Shown here: positions 1-64,000 of the stretch, piece after piece
Layout of the letters: every line of letters starts with the position of its first letter
Position numbering within the stretch: the stretch's first letter is position 1
NCBI GenBank assembly: GCA_963803835.1
Contig: CAWDOI010000016.1
Span: forward strand, 3,956 to 67,955
Source of the DNA: an uncultured Acidobacteriota bacterium
Lineage (GTDB): Bacteria; Acidobacteriota; Terriglobia; Acidiferrales; UBA7541
Direction: 5' to 3'
DNA length: 64,000 bases
The notes under the pieces: model-generated
Databases searched by the model: none
Told to the model about the DNA's origin: nothing
Seen by the model: only the letters and a program-made list of their open reading frames with translations
Position numbers and translations under genes: made by a program

Positions 1-108
1 CGCCGTCTTGGTCACGGGGGTAGTAACCGGAATCAGCATGTTGCTTTTCCAAGTGTTGAAACGCGGTCAACCACCTCGCGGACAGAACGCGACAGGTAAT
101 CACGCTAG

Positions 109-540
109 ATGAAATCAAACACGGTTATTTGCAGTACGCGTTGGCTTGCTCTATTGGTGGCAGTGCTCACCGCCACAGCGTCATGCTGCTCGTGCGCTGA
201 CAAAAGTGACCTCCGCTCGCTTATCCAAGATCGGGTCAATGCTGTCAGGGGACTTAGCGTTCCGTCCGATGCCACCGCTTTGAACAAATCCGGGCCGACT
301 TTGCGCAACTATTTGGCGACGGCAAATGGGGAATTTGAGACAGGCAGCACAAAAGATGTCTACCTATCTTGGCTAAGCCAACAGCTTGAACGTGATAACT
401 TCACACTGAAATCTTCCGACGAGTCGAACATCGTTTTCACTAAGCGTTCTCAAGATGAATCGGAATCTGTAATCGTCCACACCGCACCCTCAAATGAAAA
501 GTTGCACGTCGAGATTGCGTATACCATCGATTCCGACTAA
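109..540 (+). CDS. hypothetical secreted protein / putative lipoprotein
   Basis: 143-aa ORF. The N-terminus MKSNTVICSTRWLALLVAVLTATASCCSC has a hydrophobic signal segment ending in a lipobox-like TASC. No family recognised. Confidence 0.5.
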   Translation: MKSNTVICSTRWLALLVAVLTATASCCSCADKSDLRSLIQDRVNAVRGLSVPSDATALNKSGPTLRNYLATANGEFETGSTKDVYLSWLSQQLERDNFTLKSSDESNIVFTKRSQDESESVIVHTAPSNEKLHVEIAYTIDSD

Positions 541-617
541 GGAACAGCGCCTCGCATTTCCGATGACAACGCGGCTCAGGAATTCAATTACGGGTCGTCC
601 AATCGGGAAGTACGCAC

Positions 618-646
618 TTGACTCGAACGTTTAGGGCGCATAGGTT
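618..646 (+). promoter_or_regulatory. candidate sigma70-type promoter (TTGACT-N17-TAGGTT), 8 nt before ATG 655
   Basis: TTGACT at 618-623, a 17-nt spacer, TAGGTT at 641-646, then 8 nt (aagctttg) to ATG 655. No Shine-Dalgarno sequence in between. Same geometry as the kinase and PadR promoters. Confidence 0.35.
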
Positions 647-654
647 AAGCTTTG

Positions 655-1005
655 ATGCGTTTGGCTAGACAAATTCTTTTGGGCATGCTGGCAATCGCTC
701 TCTGGGCGTATGCAGTGGACTGCGGGGCCACAACGCCAGCGCAGGCGGTGCAGTGCTGCAATTCCATGCCATGTTCATCGCACGGCCATCATGGTCAGGA
801 TTGCTGCAAGACTATGCCGGCAATGCACGCGCCTTTCGTGCAGCCGTCATCGGTAAATAGTGCTTCCAACTCGCCCACCGTATTTGCAATTTTGCCTTTC
901 GCTAGCGAATCTCGTGGCTTAGATTCCGCTCCGCAAACTATCGCGACGCAATCCCACGCTCCACCCATCTTCCTCACTACGGCTCGTTTGCCTCTTCGAA
1001 TTTAG
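655..1005 (+). CDS. small secreted Cys/His-rich protein (possible metal-binding)
   Basis: Signal-like N-terminus MRLARQILLGMLAIALWAYA, then QCCNSMPCSSHGHHGQDCCKTMP. First gene of a co-directional cluster. Start is ATG 655 (TTG 652 is the alternative). Confidence 0.5.
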   Translation: MRLARQILLGMLAIALWAYAVDCGATTPAQAVQCCNSMPCSSHGHHGQDCCKTMPAMHAPFVQPSSVNSASNSPTVFAILPFASESRGLDSAPQTIATQSHAPPIFLTTARLPLRI

Positions 1006-1076
1006 CCTGTTCTCCAGTCGCCCCCGGCTTGATGCATTGGTGTGTTTGGGAATTTCTATTTCTACTGGAGGAGTTC

Positions 1077-2033
1077 GTGAGAGTTCGAAAGGCAATTTGC
1101 TTTGCATGGGCGCTGCGAGTGTGTATGGCGCTCGCCCTATTTTCTTGTGCTCACGCTGTCCGAGGGCAAGGCCCTGCCCCGGAGACGGCCCCTCCGTTGT
1201 TCCCCGGTGGAGGACTCTTTTCCTACAATTCCGTCTTCACTACACGCGGATTAATGCCGGAATCAGTGGGGAATATTCCTCTGACTGCACGGCCTACTTT
1301 TTCACATGAAGGCGTCTTTAATTTCACGTGGGGGTTTTACCACAATTTTGATTTGACGATCCTCGTTCCGATAGTCACGAATCACTTTCAGAGCGCTAAT
1401 GAGTCAGCAATTGGGGGAACAGGTCTTGGTGATGCGATGGTGCTGGTGAAGTACCGCTTTTATCGACGAGATTCGGAACGGGGGACAACGCAGGCATCCG
1501 CCACGTTCGGGCCGAAGGTTCGGACGGGCCGTACAGATTTGAGCGACGGAATTGACCGTCGCCTGCCTGCGAGCTTACAACCCGGATCGGGTTCTACCGA
1601 TTTCTTCATTGCGGCTAATTGGACTTACACCGGCCTTTTCAACTTTAGGCGTCTAGTCGCTGATGAGGATTTTCACTCGCTTTTGCGTACACAAGGATCA
1701 AAAACGACTCGCCTCGGCAGCGACATTGAATCACGTTTCTGGTTGTCGTATCGGCCCTATGAATCGAAGAACGTGACCCGCGAATGGTTCATCGGTCCGG
1801 TCTTGACTTGGCTGCACTCTCAGGATGACCGCATCGCGGGAGCCGCTCAGAGCGGCAGTGGGGGCGATTTGTTGCTTGCCGGAGTCACGACATACGCAGG
1901 GCTGCGTCCCGGAATGCACGTTTGGCTCGGGATGGATTGGGACGTAGCGCATTCAACGGGTTCGATGTTCATGCCCGTGCGCCGTCACATTAGTTTCGGT
2001 ATCACACAGCAATTTCGGATGCATCTCTGGTGA
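1077..2033 (+). CDS. putative outer-membrane beta-barrel protein (resembles the MetA-pathway/'transporter' OMP family)
   Basis: GTG 1077 follows GGAGGAG (1067-1073). Signal peptide VRVRKAICFAWALRVCMALALFSCAHA. Alternating aromatic/polar strands, GDAMVLVKYRFY motif, C-terminal aromatic residue (LW). Family assignment is from memory only. Confidence 0.55.
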   Translation: MRVRKAICFAWALRVCMALALFSCAHAVRGQGPAPETAPPLFPGGGLFSYNSVFTTRGLMPESVGNIPLTARPTFSHEGVFNFTWGFYHNFDLTILVPIVTNHFQSANESAIGGTGLGDAMVLVKYRFYRRDSERGTTQASATFGPKVRTGRTDLSDGIDRRLPASLQPGSGSTDFFIAANWTYTGLFNFRRLVADEDFHSLLRTQGSKTTRLGSDIESRFWLSYRPYESKNVTREWFIGPVLTWLHSQDDRIAGAAQSGSGGDLLLAGVTTYAGLRPGMHVWLGMDWDVAHSTGSMFMPVRRHISFGITQQFRMHLW

Positions 2034-2044
2034 AAGGAGGAGCG

Positions 2045-2569
2045 ATGAATACGAGAAAACTCGCGCTATTGGCACTGCTCGGTTTGATGTTCGTGCCAAC
2101 CGCCCAAGCGCAAATCAAGCATATCGAAATGCGCGTCGAAGGCATGACCTGAAATTTTTGAGCATACGGGGTGAAACAGCACCTCGGACGCCAGTCTGGC
2201 GTTCAAAACGTCGAAGTTAGCTTGATCGATGGGAAAGTCGAAGTGACGCCGAAAGAGGATGGGCAGATTGACCCCGCTCAACTTCTCAAGGCGACTTACG
2301 ACAGTGGTGTGACCGTCGCAGAAATGGAAATGACCGCACAGGGAAAGATCGTGAAGGACTCTTCGGGCAATCTGGCATTGCAGGTTGAACCGAATCGGTC
2401 GTTTGCGTTCGCACCGAATGAGTTGTCGAAAGGGTTTGAATCTCTTGCGGATTCCCAAACGGTGGTCACAGTTCGTGGTCAGTTATTCAAGAAGTCGGGG
2501 GGCAAAAAGAAAATGGATGCGTCCGTTCCGCTGAAGCTGCTGATTCTCGAAGTGCAGAAGAAGGAATAA
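2045..2569 (+). CDS. periplasmic MerP-like heavy-metal-associated (HMA) domain protein with two in-frame TGA codons at the CxxC positions (predicted UxxU selenoprotein)
   Basis: ATG 2045 follows AAGGAGGAG. Signal peptide MNTRKLALLALLGLMFVPTAQA, then IEMRVEGMT-TGA(2150)-NF-TGA(2159)-AYGVKQHLGRQSGVQNVEVSLIDGKVEVT. The frame is continuous with ORF-track entry 2171..2569. The two TGAs fall exactly on the GMTCxxC cysteines. Confidence 0.7.
2168..2204 (+). promoter_or_regulatory. two adjacent hairpins, candidate bacterial SECIS element(s)
   Basis: Hairpin 1: GGGGUG (2168-2173) / CACCUC (2180-2185), loop AAACAG. Hairpin 2: GGACGCC (2186-2192) / GGCGUUC (2198-2204), loop AGUCU. Apical loops lie 24 nt after TGA-1 and 34 nt after TGA-2. 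Confidence 0.4.
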
Positions 2570-3097
2570 ATGCTGAGAATAAGTGTGTTGCTCCTGAGCG
2601 TCGCTGCGGTTGGACTCGCCGGGTGTAATCAGCATTCGGCGAGCCCGCCTCAGCCGAAGTCCATAATCGTCGCCGGTGAGATTGGCTCCCGCTTACCTGA
2701 CTTCACCGCGAAGGATTTGCAGGGACGCGGGATTTCCTCGGCTGAACTGCGTGGCAAAGTGGTGCTAATTGATTTTTGGGCGACGTGGTGTCAGCCGTGC
2801 AAACAGGAGATGCCGGGGTATCAGAAACTCCTAGATCGCTACGGTTCTCGCGGATTCGCAGTTATCGGATTCAAATTCGACACGATGGCGGATACAGAGA
2901 ACCCCGTTCTGTTCGCTAAGACAATCGAAGTTCGCTATCCGCTTGCCGTAGCATCAACCGACTTGAAGCAGAAGTTTGGCGGCATTGAAGGCTTGCCAAC
3001 AACACTGCTATATGACCGACAAGGAATACTCCGCAAAAAGATCATCGGGTTTGAATATACGGATGTCATTGAATCGGATATAAAGCAACTCTTCTGA
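2570..3097 (+). CDS. TlpA/ResA-like thioredoxin-fold thiol:disulfide oxidoreductase lipoprotein
   Basis: Lipobox LAGC. The motif FWATWCQPC contains the CxxC. The ATG directly abuts the stop of the HMA gene (TAAATG). Confidence 0.85.
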   Translation: MLRISVLLLSVAAVGLAGCNQHSASPPQPKSIIVAGEIGSRLPDFTAKDLQGRGISSAELRGKVVLIDFWATWCQPCKQEMPGYQKLLDRYGSRGFAVIGFKFDTMADTENPVLFAKTIEVRYPLAVASTDLKQKFGGIEGLPTTLLYDRQGILRKKIIGFEYTDVIESDIKQLF

Positions 3098-3132
3098 ACT
3101 GTGCGAAGGAAACCAATCTGGAGAACTACGCC

Positions 3133-3522
3133 CTAGCGATGTGCCATCTTCTGGGCCATGTACAACAGAAGACGCTTGTCGGGTTCTTTGATCCTTGATA
3201 ACAACCGGCGAAAGCGCCCCAGAAAACTCGCTTCCTTATCCGTGCTGCCAAACGCGATGTCGTCAGCGGTCTTCCTCTTCAGAAGATGCGGCAACTTGGG
3301 CGGTTGCTCCCCTTCATAGAAAAGCTGATATAGGGGAATCTCCATCGCACTCGCGAGTTTCTCCAGCGTCTCAATCGCCGGAACGGTGTGACCGTTTTCG
3401 ACGCGCGAAATGTAGCAACGCAGAAGACCGGTGCGTTTCTCGATGTCGCCCTGCGAAAGTTTCTTTGATTCTCGAAGTGAGCGAAGCCGATCACCAATTA
3501 TCATAGCGGCAGTGTTTACCAT
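3133..3522 (-). CDS. XRE-family helix-turn-helix transcriptional regulator
   Basis: IGDRLRSLRESKKLSQGDIEKRTGLLRCYISRVENGHTVPAIETLEKLASAM is a classic Cro/C1 HTH. Start chosen at MVNTAAM (3522); 3504 is also possible. The longer ORF-track form is unlikely. Confidence 0.8.
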   Translation of the reverse strand: MVNTAAMIIGDRLRSLRESKKLSQGDIEKRTGLLRCYISRVENGHTVPAIETLEKLASAMEIPLYQLFYEGEQPPKLPHLLKRKTADDIAFGSTDKEASFLGRFRRLLSRIKEPDKRLLLYMAQKMAHR

Positions 3523-3750
3523 TCTTATATGACAGGTGCAACAATAAACTTTGGGCTTCCTAGTTGTATGGGGAATGCAAAGACCTCGTTCAGCGGCATA
3601 CTCCGCAACCAACAAAAAAAGGCCACGCGGTCTGTTCTCACTGATTGCCTAATCGCTTCCCTGCGTGCGATTCGGTGTCTTAGGACCTGCAAAATACGCA
3701 TCCTAGAGTATGCTAGCGAATCAGCCACCTTCGGCTCAGGAGTCGCGAAC

Positions 3751-3975
3751 ATGCCGGACGAGGAGTGGATCAAGAAACTTGAAGACGGCAGGAAGGTGAA
3801 ATTCATCTACCAAGAACTTCCGGAAGACGGGGCTTTCATCACCGCCCAAATTGAGGGTAATGAGGTCGTCTATTCAGTCGTGTTGGCAAAAGCAAGAAAC
3901 CAGCTCAGTCGCGAAGATGTTGAAAGCCATTTCAAAAGCGAGCTTTCAAAGAAATCGCACGGCTCAATTTGGTGA
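3751..3975 (+). CDS. hypothetical small protein
   Basis: ATG 3751 follows AGGAG. 74 aa, MPDEEWIKKLEDGRKVKF... No family recognised. Confidence 0.35.
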   Translation: MPDEEWIKKLEDGRKVKFIYQELPEDGAFITAQIEGNEVVYSVVLAKARNQLSREDVESHFKSELSKKSHGSIW

Positions 3976-4148
3976 CGGCTTGACAAAGAATAGAATCAAC
4001 GCAGACTTCCCCAACATATTGGATTATCCAAGTCTCGTGTCGCTGCGGGAAAGAGTAGGCCGTGCGGCAGGGGCAAGGATCGCTGATGAAAGAAAATCGA
4101 ACAAAAAGCCCTCTGAAAGAAAGCTCTCATTAACGCGAAATCCTTGAC

Positions 4149-4358
4149 ATGGCAAAGGATCGCATTCCGACGCGCCCTTCAATTAGCCCGCTAACCTTGC
4201 CCTGTCCGTCGTGCGGCGCTGAGCCGGGCAAACCCTGCGAACCTTCATCGGAGGGCCATCCCGAAGTTGTGCACGTCGCACGGATCAATGCCGCCGCCAA
4301 AATGGACGTGGCGACGAAGAAAAGCCGCCGCCGCCCAACAACCCATTGTGAGTTTTAG
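4149..4358 (+). CDS. small Cys-rich zinc-finger-like protein
   Basis: CPSCGAEPGKPC...HPEVVHVARI motif followed by a basic tail. No SD sequence seen. Confidence 0.35.
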   Translation: MAKDRIPTRPSISPLTLPCPSCGAEPGKPCEPSSEGHPEVVHVARINAAAKMDVATKKSRRRPTTHCEF

Positions 4359-4449
4359 TGCCTGTGGCGGTCTGTGTAGCCGCATACATGAAAACTTTAG
4401 CTGGTCTTCGCCCGTTTGTACGCCTAATCTCCCGACCAAGGAAGATAAC

Positions 4450-4701
4450 ATGGCTGTCTTCTTAATAACCTGCGACCTTCGAAATCCAGACTTCGACTAT
4501 GAGCCGTTATTTGAAGCACTAAAGACAATAAGAGCTGACCAAATCCAGGATTCTGTTTGGAGGGTAGATACACCATCTACTGTGGAAATAGTTTATGAAT
4601 ATTTATGGCGGCATATGCACAGTAAACGAGATCGTCTGTTCGTAGTCCCGTATGATAAATCGCGTGAGTATCGTGCGGAATTTGGACGGCGGAAGGCATG
4701 A
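4450..4701 (+). CDS. hypothetical protein
   Basis: ATG 4450 follows AAGGAAG. 83 aa, MAVFLITCDLRNPDFDYEPLFEALK... Confidence 0.5.
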   Translation: MAVFLITCDLRNPDFDYEPLFEALKTIRADQIQDSVWRVDTPSTVEIVYEYLWRHMHSKRDRLFVVPYDKSREYRAEFGRRKA

Positions 4702-4859
4702 AAAATCTTTACAGCGTCGTCCAGCCTTTTGAAGCGAAAGCCGCCATTTCAGGACGTGAGCACAAATTTCTAACGGGCGAGGATTTCGAGTGTGACCCTG
4801 CGAGGCCCGGTGACATTATCATGATCGAAGCCGACGAATTTGCCTTTTTCGTTGAATGA
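4698..4859 (+). CDS. hypothetical small protein (53 aa, below the ORF-track cutoff)
   Basis: ATG 4698 overlaps the upstream stop (ATGA). Own translation: MKNLYSVVQPFEAKAAISGREHKFLTGEDFECDPARPGDIIMIEADEFAFFVE. Confidence 0.35.
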   Translation: MKNLYSVVQPFEAKAAISGREHKFLTGEDFECDPARPGDIIMIEADEFAFFVE

Positions 4860-4943
4860 CCCGTTTTTAAGGCGCGCTGCGTCTTCAAGGGCATTAGTGT
4901 TGCGTGAATGTTTAGACACGGAATTGAGGCCGCGCTATGCGGT

Positions 4944-5135
4944 TTAAACCAACCGCTTGGGCGAGCGAGTGATCTTGTCGAAGAACCGCTTGTCGCAGTC
5001 CGAGCAACGATAAGGGCTCAGCCCAATTAACCGGTATATCGTGGCTTCAAGAATGCCCTTGCGCACAGAACGTCGTAGCGATTCGCTACCGCACCGCGGG
5101 CACACGTGTACTCGCTTTCGAATATCGTCCGCCAT
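4944..5135 (-). CDS. zinc-ribbon protein, paralog A
   Basis: 63 aa with CPRCGS...CSDCDKRF (two CxxC pairs). Paralog of 7798..7989. Confidence 0.6.
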   Translation of the reverse strand: MADDIRKRVHVCPRCGSESLRRSVRKGILEATIYRLIGLSPYRCSDCDKRFFDKITRSPKRLV

Positions 5136-5137
5136 AG
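5008..5137. repeat. 130-bp segment identical to 7862..7991
   Basis: Base-by-base comparison by eye. The identity covers the 5-prime two thirds of the zinc-ribbon gene plus 2 nt upstream; the flanks diverge. Confidence 0.9.
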
Positions 5138-5222
5138 TCCCTTTAGAAATTGTGCAAGACCTTCACAGCAACGCATACTTTTTCGATCCGGCACGCAGAA
5201 ATTGAAGTGGCGCGCGGTGATT

Positions 5223-5498
5223 TCACACTGGGGTAGGCTCTTCAGCCCCGACGCTCGCTTCTATCCCATACTTTGCGAGGATGCGAATAATTTGTTGGTC
5301 TCGTATGGCACGGGTTCGATACACGATGGCATTCGTTCGGCCCCTTGCGCTCTCATCAATAAGCATCATCTTCCCGGTAAGCGTGAAAGAAGGAACATGC
5401 TCTGCCTTCAGTTCGTCTAACAAGCGTTCCCATGTTTCCTTGCGTAGCGTCCCTGCACCGAAGATGTCGATATGGTCGTGCCAAACAGTGGCGTCCAT
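5223..5498 (-). CDS. hypothetical protein
   Basis: ATG follows AGGAGAG. 91 aa, no family recognised. Confidence 0.5.
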   Translation of the reverse strand: MDATVWHDHIDIFGAGTLRKETWERLLDELKAEHVPSFTLTGKMMLIDESARGRTNAIVYRTRAIRDQQIIRILAKYGIEASVGAEEPTPV

Positions 5499-5633
5499 TG
5501 GTCTCTCCTACTCAGGAATCGTTGTCACTCCCGGTCGCCTGATTCCGAAGGATAAATTCCACCAACGCACTCGACAGATAGTCGAGGAAGAAACACATCA
5601 GTCGATTCCCGCATCGCGTCCTAAGCTGGGTAC

Positions 5634-5840
5634 CTATTTCTTCTTCCAAAGTTCCAGTAGTTCGCGGCCATTCTTAGTGATCGAGATCGCAAGATATTCA
5701 CGTTCGTGCGACTGCATATTGGTAACGTCGCTCACGGTGATGTACCCGCGTTCGTGCAAGAGCTTAATACTCGGTCGGTCGGGCTGCTCGCCTCTGGAAA
5801 ATGCCTCTAATGCTCTTATGATATCTTCAGTTTCCGTCAT
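5634..5840 (-). CDS. hypothetical protein
   Basis: ATG follows GGAGG. 68 aa, MTETEDIIRALEAFSRGEQPDRPSIKLLHERGYITV... Confidence 0.5.
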   Translation of the reverse strand: MTETEDIIRALEAFSRGEQPDRPSIKLLHERGYITVSDVTNMQSHEREYLAISITKNGRELLELWKKK

Positions 5841-5915
5841 CCCCCCCCTCCTTCAGAAGTCAAGATCAAGCTCGTCGAATGCCCGCTTGCTGCTCAGGGC
5901 CGCTACGGATAACCG

Positions 5916-6086
5916 TCAAGAGCGCCCCTTCAATTCACCGATATCCAGTTCAATACCGCGCAGAGCGTCAGCGAGCGCGGAAAGACCGTTGACCACGTTC
6001 CACATTATCGGGTCTGTATCGCGATCTATCCTTTTGAGCGCTTCTTGAAAACTAGATCGAGCCGCATTCGTCGCATTTGGATTCAT
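5916..6086 (-). CDS. hypothetical small protein (56 aa, below the ORF-track cutoff)
   Basis: Own translation: MNPNATNAARSSFQEALKRIDRDTDPIMWNVVNGLSALADALRGIELDIGELKGRS. The ATG overlaps the stop of 6083..6253 (ATGA). Confidence 0.3.
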   Translation of the reverse strand: MNPNATNAARSSFQEALKRIDRDTDPIMWNVVNGLSALADALRGIELDIGELKGRS

Positions 6087-6253
6087 TTCAATAATTCCCC
6101 TGCGTGCCGTTTGGGCTGATGGGTATGCTTTCTGATGACGTGCAATGCAAAAGTTAGGGCGTCTACTTCCTCGTCGCCCACACCCGAGTACGTTTCAACT
6201 TGCTTGCAAATGGCGCAAGGAACTTTGTAACCGCTTCCGGGATTGACGGTCAC
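6083..6253 (-). CDS. hypothetical small protein (56 aa, GTG start, below the ORF-track cutoff)
   Basis: Own translation: VTVNPGSGYKVPCAICKQVETYSGVGDEEVDALTFALHVIRKHTHQPKRHAGELLK. No SD sequence. Only the coupling to the next ORF supports it. Confidence 0.25.
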   Translation of the reverse strand: MTVNPGSGYKVPCAICKQVETYSGVGDEEVDALTFALHVIRKHTHQPKRHAGELLK

Positions 6254-6424
6254 ATGGAGATGCTTGCGTCGCGAGAAATGTCTGATTTCGCAAGGAACCG
6301 CAGAATGTAGGTCGGAGGCGGAAAGATGCTAGTGAGACTTAACGAGCGTACTCTCTTTCAATGTCCAATACGATCTCCGAATATCGAATCCGGGCGTTCC
6401 GTCTCAAATAAGTTTCCAGCGCGA

Positions 6425-6574
6425 TCAGCGCGCGCCGAAAAAATGCACAACCAAGCACAGAAGGGCCAAGATAAGCAGAATATGGATTATCGCGGTTACG
6501 ACGTGAAATATCAGAAACGCAATGACCCAGACGACGGCGAGGACAGCGGCAAGGGCGAGGAAACCGTAGCGCAC
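6425..6574 (-). CDS. small hydrophobic membrane protein, lmo0937-like (49 aa, below the ORF-track cutoff)
   Basis: GTG 6574 follows GGAGG. Own translation: MRYGFLALAAVLAVVWVIAFLIFHVVTAIIHILLILALLCLVVHFFGAR. Two TM helices and an HILLILA motif, as remembered for that family. Confidence 0.5.
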   Translation of the reverse strand: MRYGFLALAAVLAVVWVIAFLIFHVVTAIIHILLILALLCLVVHFFGAR

Positions 6575-6926
6575 GGTCCACCTCCGACCGGATGCTACCA
6601 CGATTCACTTATGGCGGTTCGTTAGCGCCGGTCTCGCGCCACAATTGCGAACAATCATTACGCCGGTCACGCTCCGGCGGCGGTCGCTTTCATGGGCCAG
6701 CCTGCCGTGCTTTCTGGCGGGCTGAGCCACCCGAGGGGCGCACGAGTTGCCGTTTCCGGCCGGGCTGTGTTTGCTCCCAAGAGAGGGTTCGAGGGGCTGG
6801 CAAAGAGCAAGGATGCGAAGCAGCCGAAAAATGCTATCGAAAGCATGAATTGGTCTTTCGCGCCGGGGCCGTAAGCTATAATCTGACACGAAGGATGACA
6901 TTGAGTCGAAGTGCAGGAGGCAATAC

Positions 6927-7118
6927 ATGGCTACTGAATCCAAGGTAACTGTCCCGAAGCAGGGCGAACGTGTCGGTGCTACTCAGCATGAAGGCATTTT
7001 TGAAGTTGTTGGCGTCAACGCGCTCATGCAGTCGGCAAATATCAGGTTGGTTGATGGAAGCGGGCACGTCATACCAAATGTGGCTTGGACTGCCTTGAAA
7101 GTTCTCGACAAGAAGTAA
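6927..7118 (+). CDS. hypothetical small protein
   Basis: ATG follows GCAGGAGG. TATAAT at 6889-6894 lies upstream. 63 aa. Confidence 0.5.
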   Translation: MATESKVTVPKQGERVGATQHEGIFEVVGVNALMQSANIRLVDGSGHVIPNVAWTALKVLDKK

Positions 7119-7223
7119 GTTTGCGTGGTGAGTATTTATCAATAATTCGCATTTCGCGGATCAACCGCTCGAACGGAACGAGCAGCAGCTTCCTAATTGC
7201 TAGAAGTTAAGGCGCGACGGCAC

Positions 7224-7700
7224 TCATGGCTTCTGCTTTTTAGGGGACGGCAGGTTCTCAAAAATATATTCGAAGTGCCTGAACATCCGATATACCGTTC
7301 CAACCGCATCTGTCTTGGACCCGTCAGGATGTTCCATTCGGATTTCCTCTCCGGCCCCAAGAACTCTTCTGCGGGATAAATTAAGGAGCCCCGCTGCGCC
7401 CGGTTTCATTTGCACGGATTTCACCAAGGCCGGTTCGGCCCCGCACCTAACGGCGGATTTGAAGTGTTTTTGCTGGTTAACAATCTGATTGCAGATTTTC
7501 CAATCTAGGCCGGGGTACAACCTCTTGGCCTCATTCTTCTGCGCTTTGCTGGTGGTTGGGTCACGCTCAATACATCCGGGCAAGGAATTTGCAGCCTGAA
7601 TGAAATCAACAAGGTCATGGCGGTTGAAATCTTCATCCAACAGCCGGTGATACACCCTCTTCAACTTTTCGTAGCGTTCTCGTGCGGTCGGATGGAGCAT
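7224..7700 (-). CDS. hypothetical protein
   Basis: 158-aa ORF, no family recognised, no clear SD sequence. Confidence 0.45.
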   Translation of the reverse strand: MLHPTARERYEKLKRVYHRLLDEDFNRHDLVDFIQAANSLPGCIERDPTTSKAQKNEAKRLYPGLDWKICNQIVNQQKHFKSAVRCGAEPALVKSVQMKPGAAGLLNLSRRRVLGAGEEIRMEHPDGSKTDAVGTVYRMFRHFEYIFENLPSPKKQKP

Positions 7701-7797
7701 GCCGGAACTTTATCACAAGCTCGCCCGGCTGGCTTCCGTGAGCTTCCCTCTTCGGAGATGGAACCGAAAAAGTCCGCGAAAGCCGCTTCACTGGCCC

Positions 7798-7989
7798 TTA
7801 GATCGAACGCTTCGGTGAGCGAGTGATCCTGTCGATAAATCTCTTGCCGCAATCTGAACAGCGATAAGGGCTCAGCCCAATTAACCGGTATATCGTGGCT
7901 TCAAGAATGCCCTTGCGCACAGAACGTCGTAGCGATTCGCTACCGCACCGCGGGCACACGTGTACTCGCTTTCGAATATCGTCCGCCAT
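7798..7989 (-). CDS. zinc-ribbon protein, paralog B
   Basis: MADDIRKRVHVCPRCGSESLRRSVRKGILEATIYRLIGLSPYRCSDCGKRF... Start taken at the MADD methionine by analogy with paralog A, not at the 133-aa ORF-track start. Confidence 0.6.
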   Translation of the reverse strand: MADDIRKRVHVCPRCGSESLRRSVRKGILEATIYRLIGLSPYRCSDCGKRFIDRITRSPKRSI

Positions 7990-7991
7990 AG
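7862..7991. repeat. 130-bp segment identical to 5008..5137
   Basis: See 5008..5137. Both copies are on the same strand, so this is a direct repeat. Confidence 0.9.
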
Positions 7992-8502
7992 GCCCTTTAA
8001 AAACAATGTTGTAAAGATGTGTCGTGGACGAAAAACGTTTGAGGAGGGACCAAATTTCGAACGCCGCCCTTAATCCGAAAAAGTCGCGGGCCGATTCTCG
8101 AACCCGCACCCCGATTATACGGAACCCCGAGTCTACGTACAAATACGGACGTAGTTCTACGGATTGACGCGAGAATCGGAGGGCGTAAAGTTGGCGCATT
8201 GCCCAAGGGCGTCCGTGCCCCTACACTTCGCCCTGCTGACAAGGCCGGGGGATTGTTGCTCGCGCTGGGTGGCAACCCCCGGCTGCACTGACTCGCGCGG
8301 TTCCGTTCTCGTGGGATGTAACTTTCTCTCGGTGGCGCGTATCTAATCTCTAGACCTCAGGTCTAAGAACCCCCACAGGGAAGCGGCGCACACTCGAATC
8401 AAAAACGTCGCTTCCCGTCCTTCTCTAATCTTGAGCTACAATCCTGTTATGACAGAACTTCAGCGCGCGATGGGCCGTTATGAACGATGAGAAGAGGACA
8501 AC

Positions 8503-8733
8503 GTGCCAAACCTTTCTGCGGCAGAAATCCGTCGCCTTCAAGAGATCCGACTCAAATGGAACACGTATTACACAGGGCGCGAGAAGCTCTCTCGTATGGA
8601 CCGCGCATTGCTTCAAAGCGAATATGTCGGCTGTACGGCTCGAAGGAACTTCGTCTCCCTCGGAAGCTACCTCGGCGACACGCGAATTCTGCGATTAACG
8701 GCTAAGGGTAAACGTGCCGTGCATTCGCTTTAG
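8503..8733 (+). CDS. hypothetical protein
   Basis: GTG 8503 follows GAGGA. This is the most protein-like of three overlapping frames. Confidence 0.4.
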   Translation: MPNLSAAEIRRLQEIRLKWNTYYTGREKLSRMDRALLQSEYVGCTARRNFVSLGSYLGDTRILRLTAKGKRAVHSL

Positions 8734-8745
8734 CGCACCTAATGC

Positions 8746-9084
8746 GTGAAACAGGAAACCGAACTCCTCATAAAAGACGACAAAGGAACGCTCCGCGTTG
8801 AGCGATGGTCGGTTGTCTCAACTGTGGCGGTTCCACTTGTTCAGAAAGCAGACTCCGTAAAATCAATTAATATGTATCTCTGCGCCACTGACGCGCCGAT
8901 TGACGTGGAAGAATTTCGCGCCCGTCTGCGAAAAATGACTGACGCCGAACTTCTGAGGTACGGAAAAGCTGCCCGCTATATGTGTCGCCCGACCGCATAT
9001 TTTGGCAAAGCTCCCCGCGAGACTTTCGTTATTCAATTGCGGGAGTGTCGTGCCGAATGGAAGCGAAGGCAGAAGGGAAACTAA
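8746..9084 (+). CDS. hypothetical protein
   Basis: 112-aa ORF, GTG start, no family recognised. Confidence 0.4.
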   Translation: MKQETELLIKDDKGTLRVERWSVVSTVAVPLVQKADSVKSINMYLCATDAPIDVEEFRARLRKMTDAELLRYGKAARYMCRPTAYFGKAPRETFVIQLRECRAEWKRRQKGN

Positions 9085-9908
9085 TTCGGGGCGAGTCCAG
9101 TTTCGATTGGCCAATTTCCAAGTGGAATCTGAATGACTTTATTCTGGTTTATCCATGATTTCTGTTCATACATCAGCATAGGATTCACGCCTTTGATCTT
9201 CCCGAAATACAGATAACCCGATAAGTACCCGCCTGAAGAAATAGCACCACCATTGTATGCGGTCTGCCCGATCCAGTTCGTCATCGTAAAAACAGTTCGT
9301 GCGGTCTGCTCGTTGACTTGTCTTTCCTGTTGCTCCTGAAGCGCGCGCACCAACGGCCACAGCGGATCGGTGGAAACTATCTGGCCCACATACTGCCCAC
9401 GAGAATTGTAGATGTCCGAATGCACTTCGTTCGGTGGCGGCTCCGAGTAAGACGGAACGGCCAACTTCGCCATGGCGCCCGTGATTGTTGTTGGTTCTAT
9501 GGAGCCGGTCACACTGGCATGCTTGAAATCGTTCAGATGTTTCGGATCAAGGGAGATGATGTAGAAATCTCCGTGTACAACGCTGACGGTTTCATTGCTC
9601 CGGTTTATCGCGATGACGAAAACCGTATTCTGCGCTGGGCCGAAATGCGCCGGCATGCTGTCGGACCAAGACCAGACTTCGATGCCGTCAACACAATGTC
9701 CACGATACTCGCGCCCAAGAATGTCCGCGGGTAAACGCTTGACCATCCCGTTGCAGGCGTAATCTATTCCGCCGATTCCTGGTTTGATGGTTTGGATAGT
9801 AGTCTGGGCAGAGAACGGAAGCGTTGGAGTAAAGAAGAATATAAAAAGCATGCTCGCCAGGGCTTGCTTCATGCGCCAACGATCATTCCCCATTTTTCCA
9901 TTGCTCAC
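9081..9908 (-). CDS. hypothetical secreted protein
   Basis: Signal peptide MKQALASMLFIFFFTPTLPFSAQT. GTG 9908 overlaps the upstream stop (GTGA). ATG 9872 is an alternative start. Confidence 0.55.
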   Translation of the reverse strand: MSNGKMGNDRWRMKQALASMLFIFFFTPTLPFSAQTTIQTIKPGIGGIDYACNGMVKRLPADILGREYRGHCVDGIEVWSWSDSMPAHFGPAQNTVFVIAINRSNETVSVVHGDFYIISLDPKHLNDFKHASVTGSIEPTTITGAMAKLAVPSYSEPPPNEVHSDIYNSRGQYVGQIVSTDPLWPLVRALQEQQERQVNEQTARTVFTMTNWIGQTAYNGGAISSGGYLSGYLYFGKIKGVNPMLMYEQKSWINQNKVIQIPLGNWPIETGLAPN

Positions 9909-10129
9909 GCGCGGGTAAAGTTGGATTCGACCTTGTATGCCCCGTAATGCAAACCCGCCTGCAATGCGGCCTCGCCAGTTTTGAATATCTGGCCGGTTTC
10001 TGAGCGCGAATCGATCACCTCATAACCACGGTGTTGCTCAATAGAAAAATGGGAAGTCCAACCGCCGCCGCGTACTGGAATGGCGCGGGCTTCGACCACA
10101 TACCCCTTATAGGTCCTACGTTCCTTCAT
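9905..10129 (-). CDS. hypothetical small protein
   Basis: ATG 10129 follows GAGGAGG. MKERRTYKGYVVEARAIPVRGGGWTSHFSIEQHRGYEV... Coupled to 9081..9908. Confidence 0.55.
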   Translation of the reverse strand: MKERRTYKGYVVEARAIPVRGGGWTSHFSIEQHRGYEVIDSRSETGQIFKTGEAALQAGLHYGAYKVESNFTRA

Positions 10130-10197
10130 GCGTTTCCTCCTCGCGATGCCTGACACGGATTCTATCACGCGCCATCAAGTCAAGTTGACTCACGTCT

Positions 10198-10698
10198 TCA
10201 ATGCCCCGTGGCCGCTCGAATCAAATTTGTGAGCAGGGGAAGCAACCGGGGAGCCCTCCAAATTGCCGTCAAAACCAGAAGAACAACTATGACGACGATC
10301 TGCGTGTTTTCAGGTAACTTCAAAAACGCGGCCCCTATAGCCCGGAACGGAGACCAGCATATCAGGACGAATTGCTTCGATTTGTCTTTCACGTCATAGA
10401 GGAACTTGCTTCTGTAATACTTGCAATTCTTCGGGCACATTATCGGATCATTTTGCAGTCCGAAGTGAAGCAGTTTGTATCGAACATCCGTACTTGTCAG
10501 GCCATCCCGCCAAGCAAAACTACCTTCTCGACAAACAGGGTAATAAAAGGGCATCCCGTCGGCCCGGGCATCTGAGAGCGGTCTTATCTCAAGGTTCATG
10601 CACGAACGGAGTACACCCGTCTTTATGCGTTCTTCAATCCAGGCCCGCACATTGTGTTGACTGCCGGCGTCTATGAACTGGGAAGACATTTGGCACAA
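10198..10698 (-). CDS. hypothetical protein with C-terminal TM anchor
   Basis: 166 aa. Cys-rich N-terminal part. C-terminal hydrophobic stretch IVVIVVLLVLTAIW. Confidence 0.5.
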   Translation of the reverse strand: MCQMSSQFIDAGSQHNVRAWIEERIKTGVLRSCMNLEIRPLSDARADGMPFYYPVCREGSFAWRDGLTSTDVRYKLLHFGLQNDPIMCPKNCKYYRSKFLYDVKDKSKQFVLICWSPFRAIGAAFLKLPENTQIVVIVVLLVLTAIWRAPRLLPLLTNLIRAATGH

Positions 10699-10936
10699 AT
10701 TATACGGTAGCGATTCGGGATCTCAAAATGCCGTTCACAATCCCCTTCCACCGCTCCGGTGAACAGGTTGTACAGCCAGTCTGCAAATACTAAGCCCTTG
10801 CGGCCATGTGATCCGATTATGATTAAGTCGGCCCGGCGCGCGGCGGTTTGATCTGGCGAGACGAGATAGAAAATTTTTCAGAGCCTGCGGTGGGTGGTTT
10901 GGATAAACTTACATCGGCGATCAGTGGAGGAGCGAG

Positions 10937-11158
10937 ATGAAAGTCTACGCGTTCGTAACATCCGAACCAACAAGCGGTGCTTATCTCGTCGTGCGTGAAA
11001 TATATGCGAGTCGAGAATTGGCGGAAGCGGCAAAGAATCTCGCAGAAGTGGTATCGTTAACTCCTCGAACCCGTCGCGAAATCATCAAAATCGTCGAGTA
11101 TGAACTGATTGAAAGTTCTAGCTCTGGCCCTGTAGAGCAATCAGAAGGATACTGGTAA
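10937..11158 (+). CDS. hypothetical small protein
   Basis: ATG follows GGAGGAG. 73 aa. Confidence 0.55.
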   Translation: MKVYAFVTSEPTSGAYLVVREIYASRELAEAAKNLAEVVSLTPRTRREIIKIVEYELIESSSSGPVEQSEGYW

Positions 11159-11217
11159 GATCGAAGAGGCTTTCCCGAGGACTGGAGCACGCCGCGGCAC
11201 GTTCTGCAGCTGTATCG

Positions 11218-11721
11218 TCAATTTTTCGGTTTCGAAAGCACCGCTATAATCTTGTAAGTTTCCGACGCCGTTTTCTTTCCGTCGAGACTCACGGGCCACT
11301 CCAGCTTTGCCTTGTCGCCATTAAACTCCGCGTCGATTTCATCGACCAATGGCATGCGACAACTTCGGTGATTCCCTGCCCGGCCCGCCATGTGCTCTGC
11401 AAACTTGCTTTCACAATTGACGACCGCCACTCTACCGTCCGGCAACTGAAGAAAAAACGTTGCTCCACGCACGTGGAATGACACCTGATGGGCAGGCGTA
11501 CTTAAATCGGTCGTTCTCGTTGACCCGTTGCAGTTCACACTAGTGCTATCCCCGATGCAATTGACATTTGTGTTCGAATTTGATGTCGAGTATCCGGGCA
11601 CAACGTACGTGTACTCTGTTTCGTTATCCTCGCGATTAATAATCTTCACAGAAAGTTTCTGTGCGAACGCCGGTGCGACCGTGGAGATCACGACAAAAAC
11701 TCCGAAGACAAGGTTCCGCAT
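11218..11721 (-). CDS. hypothetical secreted protein
   Basis: ATG follows AAGGAG. Signal peptide MRNLVFGVFVVISTVAPAFA. Confidence 0.6.
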   Translation of the reverse strand: MRNLVFGVFVVISTVAPAFAQKLSVKIINREDNETEYTYVVPGYSTSNSNTNVNCIGDSTSVNCNGSTRTTDLSTPAHQVSFHVRGATFFLQLPDGRVAVVNCESKFAEHMAGRAGNHRSCRMPLVDEIDAEFNGDKAKLEWPVSLDGKKTASETYKIIAVLSKPKN

Positions 11722-11822
11722 TTTGGCTCCTTTCGGTGCGTTTTAGCACTGGGCTTGCAATAAGCATCAGTAATTATGGAGTAATCGGAAACTGAGCTAC
11801 TACAATATTATTCGGGGAATTG

Positions 11823-11897
11823 TGGTAGGGATACGGGGATTCGAACCCCGATTGCCGGGTTGAGAACCCGGTGTCCTAACCCTTAGACGATATCCCC
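11823..11897 (-). tRNA. tRNA-Glu (anticodon CUC), CCA encoded
   Basis: Hand-folded cloverleaf. Acceptor GGGGAUA/UAUCCCU (G1-U72 wobble), U8, D stem GUCU/GGAC, anticodon stem CCGGG/CCCGG with loop UUCUCAA, T arm CGGGG-UUCGAAU-CCCCG, then A-CCA. Confidence 0.9.
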
Positions 11898-11955
11898 ACA
11901 GGGAATGAAAACCCGGCACCCATTGTATCGGATGCCGGGCATCGAGGAAAAGAGT

Positions 11956-13080
11956 CTACTGGGCAGCGGCTGCGATTTCGGACGAGACGTGTTTCGCAAC
12001 TCTCTGCATTGCGTTCTTGAGCACGCCTGCGTCTTGAACGTTATAGCGGTCCAGCATTGCCCGAGTCTTCCACCCGCCGAGTTTCAAAACTGTGGATTCA
12101 TCCACTCCTGCCGCCAAAGCATTGATGGCCGCAGAGCATCGGCAATCATGGATTCGTGGACCTGAACGTGTGCGTGTTTTGGCGTCCCAAGTCCCGAGCC
12201 CTGCCTCTGCGACGGCCTTGCCCCACTCACGGTGAATGTAGTTCCCGTCGAAGTGGAAGACGGGCACAGACTCGTCGCGGAAACGTCCCCGCAGCATCTT
12301 AGCGATGGGCTCCAGATAACTGCCGGCCAGCACGATGAGCAGTGCCCTGCGCGTCTTCACGATCTCGGGGCTCAGGTTGATTTGCGTGCAGTCTCGAGAC
12401 ACCATGCTCCACTGAATTTTGCGCATTGCTCCTAGACGGCAACCTGTTGCATACATGAACTGGAAGAACGGTCGCAGCTCCTCGGGCAGCTTGCTCAGGA
12501 TCACGGCGAAATCTTTCGGCAGAATATATTGACCCGCAGGAGCCGAATCCTCTGGCATCGGGAAGTGCGGAACATCGTTGCGTCCAATCACGTCATCTTT
12601 CATCGCTCGATTGAACATAGCGCGAAGGGCAACCAGTTCGCGGCGAATCGTCGCGTCCGATATTCCTTCCTCACCGCGGCTGTCTGTGTAGTCGCGGATT
12701 TTGGCGATGACCTTTTTCTTCTCGTAAATCTTGAGCCCCGCGAAAAAGGAATCAATCGGCTTCAGGTGGTGGTTGTTGGCTTGTTCGGGCTTCGCGCGCA
12801 GGTACACGGCTCGTAGGTCTTCATAGCGGAGGGACTTCAAATCAGCCGGAGGAGTTTCACCGTCCTCAGTTTTCACTGTGCGACGATTGCGAATTGCCAG
12901 CGCTTTCTCGAAATCACCTGTGCCGGAATTCTCACGCCGCTGTACGCCATCTCGACCGTAATAGGTGATATACCAGTTCTTCGATTCGACCTTGATCGCG
13001 CCGGGGGTGCTCTTCGGCACAGCCTTGCCGGTTAGTTGATAGGTGATGAGTTTGATGACGCCTTTTGCCTTGATGTTCAT
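11956..13080 (-). CDS. tyrosine recombinase / phage-type integrase
   Basis: 374 aa. C-terminal catalytic region ...ATGCRLGAM...RIHDCRCSAAINALAAGVDESTVLKLGGWKTRAMLDRYNV (R, HxxR, Y). Lies 59 bp from tRNA-Glu. Confidence 0.9.
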   Translation of the reverse strand: MNIKAKGVIKLITYQLTGKAVPKSTPGAIKVESKNWYITYYGRDGVQRRENSGTGDFEKALAIRNRRTVKTEDGETPPADLKSLRYEDLRAVYLRAKPEQANNHHLKPIDSFFAGLKIYEKKKVIAKIRDYTDSRGEEGISDATIRRELVALRAMFNRAMKDDVIGRNDVPHFPMPEDSAPAGQYILPKDFAVILSKLPEELRPFFQFMYATGCRLGAMRKIQWSMVSRDCTQINLSPEIVKTRRALLIVLAGSYLEPIAKMLRGRFRDESVPVFHFDGNYIHREWGKAVAEAGLGTWDAKTRTRSGPRIHDCRCSAAINALAAGVDESTVLKLGGWKTRAMLDRYNVQDAGVLKNAMQRVAKHVSSEIAAAAQ

Positions 13081-13532
13081 GCGACCTCCTTTTGCCGTTG
13101 GGCACGCTGTTCGACGGCTCGTTGGAGATTACTAGTCTTGGAATTTTCACGGTGCTGTTTGCCGTCTCGGTCGTAGAACAAAATGTAGTAATTTCTGGAT
13201 TCCTTTTTGACTGCACCGGGAGTGGTTTTTGAAACGCTTTTGCCGTTCAACTGATGAGTAATCAGTTTGACGACACCCGTGGCGACGGGAGCATCAAGTT
13301 CGCTACCCCCGTTAACGTCTCGGTGACATTCGTGGCATAGCCATTCGACTTGTAGGGGTTTGCGGTAATCAGGATGATGCGCTTGCGTGAATCCGACCTT
13401 GCCGCAGCGTTCACATTTCTCGGAACGGGTCAGAGCACCAATTTTCAAAGCATACCTCACCGCATGCCGTGCCCTGGCTCGCTCAGGAAATCGAAGTTCG
13501 TGTTGCCGTTGGCGGGATATTTTCTCTTTCAC
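13077..13532 (-). CDS. fusion of an HNH-like zinc-finger motif with a duplicated integrase N-terminal domain
   Basis: The N-terminal half carries CERCGKVGFTQAHHPDYRKPLQVEWLCHECH. The C-terminal GVVKLITHQLNGKSVSKTTPGAVKKESRNYYILFYDRDGKQHRENS parallels the integrase N-terminus GVIKLITYQLTGKAVPKSTPGAIKVESKNWYITYYGRDGVQRRENS. Its stop overlaps the integrase ATG (ATGA). Confidence 0.6.
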   Translation of the reverse strand: MKEKISRQRQHELRFPERARARHAVRYALKIGALTRSEKCERCGKVGFTQAHHPDYRKPLQVEWLCHECHRDVNGGSELDAPVATGVVKLITHQLNGKSVSKTTPGAVKKESRNYYILFYDRDGKQHRENSKTSNLQRAVEQRAQRQKEVA

Positions 13533-13623
13533 ACGTCAATTAAATCATACAATGCAAACCATATCAAGAAAAAAGCAAACCATTCGTTTTTATTGGCATT
13601 TGTGGCTTGTTTTTTGCCCTCTC

Positions 13624-13662
13624 AAGGCCGGAATCGGGGTTCGAATCCCCGTATCGCTACCA
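13624..13662 (+). pseudogene. tRNA-Glu 3-prime-half remnant (att-like), inverted relative to the intact gene
   Basis: AATCGGGGTTCGAATCCCCGTATCGCTACCA matches the T arm, acceptor 3-prime strand and CCA of the tRNA at 11823..11897 with one mismatch. No acceptor 5-prime strand or D arm is found upstream. Confidence 0.7.
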
Positions 13663-13718
13663 AACTTTTTCACTCTGCTTACTTGCAATGAAAATCGCGT
13701 TCGTGTATTGGAGAACTT

Positions 13719-14399
13719 GTGACTCTCAAGGAATATCGCAGCAAGCGGCACTTCAGCGTCACGCCGGAGCCGGAGGGAAAGAAGAGCGCACAGAAGCCGG
13801 CGGGGCCGTCGCGGATTTTCGTGGTGCAAAAACATGCGGCGACGCGGCTGCATTATGATTTTCGGCTCGAGTGGAATGGAGTGCTGCTCTCGTGGGCTGT
13901 TCCGAAAGGCCCGTCCACCGATCCTTCCGTGAAACGGCTGGCGATGCATGTGGAAGACCATCCGATTGATTACGCCAATTTCGAGGGAGTCATTCCCGCG
14001 GGCGAATATGGCGGCGGGACGGTGATGGTGTGGGACACGGGGACGTGGGAGCCGCAATTTCCCGACGTCGAGGCGGCTTTGAAGAAGGGCGATTTCAAAT
14101 TTATTTTGCATGGGAAGAAGCTTCGCGGGTCCTGGGTGCTGGTTCGCACGCGCGGATTCGGAAGCTCGACGAAAGAATCGTGGCTGCTGATCAAGCATCG
14201 CGATGAATATGCCAGCCCGAAAGACATTACGATTGACCAGCCCGCGTCGGTTTTGAGTGGGAGGCTGCTCGCCGATATCGCGCGTTACGGCGGCGGCGAC
14301 GTGGAGAAAGCGGCGAGTGGAGATCCGAGTGGCGGGGTGAAATCTCCGGGGCGGATTGCGAAGAAGGGGAAAGTGAATGCTCGGCGGAAGAAGAGGTAG
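13719..14399 (+). CDS. stand-alone DNA ligase D 3-prime-phosphoesterase (LigD-PE) domain protein
   Basis: LKEYRSKRHFSVTPEP...FVVQKHAATRLHYDFRLE...LLSWAVPKGPS...HVEDHPIDYANFEG.IPAGEYGGGTVMVWD is the canonical LigD PE signature. Basic C-terminal tail. Confidence 0.85.
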   Translation: MTLKEYRSKRHFSVTPEPEGKKSAQKPAGPSRIFVVQKHAATRLHYDFRLEWNGVLLSWAVPKGPSTDPSVKRLAMHVEDHPIDYANFEGVIPAGEYGGGTVMVWDTGTWEPQFPDVEAALKKGDFKFILHGKKLRGSWVLVRTRGFGSSTKESWLLIKHRDEYASPKDITIDQPASVLSGRLLADIARYGGGDVEKAASGDPSGGVKSPGRIAKKGKVNARRKKR

Positions 14400-14649
14400 G
14401 GAGTAACGGAAAAGGGAAACGGGAAGATGGAAAAGGGCTGAACCGCAATTGCGATTTGTAGAGTGCCCCGTTTTGTGCCGCGAAATAATTCTTCGGTGCC
14501 TTGTTTTCAATCACTTCTGGCGTTTCTAATAATTTAGTGTGTCTCGAAATTTGTCGTCTGCGCGGGAGTTGCAATCGAGTGCCGGACGAAAGTCGGTCCG
14601 GCGCTACAGAAGTCACAGCAAATCGCGCCTCGGATGACCCCCTCTTTTT

Positions 14650-14733
14650 GTACCGATTAGAAATGGATCGTGATGATTGTTTTGTTGGGGTTGCGGCGAT
14701 TTTTAATCGTTTTGGTGTACCGATTAGAAATGG
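14650..14733. repeat. hairpin repeat element, copy 1 (GTACCGATTAGAAATGG ... CGATTTTTAATCG ... GTACCGATTAGAAATGG)
   Basis: 17-mer at 14650-14666 and at 14717-14733 (67-bp period). An internal inverted copy at 14697-14709 can pair with the downstream 17-mer. Confidence 0.8.
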
Positions 14734-14916
14734 AGTCTGTCTGGCTCGAGATTGCGGGGAAGGCGAAAAAGTTTGCTGATTGGGTTTCCGGGCCGCGCGG
14801 GAGAGTGCGCGCTGTGAAAACCCGGCCCGCCTGTCCCGACCGGATCGGGACGCAGAAGGCGCGCCAGCGAGCCCTACGAGAGATGGGCGAATCGCGTTCG
14901 AAGGGGTAGTGTTTGT

Positions 14917-15000
14917 GTCCCGGTTAGAAACGACCGCCGTGTTTTGTTTTCCGAGGGTTACGGCGATTTCTAATTGTTTTGGTGTACCGATTAGAAATCG
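14917..15000. repeat. hairpin repeat element, copy 2
   Basis: GTCCCGGTTAGAAACG at 14917-14932, CGATTTCTAATTG at 14964-14976, GTACCGATTAGAAATCG at 14984-15000. Same 67-bp period, homologous to copy 1 throughout. A degenerate third copy lies near 14521-14553. Confidence 0.8.
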
Positions 15001-15530
15001 ATTTGGGATTGAGTACTGGGCTCCGCAGATTTGCGGGCCTGTCCGTGTGCCGTGAGGGGCGACGCGTGGTCCGTGATCCGTGCAACGTGATCCGTGACTC
15101 GTGAGGCCTGGCGTTGGACATGAGAGAGACGTCGGGAGTGAGTGGATGACGCGCGCGGCGAGCGGGCGCATGCGTCCCCGGAGGCGAGGGCCTCCGGGCT
15201 CCGAAGAGAATCGCTCGGGCGCGAACCCTAACATATAGCGCGTGTTATCTCCTACGTCAATATATATGACGAGTAATTATATCACGCTGGCCTGGGGAGC
15301 CGCAAATCCACAGAGTGCAAGGGTTTACCGAAGTGCCGCGGAATCAGCGGGATTGGAGCGCAAAAAACTTACGAAACCGTGGATTTGATCTCGCGAAAAG
15401 CGCGCGGCTGCGGCACTCAGTCCCAAAATGGAACCGCATTTCGCACCGAGGTTCGGCACGTTGACGGGTGAGGTTACAGATCGGGGAAAAGTGATACACC
15501 CGGTGGTGTCTTAATTTGAAATCTGCGGCA

Positions 15531-15713
15531 TTAGATTGCGGCATTTAGTGTGCTCCGAATCCATTCCGAGACCGTCTGTTTCTTGCTCTTTGCGGTAGAT
15601 TCGATTGCCCGTAGTTCGTTGGGTGTAACCCGAATGCGCAAGGTTTCAACTTTGGCGTCTCCCTTTGGGAGTGGCGGCCTACCCGCCTTTTTAGCTTTCT
15701 GTTGTCTCGGCAT
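15531..15713 (-). CDS. ribbon-helix-helix (CopG/antitoxin-like) small protein
   Basis: MPRQQKAKKAGRPPLPKGDAKVETLRIRVTPNELRAIESTAKSKKQTVSEWIRSTLNAAI: basic tail followed by beta-alpha-alpha. AGGAG lies upstream of the ATG. Confidence 0.55.
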   Translation of the reverse strand: MPRQQKAKKAGRPPLPKGDAKVETLRIRVTPNELRAIESTAKSKKQTVSEWIRSTLNAAI

Positions 15714-16002
15714 TCCTGAACTCCTGAACGATCGCCGCTTGCACGGCGAGAACTGGAGACGTGACTGGCGCGATATGCAAGACCGTGACGTGGCCGCGTG
15801 GCTTCTCAGGATTGTCTGTATCATGCGCCCATGCGTAGGCCTTTGACGCTTTCGGGTGTCCGCTAGTCTCAAACACTTCCATGATGCCTGCCCATATCGT
15901 CTTTCCCTGAAACCGCTCGGTCGCCGGAACGCTCTCAACGTGACGCGCCTCTACACCATGTAGGCGCTGAACCGCGTCCCGTAAATCTTCGATATAGCTC
16001 AC
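15691..16002 (-). CDS. hypothetical protein, overlaps the RHH gene by 23 nt
   Basis: 103 aa, GTG start, no family recognised. Confidence 0.5.
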   Translation of the reverse strand: MSYIEDLRDAVQRLHGVEARHVESVPATERFQGKTIWAGIMEVFETSGHPKASKAYAWAHDTDNPEKPRGHVTVLHIAPVTSPVLAVQAAIVQEFRNAETTES

Positions 16003-16167
16003 GCGGCCTCTATTAAAACCTTAACCGTCCAGAAATCCCGTTCGATTCCAGCCGCCATCGCTGGCGTGCAACGCAGCGTATTGTGACGCTGCTAGGACGT
16101 TTGCCATCTGCGTTCTGCCCATGCCAATTGCTGTACCCCAATAATTAAGAGTTGTCAAGATATATTT

Positions 16168-17094
16168 TTGGGGTACAATATCGCCGTGGCCGACAATGCC
16201 CGACCTAAGAAATGGCGCATCCGACGAACGACTTGGTTGCTTATTTTCATGGTTGGATTCGCTGTAGTCGCTGCAATCGCAGGGATCTGCGTCACTAGGA
16301 AAGCCTATAGCTGCGACGCACACCGCAAAGCATGTCAAGTTGCCCAGTCCACACGCGACGCTTATACGTCCACCATTCCCTTTCCTGTTGATATACAAGA
16401 CGGTTGGGCCAATCAAGACCAGATCCAGAATCAGTCCCAACCGCAAGGTAATTGCGCGGAAAGCTATTTCTGCACAGTAGTGACGGCAGTGAACCTGCCA
16501 AGTCTCTATCTGACGATTGCTGGCGTTTGGGCCATTGTTGTAGCGATTGGCACCCTGTATGTTTTGGGACTGCAAGCGCAGAGCCTGAGATTCCAAACTA
16601 GCCATATCAAAAAAAGTGCTGAAGCCGCGCTCCTGAATGCTCGGGCCATCATAAACGCTGAGCGAGCTTGGATAGACGGGGAATTCACGCAGGTCGCAGG
16701 CGACAAAGACCGATGCACTGTGCGAATTAGGAACCATGGAAAAACGCCCGCCACGGTTTCGATGGTTCAATTCAGATACGGACACCCACCACGATTTGAA
16801 AGGCTTAGCGACGAGCTTTTGCCACATATGTTTATTCGTGGAATCTTCGGTCTGATTGGAAGCCAAGAAGAGGTGCCATTGAGCACTTTGAATCTCGCGG
16901 AGATGTTCGCGGAAGTAAGTGGAGAGGTTCCTGTAGAGCAGCGGATGCTCGGGACGATACAAGCTGAGATTGTCTATGGAGACGTTGTTAGTTCCGAACC
17001 CGATAGGAAGGTACACCGAACGGTATTCGCCTACGAGTTCAACAAGCTGCTCCAAACCTTGGAGCGCATTCCGTTCGAGAGTACCTACACCTAG
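16168..17094 (+). CDS. hypothetical membrane protein (two TM helices)
   Basis: The plus frame gives clean TM helices (TTWLLIFMVGFAVVAAIAGICV and LYLTIAGVWAIVVAIGTLYVLGL) and a globular C-terminal part. It competes with a 398-aa minus-strand ORF. Confidence 0.4.
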   Translation: MGYNIAVADNARPKKWRIRRTTWLLIFMVGFAVVAAIAGICVTRKAYSCDAHRKACQVAQSTRDAYTSTIPFPVDIQDGWANQDQIQNQSQPQGNCAESYFCTVVTAVNLPSLYLTIAGVWAIVVAIGTLYVLGLQAQSLRFQTSHIKKSAEAALLNARAIINAERAWIDGEFTQVAGDKDRCTVRIRNHGKTPATVSMVQFRYGHPPRFERLSDELLPHMFIRGIFGLIGSQEEVPLSTLNLAEMFAEVSGEVPVEQRMLGTIQAEIVYGDVVSSEPDRKVHRTVFAYEFNKLLQTLERIPFESTYT

Positions 17095-17148
17095 CAGGAA
17101 GACGGCTAAGCTAAAGCAAATTAAGTCGCTACCATACACCCGCGTTCG

Positions 17149-17177
17149 TTGACTTGCCGTTGGGCGCAGCATAACAT
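17149..17177 (+). promoter_or_regulatory. candidate promoter of kinase 1 (TTGACT-N17-TAACAT), 8 nt before the ATG
   Basis: TTGACT at 17149-17154, TAACAT at 17172-17177, ATG at 17186. No SD sequence. Confidence 0.45.
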
Positions 17178-17185
17178 CCGCGCAA

Positions 17186-20011
17186 ATGCCCGAATCGTCT
17201 CCACTCTCTGGCCGCACGATTTCGCACTACCGCATCCTTGAAAAACTCGGTGGCGGCGGCATGGGTGTAGTGTACAAGGCTGAGGACATCCGGCTCGACC
17301 GCGCCGTCGCTTTGAAATTCCTTCCCGATGATGTGGCGCACGACCCGCTGGCGCTCGAACGCTTCAAGCGCGAAGCGAAAGCAACTTCGGCCCTCAATCA
17401 TCCCAACATCTGCACGATTTATGACATTGGCGAAGATGCGGGGCGGACATTCATCGCGATGGAGTTTCTGGATGGCGTGACGCTGAAGCATCTTATCGGC
17501 GGAAAGCCCGTGGAGACGGAAGTTCTGCTCGGTTTGGCGATTGAGATTGCTGACGCTCTGGACGCTGCTCACGCAAAAGGCATCGTTCACCGCGACATCA
17601 AGCCCGCGAATATCTTCGTGACTTATTATGGGTCAGGGTTTGCAAGTACAAACCCTGAAACCCGGCGCGGGCAGGCGAAGTTACTCGATTTCGGCCTGGC
17701 AAAGATGACTCCGAAACTCGGCGCCCTGGGCTCGACCGAGACACTCTCCGCAGATGCCGCACCTTTGAGCGCGGAGCACCTAACCAGTCCTGGAACGGCC
17801 GTGGGAACAGTGGTTTACATGTCTCCGGAGCAGTTGAGCGCCAAAGACCTGGATGCATGCACGGATTTATTTTCATTCGGCGTCGTCTTGTACGAGATGG
17901 CTACTGGCACCCTGCCCTTTCGTGGAGAAACTTCGGCGTTGATCACGGATGCCATTCTCCACCGTGCGCCGGTGCCGCCTGTGCGACTGAATCCAGACAT
18001 TCCGGCGAAGCTCGAAGACGTGATCAACCGAGCGTTGGAGAAAGATCGCAATTTCCGCTATCAGCACGCGAGCGAAATGCGAGCCGAACTGCAGCGGCTG
18101 AAGCGCGACATGTCCTCAGGCGCGCTGATCGGATCGCCCACGGCGCAACCACAGTCGTCCTCGGCAGTCGCACCAGCGCAGCCCGCGCATCCCTCCGGCA
18201 GTTCCGTTGTCGTCGCCGCGGCAAGACAAAACAAAGGCGCCTTTGCTGCCATTGTCGTCGTCACGCTGGTGCTCATCGCCGGCGCCGGATACGGCCTCTA
18301 TTCGTTCCTGGGCAAAAGATCGCTCACGATTCCGTTCCAAACTTTCGCCGTGACGCAGGTCACAAACTCCGGCAAAGCTCTCTTTGCAGCCATTTCACCG
18401 GACGGGAAGTACATCGTCGCCGTGATTTTCGACAAAGGAAAATACAGTCTGTGGCTTCGCAACGTTGCTACCGGCAGCGACACCCAGATTCTCGCTCCTG
18501 ATTCCCTGCTTGTTGAGGCGGTCGCTTTTTCTCCGGACGCGAACTACATATTTTATCGAAAGGCCGTGGATCCCTCGCAGCAAGCGTACATTCTCTATCG
18601 CATGCCGGTGCTCGGCGGCTCGCCGCAACTCTTAGTCCGCGATGTGGATGGCGGTCCAACGTTTTCGCCCGACGGCAAGCGGATGGCATACATGCGGGCT
18701 AACGATCCGGAAGCGGGCAAATACCGCCTTCTTACCGCGAACCTGGACGGCAGCGATGAGAAAGTGCTGCAAATCGGCCCGCTGCCGTTTCCGGATTCGC
18801 TGTCCTGGTCGCCGGACGGGAAGAGCATCGCGTTTATCTCCTACTCAAGCGCCAAGGCGCCAGCGCAGATCAGTGTATTCGACATTGCTACTGGCAAGGA
18901 CACTGCGCTTACCGCATTTTCCGAAAGGACTTTTGCCGATCTCGCGTGGACTCCCGACGGCCGCGGTCTTATCGTCAATTATGCAGATCGCATGTCGGGC
19001 TCGACCAACCAGCAAATCGGCTATGTCGCCTATCCCGGTGGCCGATTCCAATCGCTTACGAACGACGTCCACGGCTATCAAGACCTGAGCATTTCTGCGG
19101 ACGGCAGGTCCATGGTTTCCGTCCAACGGCAGGAATCGGACTCCGTTCATGTGCAGCCTACGGCAGGCACAGGATCCTCCGTTGAAGTCAAGGGCCTGCC
19201 GAACCAGGGTGAGGTCGCCGCGATTGACTGGGACGCGCAAGGAAACTTAATCGTCGGAACGTCCTCCTCGCTTCTTCGATTGTCACTCGATGGAAGCCAG
19301 CAAACGACCCTACTGTCTGATCCCAGCGCCACTATCCTTTCGGCATCTGCGTGCAGAAACGGTGGCCCGATTCTGTTGGGTTGGTATCTGAGGGGGGGAC
19401 AAACCACGAAGAACATCTGGCGAGTAGATGCCGATGGGTCACATCCAATGCAGCTCACGAACGGCAAAGACGACGAGCTACCACTATGCGCGATGGATGG
19501 AAAGTCGGCCTACTACTTTGACGGTGGCAGCTTCCGCTTGATGAGAGAGCCCATCGATGGCGGGTCCTCGGAGCTCGTGGAAGGCAGCGCCATACCCAAC
19601 GGATATGTATGGGGAGGTCTGAACTTCTCCCCCGATGGCAAGTGGATTCCGGAGATCGCGGCCATATCGGATCCCGCCACTCATTCCGCTGAAAACAAAA
19701 TCGCTCTCGTCGACGTGAATGCCAAATCCGCAGCGTCCACGAGATTTCTAGTTCCGCGTCCCGATTTTGCGGAGCCCTTCTCGTTCACCCCCGATGGCAC
19801 GGCCGTGACGTATAACATTGTCGAGGATGGCGTCGGCAACGTCTGGGCGCAACCTCTCGATGGTTCGCCGGGACATCGGCTGACGAACTTTACCTCCGAC
19901 CGCATCAAGACATTCCGATTTTCGCCCGACGGCAAATCGCTCGCCGTCGCGCGCGAGCACATCGTTTCCGACGTCGTTCTCCTCCGCGACACCACCGCAT
20001 CATCCCGCTGA
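17186..20011 (+). CDS. membrane Ser/Thr protein kinase with C-terminal TolB/PD40-like beta-propeller (kinase 1)
   Basis: [28 protein letters not shown] and MSPEQ motifs. [23 protein letters not shown]. Repeated SPDGK blades. Confidence 0.9.
17633..17658. repeat. perfect 10-bp-stem palindrome inside the kinase 1 catalytic core
   Basis: TCAGGGTTTG-caagta-CAAACCCTGA. It lies within an in-frame stretch of about 39 nt, between [10 protein letters not shown] and DFG, that is absent from kinases 2-4. Confidence 0.85.
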
Positions 20012-20265
20012 CCAGACGGAGGTTCCAGGTCGAATGGTCCGCAGGGAAGCCCGGAAGTGAAGAGCAGTTGCTCGCGTGCCAGCGCTAAAGCGCAAGTGAT
20101 AGGCAAGGCTCGTAACGTAGCGCTGAAGCGCTCCTCCCCCGCATAAATGCGAGGGCTCCCACCGGAAGGTAACGACGTGCTGACAAATTCCCGCGGGCGC
20201 AGCCCTTCGAAACTCAGGATGAACAAGCAGCGCCCCTACGAGCGAGCCGGCGAAACGGTGGCGCG

Positions 20266-20294
20266 TTGACTTGCTGTTGGGCGCGGCATAACAT
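20266..20294 (+). promoter_or_regulatory. candidate promoter of kinase 2 (TTGACT-N17-TAACAT), 8 nt before the ATG
   Basis: TTGACT at 20266-20271, TAACAT at 20289-20294, ATG at 20303. Confidence 0.45.
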
Positions 20295-20302
20295 TCGCGC
20301 AA

Positions 20303-23203
20303 ATGCCCGAGTCGTCTCCACTCTCCGGCCGGACAATTTCGCACTATCGCGTGATTGAGAAAATAGGTGAAGGCGGCATGGGCGAAGTGTATCGCGCTCA
20401 TGACGACCAGCTCGACCGCGACGTCGCGCTGAAGATTCTTTCCGTGGGATTGCTCGCGGACGAAGCCGCGCGCAAACAATTTCGCAAAGAAGCTCTCGCG
20501 CTCGCGAAGCTCAATCACCCGAATATCGAGACCGTTTACGAATTTGGCTCTCAGGACGGCGTCGATTTCCTCGCGATGGAGTTGATTCCCGGCGATTCGC
20601 TACGCGAAAAGATCAAAGCCGGGCCGCTTGTGGAGAGAGAAATTGTGCGGCTCGGGATGCAACTTGCCGAAGGCCTGGCCGCCGCACACGATCAAGGCAT
20701 CATCCATCGCGATCTCAAGCCCGGGAATTTATTCGTCACGCCGGATGGCCGGTTGAAGATTCTCGATTTCGGCCTGGCACGATTGATCCGTCCGGAAGCC
20801 GCGAACGACGCGACGCGCAGCATCACGGTGGAGAGTGGCACGATTTCGGGCACTGTCCCTTACATGCCGCCGGAACAGTTGCGTGGAGAGCCGACCGACG
20901 CGCGAAGTGACATTTACTCGGCGGGCGCAGTTCTTTACGAGATGGCGGTGGCCCAGCGGCCTTTTCCGCAGACGCAAGGGCCGCAGCTGATGGGTGCGAT
21001 TCTGCACAGAGCTGCGCCGCCGCCGAGCGCCTCAGGCGCGCACATTTCTCCAGCGCTCGACGGCGTAATCCTGAAGTCACTCGAAAAGGAGGCATCGCAG
21101 CGTTACCAGACGGCCCGCGAACTTCGCGTCGCGCTCGAAGGAATATCGCTCAGCTCTACTGCGCTTTCGGCCGGGTCCGCGCCGGCCTCCGGCTCGGCCA
21201 TTTCTTCACCGGCCATGCCGGCATCCGCCGTCACGGCGGCCGAAATTCCCAAAGCCCACGGGCCGAAACTCTGGAAGATTCTCGTTCCCGCGATTGGAAT
21301 CTGGATCGTCGGGATTGTCGCCGTCAGTCTTTATTTCCGCTCGCATCACGCCGCGCCGTTGACCGAGAAGGACACCATCCTGCTGGCGGATTTTACAAAC
21401 TCAACCGGCGATCCTGTCTTTGACGGCTCGCTGCAGAAGGGGCTTTCTGTGCAGCTGGAACAATCGCCCTTCCTCAGCATCGTCTCCGACGAGCAAATCC
21501 AGCAAACCTTGAAGTTGATGGGCGAGAAGCCGGACGCCAAGCTCACGGGCCAGGTTGCGCGCGAGCTCTGCCAGCGCACCAGCAGCGCGGCAGTTCTTGA
21601 AGGCACAATCGCACAGATTGGCACGGAGTATTTGCTCACGCTGAAAGCAATCAACTGCACCAACGGGCGATCGCTGGCGAGCACGGAAGCCGAGGCAAGC
21701 GATAAGAATCACATCCTCGACGCGCTCGGCAAAATCTCTACGGATATGCGCGCGAAGCTCGGAGAGTCGCTCGGCACGTTGGAAGAACTCGATACGCCGC
21801 TGGCGCAGGCCACCACGCCCTCGCTCGAAGCCCTTCAGGCCTATAGCCTCTCTGAGAAGATCGCGACGCAGAAGCTGGACATTGCCGGCGCGGCGTCACT
21901 GGCTCAGCGAGCCATAAGCCTCGATCCGAACTTCGCCGTGGCGTATGCCAGCCTCGGCATCTATTACTACAACTTGGGCGAGACGGCGCTGGCGACGGAA
22001 AACATTCGCAAGGCCTACGAACTTCGGGAGCATACGAGCGAGCGGGAAAGACTCGGCATCGAATCGATTTACTACCTCGGTGCGATTGGCGACCTGGAAA
22101 GAGCGCGCCAGGATTATGAGCTCTGGGCGCAGACCTATCCGCGAGATTTCGCTCCACTGAACAATCTTCGCGTCATCTATGTCAACCTCGGACAATATGA
22201 CAAAGCGTTTGCAGAGGGGAGCGAGGCGTTTCGCGCCCGTTCGCCGGCCGGCTGGACATACGTAGTCCTCGCTCAAAGCTATCTCTTTGTGAATCGCATA
22301 GACGAGGCCCGTGCGACGATCGACGAAGCGCAGGAGAAGAAGTTTGATTTGGCGACGCTGCACTTACTCCTTTATCAAATCGCCTTCTTGAAAAACGATC
22401 CGCCACTGATGGCGCAACAGGTGACCTGGCTAGAGGGCAAGCCAGGCGCGGAGGACGTGATGCTGGCGTTCGAGGCGGATACTGCTGCGTTCTCGGGGCA
22501 TCTCGCGAAAGCCCGTGATTTCTCGCGGCTCGCGGCGGAATCCGCCGGCCGCGTCCAACAAAAAGAGAGCTCGGCGACTTACGAAGCCGACGAGGCTTTG
22601 CGGGAAGCGCTTTTTGGCAATGCTTCTGAGGCTCGGCAGCAAGCCACGACGGCGTTGGCCCTTTCGACCGGCCGCGATGTGCAATACGGAGCGGCACTCG
22701 CGCTGGCCTTCGCCGGGGATACATCCCGAGCGCAGGCGCTTGCCGATGATTTGAACAAACGTTTTCCGGAAGACACCATCGTGCAATTCAACTACCTGCC
22801 CACGATCCGCGCTCAGCTCGCGCTCGACCGCAATGATTCCCGCAAAGCGATCGAGATCCTTCAGCTCGCTGCTCCTTACGAGCTGGGTTCACTCACACGC
22901 GCGAGCGTTTTTAATTTCATGAGCCTCTATCCCGTCTATGTGCGCGGAGAGGCATGCCTGGCTGCGCATCGGGCTGGCGATGCCGCGAACGAATTTCAGA
23001 AAATTCTCGATCACCGCACTGTGGTCTTGATGGAACCCATCGGCGCGCTCGCGCATCTCGGCCTCGCACGCGCCTATGCCTTGCAGGGCGACACCGCCAA
23101 AGCGAAAACCGCTTACGATGATTTCTTCGCGCTATGGAAGGACGCCGATCCCGAGATTCCCATTCTCATCGCAGCAGAAGCTGAATACGCCAAGCTGAAA
23201 TGA
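20303..23203 (+). CDS. membrane Ser/Thr protein kinase with extracytoplasmic domain and TPR repeats (kinase 2)
   Basis: IGEGGMG, VALKIL, HRDLKPGNLF and DFGLAR motifs. TM ILVPAIGIWIVGIVAVSLYF. C-terminal helical TPR-like repeats. Confidence 0.9.
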   Translation: MPESSPLSGRTISHYRVIEKIGEGGMGEVYRAHDDQLDRDVALKILSVGLLADEAARKQFRKEALALAKLNHPNIETVYEFGSQDGVDFLAMELIPGDSLREKIKAGPLVEREIVRLGMQLAEGLAAAHDQGIIHRDLKPGNLFVTPDGRLKILDFGLARLIRPEAANDATRSITVESGTISGTVPYMPPEQLRGEPTDARSDIYSAGAVLYEMAVAQRPFPQTQGPQLMGAILHRAAPPPSASGAHISPALDGVILKSLEKEASQRYQTARELRVALEGISLSSTALSAGSAPASGSAISSPAMPASAVTAAEIPKAHGPKLWKILVPAIGIWIVGIVAVSLYFRSHHAAPLTEKDTILLADFTNSTGDPVFDGSLQKGLSVQLEQSPFLSIVSDEQIQQTLKLMGEKPDAKLTGQVARELCQRTSSAAVLEGTIAQIGTEYLLTLKAINCTNGRSLASTEAEASDKNHILDALGKISTDMRAKLGESLGTLEELDTPLAQATTPSLEALQAYSLSEKIATQKLDIAGAASLAQRAISLDPNFAVAYASLGIYYYNLGETALATENIRKAYELREHTSERERLGIESIYYLGAIGDLERARQDYELWAQTYPRDFAPLNNLRVIYVNLGQYDKAFAEGSEAFRARSPAGWTYVVLAQSYLFVNRIDEARATIDEAQEKKFDLATLHLLLYQIAFLKNDPPLMAQQVTWLEGKPGAEDVMLAFEADTAAFSGHLAKARDFSRLAAESAGRVQQKESSATYEADEALREALFGNASEARQQATTALALSTGRDVQYGAALALAFAGDTSRAQALADDLNKRFPEDTIVQFNYLPTIRAQLALDRNDSRKAIEILQLAAPYELGSLTRASVFNFMSLYPVYVRGEACLAAHRAGDAANEFQKILDHRTVVLMEPIGALAHLGLARAYALQGDTAKAKTAYDDFFALWKDADPEIPILIAAEAEYAKLK

Positions 23204-23219
23204 TCCCGACTTTGGCGCG

Positions 23220-23248
23220 TTGACTTGGCGGAGCGGCCAGCATAAGAT
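23220..23248 (+). promoter_or_regulatory. candidate promoter of kinase 3 (TTGACT-N17-TAAGAT), 8 nt before the ATG
   Basis: TTGACT at 23220-23225, TAAGAT at 23243-23248, ATG at 23257. Confidence 0.45.
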
Positions 23249-23256
23249 TCGCGGCG

Positions 23257-26106
23257 ATGCCTGATTCCTCTTCACTCTCCGGACGAACAATTTCCCACTA
23301 TCGCGTCGTCGAGAAGCTCGGCGGCGGCGGAATGGGTGTGGTCTATAAGGCCGAAGACACCAAGCTGCACCGTTTCGTGGCCTTGAAGTTCCTGCCCGAT
23401 GGGCTCGCCAAAGACCATCAGGCCCTCGAGCGATTCCAACGTGAAGCACAGGCTGCCTCGGCTCTCGACCATCCGAACATTTGCACGATCTACGAGATTA
23501 GCGAAGAAGGCGGCCAGCCCTTCATCGTCATGCAGTTCCTGGACGGCCAGACGCTTAAGCACCGCATCTCGGGCAAGCCGCTGCCGATTGACGAAGCCCT
23601 CGACCTCGCCATCGAGATTGCCGACGGCCTCGATGCAGCGCACTCAGCGGGAATCGTTCACCGAGACATTAAGCCAGCGAACATCTTCATCACGAAGCGC
23701 GGCCACGCCAAGATTCTCGACTTCGGTTTGGCCAAGACACTGACCACTGCTTCCTCTGGATCGGCTACCGAATCACAAGCGACGGTGGATGCAGTCGCTC
23801 CAGAGCATCTCACGAGTCCCGGGAGCGCGATCGGTACGGTGGCCTACATGTCGCCGGAGCAAGTCCGCGCGAAAGAACTGGATGGCCGAAGCGATCTCTT
23901 CAGTTTTGGCGTTGTGCTTTACGAAATGGCGACAGGCACTCCGCCGTTCAGGGGTGATTCCACGGGAGTCATCTTCGACGCGATTATGAATCGTCCTGCC
24001 ATGTCGCCCCTCCGGCTGAACCCCGACGTTCCCGTGGAACTCGACCGGATCATCAATAAGGCTCTGGAGAAGGATCGCGATCTGCGTTGCCAGAGTGCCG
24101 CGGAATTGCGGGCCGACTTGAAACGGCTGAAGCGCGAGACCACATCGGGTGTGCAGAGCGGGACGGTCGCGGTGCAAACGGGATCGTCGGCGGCAGCGCA
24201 GCCCGCGGCGACAGATTCCGGCACGAGCGCTTCACGTGTTTCGGCCGTTTCAGCGGTTTCAACCGTTGCCCAGCCGGTGACGTCGCAGGTATCGGACAGT
24301 TCTGTCGCCGCCGCGGCCAAGCAGCACAAGGGCGCGCTGGCCGGCATTATCGTGGTGGCGCTTGTACTCATTGCCGGCGCGGGTTATGGGCTTTATTCGT
24401 TTTTGGGCAAGAAGCCGGCGGCGATTCCGTTCCAAGCCTTCGCTGCCTCGCAGGTCACAAATTCCGGGAAAGCTCTGTTCGCGGCGATTTCACCCGATGG
24501 GAAATTCGTGGTCAGCGTGATTGACGATAAGGGAAGATCGACTTTGTGGCTGCGGAATGTCGCTACCGGCAGCGACACACAGGTCCTCGCTCCCGATCCT
24601 GCCGTTATCGCGAGCCCGGCGTTCTCGGTTGACACGAACTATATCTTTTATCGAAAGGCCGTGGATGCCACACAGACCTCGTGGAATCTTTACCGGATGC
24701 CGGTGCTTGGTGGCTCGCCGCAGCGTTTGGTCGGCGACGTTGATTTGGGTCCGACCTTTTCCCCCGACGGCAAGCGCATGGCCTATATGCGAGGCAACGA
24801 CCCGGAAATCGGCAAGTACCGGATTCTTTCGGCCAATCTCGACGGTACCGATGAGAAGGTTCTTCTGATCGCTCCGCTACCGATTCCGGACGCGCTCTCA
24901 TGGTCTCCCGACGGGAAGAGCATCGCTTATGACTCTTACGCGAATAGCAAAGCGCCGGGACAGATCAGTGTGTTCGACATTTCCAGCAGCAAAGACACTT
25001 CCCTCACGGCGTTTCCTGACAGGGCTTTCATTGCTCTTGCCTGGTCCCCGGACGGCCGCGGCCTCCTCGTGAATTTTTCGGACCGTGCGTCGGGCTCGAG
25101 CAGCCGGCAAATTGGTTTCGTTTCTTATCCTGACGGCCGCTTCCAGTCCCTGACAAACGACATCCACGGGTATCGAACGCTGAGCATTTCAGCGGATGGC
25201 AAGGCCATGGTGTCGATTCAACAACAGCAGTCGGATTCGGTTCGCGTGCAGGCTTTGGGTGCCAACGGATCACCGATTCAAGTTCCTGGCATTCCGAATC
25301 AGGCAACCGTTCGCGGTGTTGATTGGGACAGCGGCGGGAACTTGATTGTTACGACTTCGACTTCCGTGCTGCGGCTGTCACCGGACGGAAGCCAGCAGAC
25401 GGCTCTACTCTCTGACCCCAGCGCTACTATGGGGTGGTCGTCCGCGTGCCGCAACGGTGGTCCGATTCTCTTGCAGTGGTATTTGAGGGAAGGTAAGACC
25501 ACCATAAATATCTGGAGGGTGGACGCCGACGGATCGCATCCCAAACAGCTCACGAACGGCAAGGATGAAGAGTTTCCGCTTTGCTCGCCGGACGGAAAGT
25601 GGGCCTATTATGTCGATAATGCCACCACCCACATTATGAGAGTCCCCATCGAAGGCGGAACTCCGGAGCTAATGGAGGGCAGCGTAGTCTCAAACGGGTT
25701 CATGGCAGAAGGCGCGAACTTCTCTCCGGACGGCAAGTGGATGCCGGAGATTGCGGCGTTCACGGATCCCGCGACGCAAACTGCCACCACCAAGGTTGCG
25801 CTGATCGATGTCAACGCGAATACCCTGGCATCCACGAAGTTTCTGATTCCACGTCCCGAGATTCGGCTCCCCATCGCCTTCACTCCTGATGGCAAGGCCG
25901 TGGCTTACACAATTGTCGAGAACGGCGTAGGGAACGTCTGGGCGCAGCCGCTGGATGGTTCACCCGGGCATCGACTGACGAACTTCGCTTCCGACCAGAT
26001 CCGCACATTCCAATTTTCGCCGGACGGCAAATCGCTCGGCGTGGTCCAACAGCATATTGTTTCCGACGTCGTTCTCCTACGAGACACCACCGCATCATCC
26101 CGCTGA
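23257..26106 (+). CDS. membrane Ser/Thr protein kinase with TolB/PD40-like beta-propeller (kinase 3, paralog of kinase 1)
   Basis: Same motifs as kinase 1. Long shared stretches such as [26 protein letters not shown], and an identical C-terminus [17 protein letters not shown]. Confidence 0.9.
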
Positions 26107-26246
26107 CGCAGACCGAGGTTCCAGGTCGAATGGGCCGCAGGGAAGCCCGGAAGTGAAGGTCAGTTGCTCCGACTTTGGCGCGTTGCCTTGAGTAAGTGTG
26201 TGGTCCGCCACGGAGGACTGGCCTACAAATGCAGTGACGCCGCGCG

Positions 26247-26275
26247 TTGACTTGGTCGAACGGCCAGCATAAGAT
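26247..26275 (+). promoter_or_regulatory. candidate promoter of kinase 4 (TTGACT-N17-TAAGAT), 8 nt before the ATG
   Basis: TTGACT at 26247-26252, TAAGAT at 26270-26275, ATG at 26284. Confidence 0.45.
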
Positions 26276-26283
26276 TCGCGCCG

Positions 26284-29268
26284 ATGCCTGAATCGCAATC
26301 CATGATCGGCCGAACCGTTTCTCACTATCGCATCGTCGAAAAACTTGGCGGCGGTGGGATGGGCGTGGTGTACAAGGCCGAAGATGTGAGTCTGCACCGG
26401 TTTGTCGCGGTGAAGTTTCTTCCTGACGATGTGGCCAGAGATCCACAAGCGTTGGCGCGATTTCAGCGAGAGGCGCAGGCGGCGTCCGCGCTGAATCATC
26501 CGAATATCTGCACGATCCACGAAATTGGGCAACAAGATGGCCAGCCATTTATCGTCATGGAGTATCTGGATGGGGTGACGCTGAAGCACCGAATCGCGGG
26601 GAAGCCGATGGAAACGGAATCGCTGCTGTCACTGGCGATTGAGATCGCGGATGCGCTCGACGCTGCGCATTCCGAGGGAATCGTTCATCGCGACATCAAG
26701 CCGGCCAATATTTTTGTGACGAAGCGGGGGCACGCGAAGATTCTCGATTTTGGGTTGGCGAAGACGCTGCCGTCCGCATCGACGATGTCGATGTCGGCGA
26801 CGCAGGATACGGCCGACGCGGTGTCGCCCGAACACTTGACGAGTCCGGGCAGCACGCTCGGGACGGTCGCGTACATGTCGCCGGAGCAGGTGCGGGCGAA
26901 AAATTTGGATGCGCGGAGCGATCTCTTCTCGTTTGGATCGGTTCTCTATGAAATGGCGACGGGGACGTTGCCGTTCCGTGGAGAAAGCTCGGGAGTTATC
27001 TTTCATGAAATTCTGGATCGCGATCCGGTTCCCGCGATTCGGCTGAATCCTGACCTTCCGGCGAAGCTCGAAGACATCGTCAACAAGGCGCTCGAGAAAG
27101 ATAGGGAACTGCGTTATCAGGGCGCGGCTGAAATGCGGGCCGATTTGAAGCGGGTGAAACGTGAGACGGAAACACGGTCCGGCGTATCGGCAGCCTCGGG
27201 GACAGTTGCGGTGGCGCAGGACAGCGGAACTCATTCGGTTGCGCAACAGACAGGGTCTGGATCGAGTTCGGTGTCGGCCGCTGCTGCAGTCCCGGCATCG
27301 TCATCCGCCGTGAAAGCTGCTGAAGCTCCGGTGGCCGGAGGGAAAAAACTCTGGAAGATTTTGATTCCTGCTGCTGTTGTTGTGGTGGCTGCGTTGATCG
27401 CGGGATTTTTCTACTTCCGTCCTCGTCCGGCGGCGACGTTGACCGAGAAGGACACCATCGTCCTCGCTGATTTCGATAACACGACCGGAGATCCCGTCTT
27501 CGACGGCGCCTTGAAGCAGGCACTGGCTGTGCAGCTCGGTCAATCTCCGTTTCTCAACATCCTCTCGGAGCGCAAAGTGGAAGACACTTTGCGGCTGATG
27601 GGGCGTCCGTCGAATGAGCGCGTTACTCGCGACGTAGCTAGAGAACTCTGCGTGCGCACAGGCAGCAAGGCGATTCTTTTGGGTTCGATTTCCAACTTGG
27701 GCGGGCAGTACGTGGTCGGCATCGATGCGGTCGGTTGCAGCACCGGGGACACGTTGGCCACCGAGCAGGAAGAAGCTTCGACGAAACAGGATGTGCTGAA
27801 AGCACTGAGTAAGGCAGCGTCCAGCATAAGAGGCAAGCTCGGCGAATCGCTGGCTTCCGTTCAGAAGTTCGACGTTCCCGTTGAGGCCACGACGACATCG
27901 CTCGAGGCACTGAAAGACTACAGTATGGGGATTACAACCGGCCGCACAAAAGGAGACGCTGCTGCCATTCCGTTCATGAAGCGTGCGCTCGAACTCGACC
28001 CGAATTTTGCCGCAGCCTATGCTGGCCTCGGGGTCGAATACAGCAATCTCGGACAAGCCAGTTTGTCGGCGGAGAACGTCAAGAAGGCTTATGCGCTGCG
28101 CGACCGCGTCAGTGAACACGAAAAATACCGCATCGCTGCCTTGTACTACAGCAACGTGACCGGGGATTTAGAGCAGGCGATTCAAGTCTACGAATTGTGG
28201 GCCAAAAGCTATCCGCAGGATATGGTGCCTCCGGGCACCTTGGGGAGCATTTATAGCGAGTTTGGGCAGTTCGACAAGTCTGTGGCTGAGACCCAAGAGG
28301 CATCGCGGCTGGAACCGAATGCAGTATTTGCTTATGCCAACCTCGCGCTGGATTATCTTGCACTGAACCGACCCGACGATGCGAAGAAAGCGATTGAGCA
28401 GGCTCAGCAGCGAAAGCTGGACGCCGATTTTTTACACTGGACAATTTACCAGGTGGCCTTTTTCAAAGGTGATGCACCGGAAATGGAGCGGCAGGTAGCT
28501 TGGGCTGCGGGGAAGCCTGGAAGTGAAGACATCCTGCTCTCTTTCCAATCCGACACGGAGGCGTATTACGGGCGGCTCGCGAAGGCGCGGGACTTCTCCC
28601 GGCGTGCGGTTGATTCGGCGGTCCGTGATGAATCGAAGGAAACGGCCGCGCTGTGGCAGGTGAATGCTGCACTGCGGGAAGCGGAGTTCGGCAACCCAGC
28701 GGCCGCGAAGCGAGGTGTTGAAGCGGCACTGGCGCTGGCTCCGGGCCGGGACGTGAAACTATTCGCCGCTCTCGCGCTGGCTCGAATCGGTGAAGCCGCT
28801 AGCGCAAAGGCCATCGTAGAAGAACTGGAAAAGAACGAACCGTCGAATACGATCCTGAAGGTCTACTGGCTGCCAACGATTAAGTCAGCGATTGCACTAA
28901 GTGCCAACAATTCCGCCCAAGCTGTGATGTTTCTCGAAGCGGCTGCACCTTATGAACTGGGCATCCCCCCACAACTGCAGTCGGGGACGATGTATCCGGT
29001 TTACATTCGCGGACTGGCTCAGCTAGCGGGGCACAACGGGGCTGCTGCGGCTACGGAGTTTCAGAAGTTTCTCGACCACCGAGGAATCACACTAAACTAC
29101 CCACTTGGCGCGCTCGCGCATCTCGGACTCGCTCGCGCTTATGCACTTTCGGGCGACACGGCTAAGGCGAAGGCTGCGTATGATGATTTCTTTGCGCTAT
29201 GGAAAGACGCTGATGCTGACGTTCCCATTGTTGTCGCCGCGAAATCCGAATACGCCAAATTGAAGTGA
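26284..29268 (+). CDS. membrane Ser/Thr protein kinase with TPR repeats (kinase 4, paralog of kinase 2)
   Basis: Kinase motifs, a TM segment and TPR repeats. The C-terminus [32 protein letters not shown] is shared with kinase 2. Confidence 0.9.
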
Positions 29269-29446
29269 CTCGCGCGCTGGCGATTCTCACTCCTGTTTCT
29301 ATTCTGGCCAATCCTAATTCACGAGATTGATTTATGGTTTCTGCGTGTGCGCGAGCGAAAGAGAGAAACCGCAGATTCCTCGTCCGATCCTGGTCGGATC
29401 GTCCTCGGAATGACAGATAAGGACGAGCAAAAAGTAAAACCAAGCC

Positions 29447-29516
29447 CCATCCTTCGTTCGCCGCTGGCGAACGAAGGATGGGCACCCGGCCGCTGGCGAA
29501 CGAAGGGTGGGCACCC
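29447..29516. repeat. REP-like palindromic element (CCATCCTTCGTTCG-ccgctgg-CGAACGAAGGATGG plus a second half-copy)
   Basis: 14-bp perfect stem at 29447-29460 / 29468-29481, followed by GCCGCTGGCGAACGAAGGGTGGGCACCC. Lies between the convergent kinase 4 and MOSC genes. Confidence 0.8.
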
Positions 29517-29583
29517 GAAAAACCAACGATACGAAAGGGCCGACGAGACACCGGCCGTACGGAAAAGCAGGCGCTTCGCTAGT

Positions 29584-30261
29584 TTACGCGTTTGTCGCTT
29601 GCAGGCGTTGGCGGAAGTAATCCTTCCAACTGTCGGGTAGGGCGGCGACTTTGAGGACGCGTTGCAATGAGGCACGGTCATCATCGGAGTAACTTTTTGC
29701 GATGTAGAGACGTGTGATTTCGGGGACCGGGACGGCGTTCGGGTCGCGATCGATTAGTTTGAGTGCGTCGCCGGCGGCGACTTCGCCTTCGCGAGTGACG
29801 GCGAGGTAGAACCCAGTGCGGCCGCTTGCGAGGAATCGGCGAACCATGTCGTCGGAATTGAATCTTATGCCGAGTTTGTAGCAGGGGAGGCGCGGCTGCG
29901 TCACGACGACCTCTGCGGTGCCGACCGAGAAGGCGTCGCCGAGATGGACGGAATCTTCGAGCAAGCCTTCGGTCGTGAAGTTCTCGCCAAAAATGGCCAA
30001 CGGCAACTGGCGGCCGGGCAATTCTCTCTTCCAATACTCGTAGTGAGCGAATGGATAGCAATAGACGGCTTTGAATTCGCCGCCGTGGACGGTGAGGTCG
30101 GCCTGGCGATCACCGTCGAGATTCAATTTACGCAGGGCAATGCGTCCGGTGACGGGTTGTTTGAAAATTCCGGTGGTGACGGGCTTTCCGTGCCAGGTGA
30201 CTTCGCGGGGGAGGCCGGTGTTCAATGAGATTAGCTTTGGCGGAGGCTGATTTTTATTCAT
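29584..30261 (-). CDS. MOSC domain protein (YiiM-like)
   Basis: GIFKQPV.G...L.LDGD.QADL.VHGG..KAVY.YP..HY..W...L and VTQPR.PCYKLG motifs, typical of YiiM/MOSC proteins. Confidence 0.85.
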   Translation of the reverse strand: MNKNQPPPKLISLNTGLPREVTWHGKPVTTGIFKQPVTGRIALRKLNLDGDRQADLTVHGGEFKAVYCYPFAHYEYWKRELPGRQLPLAIFGENFTTEGLLEDSVHLGDAFSVGTAEVVVTQPRLPCYKLGIRFNSDDMVRRFLASGRTGFYLAVTREGEVAAGDALKLIDRDPNAVPVPEITRLYIAKSYSDDDRASLQRVLKVAALPDSWKDYFRQRLQATNA

Positions 30262-30396
30262 GTCGATCTGCGATCCGCGCGAGATTCAAGCGAGATACAT
30301 CTGATGTATGAGATGAAAGTTTGACTCATGAAATCGGTTGAGTGAATGCCGAGGGAAATGCGAGACCCACCCTTCACAAGAGTCGTTCAGGGCAGG

Positions 30397-30428
30397 CCCT
30401 TCGCGAGGCGAAGGATGGAGAACCCGGC
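30397..30428. repeat. REP-like element, same family (CCTTCGC-gag-GCGAAGGATGGAGAACCCGGC)
   Basis: Shares the CGAAGGATGGnnnACCCGnC right half with the copies at 29468 and 33273. Confidence 0.7.
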
Positions 30429-30462
30429 ACGTTAACTGGAATCTCGGCTCCGTGAACGTCTC

Positions 30463-30873
30463 TCATTTTTTGCGCGTTTCGGGCGTGTAATGAGATTGGA
30501 GGTATTGGATGATTTTTTGAGTGGCGTCATCGGGGATGGATGCGCCATACGTCTTCACCATTTTATTTACTTCGGCGGCCCAAACGTCCGCGGGCAGAGG
30601 AGGTTGCATTAGGATGAATCGAGGAGTGTGGCAAGTGTTGCAGTATGACGTGACTTCCTGGCGGCCATCGCCGGGGGCCAACGTGTAGGGAAACAGCGGA
30701 TAGGCTCCGACTTCGTACGTTGCGCCTGTTGAAGCCGCGTTCGGAAGTGTCTGGCGGATGCTGCCGGATTCATTCTGCGAATAATAGCCGGCGTTGAATT
30801 CCGCATAGAGCGCGGTGCTGGCGAGCAGTGCGCAGAGCACGGATGCGAGCGCGAATATTTTGCGTGACTTCAG
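30463..30873 (-). CDS. sorB: mono-haem c-type cytochrome, SorB-like subunit
   Basis: CNTCH haem-binding site. Immediately downstream of the Mo subunit. The only start giving a proper signal peptide (KSRKIFALASVLCALLASTALYA) without overlapping SorA is CTG 30873, which follows GAGGGG. The start is uncertain. Confidence 0.65.
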   Translation of the reverse strand: MKSRKIFALASVLCALLASTALYAEFNAGYYSQNESGSIRQTLPNAASTGATYEVGAYPLFPYTLAPGDGRQEVTSYCNTCHTPRFILMQPPLPADVWAAEVNKMVKTYGASIPDDATQKIIQYLQSHYTPETRKK

Positions 30874-30883
30874 ATGCCCCTCT

Positions 30884-32224
30884 TCACTCGGCGCTGCCGA
30901 CCGTGATTTCTTGCCGCTCGATTCGATTCCACATATAACCGCCGGGATTCCAAACTGCGTCTTCGGGCTGCGTGTGGCCTTTTTCATCGGTAGCGCGAAC
31001 AGCCAATTCATATTTTCCTGCGCGCTTTGGCGTCCAGGCGAACTCCCAGGTTCGGAATGAATACGGACCCAAGTCTTCGCCGAGATGGGCCGCGAGCCAA
31101 TTCTTTCCGCTGTCGGCGGAGACTTCGACTTTCTTGATGCCGCCGTATCCGCTGAATGCGATCCCGCGCAAAAGTTCGGGAAGGCCCGACGGAAGTTTTG
31201 CGGAGCCATCCGGAGAGATCAGAAATGAGCGGACGGGCATTTTTGAGATGGGGACTGTTTTGACTTTTCCGGCTTTTACTTCATCGGGAGTGGTTGTTCC
31301 GCCGGGAGCTTCGGGAATGCGATAGGCGGTCTTCATCCAGAAATTATCGTCCGGCTTGTCGAGAACGCGAATCCAGGAGAGGCACTTCACCCAATACGTC
31401 GCGAAATTTCCGGGGACGACGAGGCGGACGGGGAATCCGTTGAGCATTGGGAGGGGATCGCCGTTCATCAGGTAGGCGACGATACATTCGTCGAGAATGG
31501 GATCGGCAAGGTCGAGCGATTTCAGGAATCGATTCGAGCCGTAGCCTTCGGGGCCTTTGCCGCGATCTAATCCTTCGAATTGTAGCTGGAGCGAGCCGCT
31601 CTTCACTTGGGCAGCGTTCAGAATTTCGCGGAGTTTGACGCCGGTCCAGAGCGCGTTGCCCATTGCGCCATTGCCCCATTGTCCGCCGGGGACACGAGGC
31701 TGAACGCGGCTGCGGCTGTTGCCGGAGCACTGATTTACCGCAGCGACCGAAGCGGGCTTGAAGCGATTGATCAAATCGGCAAGGCTGAGCGTGAACGGAT
31801 TTCCGACGTTACCCTCGACGTGGAGGCGCCACTCTTTTAGATCCACCGAATTCGGGAGCGTTTCGAGATGCCAGCGGACGTAGAACGCGTCGTTCGGAGT
31901 GAATGGATTCAGGAAATAGTGGCGCGGGGTTTCGAGTTGGACGGGACGATCCGCAAGGAGAATTAGCGGGGCCTTTTGCGGCTCGGTAACGATGGGGCCG
32001 ACAGAATTCCAGTATGGGTTTGGGCCGGGGCCGGTGAACTCGGGGACGCTGCGCGGGGCGGATGGTTCTTGAGCTGAGGCACCGAGAGCTTCGAGAATTC
32101 CCGCCAGGCCAATGGCACTGCTGCTTGCGCCTAGCGTTTTCAGGAACCAGCGCCGCGAGTGATCGCAATCCGAATTTGCAACGGTTGATTCTTCAGACTG
32201 CGGAATGTTGCGCATTAGTTTCAT
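30884..32224 (-). CDS. sorA: sulfite-oxidase-family molybdopterin oxidoreductase, SorA-like, Tat-exported
   Basis: Twin-arginine signal [20 protein letters not shown]. Mo-ligand cysteine context [11 protein letters not shown]-terminal dimerisation-domain-like region. Confidence 0.85.
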
Positions 32225-32305
32225 TCAGTTTCGCTTTCGTTGATATTCGACAGGTGTCGCGGCAGTGAAAGTTTGCGTTCTGACTCGCGGGTTCGCGAGC
32301 GCCGG

Positions 32306-32509
32306 TTAATGACGGATGGTGATGCGCGCGGAGTCGAATTCGTAGCCCTCGTCCGTAACGGTTTTTGCGGCGACCGAGCGGAGACTCGCCTCGTCCGCAT
32401 TCTTCGGCGCATCGAAATGGCGATGAATCACTTCCTCGCCGGATTGGATTCGAACCTGCCACTTCGACTTCGCCGCATCCCAAGAGACTTCAACTTGATC
32501 TGGACGCAT
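32306..32509 (-). CDS. hypothetical small protein
   Basis: ATG 32509 follows GGAGGAG. MRPDQVEVSWDAAKSKWQVRIQSGEEVIHRHF... Confidence 0.45.
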   Translation of the reverse strand: MRPDQVEVSWDAAKSKWQVRIQSGEEVIHRHFDAPKNADEASLRSVAAKTVTDEGYEFDSARITIRH

Positions 32510-32574
32510 GGACTCCTCCAAAGGCAATCTCGGCGACATTATAGTGCAGTCCGCGATTTTCGAGATTGGCGGAA

Positions 32575-33177
32575 TTATTTTTGCTTGGCTGTCAGAACTA
32601 ATAGCGCGGCGAGTGTTGCTGTTTTCTGATCCGTGGTCCACGGCGGGCCGAGAGAATGGCCGGCGACGGAAAGTTGCTTCGAGATGCGAGAGGCTGCTTT
32701 GCCGAATGTTTTGCGGGCGCGCTCTTCGAGTTCACGCTGTCGGAGGCCGGTGACGGGAATGCCGAGGCTTTCGCACGCTTTTGAGAAGGCTTCGCGAAAG
32801 AATTCGCCTTCCGCGGCGTGAAGCAGAGGGTGCGCGGCGAGAATTTTGGGAAGAGGCGGGAGCGGGCGGCCCGAGGCCAAGATTATGGCGGAAGCTACGA
32901 CGCGATATTTACGAGTGCGCAATTCATTTACTACATCGTGTATCGCTGCAGCCGCGAGCCGTCTTGAAGACGCAAAGCAATCTGCAATGAATTTCTCCGC
33001 CGCTGGAAGCTCGAGATTCTTTGCGAAGTGATACGGCTGGATCGCGCCGGGAATTCCGGGCGTCGTGAGAGCGATACGCCGGCGTTCGATTACTTCCACT
33101 TTTCCGGCGCCCAGCGAGACTGCGACTAGCGCTCCCCAGCCGGAGTGCGTTCGAACGCCGATGGATGCGCGGTTCAT
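32575..33177 (-). CDS. hypothetical protein
   Basis: 200 aa, MNRASIGVRTHSGWGALVAVSLGAGKVEVIERRRIAL... No family recognised. TACAAT lies 7 nt upstream of the ATG. Confidence 0.55.
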   Translation of the reverse strand: MNRASIGVRTHSGWGALVAVSLGAGKVEVIERRRIALTTPGIPGAIQPYHFAKNLELPAAEKFIADCFASSRRLAAAAIHDVVNELRTRKYRVVASAIILASGRPLPPLPKILAAHPLLHAAEGEFFREAFSKACESLGIPVTGLRQRELEERARKTFGKAASRISKQLSVAGHSLGPPWTTDQKTATLAALLVLTAKQK

Positions 33178-33257
33178 GTGTGAGGATTGTACGCGAATGT
33201 TGAAGCGTGTTCGCGATGTGTCGAAGATGGAATCGAGGCAGGCGAGAAATCAAGCCA

Positions 33258-33293
33258 CCCACCCTTCGCGTCGCGAAGGATGGGGTACCCGAC
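33258..33293. repeat. REP-like element, same family (CCCACCCTTCGCG-t-CGCGAAGGATGGGGTACCCGAC)
   Basis: Palindromic core CCTTCGCGtCGCGAAGG. Lies in an intergenic region. Confidence 0.7.
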
Positions 33294-33321
33294 GTCGGTT
33301 GCATCGCTGAAGTGACGCAGA

Positions 33322-33735
33322 TTAGAGGCGCAATGCGATGAAGACGAGATAGGCGGCGAGGACCAGGCCGAATAACGCCACGAGAATGCCTACGAGATCG
33401 ATCAGAAAACCGGCTGGAGCGAAATGTCCGGAGTCCAATTGAGCGCGCGTCCGGCGGTAACGAAGCCAGCCAGCGAGCGTCAATGCCACGCCGCCGATAA
33501 TTGCGATCGTGCCGAACCAAACGGAAAGCCCTTCACCTTCTGACACGTGACCTTGAATTTGCATGAATTCGCGGATGGCGATAGCGAAGCGGCCGATGGC
33601 AAAACCGAACACGACGATGGCGATGCCCGTGCGCACCCACGCCAGAAAAGTTCGTTCATTCGCAAGATGGTCGCTCGTGCGATTGAAATCCGCGCTGGCG
33701 GATGACGGATTGTCGTTCGGCTTCGGCTCGGCCAT
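33322..33735 (-). CDS. YidH/DUF202 family inner-membrane protein
   Basis: LANERTFLAWVRTGIAIVVFGFAI signature plus three TM helices. Confidence 0.8.
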   Translation of the reverse strand: MAEPKPNDNPSSASADFNRTSDHLANERTFLAWVRTGIAIVVFGFAIGRFAIAIREFMQIQGHVSEGEGLSVWFGTIAIIGGVALTLAGWLRYRRTRAQLDSGHFAPAGFLIDLVGILVALFGLVLAAYLVFIALRL

Positions 33736-33774
33736 GACTCCTCAGAGAATTCGAAAGGCGATTACTGAGAATGG

Positions 33775-34170
33775 CTATTTTACGGCTTGTTCGAGGATTG
33801 CGCCTACGCCGGCGATATTTTTGATCAGGCCGTCCGGGATTTGGTGCCGATGTTTGAGGTAGTCAGGGCTGTTGTAGGAGAGCCAAACTTTGCCGTCGGC
33901 GTCTTCCCAGGCTAGCGCTTTTAGCGGCAGATCAATCGCGAGCGTTGGGGAGGCGACCATTAGAGGTGTGCCGCCTTTCGGACTGCCGAAAATAATGAGC
34001 TGAGTGGGGCGCATCTTCAGGCCGACTTTCTCCGCTTCGCCGCTGTGATCGACGCGCGCAAATACTGTGAGATTTTTGGCTTGCAGCAGGGACTCGAGCC
34101 GCTTCAGCGTTTCCGGAACGGAATAGGGACTGCTGAGGTGAACCATTCCGTTGTCTGGCAAGGCAGGCAT
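33775..34170 (-). CDS. DUF302 domain protein
   Basis: ARVDHSGEAEKVGLKMRPTQLIIFGSPKGGTPLM....LAIDLPLKALAWED..GKVWLSYN. ATG 34170 follows GGAGGA. Confidence 0.8.
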   Translation of the reverse strand: MPALPDNGMVHLSSPYSVPETLKRLESLLQAKNLTVFARVDHSGEAEKVGLKMRPTQLIIFGSPKGGTPLMVASPTLAIDLPLKALAWEDADGKVWLSYNSPDYLKHRHQIPDGLIKNIAGVGAILEQAVK

Positions 34171-34210
34171 GCGCGTCCTCCATAATTTCAAACTCAAACT
34201 GACAGTTTAA

Positions 34211-36088
34211 TCAAGATCGATCTCCGACGTACCAGGGCGCATTCACGGCAAAGATACGCTCATTGCCGCGGGCGAGCAGCACCCATTCGAGAAGGCGTCC
34301 GCGCTGATTATGGAGGAAGTATTCATACCATCTATTTTCGACGAGCTCGGGTATGACGACAATGATCGTGCGTGACGGATGCTTCTTCGAGAGTTCGAGA
34401 ACGAACTGAACGATGGGAATGATTACGAAGCGGTAGGGCGACGGCAGCAGTTTTAGCTTGGGCGGTTCCTTGCCGGCGGCGCGGAAGGGCTCGTCAACGT
34501 AGCGCTCCCAATCCGCGAGAAGTAATTCGGAGTACTCACTGGTCTCGACGTGAAGAGCGATCACTTGCGGTGAAAGCCGCGCGGCAAATTCGATGGCCTG
34601 GCAGGTGACTGTGCTCCAGCGATTGATGGGGATGACGGCAATGGGAGGATGGTTGAGACTCTTGGCACGGACCGGATCTTTGCAAGTGGTGACGACTTTG
34701 ATCCGGTGATAGTGACGTCGAACAATGATGAACAAGAAAATTACGAGCGGGATGAAGATCACCGTGATCCATGCGCCTTCAGCGAATTTCGCAACGAGGA
34801 CGACGATCACCGTGATGCCAGTGACGAACGCACCGAGTCCGTTGACGAAAGCGCCTTTCAGCCAATGCGGGCCGCGATGCCTCCGCCAATGGACGACCAT
34901 ACCGGCTTGGGAGAGCGTGAAGGCCAGAAAAGCGCCGACGGCATATAGGGGAATGAGCCGATCGGTCACGCCTCCGAAAGAAATGAGAAGAACGGCGCAA
35001 AGAAGCGCCAGGACCACGATGCCGTAGGTGTAGACGAGCCGCCGCCCGCGATAACTGAACACATGCGGGAGATAATTATTTTGCGCGATGGCGCGGCAGA
35101 GACGCGGAAAATCGGCGAAAGCGGTGTTGGCGGAAAGCGAAAGAACGAGAAGAATCGAAGCGATCGTCACATAGTAGAAAACACCTTTGCCGAAAACGGA
35201 CGCGATGAGCATGGAGAGAAGGCTCTGGTAGCCGGGCTGGCCCGGATCGGTTGCGGTGATGCCGTAAACCTTCACGAGATAGGAAATTCCAGCCAGCATC
35301 ACCCCGAGGATGAAAATAATTACGGTGAGAGTGAGCTGGGCATTCTTCACGGCGGGCTTGCGAAAAGCCTTCACGCCGTTGCTGACGGCTTCCACGCCGG
35401 TCAAGGCCGTGCAGCCGCTCGCGAAAGCTTTGAGCAGCAGCCAGTAAGTGACGGCTTCGGTGACGGGAGGCGGGGGTGGAAGCGTAGTGACCGGCGTTGG
35501 GTGGCCGTGACTGAGGACAACACGGAGAACGCCAGCGCCGATGGTGATGAGAAGTGTGCCGACGAAGAGATAGGTAGGAACTGCGAAGACCACGCCGGCC
35601 TCGCGCACGCCGCGAAGATTTATGATGGTGATGAGGATTAGAATGCCGACGCAGATCGAAACCGTGTGCGGCAGCAGAGATGGGATGGCGGAGACCAATG
35701 CGCCGACGCCGGCGGAAATGCCGACGGCGGCCGTGAGGATGTAGTCGGTGAGGAGCGCGGCGGCGGCAAGCAGGCTTGCACGCGCGCCAAGATTAAAGCG
35801 CGCCACGGTATACGAGCCGCCGCCGTTGGGATAGGCGGCGATGGTCTGGCGATAGGAGAAGTACACGATCACAAGCAAGATGATGATCGCGGCGCTGATC
35901 GGAATGAGATACCGAACCGCAAGAATGCCGAGAGGGATCAGAATGCTGAGGCCCGCTTCCGGGCCGTAAGCCGCCGAGCTGAGCGCGTCGAGGCCAAAGA
36001 TCGGGAGGCCTTTTGCGGCACCGACCTGCTCGGCGCGCTCGTCGCTGGTTTTTAGCGGCTTGCCGACTACGAGGTCCAGTAGGTTCAT
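34211..36088 (-). CDS. APC-superfamily amino-acid/cation permease with C-terminal cytoplasmic domain
   Basis: N-terminus GKPLKTSDERAEQVGAAKGLPIFGLDALSSAAYGPEA, about 12 TM helices, and a soluble tail of about 170 aa. Confidence 0.85.
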   Translation of the reverse strand: MNLLDLVVGKPLKTSDERAEQVGAAKGLPIFGLDALSSAAYGPEAGLSILIPLGILAVRYLIPISAAIIILLVIVYFSYRQTIAAYPNGGGSYTVARFNLGARASLLAAAALLTDYILTAAVGISAGVGALVSAIPSLLPHTVSICVGILILITIINLRGVREAGVVFAVPTYLFVGTLLITIGAGVLRVVLSHGHPTPVTTLPPPPPVTEAVTYWLLLKAFASGCTALTGVEAVSNGVKAFRKPAVKNAQLTLTVIIFILGVMLAGISYLVKVYGITATDPGQPGYQSLLSMLIASVFGKGVFYYVTIASILLVLSLSANTAFADFPRLCRAIAQNNYLPHVFSYRGRRLVYTYGIVVLALLCAVLLISFGGVTDRLIPLYAVGAFLAFTLSQAGMVVHWRRHRGPHWLKGAFVNGLGAFVTGITVIVVLVAKFAEGAWITVIFIPLVIFLFIIVRRHYHRIKVVTTCKDPVRAKSLNHPPIAVIPINRWSTVTCQAIEFAARLSPQVIALHVETSEYSELLLADWERYVDEPFRAAGKEPPKLKLLPSPYRFVIIPIVQFVLELSKKHPSRTIIVVIPELVENRWYEYFLHNQRGRLLEWVLLARGNERIFAVNAPWYVGDRS

Positions 36089-36367
36089 GAGCGATTCGAG
36101 TTCATTCGCAGTCTACGCTAAGTAAAATAGGATCTAACTACAGAGTGAAAAGTGACGACTGACACCGGCGCGAGATTGCATTTCGCGTTGCTCAACGATC
36201 GGAGAATGATCAGAGCGGAATTAAGATAACATCGGCTGGATGTTGAATCACGACGAAGCGAAAAATCCCAAATCTTGAGATGCCGGTCCGTCTTCCGACG
36301 GACCCTACGATTGCCGTTAGCACACAATCGCGCGTTCGGGCACTCAGTGGTTGCCGAAGGAGTCGAC

Positions 36368-36871
36368 ATGCGTATCTGGTGCGGTGTTTTTGTGCTGGCT
36401 GCATTGACGTTTGCGGGATTCGGGGCGCACCTAGCTGCGACCGGAGGGCCGCAATCGCTGACGAAGGCTCGCGCTACCGACGTCGACGTCAGTGTGCGGG
36501 ATTTCATGCGAGTTGTGGCTCACGATGTTACGCAAGACGGCCCGGCGGCTTGGCGGAAGCATTTTGCCGACAGTCCTGCGTTCTTCATGGCTGTTGACGG
36601 CCATTTGGTGTTCCCGAATAGCGCGGTGGCGACGGCGGGAATTCAGGGCGCCGCGGGAATGTTCAAGCACATTGAGTTGCGATGGGGAGACGATTTGCGA
36701 GTGGATCCGCTTGCGGAGAATTTGGCTGTCGTGGCAGCGTCATATCACGAGGTCCGCGTGGACACGGCGGGGAAGCGAGTCGACGAGGACGGATTTTTTA
36801 CGGGGACTGTGGAAAGGCGCGATGGCCGGTGGCAATTTCGGAATGTGCATTGGTCGGCGGCTGCGCCGTAG
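36368..36871 (+). CDS. NTF2-like (SnoaL/DUF4440-like) secreted protein
   Basis: ATG 36368 follows AAGGAG. Signal peptide MRIWCGVFVLAALTFAGFGA. The ending ...ERRDGRWQFRNVHWS is typical of NTF2-like folds. Confidence 0.6.
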   Translation: MRIWCGVFVLAALTFAGFGAHLAATGGPQSLTKARATDVDVSVRDFMRVVAHDVTQDGPAAWRKHFADSPAFFMAVDGHLVFPNSAVATAGIQGAAGMFKHIELRWGDDLRVDPLAENLAVVAASYHEVRVDTAGKRVDEDGFFTGTVERRDGRWQFRNVHWSAAAP

Positions 36872-36956
36872 ATTGCGATCGAAGGGCGAAGATGCCCGGC
36901 TGAAGCCGGGAGCTACGAGTGCCGGAGCCGCGTTCCTGCCGGTAGCGAGGCAACCG

Positions 36957-38735
36957 CTAGGGCTTTTGCTTGGCGACCCAATCGCGGATGCGCGTATCGA
37001 GGATATCGAGCGGGAGTGCGCCGCCGCCGAGGATTTGATCGTGGAACGCGCGAATGTCGAATTTATCGCCTAGCTGATCCTTCGCGTATTCGCGAAGTTT
37101 GAGAATTTCGAGCTGGCCGAGTTTGTAAGCAAGCGCCTGGCCGGGCCACGCGATGTAACGGTCGACTTCACTCTGAACATTCGGTTCGTCCATCGCAGTG
37201 TAACGATGGAAATATCCCACCATTTGATCGCGAGACCATTTCTTCTCATGCACACCGGTGTCGACTACCAGGCGAATGGCTCGCCACATCTCATTTTCCA
37301 GCCGCCCGTAATCACTGTAGGGATCTTCATAACGGCCGACATCCTTGCCCAGCCGCTCCGAGTAAAAGGCCCAGCCCTCGACGAATGCCGTGTAATCCGC
37401 ATATTTCCGGAATGAAGGCAGATCGGTCATTTCCTGCGCGAGTGAGATTTGAAGATGATGGCCGGGAATTCCTTCGTGGTAGGCGATTGCCTCGACATTC
37501 AGTAAGAGGCGGTGTTCGGGGTCCCATTCGTTTACGTTGATGTGTCCGGGGCGCGTACCGTCCGCCGTGCCATCGGTGTAATCGGCCGGGACTGCATCTT
37601 TAGAGCGAGAAGCAACCATGGGAATCACGGCAAGCTTGGTCTTGGGAAGATTGCCGAATAGTTTCGGCAGCTCGGGCTCCATCTCGTGAACGTATTTCGC
37701 ATAGAGGTTGAGGAGTTGCTGGCCGGAAGTGGCGTAGAAACTGCGTTCGCTCTTGATGTGCTCGTTGAGGCTGGCCAGGTTTTGGAATCCGAGCTTGTGC
37801 GCAAGGGCAAGCATTTCCACTTCGATTGCGTCCACTTGCTTGAGGCCGATTTCGTGAATTTGATCGGGTGTGAGATCGGTGGTGGTCATGAGACGGAGTT
37901 GAAAGCGGTATCGCGCCGCGCCGTCGGGAAGTGACCAGATGCCGGGATCGACGCGGCCCTTCGGGGCGTAATCGTCGCGGATGAACGCAGTGAAGCGGGT
38001 GTACGCGGGCAATACGGAATCCTTTATCGCGGCGAGGCCCGCTTCGCGCAAGCGCTTGCGATCGAATTCGGAAATACTTGCAGGGAAATTGGAAAAAGGC
38101 TGAGCGAAGGGAGACTTATCTGGTTTCTCAGAGGCGACGCCATTGCACTGTTCCACGACTTTTTCGAGAAGGAAACGGGGCGGCATCAATTTTTCGTTCA
38201 TGCCCTTCCGCATTTGGACCGTGATCTGATCGAGCAGTAGAGGGATTTGCGTCAGGCGCGAAATGTAATCGTCGAAGTCATTGACGGAATCGAATGAGAG
38301 CGTGTTGACCAAATCGGGCAATTCGATCTGGATGCCGTTCTCCTGATCCACCGGCATTTCCCAGGGCTTGAAGCGGGCACCTTCCAATTGCATTAGAAGG
38401 CCGCGAACCATCAAAACTTTGTTGAGCGCCTCCTGTTCGGGGAAGCCCGAAGTGTCAATGGCTTCGAAGCGTGCGAGAAATTTCTTAGCTTGCTCAAGAT
38501 CCTTGTCGATGGCTTCCTGCGAGCGGTCGTCGAGCTTGTCGTTCCAGCGCTTGTCTCCGAGGAAGGAAGCGAAGATCGGGCTGGTGCGCAGCCTGTATTC
38601 CCATTGCTCGGCTAGAAGATCATTGAGCGCCTTGCGCCGCGATTCTAGAGAGGGTGATGATTGCGCGACGACCGTGACGAAAAAAAGCAAAGACAGGAAC
38701 ACAGCGATACATGAATGAAAATTAAAGAGGCGCAC
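36957..38735 (-). CDS. DUF885 family protein (putative metallopeptidase-like), secreted
   Basis: Signal peptide. AYHEGIPGHHLQISLAQE motif characteristic of DUF885. GTG start follows AAGGAG. Confidence 0.85.
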   Translation of the reverse strand: MRLFNFHSCIAVFLSLLFFVTVVAQSSPSLESRRKALNDLLAEQWEYRLRTSPIFASFLGDKRWNDKLDDRSQEAIDKDLEQAKKFLARFEAIDTSGFPEQEALNKVLMVRGLLMQLEGARFKPWEMPVDQENGIQIELPDLVNTLSFDSVNDFDDYISRLTQIPLLLDQITVQMRKGMNEKLMPPRFLLEKVVEQCNGVASEKPDKSPFAQPFSNFPASISEFDRKRLREAGLAAIKDSVLPAYTRFTAFIRDDYAPKGRVDPGIWSLPDGAARYRFQLRLMTTTDLTPDQIHEIGLKQVDAIEVEMLALAHKLGFQNLASLNEHIKSERSFYATSGQQLLNLYAKYVHEMEPELPKLFGNLPKTKLAVIPMVASRSKDAVPADYTDGTADGTRPGHINVNEWDPEHRLLLNVEAIAYHEGIPGHHLQISLAQEMTDLPSFRKYADYTAFVEGWAFYSERLGKDVGRYEDPYSDYGRLENEMWRAIRLVVDTGVHEKKWSRDQMVGYFHRYTAMDEPNVQSEVDRYIAWPGQALAYKLGQLEILKLREYAKDQLGDKFDIRAFHDQILGGGALPLDILDTRIRDWVAKQKP

Positions 38736-38858
38736 TCAGGCTCCTTGAACGAAAGATTCTTCGGGCGAGTGAATTTCCGGTGAAATGATCGTTCGCACGT
38801 TTATTTGGGAAGCCAATATCCGGGAATTCTACAGGTTGGCGGTCCCTTATATGAAGAG

Positions 38859-41843
38859 CTATTCGTACCGTAGCGCGACTATCGGGTCGACGCGGGCGGC
38901 GCGTTGTGCGGGGATATAGCAAGCGAGCGCCGCGACGGCTGCGAGAAGCAGCGCCGCTGCGATAAACGTCAGCGGGTCGGCGGCCTTTACGTTGTAGAGC
39001 AGGGAGGAGAGAAATCGCGTCACGCCGAGAGCGGCGCCGACACCGATGGCGGCGCCAACTGCCGCGAGTGCAATTCCTTGCCCGATGACCAACCGAAGGA
39101 CGTCGCCTTGATGAGCGCCGAGAGCCACGCGAATACCGATTTCGCGCGTGCGCCGGGCAACCTCGTACGACAACAATCCATACAGGCCAATGCACGCCAG
39201 CAGAAGCGCCAAGATTCCGAAAAACACCGAGAGACGCGCGACCAGGCGCTCCTGAAACAAAAGCCGGTCGATTTGCTCGGATTCGGTGGTGACATTGAAG
39301 AGAGGCAGGTTTGGATTGAGTTGCGCAACGGCCTGGCGAATCGCGGAAAGCGACGCCCGAGGGTCGGCGGCCGTGCGCACCTCGAATGAGACCATGAGCG
39401 CGTTTGCGACATTCTGCGGCTCGTACATGGTCGGGCCGATGTCCTGACGGAGGGTACTGTATTTCGCATCGCGAACGACACCAACGATTTCATAGCCCGG
39501 GCTTGCCGGCACGTATTGGTTTCCGGCCGATTCACCAAACTGTTTTCCGATCGGATTTTCGTTGCCGATAAATTTCGCGACGAATGATTGATTCACGATG
39601 ACGGGGGTGGGCGCCGAGGTCGGCGTAGCGCCTCCATTCCTGGCGGCTAGCGCATAATCAGATGCGCTGAAATTGCGGCCAACAAGAAATGGAATCTGCA
39701 TTGTCGTGAAAAAGTCCGGCCCGACGGGAAGCATGTCCGACTGGGATGGCCGGTCTTCGGGCATGCCGGGCCAGTGGAATTGTGCTATGAAGAATCCGCC
39801 GCTGAGCAGAGGCGCCAGGGAATAACTCGCCGACTTCACTCCGGGCGTCGCGGCGAGACGCCCTTGCAAGTCGCGGAAGAAGCCATCGAGCTGCGCGTCT
39901 TTGTAGCCCGCCTGCTGCGGACCGAGAGAGAAATTGATAAGGTTGTGCGAGTCGAAACCGACGTCAATGTGCTCGAGATTCTGCAGAGTGCGCACTAGCA
40001 ATCCCGCGCCAACGAGCACGACGATGGCCAGCGCGACCTGAGCGACCACCAGCGCGTTGCCGGCGCTGAACCATCTGCCGCGGTCGCGCACGATTCCGGG
40101 CGCGACGCCAAAGCCATCCTTGAGCGCCGGAGTCAGGTCCACGCGCGTTCCGCGGAATGCCGGCGCGACCCCGAACAGAATTCCGGTGACGATGGAGATG
40201 ATTGCCGTGAAGGCAAGCATGCGCACGTCTACGCCCATGGCAAACCCAAGCGGGCGCGTCTGGTTGCTGGAAACGAACGACAAGATAGCGTGCGCGCCCC
40301 AATACGCGAATAGAATTCCGAATGCACCGCCGAGCACGGATAGCGTCACGCTTTCTGTGAGCAACTGCCGGACAATTCGCGTGCGCCGCGCGCCCAAAGC
40401 CATGCGCACGCCGATTTCCCGGTGCCGTGCCGCCGAGCGCACGAGCATCAAGCCCGCGACGTTGGCGCAGGCGATTAGCAAGATGATTCCCACGGCGACC
40501 ATCAGGACGTAGAGAGGATCGGCATATTCCATACGCGAACCGATCAAGCCGGTTTGCGCCGACACGAGAGTTATGGTGGGATCGTCGTCCGGTGCGGACA
40601 ACGTCGACGGTTGGTTCGGCGCGGCGTTTTGCGGAGGAATCTGCGCCGGCTTCATTGTTGGAGGAAGCAGAGCGGGAGGCCCTGCAAGTGAAGTTTTTCC
40701 GGCGATCCGCGGAGGCGCGGCACCGCCGGATGTGCCTTGCACATGCACCGCAACTCCTCCGAGCGGCAGATTTGGAGGCGGCGCACCCGGCATTCCGGCG
40801 CCGGCCTGGAACATCGGCACTTGTCCGTGAAGCATTTCGTTCCGGAAAATTTGCGTGAGCGCGGTTTGCGCCGTTTGTCGCGGGACATCAGGTTTGAGCC
40901 GTGCCACGACAGTGAGCCACCAGAACGTAACGTCGTCCTGGCGGTTGCGCCAATGGCCCGGATTGCTCACGCGAGGCGCGTCTGCAAGAGGAATCCAGAC
41001 ATCGTAGTCGCTGCCGGGCGTAATTCCGTTGAAGCGCTGTTCGGCGACGCCAATGATGCTGAAGGGCGCGCCGTTCAGCTCGATCGTGCGGCCAATAACG
41101 TCGCGCGAGCCGCCGAAGGCGCTCTGCCAGTAGCCGAAGTCGAGGACGACGACGGGGGTTGCCGTCGGTAGATCGTCGCTCGGCTCAAAGAGGCGTCCCG
41201 CAGCCGCTTTGACGCCGAGGGTACGGAAAAAATCTCCCGAGGCGAACTGGCCTCCAATGACGCTGGCCGGGCCGTTGCCTGTGAGGTCGAGGGGCCCGGA
41301 ATTCGAAAATGCAGTTACTCCTGAAGAAATATTCGCGCTGGCGATCTCGCGAAACATCGGCTCGGAAAACGAGCAGCCCGAGGGATTGGAACCGCCGAGG
41401 CTCAAGCTCGTGATGCAATCGCCGGACGTCGCGTAGCCGCGAACCTTCGGGGCATTCCGCGCGCCCCACTTCAGCACAACCAATTGCGAGGGGTTCTCGA
41501 CCGGCAAAGACCGCAGCATGACCGCGTCGATCAGGCTGAAGATTGCCGTGTTGGCGCCGATGCCGAGCGCGAGCGTCAGGATCGCGACGGCGGTGAAGGC
41601 GGGGGATTTGCGCAGCATGCGGAGGCCGAAGCGAATGTCCTGCAGTAGCTGCTCGAGCCAGACGAAGCTCCAGACGTCGCGCGTGTCTTCTTGGATGCGC
41701 GTCACGTTGCCGAATTTCCGGAGGGCAGCATAGCGCGCTTCTTCTACTGACATGCCGCGCGCGATGTTGTCGCGTGTTTCGATTTCGATGTGATCGCGGA
41801 TGTCTTGCTCGAGATCATGCATCATGTGCGTGCGGCGGCTCAT
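38859..41843 (-). CDS. ADOP-family duplicated FtsX/MacB-like ABC permease
   Basis: N-terminus [47 protein letters not shown]...[12 protein letters not shown], and two FtsX 4-TM modules. ATG 41843 overlaps the PadR stop (ATGA). The ORF-track N-terminal extension is rejected. Confidence 0.85.
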
Positions 41844-42202
41844 GACTCGCCTTCTTGCTCGGCAGGGCGTAGGATCCGCGCGATCGCGCCCGCGAGCTTG
41901 TCCCACTTGCTGGTTTCGAGCTTCAGTTGCCGCTGGCCCTTGGTGGTGAGGCGGTAAAATTTGGCGCGGCGATTGTTTTCGGAGGTGCCTTCTTCGACCG
42001 AGATCCATTCGCGCTTGATCAGGCGGTGCAGCGCGGGATAGAGCGATCCCTGCTCGACCTGCAGCACTTCGTCCGAGTTGAACTCGATCGCCTTGGCGAT
42101 GGCGTGGCCGTGCGTGGGCCCAAGGATGAGCGTGCGAAGAATCAGCAGATCGAGGGTGCCCTGCAGGAGCTCGATGCGTTCTTTCTGTTCTTTGGTAGAC
42201 AT
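41840..42202 (-). CDS. PadR-family transcriptional regulator
   Basis: [28 protein letters not shown]......[21 protein letters not shown]...[19 protein letters not shown]. Confidence 0.9.
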
Positions 42203-42239
42203 TCTACGGGAAGCTATCGCGCTTCCAGTAGAATGTCAA
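42202..42239 (-). promoter_or_regulatory. candidate PadR promoter (TTGACA-N17-TAGCTT-N8-ATG) overlapping a 13-nt-arm inverted repeat (putative operator)
   Basis: Reading the minus strand: TTGACA (42239-42234), TAGCTT (42216-42211), ATG (42202-42200). The inverted repeat TTCTACtGGAAGC-gcgata-GCTTCCcGTAGAA spans 42233-42202. Confidence 0.45.
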
Positions 42240-42362
42240 GGGGAGCGATCGCCGGACTGGCTGGCAAGCGATCCGGGAACGGTGACATCCGCGGCCACAG
42301 CAAACCACCGGACGGAGCCTCATTCGAGGCTCAAGACAAACTTTCGCCGATCGCGTCCGCGA

Positions 42363-43109
42363 TTAGCGGCGGCGGGCTAGTGATAGCAGGCGAAGAATTT
42401 CGAGATACAGCCAGATGAGAGTGACCATCAGGCCGAACGCGCCGTACCACTCCATGTATTTCGCGGCGCCGGACTGAACGCCGGTCTCAATGAAATCGAA
42501 ATTGAGAATCAGATTGAGCGCAGCGACGATCACGATGAACACGCTGATCGCGATGCCCCAAGGACCGGCGCTATTGAGGAGCGGAACCTGCTTGCCGAAA
42601 AAGCCGAGGCCGAAGTTGACGAGATAGACGAGCATGATGCCGCCGGTTGCAGCGATGACGCCCATTTTGAATTTCTGCGTCGCGCGAATGATCCCGCTCG
42701 TATAGAGGGCGAGCATGACGGCGAGCGTTCCGAAGGTCAGCGCGACAGCTTGCGTCGCAATGCCGTGATACTGCTTGTCGAATAACGCAGAAATTCCACC
42801 GAGCGCGAGTCCTTCGAGAAGCGCGTAGACCGGCGCAGTGAACGGCGACCATTCCTTTTTGAAGATGGTGACCATTGCCACGATGAAGCCGCCGATCAGC
42901 CCGCCCAACATCCACGGGAGAACGGCATCGGGCGATTGCGAACGCGCGAGGCCCCACGTCCATCCGGCGGTGGCTACCACGCAGACGAGAAGGACGCCGG
43001 TCCTGTTGACTGTGCCTTGCAGCGTCATCGTCGGGCCGCCGACGGCTGCCTGGCCGTCGAACGTCTTCGAATTAAACGCGGGATTCGAGGTGCGGAGCGG
43101 ATCAGCCAT
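42363..43109 (-). CDS. Bax-inhibitor-1/YccA-like membrane protein
   Basis: N-terminal SNPAF motif, about 7 TM helices, charged C-terminus. Family assigned from memory. Confidence 0.7.
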   Translation of the reverse strand: MADPLRTSNPAFNSKTFDGQAAVGGPTMTLQGTVNRTGVLLVCVVATAGWTWGLARSQSPDAVLPWMLGGLIGGFIVAMVTIFKKEWSPFTAPVYALLEGLALGGISALFDKQYHGIATQAVALTFGTLAVMLALYTSGIIRATQKFKMGVIAATGGIMLVYLVNFGLGFFGKQVPLLNSAGPWGIAISVFIVIVAALNLILNFDFIETGVQSGAAKYMEWYGAFGLMVTLIWLYLEILRLLSLARRR

Positions 43110-43223
43110 GGGTAATTTCCTCCAAAATTGTCACCGTGAGTGTACCCCGTTCGGATTCGCCAAGCTACTTGTGCGGACAAGATCAGAGTTACTTCGCCAG
43201 AGCGCGGATGTTGACGTTACTGG

Positions 43224-43751
43224 CTACGAAGTGCGCTCGAGTTTGATCAGCAGGTTGCGGCTGCGAGCTTTCATTGCGGGCGTGCCGGTTCGAGTCGCCT
43301 CGCGTAAAGTTCCTAACGCTTCGAGTCTTAGGCTTGGATCATCGTTCCCCAAGTCGGCTAGTCCTTGAAGAGCGAACGTCTTGACGATGGAACTGCGATC
43401 TTCGAGATAACCGTTCAGCAGAGATGAGGCGAGTTGGCGTTCCTTGGCGTTGAGTGGAAGCCGCGGAACGATGGCGGCGAGATGCCAACGCAATTCCTGC
43501 TCTTTGGCTTCACCCATCAGACCTAGAAGCTCTTTCTTGAAGGGCCAGAGAAGTTTTGGATTCGTTCGCGTGACCTTCTCGGTGGCGTCTGCGGCGCGCA
43601 TTCGCACGATGGGGTCTTCGGACCACAAACCTGCAATCAACTTCGGAAACAGGCGTGGGTTTCTAGATACCATCGCGGCGACTTGGTCAGAGCGGCCGAT
43701 TGAGCGCCGATCGCCTCCTTCGAGCAGAGCGAGAATGTTTTGTCGCGGCAT
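43224..43751 (-). CDS. HEAT/ARM-like helical repeat protein
   Basis: 175 aa, all-helical repeats (DPIVRMRAADATEKV..., ELRWHLAAIVPRL..., SSIVKTFALQGLADL...). Confidence 0.45.
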   Translation of the reverse strand: MPRQNILALLEGGDRRSIGRSDQVAAMVSRNPRLFPKLIAGLWSEDPIVRMRAADATEKVTRTNPKLLWPFKKELLGLMGEAKEQELRWHLAAIVPRLPLNAKERQLASSLLNGYLEDRSSIVKTFALQGLADLGNDDPSLRLEALGTLREATRTGTPAMKARSRNLLIKLERTS

Positions 43752-43915
43752 CGAGTAAAGCCTGGAGCCATATCATAAACCGACTGAGTTATGCCCGAGG
43801 AGTCAGATCGAGGCGATTCGCAAATCACGGGCGCGCACGAGTCGAAAAAAGTAAAGAAATCCACGATTTGATCGCGCACTGCAAGCCTTGCCGTGCCGTG
43901 CTATAAGGTGACGCC

Positions 43916-44719
43916 ATGTCCACTGCCGCGGAAATTTCCGTTAAGAAAGACGATCGGCTCACGATGATTGCGATCTCGGCGATCGCCTGCATCCTCCAGG
44001 ATGTGCTGCACGAAGGCCTGGGGCATGGCGTGACAGCGTGGCTGAGCGGGGCGCAACATCTGACGATAAGTACGGTCGCGCTGCAGAGCAATTTCGAGAC
44101 GCGATGGATTTCGGCGAACGGCACGATCGTTAATCTGATTTTTGGCGCGATCTTCTGGCTGCTCCTGCTGAGGCCGGAGAGATACAAGCCCGCAACTCGC
44201 TATTTCCTCGTGATGGCGCTGGCAGGCAATCTCTTCACCGGCACGGGCTATTTCTTTTTTTCGGGAGTCTCCAACTTTGGGGACTGGGCGGCGGTGATTC
44301 GGGGATGGCAACCGCACTGGGCATGGCAGCTTGGGCTCGTCGTGCTCGGTGTCGCCACGTACTACGCGTCGATGCTGTTGGTAGCGGCCCAGCTCAAGCC
44401 ATTTCAAGGAACGAACGAGGCATCTCGAAGGATTCGCGGACTGTGCTGGATTCCTTACTTCACGGACGGGATTCTGGCCGGGTTAGGAGGTCTGCTGAAT
44501 CCGTTCGGATTGTTCTATGTCGTAGCGTCGGCGCTGCCATCTACGCTGGGAGCGAATGCAGGTCTGCTAAGCCTGCCGAGCTTGATGAACATGTGGTATC
44601 GGGGCGAAGAGAATCCAGTTGGTCTAATCCAGCGCAGCGTTGCATGGATCGCTGTCGGCGTTGCGGCGAGCTTGTTTTTTATCCTCGTGCTCGGCCATGG
44701 GATCACTTGGTCGCGATAG
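43916..44719 (+). CDS. polytopic membrane protein, M50B-like with an HExxxH variant (LHEGLGHG)
   Basis: About 7 TM helices. The first helix carries HEGLGH where M50B-type proteins carry HExxH. Confidence 0.45.
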   Translation: MSTAAEISVKKDDRLTMIAISAIACILQDVLHEGLGHGVTAWLSGAQHLTISTVALQSNFETRWISANGTIVNLIFGAIFWLLLLRPERYKPATRYFLVMALAGNLFTGTGYFFFSGVSNFGDWAAVIRGWQPHWAWQLGLVVLGVATYYASMLLVAAQLKPFQGTNEASRRIRGLCWIPYFTDGILAGLGGLLNPFGLFYVVASALPSTLGANAGLLSLPSLMNMWYRGEENPVGLIQRSVAWIAVGVAASLFFILVLGHGITWSR

Positions 44720-44768
44720 CGTTTGAGGTTAGCCGCCGTACGCCGCCACACCGAGTCGCCAACGGCGA

Positions 44769-47411
44769 TCAGCGAATACCTTGCACCATGTACTCGGTCG
44801 AAATGATGCGACTGTAAATGTAAGCGAAGTTCTTTCCGTCACGTGAGACGGTGGCGTGCAGGCCTCCCGCGATTGATGGAGCTTCTGAGAGGGTGATGGT
44901 GCGGATCAGCGTTCGTTTCGTGCCTGACAGTTCCACCCGCCAGATCTCGACTGCGCCTCGCTCGCCGCCGCGCTCGACGAAAACGGCCGCGCCATCGGGA
45001 GTGAAGTCAATCGGAGAGTCGCCTTTCTGAAATTGAGGAGCCGCCTGCGGCTGGCCGCCTTCCAGCGGAAACATTTGGAATTGCGCGTGTCCGGAATCGT
45101 AGACAACAAGACGCTTTCCATCGGCACTCGCAGCGAAAGCTCTCACGCCCTCTGGCGTGAGCGGACTCTCGTTGCCGTTGACGTCGAGAAGGTATGTGCG
45201 CTCGCGGTGACCAGGTTCGTTTCCCACGAAGAAAAGACGTCCATCCGGCAGCCAACGAACAAATAGGTGATTTAATTTCGAGTGCGTGATCTGGCGCGGT
45301 TCACCCGTTCCCGTAGGCAGAAGCAAAACCTGATTGGGGGCTACCGGCAAAACGCTGACGGCCCATTTGCCGTCCGCAGAGATATCCTGTGCATCGCCAT
45401 CCCCGAGACGTACTGCGGGCGAACCATCGAGGTTGCGGAGGAATGTCCCGTAATTTTCGCCGCTGTGCTCGTCGCCGAAAAGTATTTGTTTACCGTCGCT
45501 GGAGAAGCGCGCGTACACGGCCCAATCCATCCAGGTGAAATCGCGGCCCTGAGGGTAGTCCGGGGTGGAAACCATTAGAATCAAGCGAACGTTGACATCG
45601 GCGAGCAGCACGCGGCCATCAGGTAGCGCGTCCTGAATATCGATGTTTCCCGGAGCGGAGAGCAGAGGACGCGCACGTCCCCCGAGAGTCGTTGCAAATA
45701 GAGAGCGATACACGCCGTTCTCGATCGCGCTGTACCAGATCTCATCTCCTTTTGGAGACCACGTTAATCCCTGAGTGGATTCGTAGGAGCCGCTGAGTTG
45801 TTTTCGATGCCCGTCCAAATCCGTAACTGCGACCGTGCCCTGATCGTCGCCGAAAACGGGGTGATCGAGAAAGGCAATCCTCTTCCCGTCACGCGAGAAG
45901 CGCGGATGGCTTATCCAACCATTCGTTTCGTATAGCACTTTCCCCACGGGATATTCGAGGCGATAAGCGTGGCTCTCGGGGGAGAAGCGGACCACGGCAA
46001 AGTCTTTGCCATCCGGGGCCCAGTCGGCGTATTGAACATTCTCCATGACCGGCCGCGGCGCGCCACCGCCAAGCGGCAGCCTCGCGAGCGTGCCCACTCG
46101 AACGTATCCCGGGCCAACACGTTGAAGATTTTGGATCACGAGCAGCTCGCCAGTATTCGAGACAGACGCGATCGAATCCGCTTTTACTCCCATGGGACGC
46201 AACCCCTGGCTATCGAGCCGCCCAGTATAGAGAGACAGATTCGATTCCGAACCCCATTGCGACGCAGTAATGATGCTTTGCCCATCGGGCAAAAACCTCG
46301 CAGAATCAACGACACCCTGCTGGAAGCTCAGCTGCACGAATTTCGGCGGCGCGACATGCGCGGTAACTCGGGCGAAGAACCACGTGCTTGCGACGATCAG
46401 GGCCAACACCGCTGTGCCAATCGCAGCGAGCGCCAAAGCCGGTAAAGGAAGCCGTAACGACGTCCCGCTTGATCGCGCTAAGGGGGCCTCGGCAATCGCA
46501 GCGACTCCCGAGGACGTCCGCATCCCGCTCATCTCGCCAAGTTGAAAAGCAATATCGCCGACGGACTGAAACCGCTGCTGTGGATCCTTCTCCATGCAAT
46601 GGTGAACGATGTGATCGAGCGCCGGCGAAATTTCCTGATTTGTCGCGGCGAGCTCGGGCGGGTCTTCCTTCAGTATCGCACTCATCAAATCGGCGGCGCT
46701 GTCGCCGCGGAATGCACGTCGGCCCGCCAGCATCTCGTAAAGAACGGCGCCGAAACTGAAAATATCGCTGCGGGCGTCGGCGGGCTTTCCGCGCACCTGC
46801 TCGGGAGACATATACCCGATCGTCCCCATGACTACGCCGGCCTGGGTGGCTAAGTCGCGCGTTGCTTCGACGTCGGTAGCAGGGACTTCGCTGAGTTTGG
46901 CAAGGCCGAAGTCGAGGATTTTTGCGCGGCCGTCGTTGGTGATGAAAACATTGTCCGGCTTCAGATCGCGATGCACGATGCCGCGTTCATGCGCTGCTGC
47001 CAAGCCGCGCGCAATCTGAATCGCGTAATCAAGCGCCTTGCGTTCGCGTAAGGCGCCTTCGGCGAGGCGCTGGCGCAGCGTGGAGCCTTCGAGCAGTTCG
47101 GAAACGATGTAGGGCGAACCAGCCGCGACCTTTGTTGCGCCGGATTCGTCAACGTCTTCCGGCGCCGGCGCTGCACCAACGTCGAAGACGGTCAGCAAGT
47201 TCGGATGATTGAGCGCGGCGACGGCGCGGGCTTCCTGCTCGAAACGGCGCAGGCGATCCTGATCTTGCGCTAAGGAACTCGGTAGGACTTTGATGGCAAC
47301 GTCGCGCTGGAGACGCGTGTCGCGCGCACGGTATACCTCTCCCATGCCGCCTGCGCCGAGCAGCGACTGAATTTCATAGGGGCCGAGCTTGGTTCCGGGA
47401 GCGAGGGCCAT
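44769..47411 (-). CDS. membrane Ser/Thr protein kinase with beta-propeller (kinase 5)
   Basis: LGAGGMGEVYRA, VAIKVL, HRDLKPDNVF, DFGLAK and MSPEQ motifs. TM, then PD40-like blades (FSRDGKRIAF, WSPKGDEIWY, FSSDGKQILF). Start taken at MALAPGTKLGPYEI (47411), with TATAAT 10 nt upstream. Confidence 0.85.
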   Translation of the reverse strand: MALAPGTKLGPYEIQSLLGAGGMGEVYRARDTRLQRDVAIKVLPSSLAQDQDRLRRFEQEARAVAALNHPNLLTVFDVGAAPAPEDVDESGATKVAAGSPYIVSELLEGSTLRQRLAEGALRERKALDYAIQIARGLAAAHERGIVHRDLKPDNVFITNDGRAKILDFGLAKLSEVPATDVEATRDLATQAGVVMGTIGYMSPEQVRGKPADARSDIFSFGAVLYEMLAGRRAFRGDSAADLMSAILKEDPPELAATNQEISPALDHIVHHCMEKDPQQRFQSVGDIAFQLGEMSGMRTSSGVAAIAEAPLARSSGTSLRLPLPALALAAIGTAVLALIVASTWFFARVTAHVAPPKFVQLSFQQGVVDSARFLPDGQSIITASQWGSESNLSLYTGRLDSQGLRPMGVKADSIASVSNTGELLVIQNLQRVGPGYVRVGTLARLPLGGGAPRPVMENVQYADWAPDGKDFAVVRFSPESHAYRLEYPVGKVLYETNGWISHPRFSRDGKRIAFLDHPVFGDDQGTVAVTDLDGHRKQLSGSYESTQGLTWSPKGDEIWYSAIENGVYRSLFATTLGGRARPLLSAPGNIDIQDALPDGRVLLADVNVRLILMVSTPDYPQGRDFTWMDWAVYARFSSDGKQILFGDEHSGENYGTFLRNLDGSPAVRLGDGDAQDISADGKWAVSVLPVAPNQVLLLPTGTGEPRQITHSKLNHLFVRWLPDGRLFFVGNEPGHRERTYLLDVNGNESPLTPEGVRAFAASADGKRLVVYDSGHAQFQMFPLEGGQPQAAPQFQKGDSPIDFTPDGAAVFVERGGERGAVEIWRVELSGTKRTLIRTITLSEAPSIAGGLHATVSRDGKNFAYIYSRIISTEYMVQGIR

Positions 47412-47614
47412 TGGTGCCCGGATTATATTCCAATTGAACGGGTGCTCGATTGATATTCGGCGCGCGCTCGCGCAGGTGGCCTCGTTTGGCTCATTAAGGC
47501 TGAACGACATTGGTTGGCGCGAGCGCGTTTGTTGCCCTTCTAATCACAAGCAAACCACCAGGAATCCTTCCATCCGTGCGCGACTGATACAGTTATCTGC
47601 ACCCGGAAAATCCA

Positions 47615-49192
47615 ATGAATTACAACCTTGCCGCGCCCTTTTACGAGAATTCATCCAAATACGCCGACAAATTGGCGCTTTCGTTCGCCGACCGGGGCGT
47701 GAGTTATTCGCAACTGCTCCGCCTCGTGCAACCCATCGGAAGCTGGTTGCGGCAGAAGGCCGGCGGAGACGTTGGGCGCGTCGGAATATTCGCATCTCGA
47801 AGCATCGAGACCTACGCCGGCATCCTGGGGACCTGTTGGGCGGGCGGGAGCTATGTGCCGATCAGCCCCAAGCTCCCGGAGGATCGGCTTGTTCAATTGT
47901 TGAAGCGCGTCGACCTGCAATCGCTGATCGTGGATGCCAATTCCGTGAAGCTGCTTTCTGACCGTCTTATGCGCGCGTGCCCTGCGAATGTTTTAGCGCC
48001 GGGAGTTAGCCGTGCACCTCAAGGAACTGCCATTTCATCGAATCCCGCGATCTTCGGGTCCGAGTCGCTTCCGCTATTTGTGGAGTCCGATAAACCGGTC
48101 TGCGTGTCTGCGGAACACACTGGATACATCGAGTTCACGTCGGGTACAACCGGCGTGCCAAAGGGAGTGATGATTCCGGCCGGAGGCGTCGCGCATTTCT
48201 TGCAGGTAATGCGGTCGCGCTGTGACATAGGTCCTCAAGATCGGATTGCCGGAGTTGCGGAAACGACATTTGATATTTCCGTTTTCGATATGTTCATGGC
48301 GTGGAGTTGCGGCGCCACGCTTCACGTAGTTCCCGCGACGCAAGTGATGGCCCCTTTGCAATGCATTCAGCAGAACAATGTGAGCGTGGTGTTCACCGTG
48401 CCCTCGGTGGCGGTGTGCATGAATCGAATGAAGTTTCTTGCGGCGGGCTCCATGCCGAGTTTGAAGTATTCACTTTTCTCCGGGGAGCCCCTGCCGGTAT
48501 CGGCGGCGTTGGCGTGGCAAAAGGCGGCATCGAACAGCATCGTTGAAAATTTGTATGGGCCGACGGAAGCGACGGTCGTGTGCACGGGCCAGCGATTTGT
48601 CGGGGAAGAGAATGCGACGCCGTCGCGCGGAGTGGTTGCGATCGGTACGCCATTTCCAGGAATGGAAACAGCGATCATCGATTCCTCGCTGCGGCCGCTG
48701 CCTCGGGAAGAACAAGGTGAAATCGTAATCTCGGGCCCTCAGCTTAGCTCTGGATATTTTGCGGACCCGGCTCAAACCAGCGAGAGATTTCTTAGCATCT
48801 CCGGTAAGCGCTGGTACCGCACCGGTGATCTCGGGTTTCAAGATGCTTCCGGCATCTTCCATCACCTTGGCCGGATTGATAACCAGGTGAAGGTTCGAGG
48901 CATGCGCGTCGAGCTCGAAGAAATTGAAGCTCATCTCCGAGAGATTTATCAGACGGATTCCGTCGCAGCGCTGGCGTGGCCCATCGAGCATGGTTCCGCT
49001 AGCGGAATTGTGGCGTTCGTTGGCAGTGACGCGCCCGTGGAGGATTCGCGGCAACGAGTGCGGCTAAAGGAATGCCTTCCGAGCTATATGGTTCCGACGT
49101 CCGTTTGCTATGTGGAAGCGATTCCTCTCAATGCAAACGGAAAGGTCAATCGCAGAGCCCTTCCTTCGCTGATTACCAAGAAGGCGTCGTGA
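47615..49192 (+). CDS. adenylate-forming enzyme, DltA-like amino-acid adenylation protein
   Basis: FTSGTTGVPKGV, NLYGPTEATV, YRTGDLG, GRIDNQVKVRGMRVELEEIE and NANGKVNRRAL core motifs. Confidence 0.8.
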   Translation: MNYNLAAPFYENSSKYADKLALSFADRGVSYSQLLRLVQPIGSWLRQKAGGDVGRVGIFASRSIETYAGILGTCWAGGSYVPISPKLPEDRLVQLLKRVDLQSLIVDANSVKLLSDRLMRACPANVLAPGVSRAPQGTAISSNPAIFGSESLPLFVESDKPVCVSAEHTGYIEFTSGTTGVPKGVMIPAGGVAHFLQVMRSRCDIGPQDRIAGVAETTFDISVFDMFMAWSCGATLHVVPATQVMAPLQCIQQNNVSVVFTVPSVAVCMNRMKFLAAGSMPSLKYSLFSGEPLPVSAALAWQKAASNSIVENLYGPTEATVVCTGQRFVGEENATPSRGVVAIGTPFPGMETAIIDSSLRPLPREEQGEIVISGPQLSSGYFADPAQTSERFLSISGKRWYRTGDLGFQDASGIFHHLGRIDNQVKVRGMRVELEEIEAHLREIYQTDSVAALAWPIEHGSASGIVAFVGSDAPVEDSRQRVRLKECLPSYMVPTSVCYVEAIPLNANGKVNRRALPSLITKKAS

Positions 49193-50622
49193 GCATAGTT
49201 GCTCCAGCTACGCCCGCCGAGCTGCCTTCCGGAAAGACGAGCCGCCCTTTCAGGCTGCGAATTATTCCGCCAATTGACACGTATCCTTCCGTCGTTTCCT
49301 TCGCGCAAACGTGGCCCGGGAAAATAGCGCTGTTGCTGGTGTTTGCCTTCGTGCTCAGTTTTTCGATGCCCGATTGGCGCTTCATGGCGCTCTGGCTGGG
49401 CGTGATAACGGCTTTGCCCGCGCGCCGCCGGTTGCTCGTCACAATCGGCATGATCCAGTGGACGTTTCTCTTGCCGCTCGAGCGGACAACGTTCAGCACG
49501 ATGATCGTTCCGATCTTGGTGAACAAGGCGTGCGTTCTCGCGCTTGCCGGGATTTTGTTTTGGTGTGCGATTCGCTTCCGCCAATCGCTCTTTGGGCGGC
49601 GCCCTCTCGTCGTACTTTTGACTGCTTTCGCGGTGTTCATTTTCGCGGCGGGTTATTTGCCACGCTCCTTTGGGATCTCGCGCACGGCCTGGAGCTTCGC
49701 AACAATCGCTTCTTCATATCTTTGGTTTATTGGCTACTGCCTGCTGGATCGGGATTCGAAGGACCGCGACAATTTCTCGCTGCAGTTGGGAACCTTTCGT
49801 CCATTTTGGGGCTCGACGAACACCCCTTATCCAAAAGGGGCCGCTTATTTGCGCCGCGTGGAAGCGAAAAATCCCGGGCAATTAGCGATCACCCAGCTGA
49901 AGGGTCTGAAGCTCCTGGTCTGGGCGCTGATCCTGCATGAAGTCAGCGTCGGAGTAGTCCCATTTATTCACCACTATTTTGCGATTCCTGAATACAGAGT
50001 TGCATTCGCCAGCAGTGTGCAACGCGCGCCGTATCCGTGGTTCGTTTGCTGGGCGAGTCTGGTTTCAGAATTCTTGGAGAACGTGCTTAGCATCTCGATC
50101 ACGGGCCATCGGATCGTGGCTTGCTGCCGCATGGCCGGCTTTGCGGCGTTGCGGAATACCTACCGGCCGCTGGAATCCCGGACGATCGCGGAATTTTGGA
50201 ATCGCTATTATTTTTATTTCAAGGAACTGCTTGTGGATATGTTCTTTTTCCCGACGTTCTTGCGGTATTTCAAGAAGCGGCCGAAGCTACGCCTAGTTGC
50301 CGCAACCTTCGCGGCGGCTTGCTTCGGCAACATCTACTACCACTTCTTTGTCGATCTGGGACCGATTCAGAGGCAGGGCTTTTGGCATGCCGTCGCTGGA
50401 TATCAAGTGTACGCTTTTTACTGTGTCGTTCTCGCGACAGCGATCAGCATCTCCCAACTGAGAAAGCGCAAGCCGATTGCCGCCGGCTGGATTCGCGGCC
50501 ATTTGGCGCCCGTATTTGGCGTCGGGCTTTTTTATTGTCTCCTTCGAGTTTTTTCCGACTCGACCGGCAGCTATCCGATTCACGAGCACTTCCGTTTCTT
50601 TGGACATCTATTCAATTTGTGA
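49189..50622 (+). CDS. polytopic membrane protein, divergent MBOAT (DltB/AlgI)-like
   Basis: GTG 49189 overlaps the upstream stop (GTGA). More than 10 TM helices. The core SITGHRIVACCRMAGFAALRNTYRPLESRTIAEFWNRYYFYFKELL aligns (from memory) with the MBOAT ...FWRRWHISLS... block. Confidence 0.6.
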   Translation: MSIVAPATPAELPSGKTSRPFRLRIIPPIDTYPSVVSFAQTWPGKIALLLVFAFVLSFSMPDWRFMALWLGVITALPARRRLLVTIGMIQWTFLLPLERTTFSTMIVPILVNKACVLALAGILFWCAIRFRQSLFGRRPLVVLLTAFAVFIFAAGYLPRSFGISRTAWSFATIASSYLWFIGYCLLDRDSKDRDNFSLQLGTFRPFWGSTNTPYPKGAAYLRRVEAKNPGQLAITQLKGLKLLVWALILHEVSVGVVPFIHHYFAIPEYRVAFASSVQRAPYPWFVCWASLVSEFLENVLSISITGHRIVACCRMAGFAALRNTYRPLESRTIAEFWNRYYFYFKELLVDMFFFPTFLRYFKKRPKLRLVAATFAAACFGNIYYHFFVDLGPIQRQGFWHAVAGYQVYAFYCVVLATAISISQLRKRKPIAAGWIRGHLAPVFGVGLFYCLLRVFSDSTGSYPIHEHFRFFGHLFNL

Positions 50623-50632
50623 GGTGAGCCCG

Positions 50633-50884
50633 ATGGACCGAAAGCCGGCTATTCGCAAATTTCTTCAAGATCTGCTGGAGGCTCGCGGAGACAACCACGA
50701 GTTGAATGATGGCAGCTCCTTATTTTTGAGCGGAAGATTGCAATCGCTCGATGCCGTGGAAGTCGTCATGTTTCTGGAAGAAAAGTTCGGAGTCGACTTT
50801 GCGGTGATCGGTTTTGATCAGGCAAAGATAGACAGCGTGGATGAGATCAACTCACTTTTGGAAAGCGCCGAGCTCGTAAAGTAG
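50633..50884 (+). CDS. acyl/peptidyl carrier protein (DltC-like)
   Basis: 83 aa. The motif LSGRLQSLDAVEVVMFLEEKFG contains the likely phosphopantetheine serine. GAGGTG lies upstream. Confidence 0.75.
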   Translation: MDRKPAIRKFLQDLLEARGDNHELNDGSSLFLSGRLQSLDAVEVVMFLEEKFGVDFAVIGFDQAKIDSVDEINSLLESAELVK

Positions 50885-50986
50885 ATTTCCACACGATCAA
50901 ATCGCTTTCGGTGCTGTTTCCCTCAATCTTCCAATTCAACTCAAACCAGTTTATGTGTCACCTTTCGGCGGGAAGAATCAGCCATA

Positions 50987-52003
50987 ATGCGGCACATGAT
51001 TGCCGGAGCTCCCGTCGAAGCGCGTTGGATACGAGCGGAGCCTCGCCGCATGCTGCCGGTGGCCGTGGTCGAGCGAATCGTCCGCGTCGCGCTACCGCGC
51101 AGCCGCGTGATAGACGTGCAACCGTTCGCCGACGGTTTGCGCAACGCAAATTTCAAAATCCAACTCGATTCCACGCCTAAATTAGCCGTACTCCGCATTT
51201 ACGAGCACGATGCATCGCTCTGCCAGAAAGAAATAGACCTGATTCGACTAATCCGCGGCTCGGTCCCTGTTCCGGAGGTGATTCACGCGGAGCCGCGCGG
51301 GTGGGAAGAAATTCCGCCGTTTGCGCTCTTGCGATTTATCGAAGGGATGAGCTTCAGGGATTTAAAACAGAGCGGCGATAGAAATGCGATCGCTCAGGCG
51401 GCTCACTCCGCGGGGGAAACTCTTGCTGCGATCGGGCGGACGACCTTTTCGAAGCCGGGTTGGTTAGCTCCTGGACCAAGCGTCTCCGCAGCACTTCTGG
51501 AAGGGGCCGATCCGTTGCCGCGTATCGTTGATTCGTATCTCGCTTCGAGGAACCTGCAGAAACGTGTGCCGGGCAGCCTGCGCGATCGAATACACACTTT
51601 GATCTGGTCGTATGCCCCGCAAGTTTCCCAGTTAGGAGAGGAGTCCCGCCTTGTACACGGCGACTTCGGCAAGCGGAATTTGCTGGTCCGAAGTGTCGCG
51701 GGTCGATGGACCGTGGTCGCTGTCCTTGACTGGGAGTTCGCAATCTCCGGTCCGACACTCGCTGACGTTGGCCACTTTCTGTGCTACGAACGCGCTTCGC
51801 GTCCTGTTGTCGAGCCGAATTTTTCGGAAGGATACTTGCGCGCCGGCGGTAAATTGTCACAGAACTGGCGCCAACTCGCGCGAATTGTGGATCTCGCGGC
51901 TTTATGCGAGAGCCTGACGCACGATCATCTGCCGGATTCGGTTGTCTCCGAACTGGCAGAACTCATCCGCGCCACCGTGGAAGATCGCGACGCGCAATTT
52001 TAG
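50987..52003 (+). CDS. aminoglycoside-phosphotransferase (APH)-family kinase
   Basis: LVHGDFGKRNLLV....W.VVAVLDWEFAISGPTLADVGHF contains the Brenner and DxD-like motifs. The start is uncertain (50987 or 51050). Confidence 0.75.
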   Translation: MRHMIAGAPVEARWIRAEPRRMLPVAVVERIVRVALPRSRVIDVQPFADGLRNANFKIQLDSTPKLAVLRIYEHDASLCQKEIDLIRLIRGSVPVPEVIHAEPRGWEEIPPFALLRFIEGMSFRDLKQSGDRNAIAQAAHSAGETLAAIGRTTFSKPGWLAPGPSVSAALLEGADPLPRIVDSYLASRNLQKRVPGSLRDRIHTLIWSYAPQVSQLGEESRLVHGDFGKRNLLVRSVAGRWTVVAVLDWEFAISGPTLADVGHFLCYERASRPVVEPNFSEGYLRAGGKLSQNWRQLARIVDLAALCESLTHDHLPDSVVSELAELIRATVEDRDAQF

Positions 52004-52050
52004 TGACGCGGATCGTGGATGGCAGAGACTGCTTAACGGCTCGCAGATCT

Positions 52051-52956
52051 TTACTTGGACTTTTTCGGAACGGGCCCGGCGCCAATGGCGCGCGCTTGAA
52101 ATGCGAGCACGGCGGGCAGATGCTCGGCGAAGTAGACCCAATTGTGGCCGCCGGGATAGATGTGATATTCGTGCGGAATTCCGCGAGAGACTAGAATTTT
52201 GTGGAGCGCTTCGGTGCCCAGGTTGAAGCCATAATCATCTCCTGAGCCGCAATCCAAATAGATTTTCAGACCTTTTACATCCGCCGTCTTCGCGAGCGTC
52301 ATCGGATTATTGCGATCCCAGAATGCCTGATCGGGCGGCTCGCCGAAAACTTCGCCCAACATTCGCAGACGAACCGTGTCTTGCGCTTCGCGCATCGTGA
52401 ACGCGGGCAACCGGTCTATCAGTGCGGGACTTTGAGCGCTGACGGACCGAAAAAGCTCGGGTCGCAGCATCGCGAACCGCAGCGCCCCGTAACCGCCCAT
52501 CGAGATTCCGGCGATACCGCGGGAATTGCGCTCGGCGCGAATCCGGTAGCGATGCTCGATGTAGGGCATGAATTCGTTGAGAAAGAAATCCTGGTAGCGA
52601 TGCCTGCCGTCGCGCGAGTTGATGTAGAAACTCGCATCGCCCTCGGGCGTGACGATCAGATATTCGCCCATGGTGCCGCGCTCCCAGAGATCTTCGGTCA
52701 TGCTCCAGCCGCCCGAACGGACGAACATTTGCTCGTTGTCGCCGAGGCCGTGGAGAAAATAAAGGACGGGGTAACGCCGCGTATCTTCGTGGTCGTAGCT
52801 CGGAGGCAGAAGGACGCAATACGGAATCTGCGCACCGAGGACCTGGCTGTGAATCGAGAGGCATTCCGCGCGTCCCGTAGCGGCGCGAGCCGGGCACGCT
52901 AGAGCCGTCGTAAAAAGGATCAGAGCAAACAGAAAAGCGTTGCGAATTTTATTCAT
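52051..52956 (-). CDS. alpha/beta-hydrolase 'putative esterase' family protein, secreted
   Basis: YPVLYFLHGLGDNEQMF and GISMGGYGAL (nucleophile elbow). Signal peptide present. Confidence 0.8.
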   Translation of the reverse strand: MNKIRNAFLFALILFTTALACPARAATGRAECLSIHSQVLGAQIPYCVLLPPSYDHEDTRRYPVLYFLHGLGDNEQMFVRSGGWSMTEDLWERGTMGEYLIVTPEGDASFYINSRDGRHRYQDFFLNEFMPYIEHRYRIRAERNSRGIAGISMGGYGALRFAMLRPELFRSVSAQSPALIDRLPAFTMREAQDTVRLRMLGEVFGEPPDQAFWDRNNPMTLAKTADVKGLKIYLDCGSGDDYGFNLGTEALHKILVSRGIPHEYHIYPGGHNWVYFAEHLPAVLAFQARAIGAGPVPKKSK

Positions 52957-54328
52957 ATCGTAGGGCCTCTACCGGATCGAGCCGTGCGGCGCGCGTCGCC
53001 GGATAAATTCCGGCGGCAAGGCTCGCGACGATTCCGAAGACAATTGCGCCGAGCACGAGCCACCACGGTACTGAGAACACGTTGGCGGGCGGAAGGTTCT
53101 GGCGTTTGAGATAAATATTCGTTCCGATAGTGACGGCGCGGCCGATGAACCAGCCGATCCCGACGCCGAATATTCCACCAAGAAATCCCATCACTCCGGC
53201 CTCGAAAAAGAAAAGCTGGCGGACATCGGCGTCTGCCGCGCCCAAGGCTTTCAGGACGCCGATTTCACGGCGACGCTCGAGAATGGCCATCACGAGTGTG
53301 TTGATGATGCCGAGCGTGGCCACGGCCAGCGCGAGACTGCCGAAGATTCCGAGAAGCAGATCGAAGACGGCGAAGAAAAGCCGCAGATTTCGCGTAGCGT
53401 CGAGAAGCGAGAACGTCGTGAATCCCATTTTCTTGATTGCGGCTTCGAGCGCTTCCACTTGCGATGGGCCTTTTGCGCGAACGGTGAGGCTGGCGTAGCC
53501 GGGTTTTGCCTCGGCACCGCCGCGCAGGATATCGCGCAGATCATTTGCCTGTGCCGGGCGAAGTGTTTCCGCAACGGTAAGCGGGATCAAGACTCGGCCG
53601 TTGCCGATTCCACCGAAGCCTGCGGCAGGCTCCGTTTCGACGATGCCGACGATCTTCAGCTTTCGTTCTTTCGGGACGATTGAAAACCCGGACGCAGTGT
53701 TGTCGCTTTGCGGATTGGCCTGGCCCGAGGCGTTTCGACCGCCAGCCGGTGCAGCGGCCGGAGGGAGAGCTTGCCGCTCCGCGTAGCGAATTACGAGATC
53801 CTTTCCAATCAATGACGAAGGATCGCTCGATAAATCTTTCGCGAATTCGATTTGAAGGATGGCTTCGTCGGCTGCCGCGCTCGAGAAAAAATTCCCTTTC
53901 ACGTCGTCGAACGAGCCGCCTTCGCGCGCCGAAGCCGGGACGCCCGCGACCATCGCCGGATAAGGCGTATCGTTGAAGCGCACCTCGGTGACGAAGCGAA
54001 TCTGAGGATAGACCTCGATGACATTCGGAAGATGCTCAAGTTCCTGGCGCGCGGCGTCGTCGAGCGGCTTGGATTCGCCCGCGGGCGCGGGAGTGGCTTG
54101 GGGGCGGCCGAAACCGCGCAAGTTCGTGCGAGGCATTACGATCACTGTATCGAAAAGTCCGGCGTGAGAGAGACGCTTGGTGGCGAGCTGTTGCAAACCA
54201 ACGCCGAGAGAAAGCATGGCCACGAGCGACGCGATTCCGACGGCGACGCCAAGCGTCGTCAGCGAATTGCGCAGTAGTGCTTCGCGCAGATTCCGAAAGC
54301 CGAGTTCGGCGAGATCGCCGGCCTTCAT
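52949..54328 (-). CDS. ABC transporter permease, FtsX/MacB/LolCE-like
   Basis: N-terminal TM, a large periplasmic domain, and a C-terminal FtsX 3-TM module ending VEALRYE. Confidence 0.85.
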   Translation of the reverse strand: MKAGDLAELGFRNLREALLRNSLTTLGVAVGIASLVAMLSLGVGLQQLATKRLSHAGLFDTVIVMPRTNLRGFGRPQATPAPAGESKPLDDAARQELEHLPNVIEVYPQIRFVTEVRFNDTPYPAMVAGVPASAREGGSFDDVKGNFFSSAAADEAILQIEFAKDLSSDPSSLIGKDLVIRYAERQALPPAAAPAGGRNASGQANPQSDNTASGFSIVPKERKLKIVGIVETEPAAGFGGIGNGRVLIPLTVAETLRPAQANDLRDILRGGAEAKPGYASLTVRAKGPSQVEALEAAIKKMGFTTFSLLDATRNLRLFFAVFDLLLGIFGSLALAVATLGIINTLVMAILERRREIGVLKALGAADADVRQLFFFEAGVMGFLGGIFGVGIGWFIGRAVTIGTNIYLKRQNLPPANVFSVPWWLVLGAIVFGIVASLAAGIYPATRAARLDPVEALRYE

Positions 54329-55029
54329 GACTGCACTCCGTCGCTGATTAATTTTCCGTCGGCGAGAGACGCGATCCTGTTTGCGAATCGCTCGGCGAGC
54401 GGGCGCTCGTGCGTGACCATGACGATTGTCATGCCGAGAGATTGCTGAATCTCGCGCAGCAGATGCATGATTTCTTCGCCGGTCGCGCTATCGAGATTGC
54501 CAGTGGGCTCGTCCGCAAAGAGAATTGCGGGGCGGTTGACCAAGGCACGCGCGAGCGCCGCGCGCTGCTGTTCGCCGCCTGAAAGCTGGCTGGGGCGATG
54601 GCCAAGCCGCTGTTCGAGATGCACGCGCGTGAGCGCTTCAAGCACGCGGCCCGCGCGTTCGCTGCGATCCACCTCGGCAAGGCGCAACGGAAGCTCGACG
54701 TTTTCCTCGAGCGTCATTCGCGGAAGAAGATTGAACGACTGGAACACCATTCCGACGGTCTTGCTCCGGTAGCGCGCGAGATCGAGCGAGTCCAATTCGG
54801 AAAGATTCCGTCCCTGCGCGACGATTGCGCCGGACGTGGGGCGATCGAGGCCCGCCATCAGATTCAGCAGCGTGGATTTTCCTGAGCCCGAACTTCCCAG
54901 CATGGCGAGGAATTCGCCGGTATTGACGCCGAGCGTCACGCCATCCACGGCGCGAATCAATGCCGAGCCCATCTGGTAGTGGCGCGAGACATTTTCAACG
55001 CGAATCGCGGCGCCGTTATTGTTCGTCAT
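54325..55029 (-). CDS. ABC transporter ATP-binding protein (MacB/LolD type)
   Basis: Walker [10 protein letters not shown], signature LSGGEQQR, Walker [13 protein letters not shown]. Overlaps the permease by 4 nt. Confidence 0.9.
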
Positions 55030-55180
55030 GATTCACCATCAATCGTACTACGCATAAGGGGGTTCACATGTTGCTTTCGGGCGCGTCCGCGAGCGCCGAA
55101 GTTCTGTGCCGTATAGGACGAGCCATCGGAGTTCGCGTTTTCGAGCGCTTTTCTGAGCGCTTGCTGAGCCCCATTGAATC

Positions 55181-55792
55181 TTATTGAAGATGATCGGCGG
55201 AGGCCGGGCTGGCAACGCGCGCGACCGTATGGATCGTGATTTCCACTTGATCCGATACGCGCAGGAAAAAATTGCTTGGATTCTTGAGGCCCCAGCTGAC
55301 ATACGGAATTGCAAATTGGATCGCGGCTGTAATGCCCTCCGGGCCGCGCTTCGCCTGCACCGGTAACACAATTTCGTGATCCGCGCCGTGAAGGTGGAAA
55401 ATGCCGTGCATGTTCACTCGAAAATCGCCGCTGGCGGGAATTTGCCCTTCGAACCGGTCCGGCGTGAAAACAATTTCGGGGAATTTCTCGCTTTCGAGAA
55501 TTTCCCGATTCATGCGCCGGTCACGTTCGTCGCTGCCGCTATTCCCACCGGCGGCGTTCACGACGATTTGACCTTCGGCCTTGCGCGTCGCCGGGTCGAG
55601 GCGAATCGATCCGTGCTTGAACGCGAATGTTCCGTGGACCGTGTGGAAATTGCCGCCGAGAGCAAATTCCACTTTGGTGTGATTGGGATCAAAATCGAGT
55701 GCGAGTTGCTGCGCGTGCAGCGACGGCGCGAGAACAATTCCCAGAATAAGAAGTGAAAGACGGACGAAAATCTTGCTGCGGCTCGCTTCCAC
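55181..55792 (-). CDS. YceI-family periplasmic protein
   Basis: Signal peptide. HTKVEF....FHTVHGTF....G.I..D pattern typical of YceI. Confidence 0.8.
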   Translation of the reverse strand: MEASRSKIFVRLSLLILGIVLAPSLHAQQLALDFDPNHTKVEFALGGNFHTVHGTFAFKHGSIRLDPATRKAEGQIVVNAAGGNSGSDERDRRMNREILESEKFPEIVFTPDRFEGQIPASGDFRVNMHGIFHLHGADHEIVLPVQAKRGPEGITAAIQFAIPYVSWGLKNPSNFFLRVSDQVEITIHTVARVASPASADHLQ

Positions 55793-56955
55793 TATTCCGA
55801 TCCATTCAACCGTTGAAGCGCCAGCGAGCCGACGTCATGAGGGTCAGGCTCGCGGATCTCGCGAGGCCCGGTATGCATCGAAAGCAAGCGCGCAAAGCGG
55901 CCCGGATCTGACGCAAGGATGCGGAAGACTCGCTCACGGAGCCACGAGTGACGCGCGAGTAAAAGCAGTGCGCAAGATGAGACCATCGGCTTGGCCATGA
56001 GCCGCCGATGTGCGCGCTGGTAGTGAATCAAATCGCCCGCTTCCAGCGCATCCGTCAGCGCGAGCGCTTGCCGGAACGACAAACACAGTCCCTGGCCGCT
56101 GACAGCGTCAACGGAACCGGACGCATCGCCGATGAGTGCGACATTTCCGCGCGCCACTCGACGCAGCAATCGCGAGCGCGTAACACCGCCGCGCTCCGTG
56201 CCCAGGATTTCAGCGCGTTGCAACCTCGCGCGCAATTCCGGAAACAATGGCAACGCTTGATCGAGGCGAAGCTGTTGATTTCGTGATATCACCACGACAC
56301 AAATTTCTTCCGCAGCAACCGGCGTCACATAAATCTGGCAGCCATCGCTCCAGTAGATCTCGGCCTTGTCGGTCCAGGGAGCGATCCGGTAGTGGCGGCG
56401 AAATCCGAGGCGGCGGGAATTGAAGTAGTGCGAATCGAGGCCATTCTGGCGACGGATCATCGAGTCTTGCCCGTCCGCGCCGACAACCCATCGAGCGCGA
56501 ACCAGATTGCCGCCGAATGAGAGGCCTTGTGGCTCGATACCGGTGAAGCGAGTTTCCCAGAGAAATTGCACGCCGAGTTTGGCGGCGCGATCGAGCAGTA
56601 AGCGATGCAAAGTTGTCCGCCGGATTCCCAATCCACGCGCAGACGAGAAACCGGCCTCAACGCGCGCTCCGGAGGCGATAAAACGAATGCCGCGAAACGA
56701 GAAGGAATCTTCGGCAGGAATTTGTACGCCGAGCGCTCCTAGAGCTTCGACGCCATCTCCCATGAGTCCTTCACCACAAGATTTGTCGATCGAAGGACCC
56801 TCGCGATCCGCAACGACGACCTCGAAACCCTTTTGCCGCGCGGCGATGGCTGCGGCAAGCCCCGCAGGTCCTCCGCCGACGACCAAAACATCCGTGGAAC
56901 TCGAACTCGCGTGTGTGGAGCGCGTCGTCATGAAGTCAATTCGATGCATCAGCAA
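55792..56955 (-). CDS. FAD-dependent oxidoreductase (geranylgeranyl-reductase-like)
   Basis: DVLVVGGGPAGLAAAIAARQKGFEVVVADRE Rossmann motif, and GDASGSVDAVSGQG. Confidence 0.8.
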   Translation of the reverse strand: MLMHRIDFMTTRSTHASSSSTDVLVVGGGPAGLAAAIAARQKGFEVVVADREGPSIDKSCGEGLMGDGVEALGALGVQIPAEDSFSFRGIRFIASGARVEAGFSSARGLGIRRTTLHRLLLDRAAKLGVQFLWETRFTGIEPQGLSFGGNLVRARWVVGADGQDSMIRRQNGLDSHYFNSRRLGFRRHYRIAPWTDKAEIYWSDGCQIYVTPVAAEEICVVVISRNQQLRLDQALPLFPELRARLQRAEILGTERGGVTRSRLLRRVARGNVALIGDASGSVDAVSGQGLCLSFRQALALTDALEAGDLIHYQRAHRRLMAKPMVSSCALLLLARHSWLRERVFRILASDPGRFARLLSMHTGPREIREPDPHDVGSLALQRLNGSE

Positions 56956-57079
56956 AGGCTCAAGATGCTCTAAAGGAGGACACTGTCGATCGCGAGTAGT
57001 ATGCCAGCGATTGATGTTGACGTGCTGGAGGATTCTTGTTCAGAGTACGCTTGATGCGCCTTGAACGCGGGGTGAACCG

Positions 57080-58129
57080 ATGTTGCGAGTTGGGCTGATC
57101 GGATTTGGACTGGCCGGGCAGGTATTTCACGCTCCGGTCGTAAGCGCAGTGGAAGGCCTCGAGCTTGCCTGCATCCTGGAGCCGCGAGCATCGCTCGCGC
57201 AGCAGAAATATCCGAAGGTGCGTGTGGTGCGAACGCTAGAGGAACTTCTCGATGACCGCGAAATCCGCCTTTGCGTAATCGCAACGCCCAATTCCACCCA
57301 TTTCGATCTGGCGAAGCGCTGCATGCTTTCGGGACGCGACGTTGTGGTGGACAAGCCCCTCGCGATTACGACCCAAGAAGCCGCCGAGCTGATTCGAATC
57401 GCGAAAGAGAATGGCCGGATTCTTTCGCCTTTTCAAAATCGAAGGTGGGACGGCGACTTTCTCACCGTGAAAAAGTTGCTGGCATCGGGCCGATTGGGAC
57501 GCGTAGTGGATTACGAATCGAACTGGGACCGATTCCGCCCGCAGCCACGAGCGCACATTTGGCGCGAGCGTGCAGGGCCGGGCAGCGGCGTACTTCTCGA
57601 TCTAGGCCCGCATCTCATCGATCAGACCCTTGCACTTTTCGGTCTTCCGGATGCGATAACCGGAAGAGTCTGGATTGAAAGAGATGAAGCGACAACGGAC
57701 GATGCATTCGACATCAGAATGCATTACCCGCAATTCACGGCAACACTTCGGACTTGCTTGCTCGCAGGAACTACCCGGCCGCGCTTTCAGATCTTTGGCA
57801 CGCAGGGAACATTCTTGAAACACGATTTTGATCCGCAAGAGGCGATGTTGCGCAAAAGCGGAATTCCTGGTGAGCCACATTGGGGCGAGGAGCCGGAATC
57901 AGCGTGGGGATCGCTTTATACCGCCGACGGAGATTCGGTTGCTGCGGAAAAATTGAAAACAGAAGCAGGCGACTATCGAGGATTCTACTCGAACGTGCGC
58001 GACGCAATTTTGAAAGGCGCCGAGCTTGAGGTTCGTGGGGAAGATGGACTGCGAAGCGTTCACGCGATCGAGTTGGTTCGCGCGAGCAGCGAGCGGCGAT
58101 GCGCGTTGCCGTGGGGCGACGTCGCCTGA
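57080..58129 (+). CDS. Gfo/Idh/MocA-family NAD(P)-dependent oxidoreductase
   Basis: MLRVGLIGFGLAGQVFHAP, and VVVDKPLA (EKP-like). Confidence 0.85.
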   Translation: MLRVGLIGFGLAGQVFHAPVVSAVEGLELACILEPRASLAQQKYPKVRVVRTLEELLDDREIRLCVIATPNSTHFDLAKRCMLSGRDVVVDKPLAITTQEAAELIRIAKENGRILSPFQNRRWDGDFLTVKKLLASGRLGRVVDYESNWDRFRPQPRAHIWRERAGPGSGVLLDLGPHLIDQTLALFGLPDAITGRVWIERDEATTDDAFDIRMHYPQFTATLRTCLLAGTTRPRFQIFGTQGTFLKHDFDPQEAMLRKSGIPGEPHWGEEPESAWGSLYTADGDSVAAEKLKTEAGDYRGFYSNVRDAILKGAELEVRGEDGLRSVHAIELVRASSERRCALPWGDVA

Positions 58130-58225
58130 CGCGGTGGCCTGCGGCAAAGTTCACAGTCAATTTCAGACATTGGAATGAAATCCGGCGCATGCGGGCGGCG
58201 AATACGCAGAGGCACTCCCGTCGGG

Positions 58226-58561
58226 TCAGACGCGGGCAAGGGCGCCGGCTTCGTCATCCACAAGATCAAGCACGCTATCGAGACGGACCATCTTGAGGAG
58301 CATTCGAATGCGCTGCGTTGGAGCGTAGTATATGCATTTGCCGCCAGCGCGTTTGACGGTTGTAAAGGAGCGGACAAGCGCGCCTATGCCCGAGCTATCG
58401 AGTTCGGTCACGCCGGCAAGGTTCACCGCGATATGGGGAGTCCCAGCATCTACCAGTTTTTGGATTTGTTCCTTGAACGCTTGCTCGGAGTCGCCCAGCC
58501 GAAGTGGCCCGGTCAAATCGAGTATGGTGGCGGTGCCTGCCTTGCGAATCTGGATTTCCAT
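58226..58561 (-). CDS. STAS-domain anti-sigma-factor antagonist (SpoIIAA-like)
   Basis: Starts MEIQIRKAGTATILDLTGPL. The motif VTELDSSGIGALV contains the phosphorylatable serine context. Confidence 0.8.
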   Translation of the reverse strand: MEIQIRKAGTATILDLTGPLRLGDSEQAFKEQIQKLVDAGTPHIAVNLAGVTELDSSGIGALVRSFTTVKRAGGKCIYYAPTQRIRMLLKMVRLDSVLDLVDDEAGALARV

Positions 58562-58746
58562 CTGCGCCTCGCGCTCAGTCAAACTAGCTGAAAAGTTCAA
58601 TGCAATCAAGTCCCGAGCTACCTGGCGACCCTTATTGACGCTGACAGCCGCATTTGTTAGGCTGCCCGCGTTTCGCATCCCCCGGGCATTTGCCCGACAC
58701 CCTCGTAATCAGTACGGGTGTTTCAGGATTCCAGCCAAGGAAGGCC

Positions 58747-61170
58747 ATGGAGAATCCATCGGCGCTCGTTCAGCTCGCGAGCGTCCTTTTTGCCTGCCGC
58801 GACGGTTCGACATTGCGCCGAACTTTTGTCGCTCGAGTGGGCAGCGCGCTCGGCGCCCGCGCCGTGTTCCTTTGGCTGGCCGAGGGAGAAGAGCGCGAAC
58901 TCGTGTGCCGGGCGCGATGGACCGAGCCTGACGAAAAGCTTGCGCCCGCGAGCGACCGCGTTAGCGATGGAATTCTTGCCGCTGCGCTAGAGGAATCATC
59001 GCCTTATCGCGCATCCAGCGCGGAAATTGACGCTGATTCTTTCACCCACTTATCCGCCGCTCAACGCAAATCGATTCAGTCGGTGCTGCTCGTTCCGTTT
59101 CCTGGCACGGAGGGCGCTTCCGGTGTCGTCGAAGTCCTCAACAAGAAGGGCGGATTCACCGCTGCCGACGCCGAATTCCTGGAAACGGCAGTGCGACTCG
59201 CGTCGCAAGCGGATGGGCTGCTCGTCGAAGCTGAAGTCGAGCGCGATACGCAACTTGGAACAATCGAGCGCCTGACGGCGCTCTACGATATTAGCCGGAT
59301 CTTCAATTCCACGCTCGAGCTCAGCGAGCTCACACCGATCGTTGCCGGCAAGATGCGCGACATTCTCCACGCGCAGGCCTGCAATTTGTGGCTCGTCAGC
59401 GGAAATGGGGACGAATTAACGCTGGCACAGAAAGACGGCGACGACCCCACGGTCGAGGACGGCACGACGATTCCAGTCGAATCCGGGCATCTGGCTGAAG
59501 CGGCACGCAGCGGCAACGCGCGACTCATCGAAAATCCTGCCGAAAACGAATCGCTGGCTGAACGCTTAAAGGCGGGAGGCGATTTCGAGATTCAATCGAT
59601 CATCTGCTCGCCGTTGCGGAAGGAAGAGCAGGTCATAGGCGTCATCGAGCTGATTAACAAAGACGACGGCACGGCATTCACCGAAGAAGACGTGTTCTTC
59701 CTTTCGAGCATCAGCGAACAGGCGGCGGTGGCGCTGAACAACGCGAATCTTCTTGAGTCCGAGCGGAAACTGCACGAGCTGGATGCGCTTCTGAAAATTA
59801 GCCAAGCGATCACTTCGACGCTCGATCTCGATCACGTTTTGACCACGGTGGCGCAGCAGGCTGGCACCGTCGTCACATTCGATCAGTGCGTAATCGGATT
59901 CTTCGATCGCAATAAATTCGTGCTCGGCGCGGTGTCCGGCGAGGAAGAAGTTCCAAAGTCGGATGAGATGGATGCGCTGCGGAAGCTTCTCGAATGGGTC
60001 TCGACGCAGGAATCCGCGGTCCGCGCCGACAAGTCCGAGGAGGGTTGGGAAACTGATCCCGAGTCGGCGCGCGACGTCGCCTCCGGTTTTCTGGACGAAC
60101 ACGGTTACGGCGGGTTCTACGCTCTCCCTCTGCGCGACGATCAAGGAACCGTCGGCGTGCTCTGCATGCTGAATGGCGATCCTGAATTTCTGGACGACAA
60201 TCAACGCGAAACGGTGTCGATTCTTGCGAGCCAGACGACGGTGGCGATTCGAAACGCGCAACTCTATCAGCAAGTGCCGCTGGCGGGATTCCTCAAGCCG
60301 CTGGCACAAAGAAGACAGCAGTTTTTTGGTGCGGGCGCGCAATCGCGCTGGTTCGAGTATGGTTGGAAGGCAACTCTCGCCGCCGTTGTCTTGACGATCG
60401 TGCCGTGGCCGGTGCGAGTCAGCACGAATGCTACGGTGGTTCCAGCCGATCGCCGGGTGATTAGCGCCGTTGCCGGAGGCATCGTCAGGCATGTGTTTGT
60501 GCACGAGGGGGACACTGTCACGCGCGGCCAGACGATCGCGCAACTCGACGATGGCGAAGACCGCGTCAAGCTCGAGCGCGCGAAAAGCGATCTCGCACTC
60601 GCGCAACATGACCTCGCGGAAGCAGAATTCAAGCGCGACCTCACAGTCGCATCGCAAGCGCGCCTCCGTGCCGAAGCTGCGGAAGCGAATGTAAAACTCG
60701 AGGACCAGCGCGTCGCGGATGCACAGCTTCGCGCCCCAATTGACGGTGTCGTTGTATCGCCGAAGATCGAGGAAAAAACCGGCACGATGTTGGCGGAAGG
60801 CCAGGCCTTCTGCGAAATCGTCCAGCAACAACGGATGGCGATCGATATGAATGTTGCCGAGACGGATCTCGATCTGATTCGCGCCGGAAGAAGCGTCGCG
60901 CTCAAGCTGAATGCGTTCCCGACGCAGACATTCACTGGAACGGTGGACCGCGTAGGCGTTCGATCGGAGGCCATCGAGGGCGAAGAATTCTTTGTGATTC
61001 GGGCGGTGTTTGTAAACGCGGGCATGCGGGCCCGCGATGGGATGGCAGGGCGCGCGCGCATTCGCGCCGACGGCGGATGGTTCGGCACTGGCTGGTACCC
61101 GATCGGGTACGCGCTGTTGCGTTCGCCATTCCGCTGGCTGTGGGAGAAGATTTGGTTGTGGATGCCGTAG
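58747..61170 (+). CDS. multi-GAF sensor fused through one TM helix to a HlyD-family membrane-fusion (periplasmic adaptor) domain
   Basis: ATG 58747 follows AAGGAAGG. Three GAF-like blocks (e.g. SVLLVPF.....GVVEVLNK, SIICSPLRKEEQVIGVIELINK, FYALPLRDDQGTVGVLCMLN). TM ATLAAVVLTIVPWPV. Lipoyl-like VAGGIVRHVFVHEGDTVTRGQTIAQLDD, then a coiled coil and a beta-barrel. Confidence 0.75.
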   Translation: MENPSALVQLASVLFACRDGSTLRRTFVARVGSALGARAVFLWLAEGEERELVCRARWTEPDEKLAPASDRVSDGILAAALEESSPYRASSAEIDADSFTHLSAAQRKSIQSVLLVPFPGTEGASGVVEVLNKKGGFTAADAEFLETAVRLASQADGLLVEAEVERDTQLGTIERLTALYDISRIFNSTLELSELTPIVAGKMRDILHAQACNLWLVSGNGDELTLAQKDGDDPTVEDGTTIPVESGHLAEAARSGNARLIENPAENESLAERLKAGGDFEIQSIICSPLRKEEQVIGVIELINKDDGTAFTEEDVFFLSSISEQAAVALNNANLLESERKLHELDALLKISQAITSTLDLDHVLTTVAQQAGTVVTFDQCVIGFFDRNKFVLGAVSGEEEVPKSDEMDALRKLLEWVSTQESAVRADKSEEGWETDPESARDVASGFLDEHGYGGFYALPLRDDQGTVGVLCMLNGDPEFLDDNQRETVSILASQTTVAIRNAQLYQQVPLAGFLKPLAQRRQQFFGAGAQSRWFEYGWKATLAAVVLTIVPWPVRVSTNATVVPADRRVISAVAGGIVRHVFVHEGDTVTRGQTIAQLDDGEDRVKLERAKSDLALAQHDLAEAEFKRDLTVASQARLRAEAAEANVKLEDQRVADAQLRAPIDGVVVSPKIEEKTGTMLAEGQAFCEIVQQQRMAIDMNVAETDLDLIRAGRSVALKLNAFPTQTFTGTVDRVGVRSEAIEGEEFFVIRAVFVNAGMRARDGMAGRARIRADGGWFGTGWYPIGYALLRSPFRWLWEKIWLWMP

Positions 61171-61230
61171 TCGCGAGTGTGTGAATCGTCGGCGGCACAG
61201 CGAAGAGTCACTGCGATTCGAGGGGCGATC

Positions 61231-62145
61231 ATGAGAAGTAGAGCGTGGATGTGGGCATCCGTCTTGACGTTAGCCACGGCTGGCTGCGGCGGTGAGAACG
61301 CGGCAACACCTGCTGCCGTATCCGTACGCATTACGTCCCCAACTCCGAGTTCTGCCGATTCCGGCGCATCGAACGCTTCCGGGAACATTCTCAGCGTACT
61401 GACGGTCGAGCACGAGGTGGATGTGCGCGCGCAACGAGAAGGAATCGTTCAGCAAATCGGCGTAGAAGAAGGGCAGAAGGTCACGGCCGGTGAAATTCTT
61501 GGACGTCTCGATGATCGCTCGCTTCAGATGGAGTTGCAGAAGGCGCAATCCGATCTGCTCGTCGCGCAAAATAATCTGAAATACAAGGAAGCCGAGCACC
61601 AAGCTAAGGAAGCAAATCTGCGCCGTCAGGATCTCCTCCGCCAAGCAGGCCTGAGCAGCGAAGCCGATCTCGAAGAAGCCCAGTTCGAAGCGAAGGCGAC
61701 GGAGTTCGACGCTGAGAGCTGCAAGGCGCTTGTGAAGAGTAGCGAAGCGCAGATACAGAGCCTGAAGTTTGACGTCGAACAAACGCAATTTCGGGCGCCG
61801 TTCTCCGGGATCGTCGTACGGCGCTACGTGCGTCAGGGGCAAAATGTCGCAAAAGATGATTCTGGCTTCAGGATAAGCCAACTCGAACCGCTGCAGGTTC
61901 ACGTCCAAGTTCCGGAGGGGCCAGTCGGAAGACCCAAGATTGGCACCGGCACGCAAATATTCGAAGTCGCGGATCCCTCTCATTCGTATTCGGGGCGAAT
62001 CGTCAAAGTAAGCCCGACGGTTGATCCTGCAAGCGACAGCTACGACGTGACCATGCAACTGATCGGCCCGGGCCTTTCCGCGCTGAGTCCCGGCATGGCA
62101 GTTCGCGTCGCGTGGCCCCCAATCGCTGCCGCGGCGAAGCCGTAA
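61231..62145 (+). CDS. HlyD-family periplasmic adaptor lipoprotein
   Basis: Lipobox LATAGC. REGIVQQIGVEEGQKVTAGEILGRLDD, a coiled coil, and RAPFSGIVVRRYV. Confidence 0.75.
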   Translation: MRSRAWMWASVLTLATAGCGGENAATPAAVSVRITSPTPSSADSGASNASGNILSVLTVEHEVDVRAQREGIVQQIGVEEGQKVTAGEILGRLDDRSLQMELQKAQSDLLVAQNNLKYKEAEHQAKEANLRRQDLLRQAGLSSEADLEEAQFEAKATEFDAESCKALVKSSEAQIQSLKFDVEQTQFRAPFSGIVVRRYVRQGQNVAKDDSGFRISQLEPLQVHVQVPEGPVGRPKIGTGTQIFEVADPSHSYSGRIVKVSPTVDPASDSYDVTMQLIGPGLSALSPGMAVRVAWPPIAAAAKP

Positions 62146-62155
62146 GGATTCCTCG

Positions 62156-64000
62156 ATGCGATACGGGCCCACCAGCCTGCAGATTTCCAGCGTCCTGGCA
62201 AAAGGACTCCACCGCCCGAAGCTCCGAGAGGACTTGAAAATCAGCGCGCAACAAGTCGCCGGCAAAGCTAGCTATGTCATCAAAGAGCCGGATACGGCGT
62301 CATACAACCGCTACGGGCCGATCGAATACGAACTTTTGACGCTTTGCGATGGCACGCGAACGCCCGCCGAGGTTGCGGAGGGGATGACGAGTCTCCACCC
62401 CGATGCTCCACTCGACGAGGTTAGCGTTCTCGATTTCCTTGATACGGTGGACGCAAATCTATGGGTTCGAACTGTCGGCGAGAAAAATCTCGCGATGCTC
62501 GAGCGAATTCGCGACGAGCGCAAGGGCCGAACTGAATCTAGCCTGCTCCTTATCCAGTTCAAAGCGTGGAATCCGGATAAGACGCTTGCATGGCTAAGCC
62601 CTTACTGCGGCTGGATCTATACCCGTGGCTTTGCGCTGTTCTCCATCGCCGTATTCATCGTCGCGATGAGCATCCTGTTGAGTGACTGGAACCGGATCGA
62701 GCGGGACACCGCGGAGCTCTGGTCCTTCTCCGGCAAGAGCGGGTACGACATTTGGGCCATTTGGATCATCATGTTCGCCGTCGGCGGAATTCATGAATTT
62801 GCCCACGGCCTCACTTGCAAGCACTACGGCGGGGTCGTCCCTCAGATGGGATTCCTTCTCATCTACTTCACTCCCGCGTTCTATACGGACACAACCGACA
62901 TTTTGATCTTTGATACGACCCTGCCGCGACAACTCACCATTTTTGCTGGGATTTTGGTCGAACTTCTTCTGTGCGCGCTTGCGACTGTAGTCTGGGCATT
63001 GACGCTCCCAGGTTCGCTCGCGAACGATTTAGCGTACAAGACTCTCCTATTTACAGGCATCACAGGAATCGGGGTCAACCTTAACCCATTCATAAAAGCT
63101 GATGGGTATTACGCGCTCGCGCAGTTTGTACAGATTGATTCGCTTCGGGAAGATTCGATCGAATTCGCGGAAGCGTGGTGGCAGAAGTATTTTCTTCGCC
63201 GGAAAGTCGAATTGCCGACAGCAAGCCGGAGGCAGCGCCGGATCTTCCTGGCTTTCGGCACGATCGTGATGATCTACGGCGTCCTAATTCTCGTCGTCGT
63301 GCTGACCTTCGTGAACAACATTTTGGTTAGTCAATTCGGCGATTGGGGTTATGCCGCGACCGCTTTGGCCTTGTATCTTCTGTTGCGGAGTCGAGTGCGG
63401 CAGCAAATGCCGCGCATCCGCGCCTGGTATTGGAAAGCTCGGGAGGCATACGTGAGATGGAAATTTACTCGCGCGCAGCAAGTCGCGGCCGCTGCCGTCG
63501 CGCTGGTGCTATTCGTGCCGCCGTTTTCGAGCAAGGTATCGAGCGAGTTTATTCTGGAGCCGGGACTGAACGTCGAAATTCGGCCGCCCGCTGGTGGCCG
63601 GCTCGCCAACGTACTCGTGCATCAGGGTGAGGCAGTGCAAGCGGGTGACGTGCTCGCCGAACTTAAGAACCCCGAACTCGAGTCGCAGGCGGCCTCACTG
63701 GCGAGCCAACTAGGCAATGTCGAGTCGGCTCTTCGAATGGCGGAGCAGCATGGCTCGAGAGGAGAAGCGGCGCGCGCAGAGGATGAGCGGTCGAGGCTCG
63801 CTTCGGAACTTTCCGTGGCGCGGTCCCGCGTTTCCGGACTGACTCTGAGATCTCCTGTAAATGGCGTCGTGGTGGAGCGCGATTTCGAGCCTCATGCCGG
63901 AGATTTTGTCGGTGAGGGAGAGGAATTTGTTCGAGTGGTCGATCGCACCGAGATGCGAGCTCGAATTCTCGTCCACGACTGGGAACTCAATGAAGTGTCG
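62156..64000 (+). CDS. PqqD-like domain + M50 (site-2-protease-type) membrane metalloprotease + HlyD-like adaptor domain; 5-prime partial, runs off the window
   Basis: Not in the ORF track because no stop is reached. ATG 62156 follows AAGGA, and I read 615 codons open to the window edge. YELLTLCDGTRTPAEVAEGM...VLDFLDTV is PqqD-like. HEFAH (62792-62806) and NLNPFIKADGYY are M50 motifs. C-terminal LANVLVHQGEAVQAGDVLAELKN plus a coiled coil and RSPVNGVVV are HlyD-like. Confidence 0.75.
   Translation, partial: MRYGPTSLQISSVLAKGLHRPKLREDLKISAQQVAGKASYVIKEPDTASYNRYGPIEYELLTLCDGTRTPAEVAEGMTSLHPDAPLDEVSVLDFLDTVDANLWVRTVGEKNLAMLERIRDERKGRTESSLLLIQFKAWNPDKTLAWLSPYCGWIYTRGFALFSIAVFIVAMSILLSDWNRIERDTAELWSFSGKSGYDIWAIWIIMFAVGGIHEFAHGLTCKHYGGVVPQMGFLLIYFTPAFYTDTTDILIFDTTLPRQLTIFAGILVELLLCALATVVWALTLPGSLANDLAYKTLLFTGITGIGVNLNPFIKADGYYALAQFVQIDSLREDSIEFAEAWWQKYFLRRKVELPTASRRQRRIFLAFGTIVMIYGVLILVVVLTFVNNILVSQFGDWGYAATALALYLLLRSRVRQQMPRIRAWYWKAREAYVRWKFTRAQQVAAAAVALVLFVPPFSSKVSSEFILEPGLNVEIRPPAGGRLANVLVHQGEAVQAGDVLAELKNPELESQAASLASQLGNVESALRMAEQHGSRGEAARAEDERSRLASELSVARSRVSGLTLRSPVNGVVVERDFEPHAGDFVGEGEEFVRVVDRTEMRARILVHDWELNEVS

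Follow-up and report, generated by a model that had tools for sequence, protein, structure and literature searches.

Is the stretch between positions 2045 and 2569 of the window (the whole 64,000-nucleotide piece of Acidobacteriota DNA that was analysed) the remains of a broken gene, or is it one gene, whose two in-frame TGA codons are read as selenocysteine? The original prediction favored the second possibility, and proposed an exported MerP-like HMA protein with TGA codons in the place of both metal-ligand cysteines. Here we compare this locus with its relatives and ask how far the comparison supports the proposal.

Structure of the gene

The frame that starts with ATG 2045 extends to TAA 2567-2569 and is broken only by TGA 2150-2152 and TGA 2159-2161, which are separated by two codons (AAT TTT). 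The ORF 2171..2569 is in the same frame. The Shine-Dalgarno sequence, the start codon, the signal peptide, the two TGAs and the open frame to 2569 were all found exactly where they had been predicted:

2034..2042, + strand: Shine-Dalgarno sequence AAGGAGGAG, 2 nt upstream of the ATG, read directly
2045..2569, + strand: complete predicted selenoprotein gene, 174 codons plus stop, two in-frame UGA codons (predicted Sec36 and Sec39)
2045..2110, + strand: predicted signal peptide MNTRKLALLALLGLMFVPTAQA with basic n-region, hydrophobic core and AQA cleavage motif (sequence inspection)
2150..2152, + strand: first UGA (predicted Sec36), N-terminal metal ligand in GMT-U-NF-U
2159..2161, + strand: second UGA (predicted Sec39), C-terminal metal ligand in GMT-U-NF-U

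The N-terminus of the protein starting at ATG 2045 reads MNTRKLALLALLGLMFVPTAQA/QIKHIEMRVEGMT. Comparison of the sequences revealed a GGAGG-type motif before the start codon in related loci as well, and the signal peptide is kept in frame in 80 loci. In the AlphaFold model of an orthologue residues 1-19 have pLDDT values below 50. Gene callers divide the locus into a 132-aa product and an upstream ORF of 35-42 aa, and the database entries contain only the 132-aa fragment, which begins at GTG 2171. With TGA taken as Trp, JGI callers translate through both TGAs (P0002, P0005). TGA is the most frequent ordinary stop codon in the window, it terminates 12 of the 25 long ORFs, including the gene directly upstream.

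Conservation of the TGA codons

TGA occupies both positions in 79 of 80 species-level Acidobacteriota genomes, the remaining one having TGC..TGA, and the N-F codons and the signal peptide are in frame across all 80. Among the main-clade sequences the second TGA is present in 81/81 and the first in 80/81, the exception (L079) having TGC. The distant members, which are 38-51% identical, are also of the UxxU form with TGA at both codons in all that were read. The TGA-N-[FYQ]-TGA arrangement (79/80 species-representative genomes and all distant members with readable DNA) is, as judged from these alignments, far beyond chance.

Orthologues with TGA at both codons, which the original prediction had suggested looking for, were found in about 90 independent assemblies of 73-100% nucleotide identity. 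In all these the two TGAs and the flanking coding sequence are in frame, and there are no other stops or frameshifts, i.e. none of the further disabling lesions that had been named as the mark of a pseudogene. The presence of TGA..TGA in about 90 lesion-free, independent assemblies therefore rules out a pseudogene as well as an assembly error. In the neighboring TlpA-like gene TGC and TGT replace each other at the Cys codons, whereas TGA persists at the HMA ligand codons.

Cys-containing orthologues had also been anticipated, and they do exist, in an equivalent operon. The Cys-form homologues P0004, P0008, P0019, P0028, P0030 and P0039 have GMTCNFC or GMTCNYC at this site, and the close full-length GMTCNFC orthologues share the HMA-TlpA gene order. 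In the source records the Cys-form orthologues are named 'copper chaperone CopZ'. A nested sub-clade with TGC as the first codon contains CxxU and CxxC forms, of which the CxxU forms keep the second TGA. In a neighbor-joining tree the CxxU and CxxC forms were placed within the UxxU radiation, and this topology suggests that UxxU may be the ancestral state, with stepwise reversion to cysteine. The family occurs nearly exclusively in Acidobacteriota (Terriglobia).

Domains of the joined protein

When U was replaced by C, the joined protein matched the Pfam HMA model PF00403 with 35.5 bits, above the gathering score of 24.8. The two TGAs stand exactly on the two ligand positions of the HMA (GMTCxxC) loop. 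Two domains follow the signal peptide:

2129..2293, + strand: HMA ferredoxin-like domain, residues 29-83 (Pfam PF00403, E=1.3e-8)
2312..2566, + strand: C-terminal OB-fold-like beta-barrel domain, residues about 90-174 (predicted model)

In the AlphaFold model of the Cys-form orthologue P0004 the HMA half has the order beta-alpha-beta-beta-alpha-beta (strand 23-32, helix 39-48, strands 56-61 and 64-69, helix 77-86, then another strand). The ligands, residues 36 and 39, occupy the loop that follows beta-1 and the beginning of helix 1. With this half, Foldseek found CopZ (2qif), Atx1 and MerP (1osd) with target-normalised TM scores of 0.68-0.75. The C-terminal domain was modelled with a pLDDT of 79.6 and a b1-b2-b3-helix-b4-b5 topology; it had no match in Pfam, and Foldseek returned only weak OB-fold matches (YgiW, SSBs and SilF, TM about 0.5). 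A CusF-like MxM motif (AEMEMT) in this domain was considered but dropped, it is not conserved in the distant members.

RNA structure downstream of the second TGA

The original prediction pointed to two adjacent hairpins as possible SECIS elements:

2168..2185, + strand: hairpin 1, GGGGUG-AAACAG-CACCUC, possibly an accessory or spacer structure (weakly supported)
2186..2204, + strand: hairpin 2, predicted SECIS, 7-bp stem GGACGCC/GGCGUUC with the apical loop AGUCU at 2193-2197

The proposal is well supported for hairpin 2, and weakly for hairpin 1. Hairpin 2 is the consensus structure obtained with RNAalifold, its pairing is maintained at 99.6% in the main clade and 97.4% in the diverse set. 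Compensatory changes were seen at pairs 46-64 and 50-60 (G-C to C-G and G-C to A-U), thus the covariation, which had been proposed as a check in orthologues, is present, and amounts to few events in two of the seven pairs. Synonymous variation is suppressed in this gene most strongly at hairpin 2, with a synonymous entropy of 0.022 there (median 0.62); none of 20,000 permutations gave a value as low. Most folded sequences had an MFE of about -11.3 to -11.8 kcal/mol. G54 of the loop is invariant over the loop variants AGUCU, AGGCU, UGGAA and UGGAU.

The bacterial SECIS model requires a stem of 4-16 bp, a loop of 3-9 nt that carries a G at its first or second nucleotide, a distance of 16-37 nt from the UGA and an MFE no higher than -7.5 kcal/mol (PMC13188914). 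The second UGA, at a distance of 31 nt from hairpin 2's apical loop, fits this description in all respects. For the first UGA the distance to this loop is 40 nt, 3 nt beyond the range. Hairpin 1 is paired in 92% of the main clade and 77% of the diverse set, and its register is shifted in L096a and L101. Since it showed no compensatory changes in the diverse set, and its loop, which has no G at position 1 or 2, is outside the SECIS pattern, hairpin 1 is weakly supported as a SECIS. An outer UUUU/AAAA helix enclosing both hairpins is plausible in the main clade, but it was rejected because it is not conserved in the distant members.

The CxxC forms did not work as a control for hairpin decay: four of them, near-identical to CxxU forms, retain an intact hairpin 2. 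Because of this, hairpin loss after loss of Sec is limited to one distant CxxC relative, L104, which has no hairpin; L105 has a partial hairpin. An Rfam search of positions 2100-2280, at the gathering threshold and with E values up to 10, found no SECIS family, only a chance sRNA match. Bacterial SECIS elements are poorly modelled in Rfam, thus the missing match was to be expected.

Search for the selenocysteine machinery

In one related genome (L018) ARAGORN identified a tRNA-Sec on the same contig, 7.6 kb from the gene. It matches Rfam RF01852 with 65.8 bits (threshold 47), and has G73, a long variable arm and the anticodon UCA. A tblastn search with E. coli probes for selA, selB and selD found none of these genes in 1.48 Mb of sequence (the window plus the loci, about 20 kb per genome), a negative result which covers only about 10 kb around the cassette. 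Of the three probes, those for SelD and SelB were confirmed against PDB 3u0o and 5lzb. The one hit, a GTPase of L077, proved to be LepA. With an FdhF probe, no formate dehydrogenase containing Sec was found in the loci. The window was also scanned for other TGAs lying in frame within redox motifs, and the 1.48 Mb were put through a mini bSECISearch; both returned only CxxU genes and off-frame noise. Selenoproteins are known from Acidobacteria (PMC1794560; PMC13582414).

Gene neighborhood

The predicted selenoprotein gene is the third member of a conserved cassette, whose other genes are the following:

652..1005, + strand: cassette gene 1, ORF for a small protein rich in Cys and His, N-terminal segment hydrophobic (CCNSMPCSSHGHHGQDCC)
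1029..2033, + strand: cassette gene 2, predicted outer-membrane beta-barrel, related to PF13557 (Phenol_MetA_deg)
2570..3097, + strand: cassette gene 4, TlpA/ResA-like thioredoxin-fold lipoprotein with the active site WCQPC

Gene 1, which is upstream and on the same strand in 72/80 loci, had no match in Pfam and NCBIfam. Gene 2 is present in all 80 loci and ends with an ordinary TGA stop codon. Its product in the window had no direct match in Pfam, but shares 49% identity (E=7e-98) with the protein of L096, which does match PF13557. The start codon of gene 4 immediately follows the stop codon of the selenoprotein gene. Gene 4 was found in 78/80 loci with the active-site Cys in all, and matches Pfam AhpC-TSA (E=4e-21) as well as Redoxin, while its matches to the ResA and TlpA models are below cut-off.

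Decoding of the two UGA codons

We consider it likely that 2045-2569 is one gene for an exported UxxU selenoprotein, and that both UGAs are decoded as selenocysteine by SelB and the SECIS at 2186-2204. The idea of readthrough at both TGAs, yielding one exported HMA protein, has gained support from the conserved TGAs, the Cys homologues and the covarying hairpin. The ribosome would read UGA 2150 and UGA 2159 using SelB and Sec-tRNA(Sec), with the hairpin at 2186-2204 recruiting SelB and probably serving as the single SECIS for both codons. The product would be secreted to the periplasm, as its signal peptide suggests, and the mature protein would consist of an HMA domain, with UxxU for CxxC and thus Sec rather than Cys at both positions, fused to the OB-fold-like domain. 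Judged from family resemblance and sequence features, the two selenolates would most likely hold a soft metal, Cu(I) or perhaps Hg(II), Ag(I) or Cd(II). Genes co-transcribed with it would supply its partners, namely the outer-membrane barrel, the small protein rich in Cys and His and the lipoprotein of the TlpA type, the last of which might keep the UxxU pair reduced.

The same observations have to be weighed against other explanations. The locus could be a dead gene, two unrelated ORFs (a 35-codon leader and a 132-residue protein starting at GTG 2171) or a product of sequencing errors. The way most gene callers treat it, with 132-aa products and upstream ORFs of 35-42 aa, agrees with such a split. 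However, about 90 independent assemblies have kept both TGAs, the two codons in between, the signal peptide and the HMA N-terminus in frame, the 132-aa fragment has neither an export signal nor a metal site, there is no evident SD-like sequence before GTG 2171, and the TGA=Trp callers of JGI read through. This explanation is hardly credible and is effectively refuted by the comparative data. It is quite improbable that only the second UGA is efficiently decoded as Sec, and the first one mostly terminates translation, or is read by a near-cognate tRNA, acting as a selenium-dependent or leaky attenuator, which would yield mainly a 35-residue peptide and little full-length protein. The SECIS distances are in line with this, since 31 nt fits the consensus and 40 nt does not, and so are the existence of the CxxU state, the greater persistence of the second UGA and the known competition of Sec insertion with RF2 (PMC4513850). 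A leaky stop is, on the other hand, hard to reconcile with a first TGA that is kept in 80/81 main-clade sequences and in all distant members, and that stands where the HMA site has an essential Cys; moreover, a single SECIS has been argued to serve both UGAs of a UxxU motif in a similar geometry (PMC13582414).

It is also conceivable, although improbable, that SelB/SECIS recoding does take place, but a tRNA-ReC (SelC*, charged by CysRS) inserts Cys at one or both UGAs, and the product is not UxxU but wholly or partly CxxC, CxxU or UxxC. tRNA-ReC-like genes occur in about 56% of the genomes with UxxU hydrogenases and in about 2% of other Sec-type genomes, and in their presence either UGA may be decoded as Cys (PMC13582414). 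The position of the first UGA beyond the usual SECIS spacing, and the CxxU forms, in which Cys is tolerated at position 1, would be compatible with this. The only SelC-type tRNA seen (L018) speaks against it, because its G73, long variable arm and UCA indicate Ser/Sec identity; CysRS requires U73 (PMC8762117). Furthermore, TGC would give Cys without costly recoding, yet about 90 genomes keep both TGAs, and the true Cys codons nearby drift freely.

Returning to selenocysteine at both codons, a more specific model can be outlined, which we regard as unlikely in its entirety. In this model one SECIS serves the two UGAs, and hairpin 1 is a spacer that can collapse: with the ribosome at the first UGA, hairpin 1 would be folded and would bring the SECIS within about 14 nt, whereas at the second UGA hairpin 1 would be melted, with 24 nt left. 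The model also supposes that the periplasmic diselenolate site was selected for the low pKa of Sec, by which the ligands would be ionised in the acidic periplasm of Acidobacteria living in peat and acid soil, where a CxxC site would be protonated. If true, this would be a new recoding geometry, and ecology would give a reason for having a metal-binding selenoprotein outside the cytoplasm.

All in all, the gene very probably encodes a real, widespread and unannotated selenoprotein. A widespread group of soil Acidobacteria would then have a conserved selenoprotein that is annotated as a truncated, 132-residue 'hypothetical protein', and because pipelines truncate the gene, selenium use in this abundant soil phylum would be under-counted. 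Very few proteins are on record with two selenocysteines in a single metal-binding loop, and this one would join them as a secreted, two-domain example. The series of UxxU, CxxU and CxxC forms in one orthologous operon could be a natural probe of the contribution of selenium to metal binding, and the tightly conserved hairpin pair could be a clean test system for one SECIS serving two UGAs six bases apart, a question raised, and left open, for the UxxU hydrogenases (PMC13582414). Current understanding is not overturned, since Sec/Cys pairs, UxxU motifs and SECIS hairpins in coding regions are established.

Comparison with known systems

The original prediction named no precedent for a UxxU protein of the HMA/MerP type. 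A family of UxxU metal-binding selenoproteins had already been described (NCBIfam NF041115; PMC13188914, PMC9312934), thus the motif itself is not new. NF041115 ('UxxU_metal_bind') is an HMA-type module with both Cys of the CxxC motif replaced by Sec, a feature that it shares with the window protein, whose GMT-U-NF-U likewise places UxxU in the metal-binding loop; its members are predicted to be bacterial selenoproteins, and their two UGAs are separated by 6 nt, as in the window. Nevertheless, the window protein is outside this family: it scored 36.5 bits, well under the curated cut-off of 95, over profile positions 1-47 of 74. The NF041115 proteins are approximately 74 residues long, whereas the window protein is 174 residues long and includes a signal peptide and an OB-fold-like domain, is nearly restricted to Acidobacteriota (Terriglobia), and belongs to a conserved cassette in which an outer-membrane barrel and a TlpA-like protein are also encoded.

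It is instructive to compare the locus with the UXXU-type Group 4 [NiFeSe] hydrogenases. These also have two UGAs, two codons apart, in a metal-binding CxxC motif, mix CxxU, UxxU and CxxC states in one clade, and show SECIS-like hairpins that persist in close Cys-type relatives, all as seen here (PMC13582414). One downstream SECIS was proposed for both UGAs, and Acidobacteriota are among the hosts (PMC13582414). The hydrogenase is, however, an unrelated cytoplasmic enzyme subunit, which the window protein is not, and two further differences are the apparently ancestral UxxU state suggested by our tree and the second conserved hairpin between the UGAs and the SECIS.

Both in sequence and in structure, the best matches of the HMA half were the Cu(I) metallochaperones of the CopZ/Atx1 type (CopZ_AFE_1862, 48.6 bits; B. 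subtilis CopZ 2qif, TM 0.74). The scores with NF047957, NF033795 and TIGR00003 (48.6, 42.7 and 35.8 bits) were below the respective cut-offs of 85, 91 and 62. CopZ is a cytoplasmic, one-domain protein with Cys ligands, and the window protein would differ from it in all three respects. Resemblance to MerP (TIGR02052) is evident from the order of the parts, a signal peptide and then an HMA domain whose metal loop has the pattern GMT-x-xx-x, and from the Foldseek matches 1osd and 1afi. Beyond this the MerP comparison did not hold: the score was 35.8 bits against a trusted cut-off of 92.55, and no mer families (merR, merT, merA) were found among the cassette neighbors scanned, therefore 'MerP-like' should be taken as resemblance only. 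Sec in the place of Cys and the additional C-terminal domain also distinguish the window protein from MerP.

The TlpA-ScoI/PcuC systems of Bradyrhizobium are periplasmic copper-delivery systems. The cassette may resemble these in having a membrane-anchored TlpA-type reductase beside a periplasmic metallochaperone, presumably as its reductant, the substrate being a dithiol there and a diselenol here. No cytochrome oxidase genes were seen near the cassette, and the TlpA-like gene scored 80 bits with the TlpA model against a cut-off of 230. The chaperone of the window has an HMA fold, whereas those of the TlpA-ScoI/PcuC systems have Sco or PCuAC folds.

Reading frame and HMA domain

The frame, start, TGA and stop coordinates of the original prediction all match the sequence, and its Shine-Dalgarno is present:

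2034-2042 (+), Shine-Dalgarno sequence AAGGAGGAG (sequence read)
2045 (+), ATG start codon of the selenoprotein gene (sequence read)
2150-2152 (+), first in-frame TGA, followed by AAT TTT (sequence read)
2159-2161 (+), second in-frame TGA (sequence read)
2567-2569 (+), TAA terminator; no other stop follows the second TGA

The product begins with MNTRKLALLALLGLMFVPTAQA, which resembles a canonical signal peptide, and continues with QIKHIEMRVEGMT. If the TGAs are taken as Cys, the joined product has 174 residues and matches the Pfam HMA family PF00403 over residues 29-83 with 35.5 bits (threshold 24.8 bits), and in this alignment the TGAs take up both ligand positions in the GMTCxxC loop.

Conservation of the two TGA codons

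Among ~5.8 billion proteins searched there were more than 100 close relatives (84-93% identity), each exactly 132 residues long, which represent the fragment starting at the GTG just 3' of the second TGA and are called 'hypothetical protein' or 'heavy metal-associated domain-containing protein' at source. Full-length relatives (170-174 aa, sequence GMTCNFCAFGVK), named 'copper chaperone CopZ', were a minority, two JGI entries called with the TGA=Trp code give GMTWNFWAYGVK, and none of the top matches was a full-length protein annotated with Sec.

We obtained the DNA for 80 species-representative genomes, nearly all of them Acidobacteriota/Terriglobia MAGs from soils, peat and palsa. The arrangement TGA..TGA was found in 79 of the 80, and TGC..TGA in the remaining one (L079); the signal peptide, the QIKHIEMRVEGMT stretch and the two codons between the TGAs are kept in frame in every genome, always behind a GGAGG-type Shine-Dalgarno sequence. 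Nucleotide identity of the region across the related loci averages 82% pairwise, with a minimum of 73%, thus these are independent lineages and not one assembly copied. Since both TGAs and the flanking frame are conserved across such lineages, a pseudogene, a split gene or a sequencing or assembly error is effectively refuted, and the readthrough originally preferred over these explanations is supported. Near-identical cassettes occur in five MAGs labelled Dormiibacterota, Limnocylindria or Binatus (L040, L052, L061, L070, L071); as their genes share 76-82% identity with those of Terriglobia, mis-binning appears the likelier explanation, rather than horizontal transfer.

TGA serves as a normal stop codon in this genome: of the 25 longest non-overlapping ORFs in the window 12 terminate with it, more than with any other stop, among them the gene directly upstream of the selenoprotein (stop at 2031-2033). 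In the TlpA-like gene downstream the two active-site Cys codons vary freely between TGC and TGT, and in these same genomes the HMA ligand codons remain TGA. The selenoprotein gene's own terminator is TAG in 54, TAA in 25 and TGA in 2 of 81 sequences (the window and the 80 genomes); the scarcity of TGA may reflect UGA avoidance on a SelB-recruiting mRNA, or chance.

A conserved SECIS-like hairpin

In the 81 main-clade sequences synonymous variation collapses between +39 and +56 nt past the first TGA, where CGC CAG TCT GGC GTT CAA is virtually unchanged, even though it includes codons of four- and six-fold degeneracy. Normalised synonymous entropy in this six-codon window is 0.022 vs. a gene-wide median of 0.62, a value reached in none of 20,000 permutations. 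The RNAalifold consensus forms a hairpin in alignment columns 46-64:

2186-2204 (+), hairpin 2, GGACGCC-AGUCU-GGCGUUC

In hairpin 2, 99.6% of cells are paired across the main clade, and 97.4% in a 28-sequence set including distant members. Two of its pairs covary: at 46-64 G-C gives way to C-G, which in L050 and L077 took two non-synonymous changes, and at 50-60 G-C alternates with A-U.

Base pairs of hairpin 2 in the 28-sequence set (alignment columns)
46-64: G-C 19, C-G 4
47-63: G-U 17, G-C 6, A-U 5
48-62: A-U 17, G-U 11
50-60: G-C 26, A-U 1, G-U 1

The loop occurs as AGUCU, AGGCU, UGGAA or UGGAU, with an invariant G in second position. The bacterial SECIS model has a 4-16 bp stem, a 3-9 nt loop with G within its first two positions (typically N1-G-[G/U]-N-N2), a UGA-to-loop distance of 16-37 nt and an MFE no higher than -7.5 kcal/mol (PMC13188914). 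For the second UGA hairpin 2 agrees with all of these: the spacing is 31 nt, and most sequences folded have an MFE between about -11.3 and -11.8 kcal/mol; its loop lies 40 nt from the first UGA, 3 nt beyond the range. Hairpin 1 (2168-2185), the other SECIS-like element originally proposed, fared less well: it is paired in 92% of the main clade and 77% of the diverse set, its codons being somewhat constrained (e.g. Val is always GTG). Hairpin 2 is intact in all four recent CxxC forms; of two distant CxxC relatives L105 retains it partially and L104 lacks it. The same retention pattern is reported for Cys-type relatives of UxxU hydrogenases (PMC13582414).

Sec machinery and decoding of the UGAs

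ARAGORN identified a single tRNA-Sec in 1.48 Mb of related DNA, at locus L018:

2297-2391 of L018 (-), tRNA-Sec (ARAGORN; Rfam RF01852)

It lies 7.6 kb upstream of the selenoprotein gene on the same 973-kb contig, scores 65.8 bits with RF01852 (gathering score 47), and combines a 6-bp D stem with a long variable arm and a UCA anticodon. Its end, ...CACGCUUCC-G-CCA, gives G73 as discriminator; judged by its sequence, this tRNA has Ser/Sec identity, unlike the CysRS identity U73/GCA (PMC8762117). The gene is solitary, flanked on one side by an RND efflux permease fragment and on the other by a peptide-modification-cyclase-like TPR protein, and no sel genes adjoin it. Probes for SelD and SelB (PDB-validated) and SelA (not validated) detected no selA, selB or selD in the 1.48 Mb around the loci; the one weak hit was LepA. 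Selenoproteins have been recorded for Acidobacteria (PMC1794560), and a UxxU hydrogenase was reported from Acidobacteriota (PMC13582414). The sole tRNA of the window is a tRNA-Glu (CUC) at 11823-11897 (-).

It could be argued that tRNA-ReC, which is enriched in genomes with UxxU hydrogenases (PMC13582414), decodes one or both UGAs as Cys. We disfavour this explanation: the L018 tRNA-Sec carries G73, and TGA persists at sites where TGC would cost less. It is conceivable that the first UGA acts as a leaky or regulatory stop, as its 40-nt distance to the SECIS loop would permit, but its conservation at an essential ligand position speaks against such a role.

Protein fold, gene cassette and possible function

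The AlphaFold model of a Cys-form orthologue (pLDDT 73.6) comprises a disordered N-terminus, an HMA beta-alpha-beta-beta-alpha-beta fold and a beta-rich C-terminal domain. With Foldseek the HMA half matched CopZ (2qif), Atx1, ATPase metal-binding domains and MerP (target-normalised TM 0.68-0.75). The C-terminal domain, modelled separately (pLDDT 79.6), has OB-fold topology; its weak matches (TM ~0.5) were to OB-fold proteins only (YgiW, SSBs, SilF at rank 30), and it had no match in a Pfam search. A same-strand cassette around the gene is conserved across the 80 genomes:

652-1005 (+), Cys/His-rich small protein (72 of 80 genomes)
1029-2033 (+), 334-residue protein (80 of 80)
2570-3097 (+), TlpA/ResA-like lipoprotein, active site WCQPC (78 of 80)

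For the 334-residue protein Pfam gives no direct match; it is 49% identical to a neighbour in L096, a distant UxxU locus, that matches the outer-membrane barrel family PF13557. Distant UxxU and CxxC members have the same barrel and AhpC/TSA neighbours. The 652-1005 protein combines a hydrophobic N-terminal segment with a dense cluster of Cys and His (CCNSMPCSSHGHHGQDCCKTMP). It has no match in Pfam or NCBIfam and could plausibly be a partner in metal binding.

The data show the recoding signal and how it is conserved, homology to Cys forms, the domain folds and the gene cassette; we infer Sec, not Cys, at both sites, a single SECIS serving both codons, and likewise the periplasmic location, the metal identity and the TlpA role. 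Most likely, SelB with Sec-tRNA(Sec) would bind hairpin 2 and insert Sec at both UGAs, the pre-protein would be exported, and the mature HMA-OB protein would hold a soft metal ion between two selenolates, acting together with both the barrel of the outer membrane and the small Cys/His-rich protein, and the TlpA-like reductase would maintain the UxxU pair in the reduced state.

Wider family and relation to known proteins

This is a narrow family in which UxxU predominates. When the 132-residue fragment was searched exhaustively against 1.84 billion representative proteins, only 60 clusters emerged, the distant ones 38-51% identical, again ~130 residues long and beginning at the same point. Every distant member with readable DNA (L095, L096 with two paralogues, L099, L100, L101, L102/L103) has GMT-TGA-N[FYQ]-TGA-A[YF]G after a signal peptide. 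The L096 paralogues (GCA_973680735.1; 3875-4396 and 5452-5961) share one locus, with an NHL-repeat protein between them and an AhpC/TSA gene after the second.

Cys-form orthologues also exist. Scanning metagenomes with the Cys form as seed revealed CxxU in L083-L087 and L089-L091 and CxxC in L081, L082, L088 and L092, all with unchanged gene order. In a rough neighbour-joining tree rooted with P0174 (from L104) this group is nested within the UxxU radiation, with CxxC emerging at three points inside CxxU, which suggests stepwise Sec-to-Cys reversion, position 1 probably being the first to go. P0174 and P0179, full-length CxxC proteins of ~30% identity, are near the base.

The UxxU motif has a precedent in NF041115 (UxxU_metal_bind), contrary to the original impression that no UxxU HMA/MerP protein had been described. 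The window protein scores 36.5 bits with this model (cut-off 95) over profile positions 1-47 of 74, thus it has the module in common with this family without belonging to it. Nor does 'MerP-like' hold as family membership: the MerP model gives 35.8 bits, below its cut-off of 92.55, and no mer genes were recognised among the scanned neighbours. Scores with the CopZ models are also below their cut-offs, and a 2026 review does not list the PF00403 family. Because the motif is already known, yet the protein stays below all these cut-offs, we place it with the Sec/Cys-paired HMA-type metal-binding selenoproteins having a coding-region SECIS, from which it is distinguished by its export signal, OB-like domain, conserved envelope cassette and twin hairpins.

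Other features of the window

Small, poorly conserved ORFs make up the 3-9 kb region; synteny with the 80 related loci is lacking there, so this may be an island of variable or mobile DNA. A 63-residue protein carrying paired CxxC motifs (MADDIRKRVHVCPRCGSESLRR...YRCSDC) is encoded there twice, at 4944-5135 (-) and, inside a longer ORF, at 7798-8199 (-), the copies being nearly identical save for the last few residues. Four tandem paralogous genes (17186-29268, +) encode proteins of 941-994 residues with 43-67% mutual identity; all four terminate with TGA, and tandem gene A has a protein-kinase-type N-terminus (...VALKFL).
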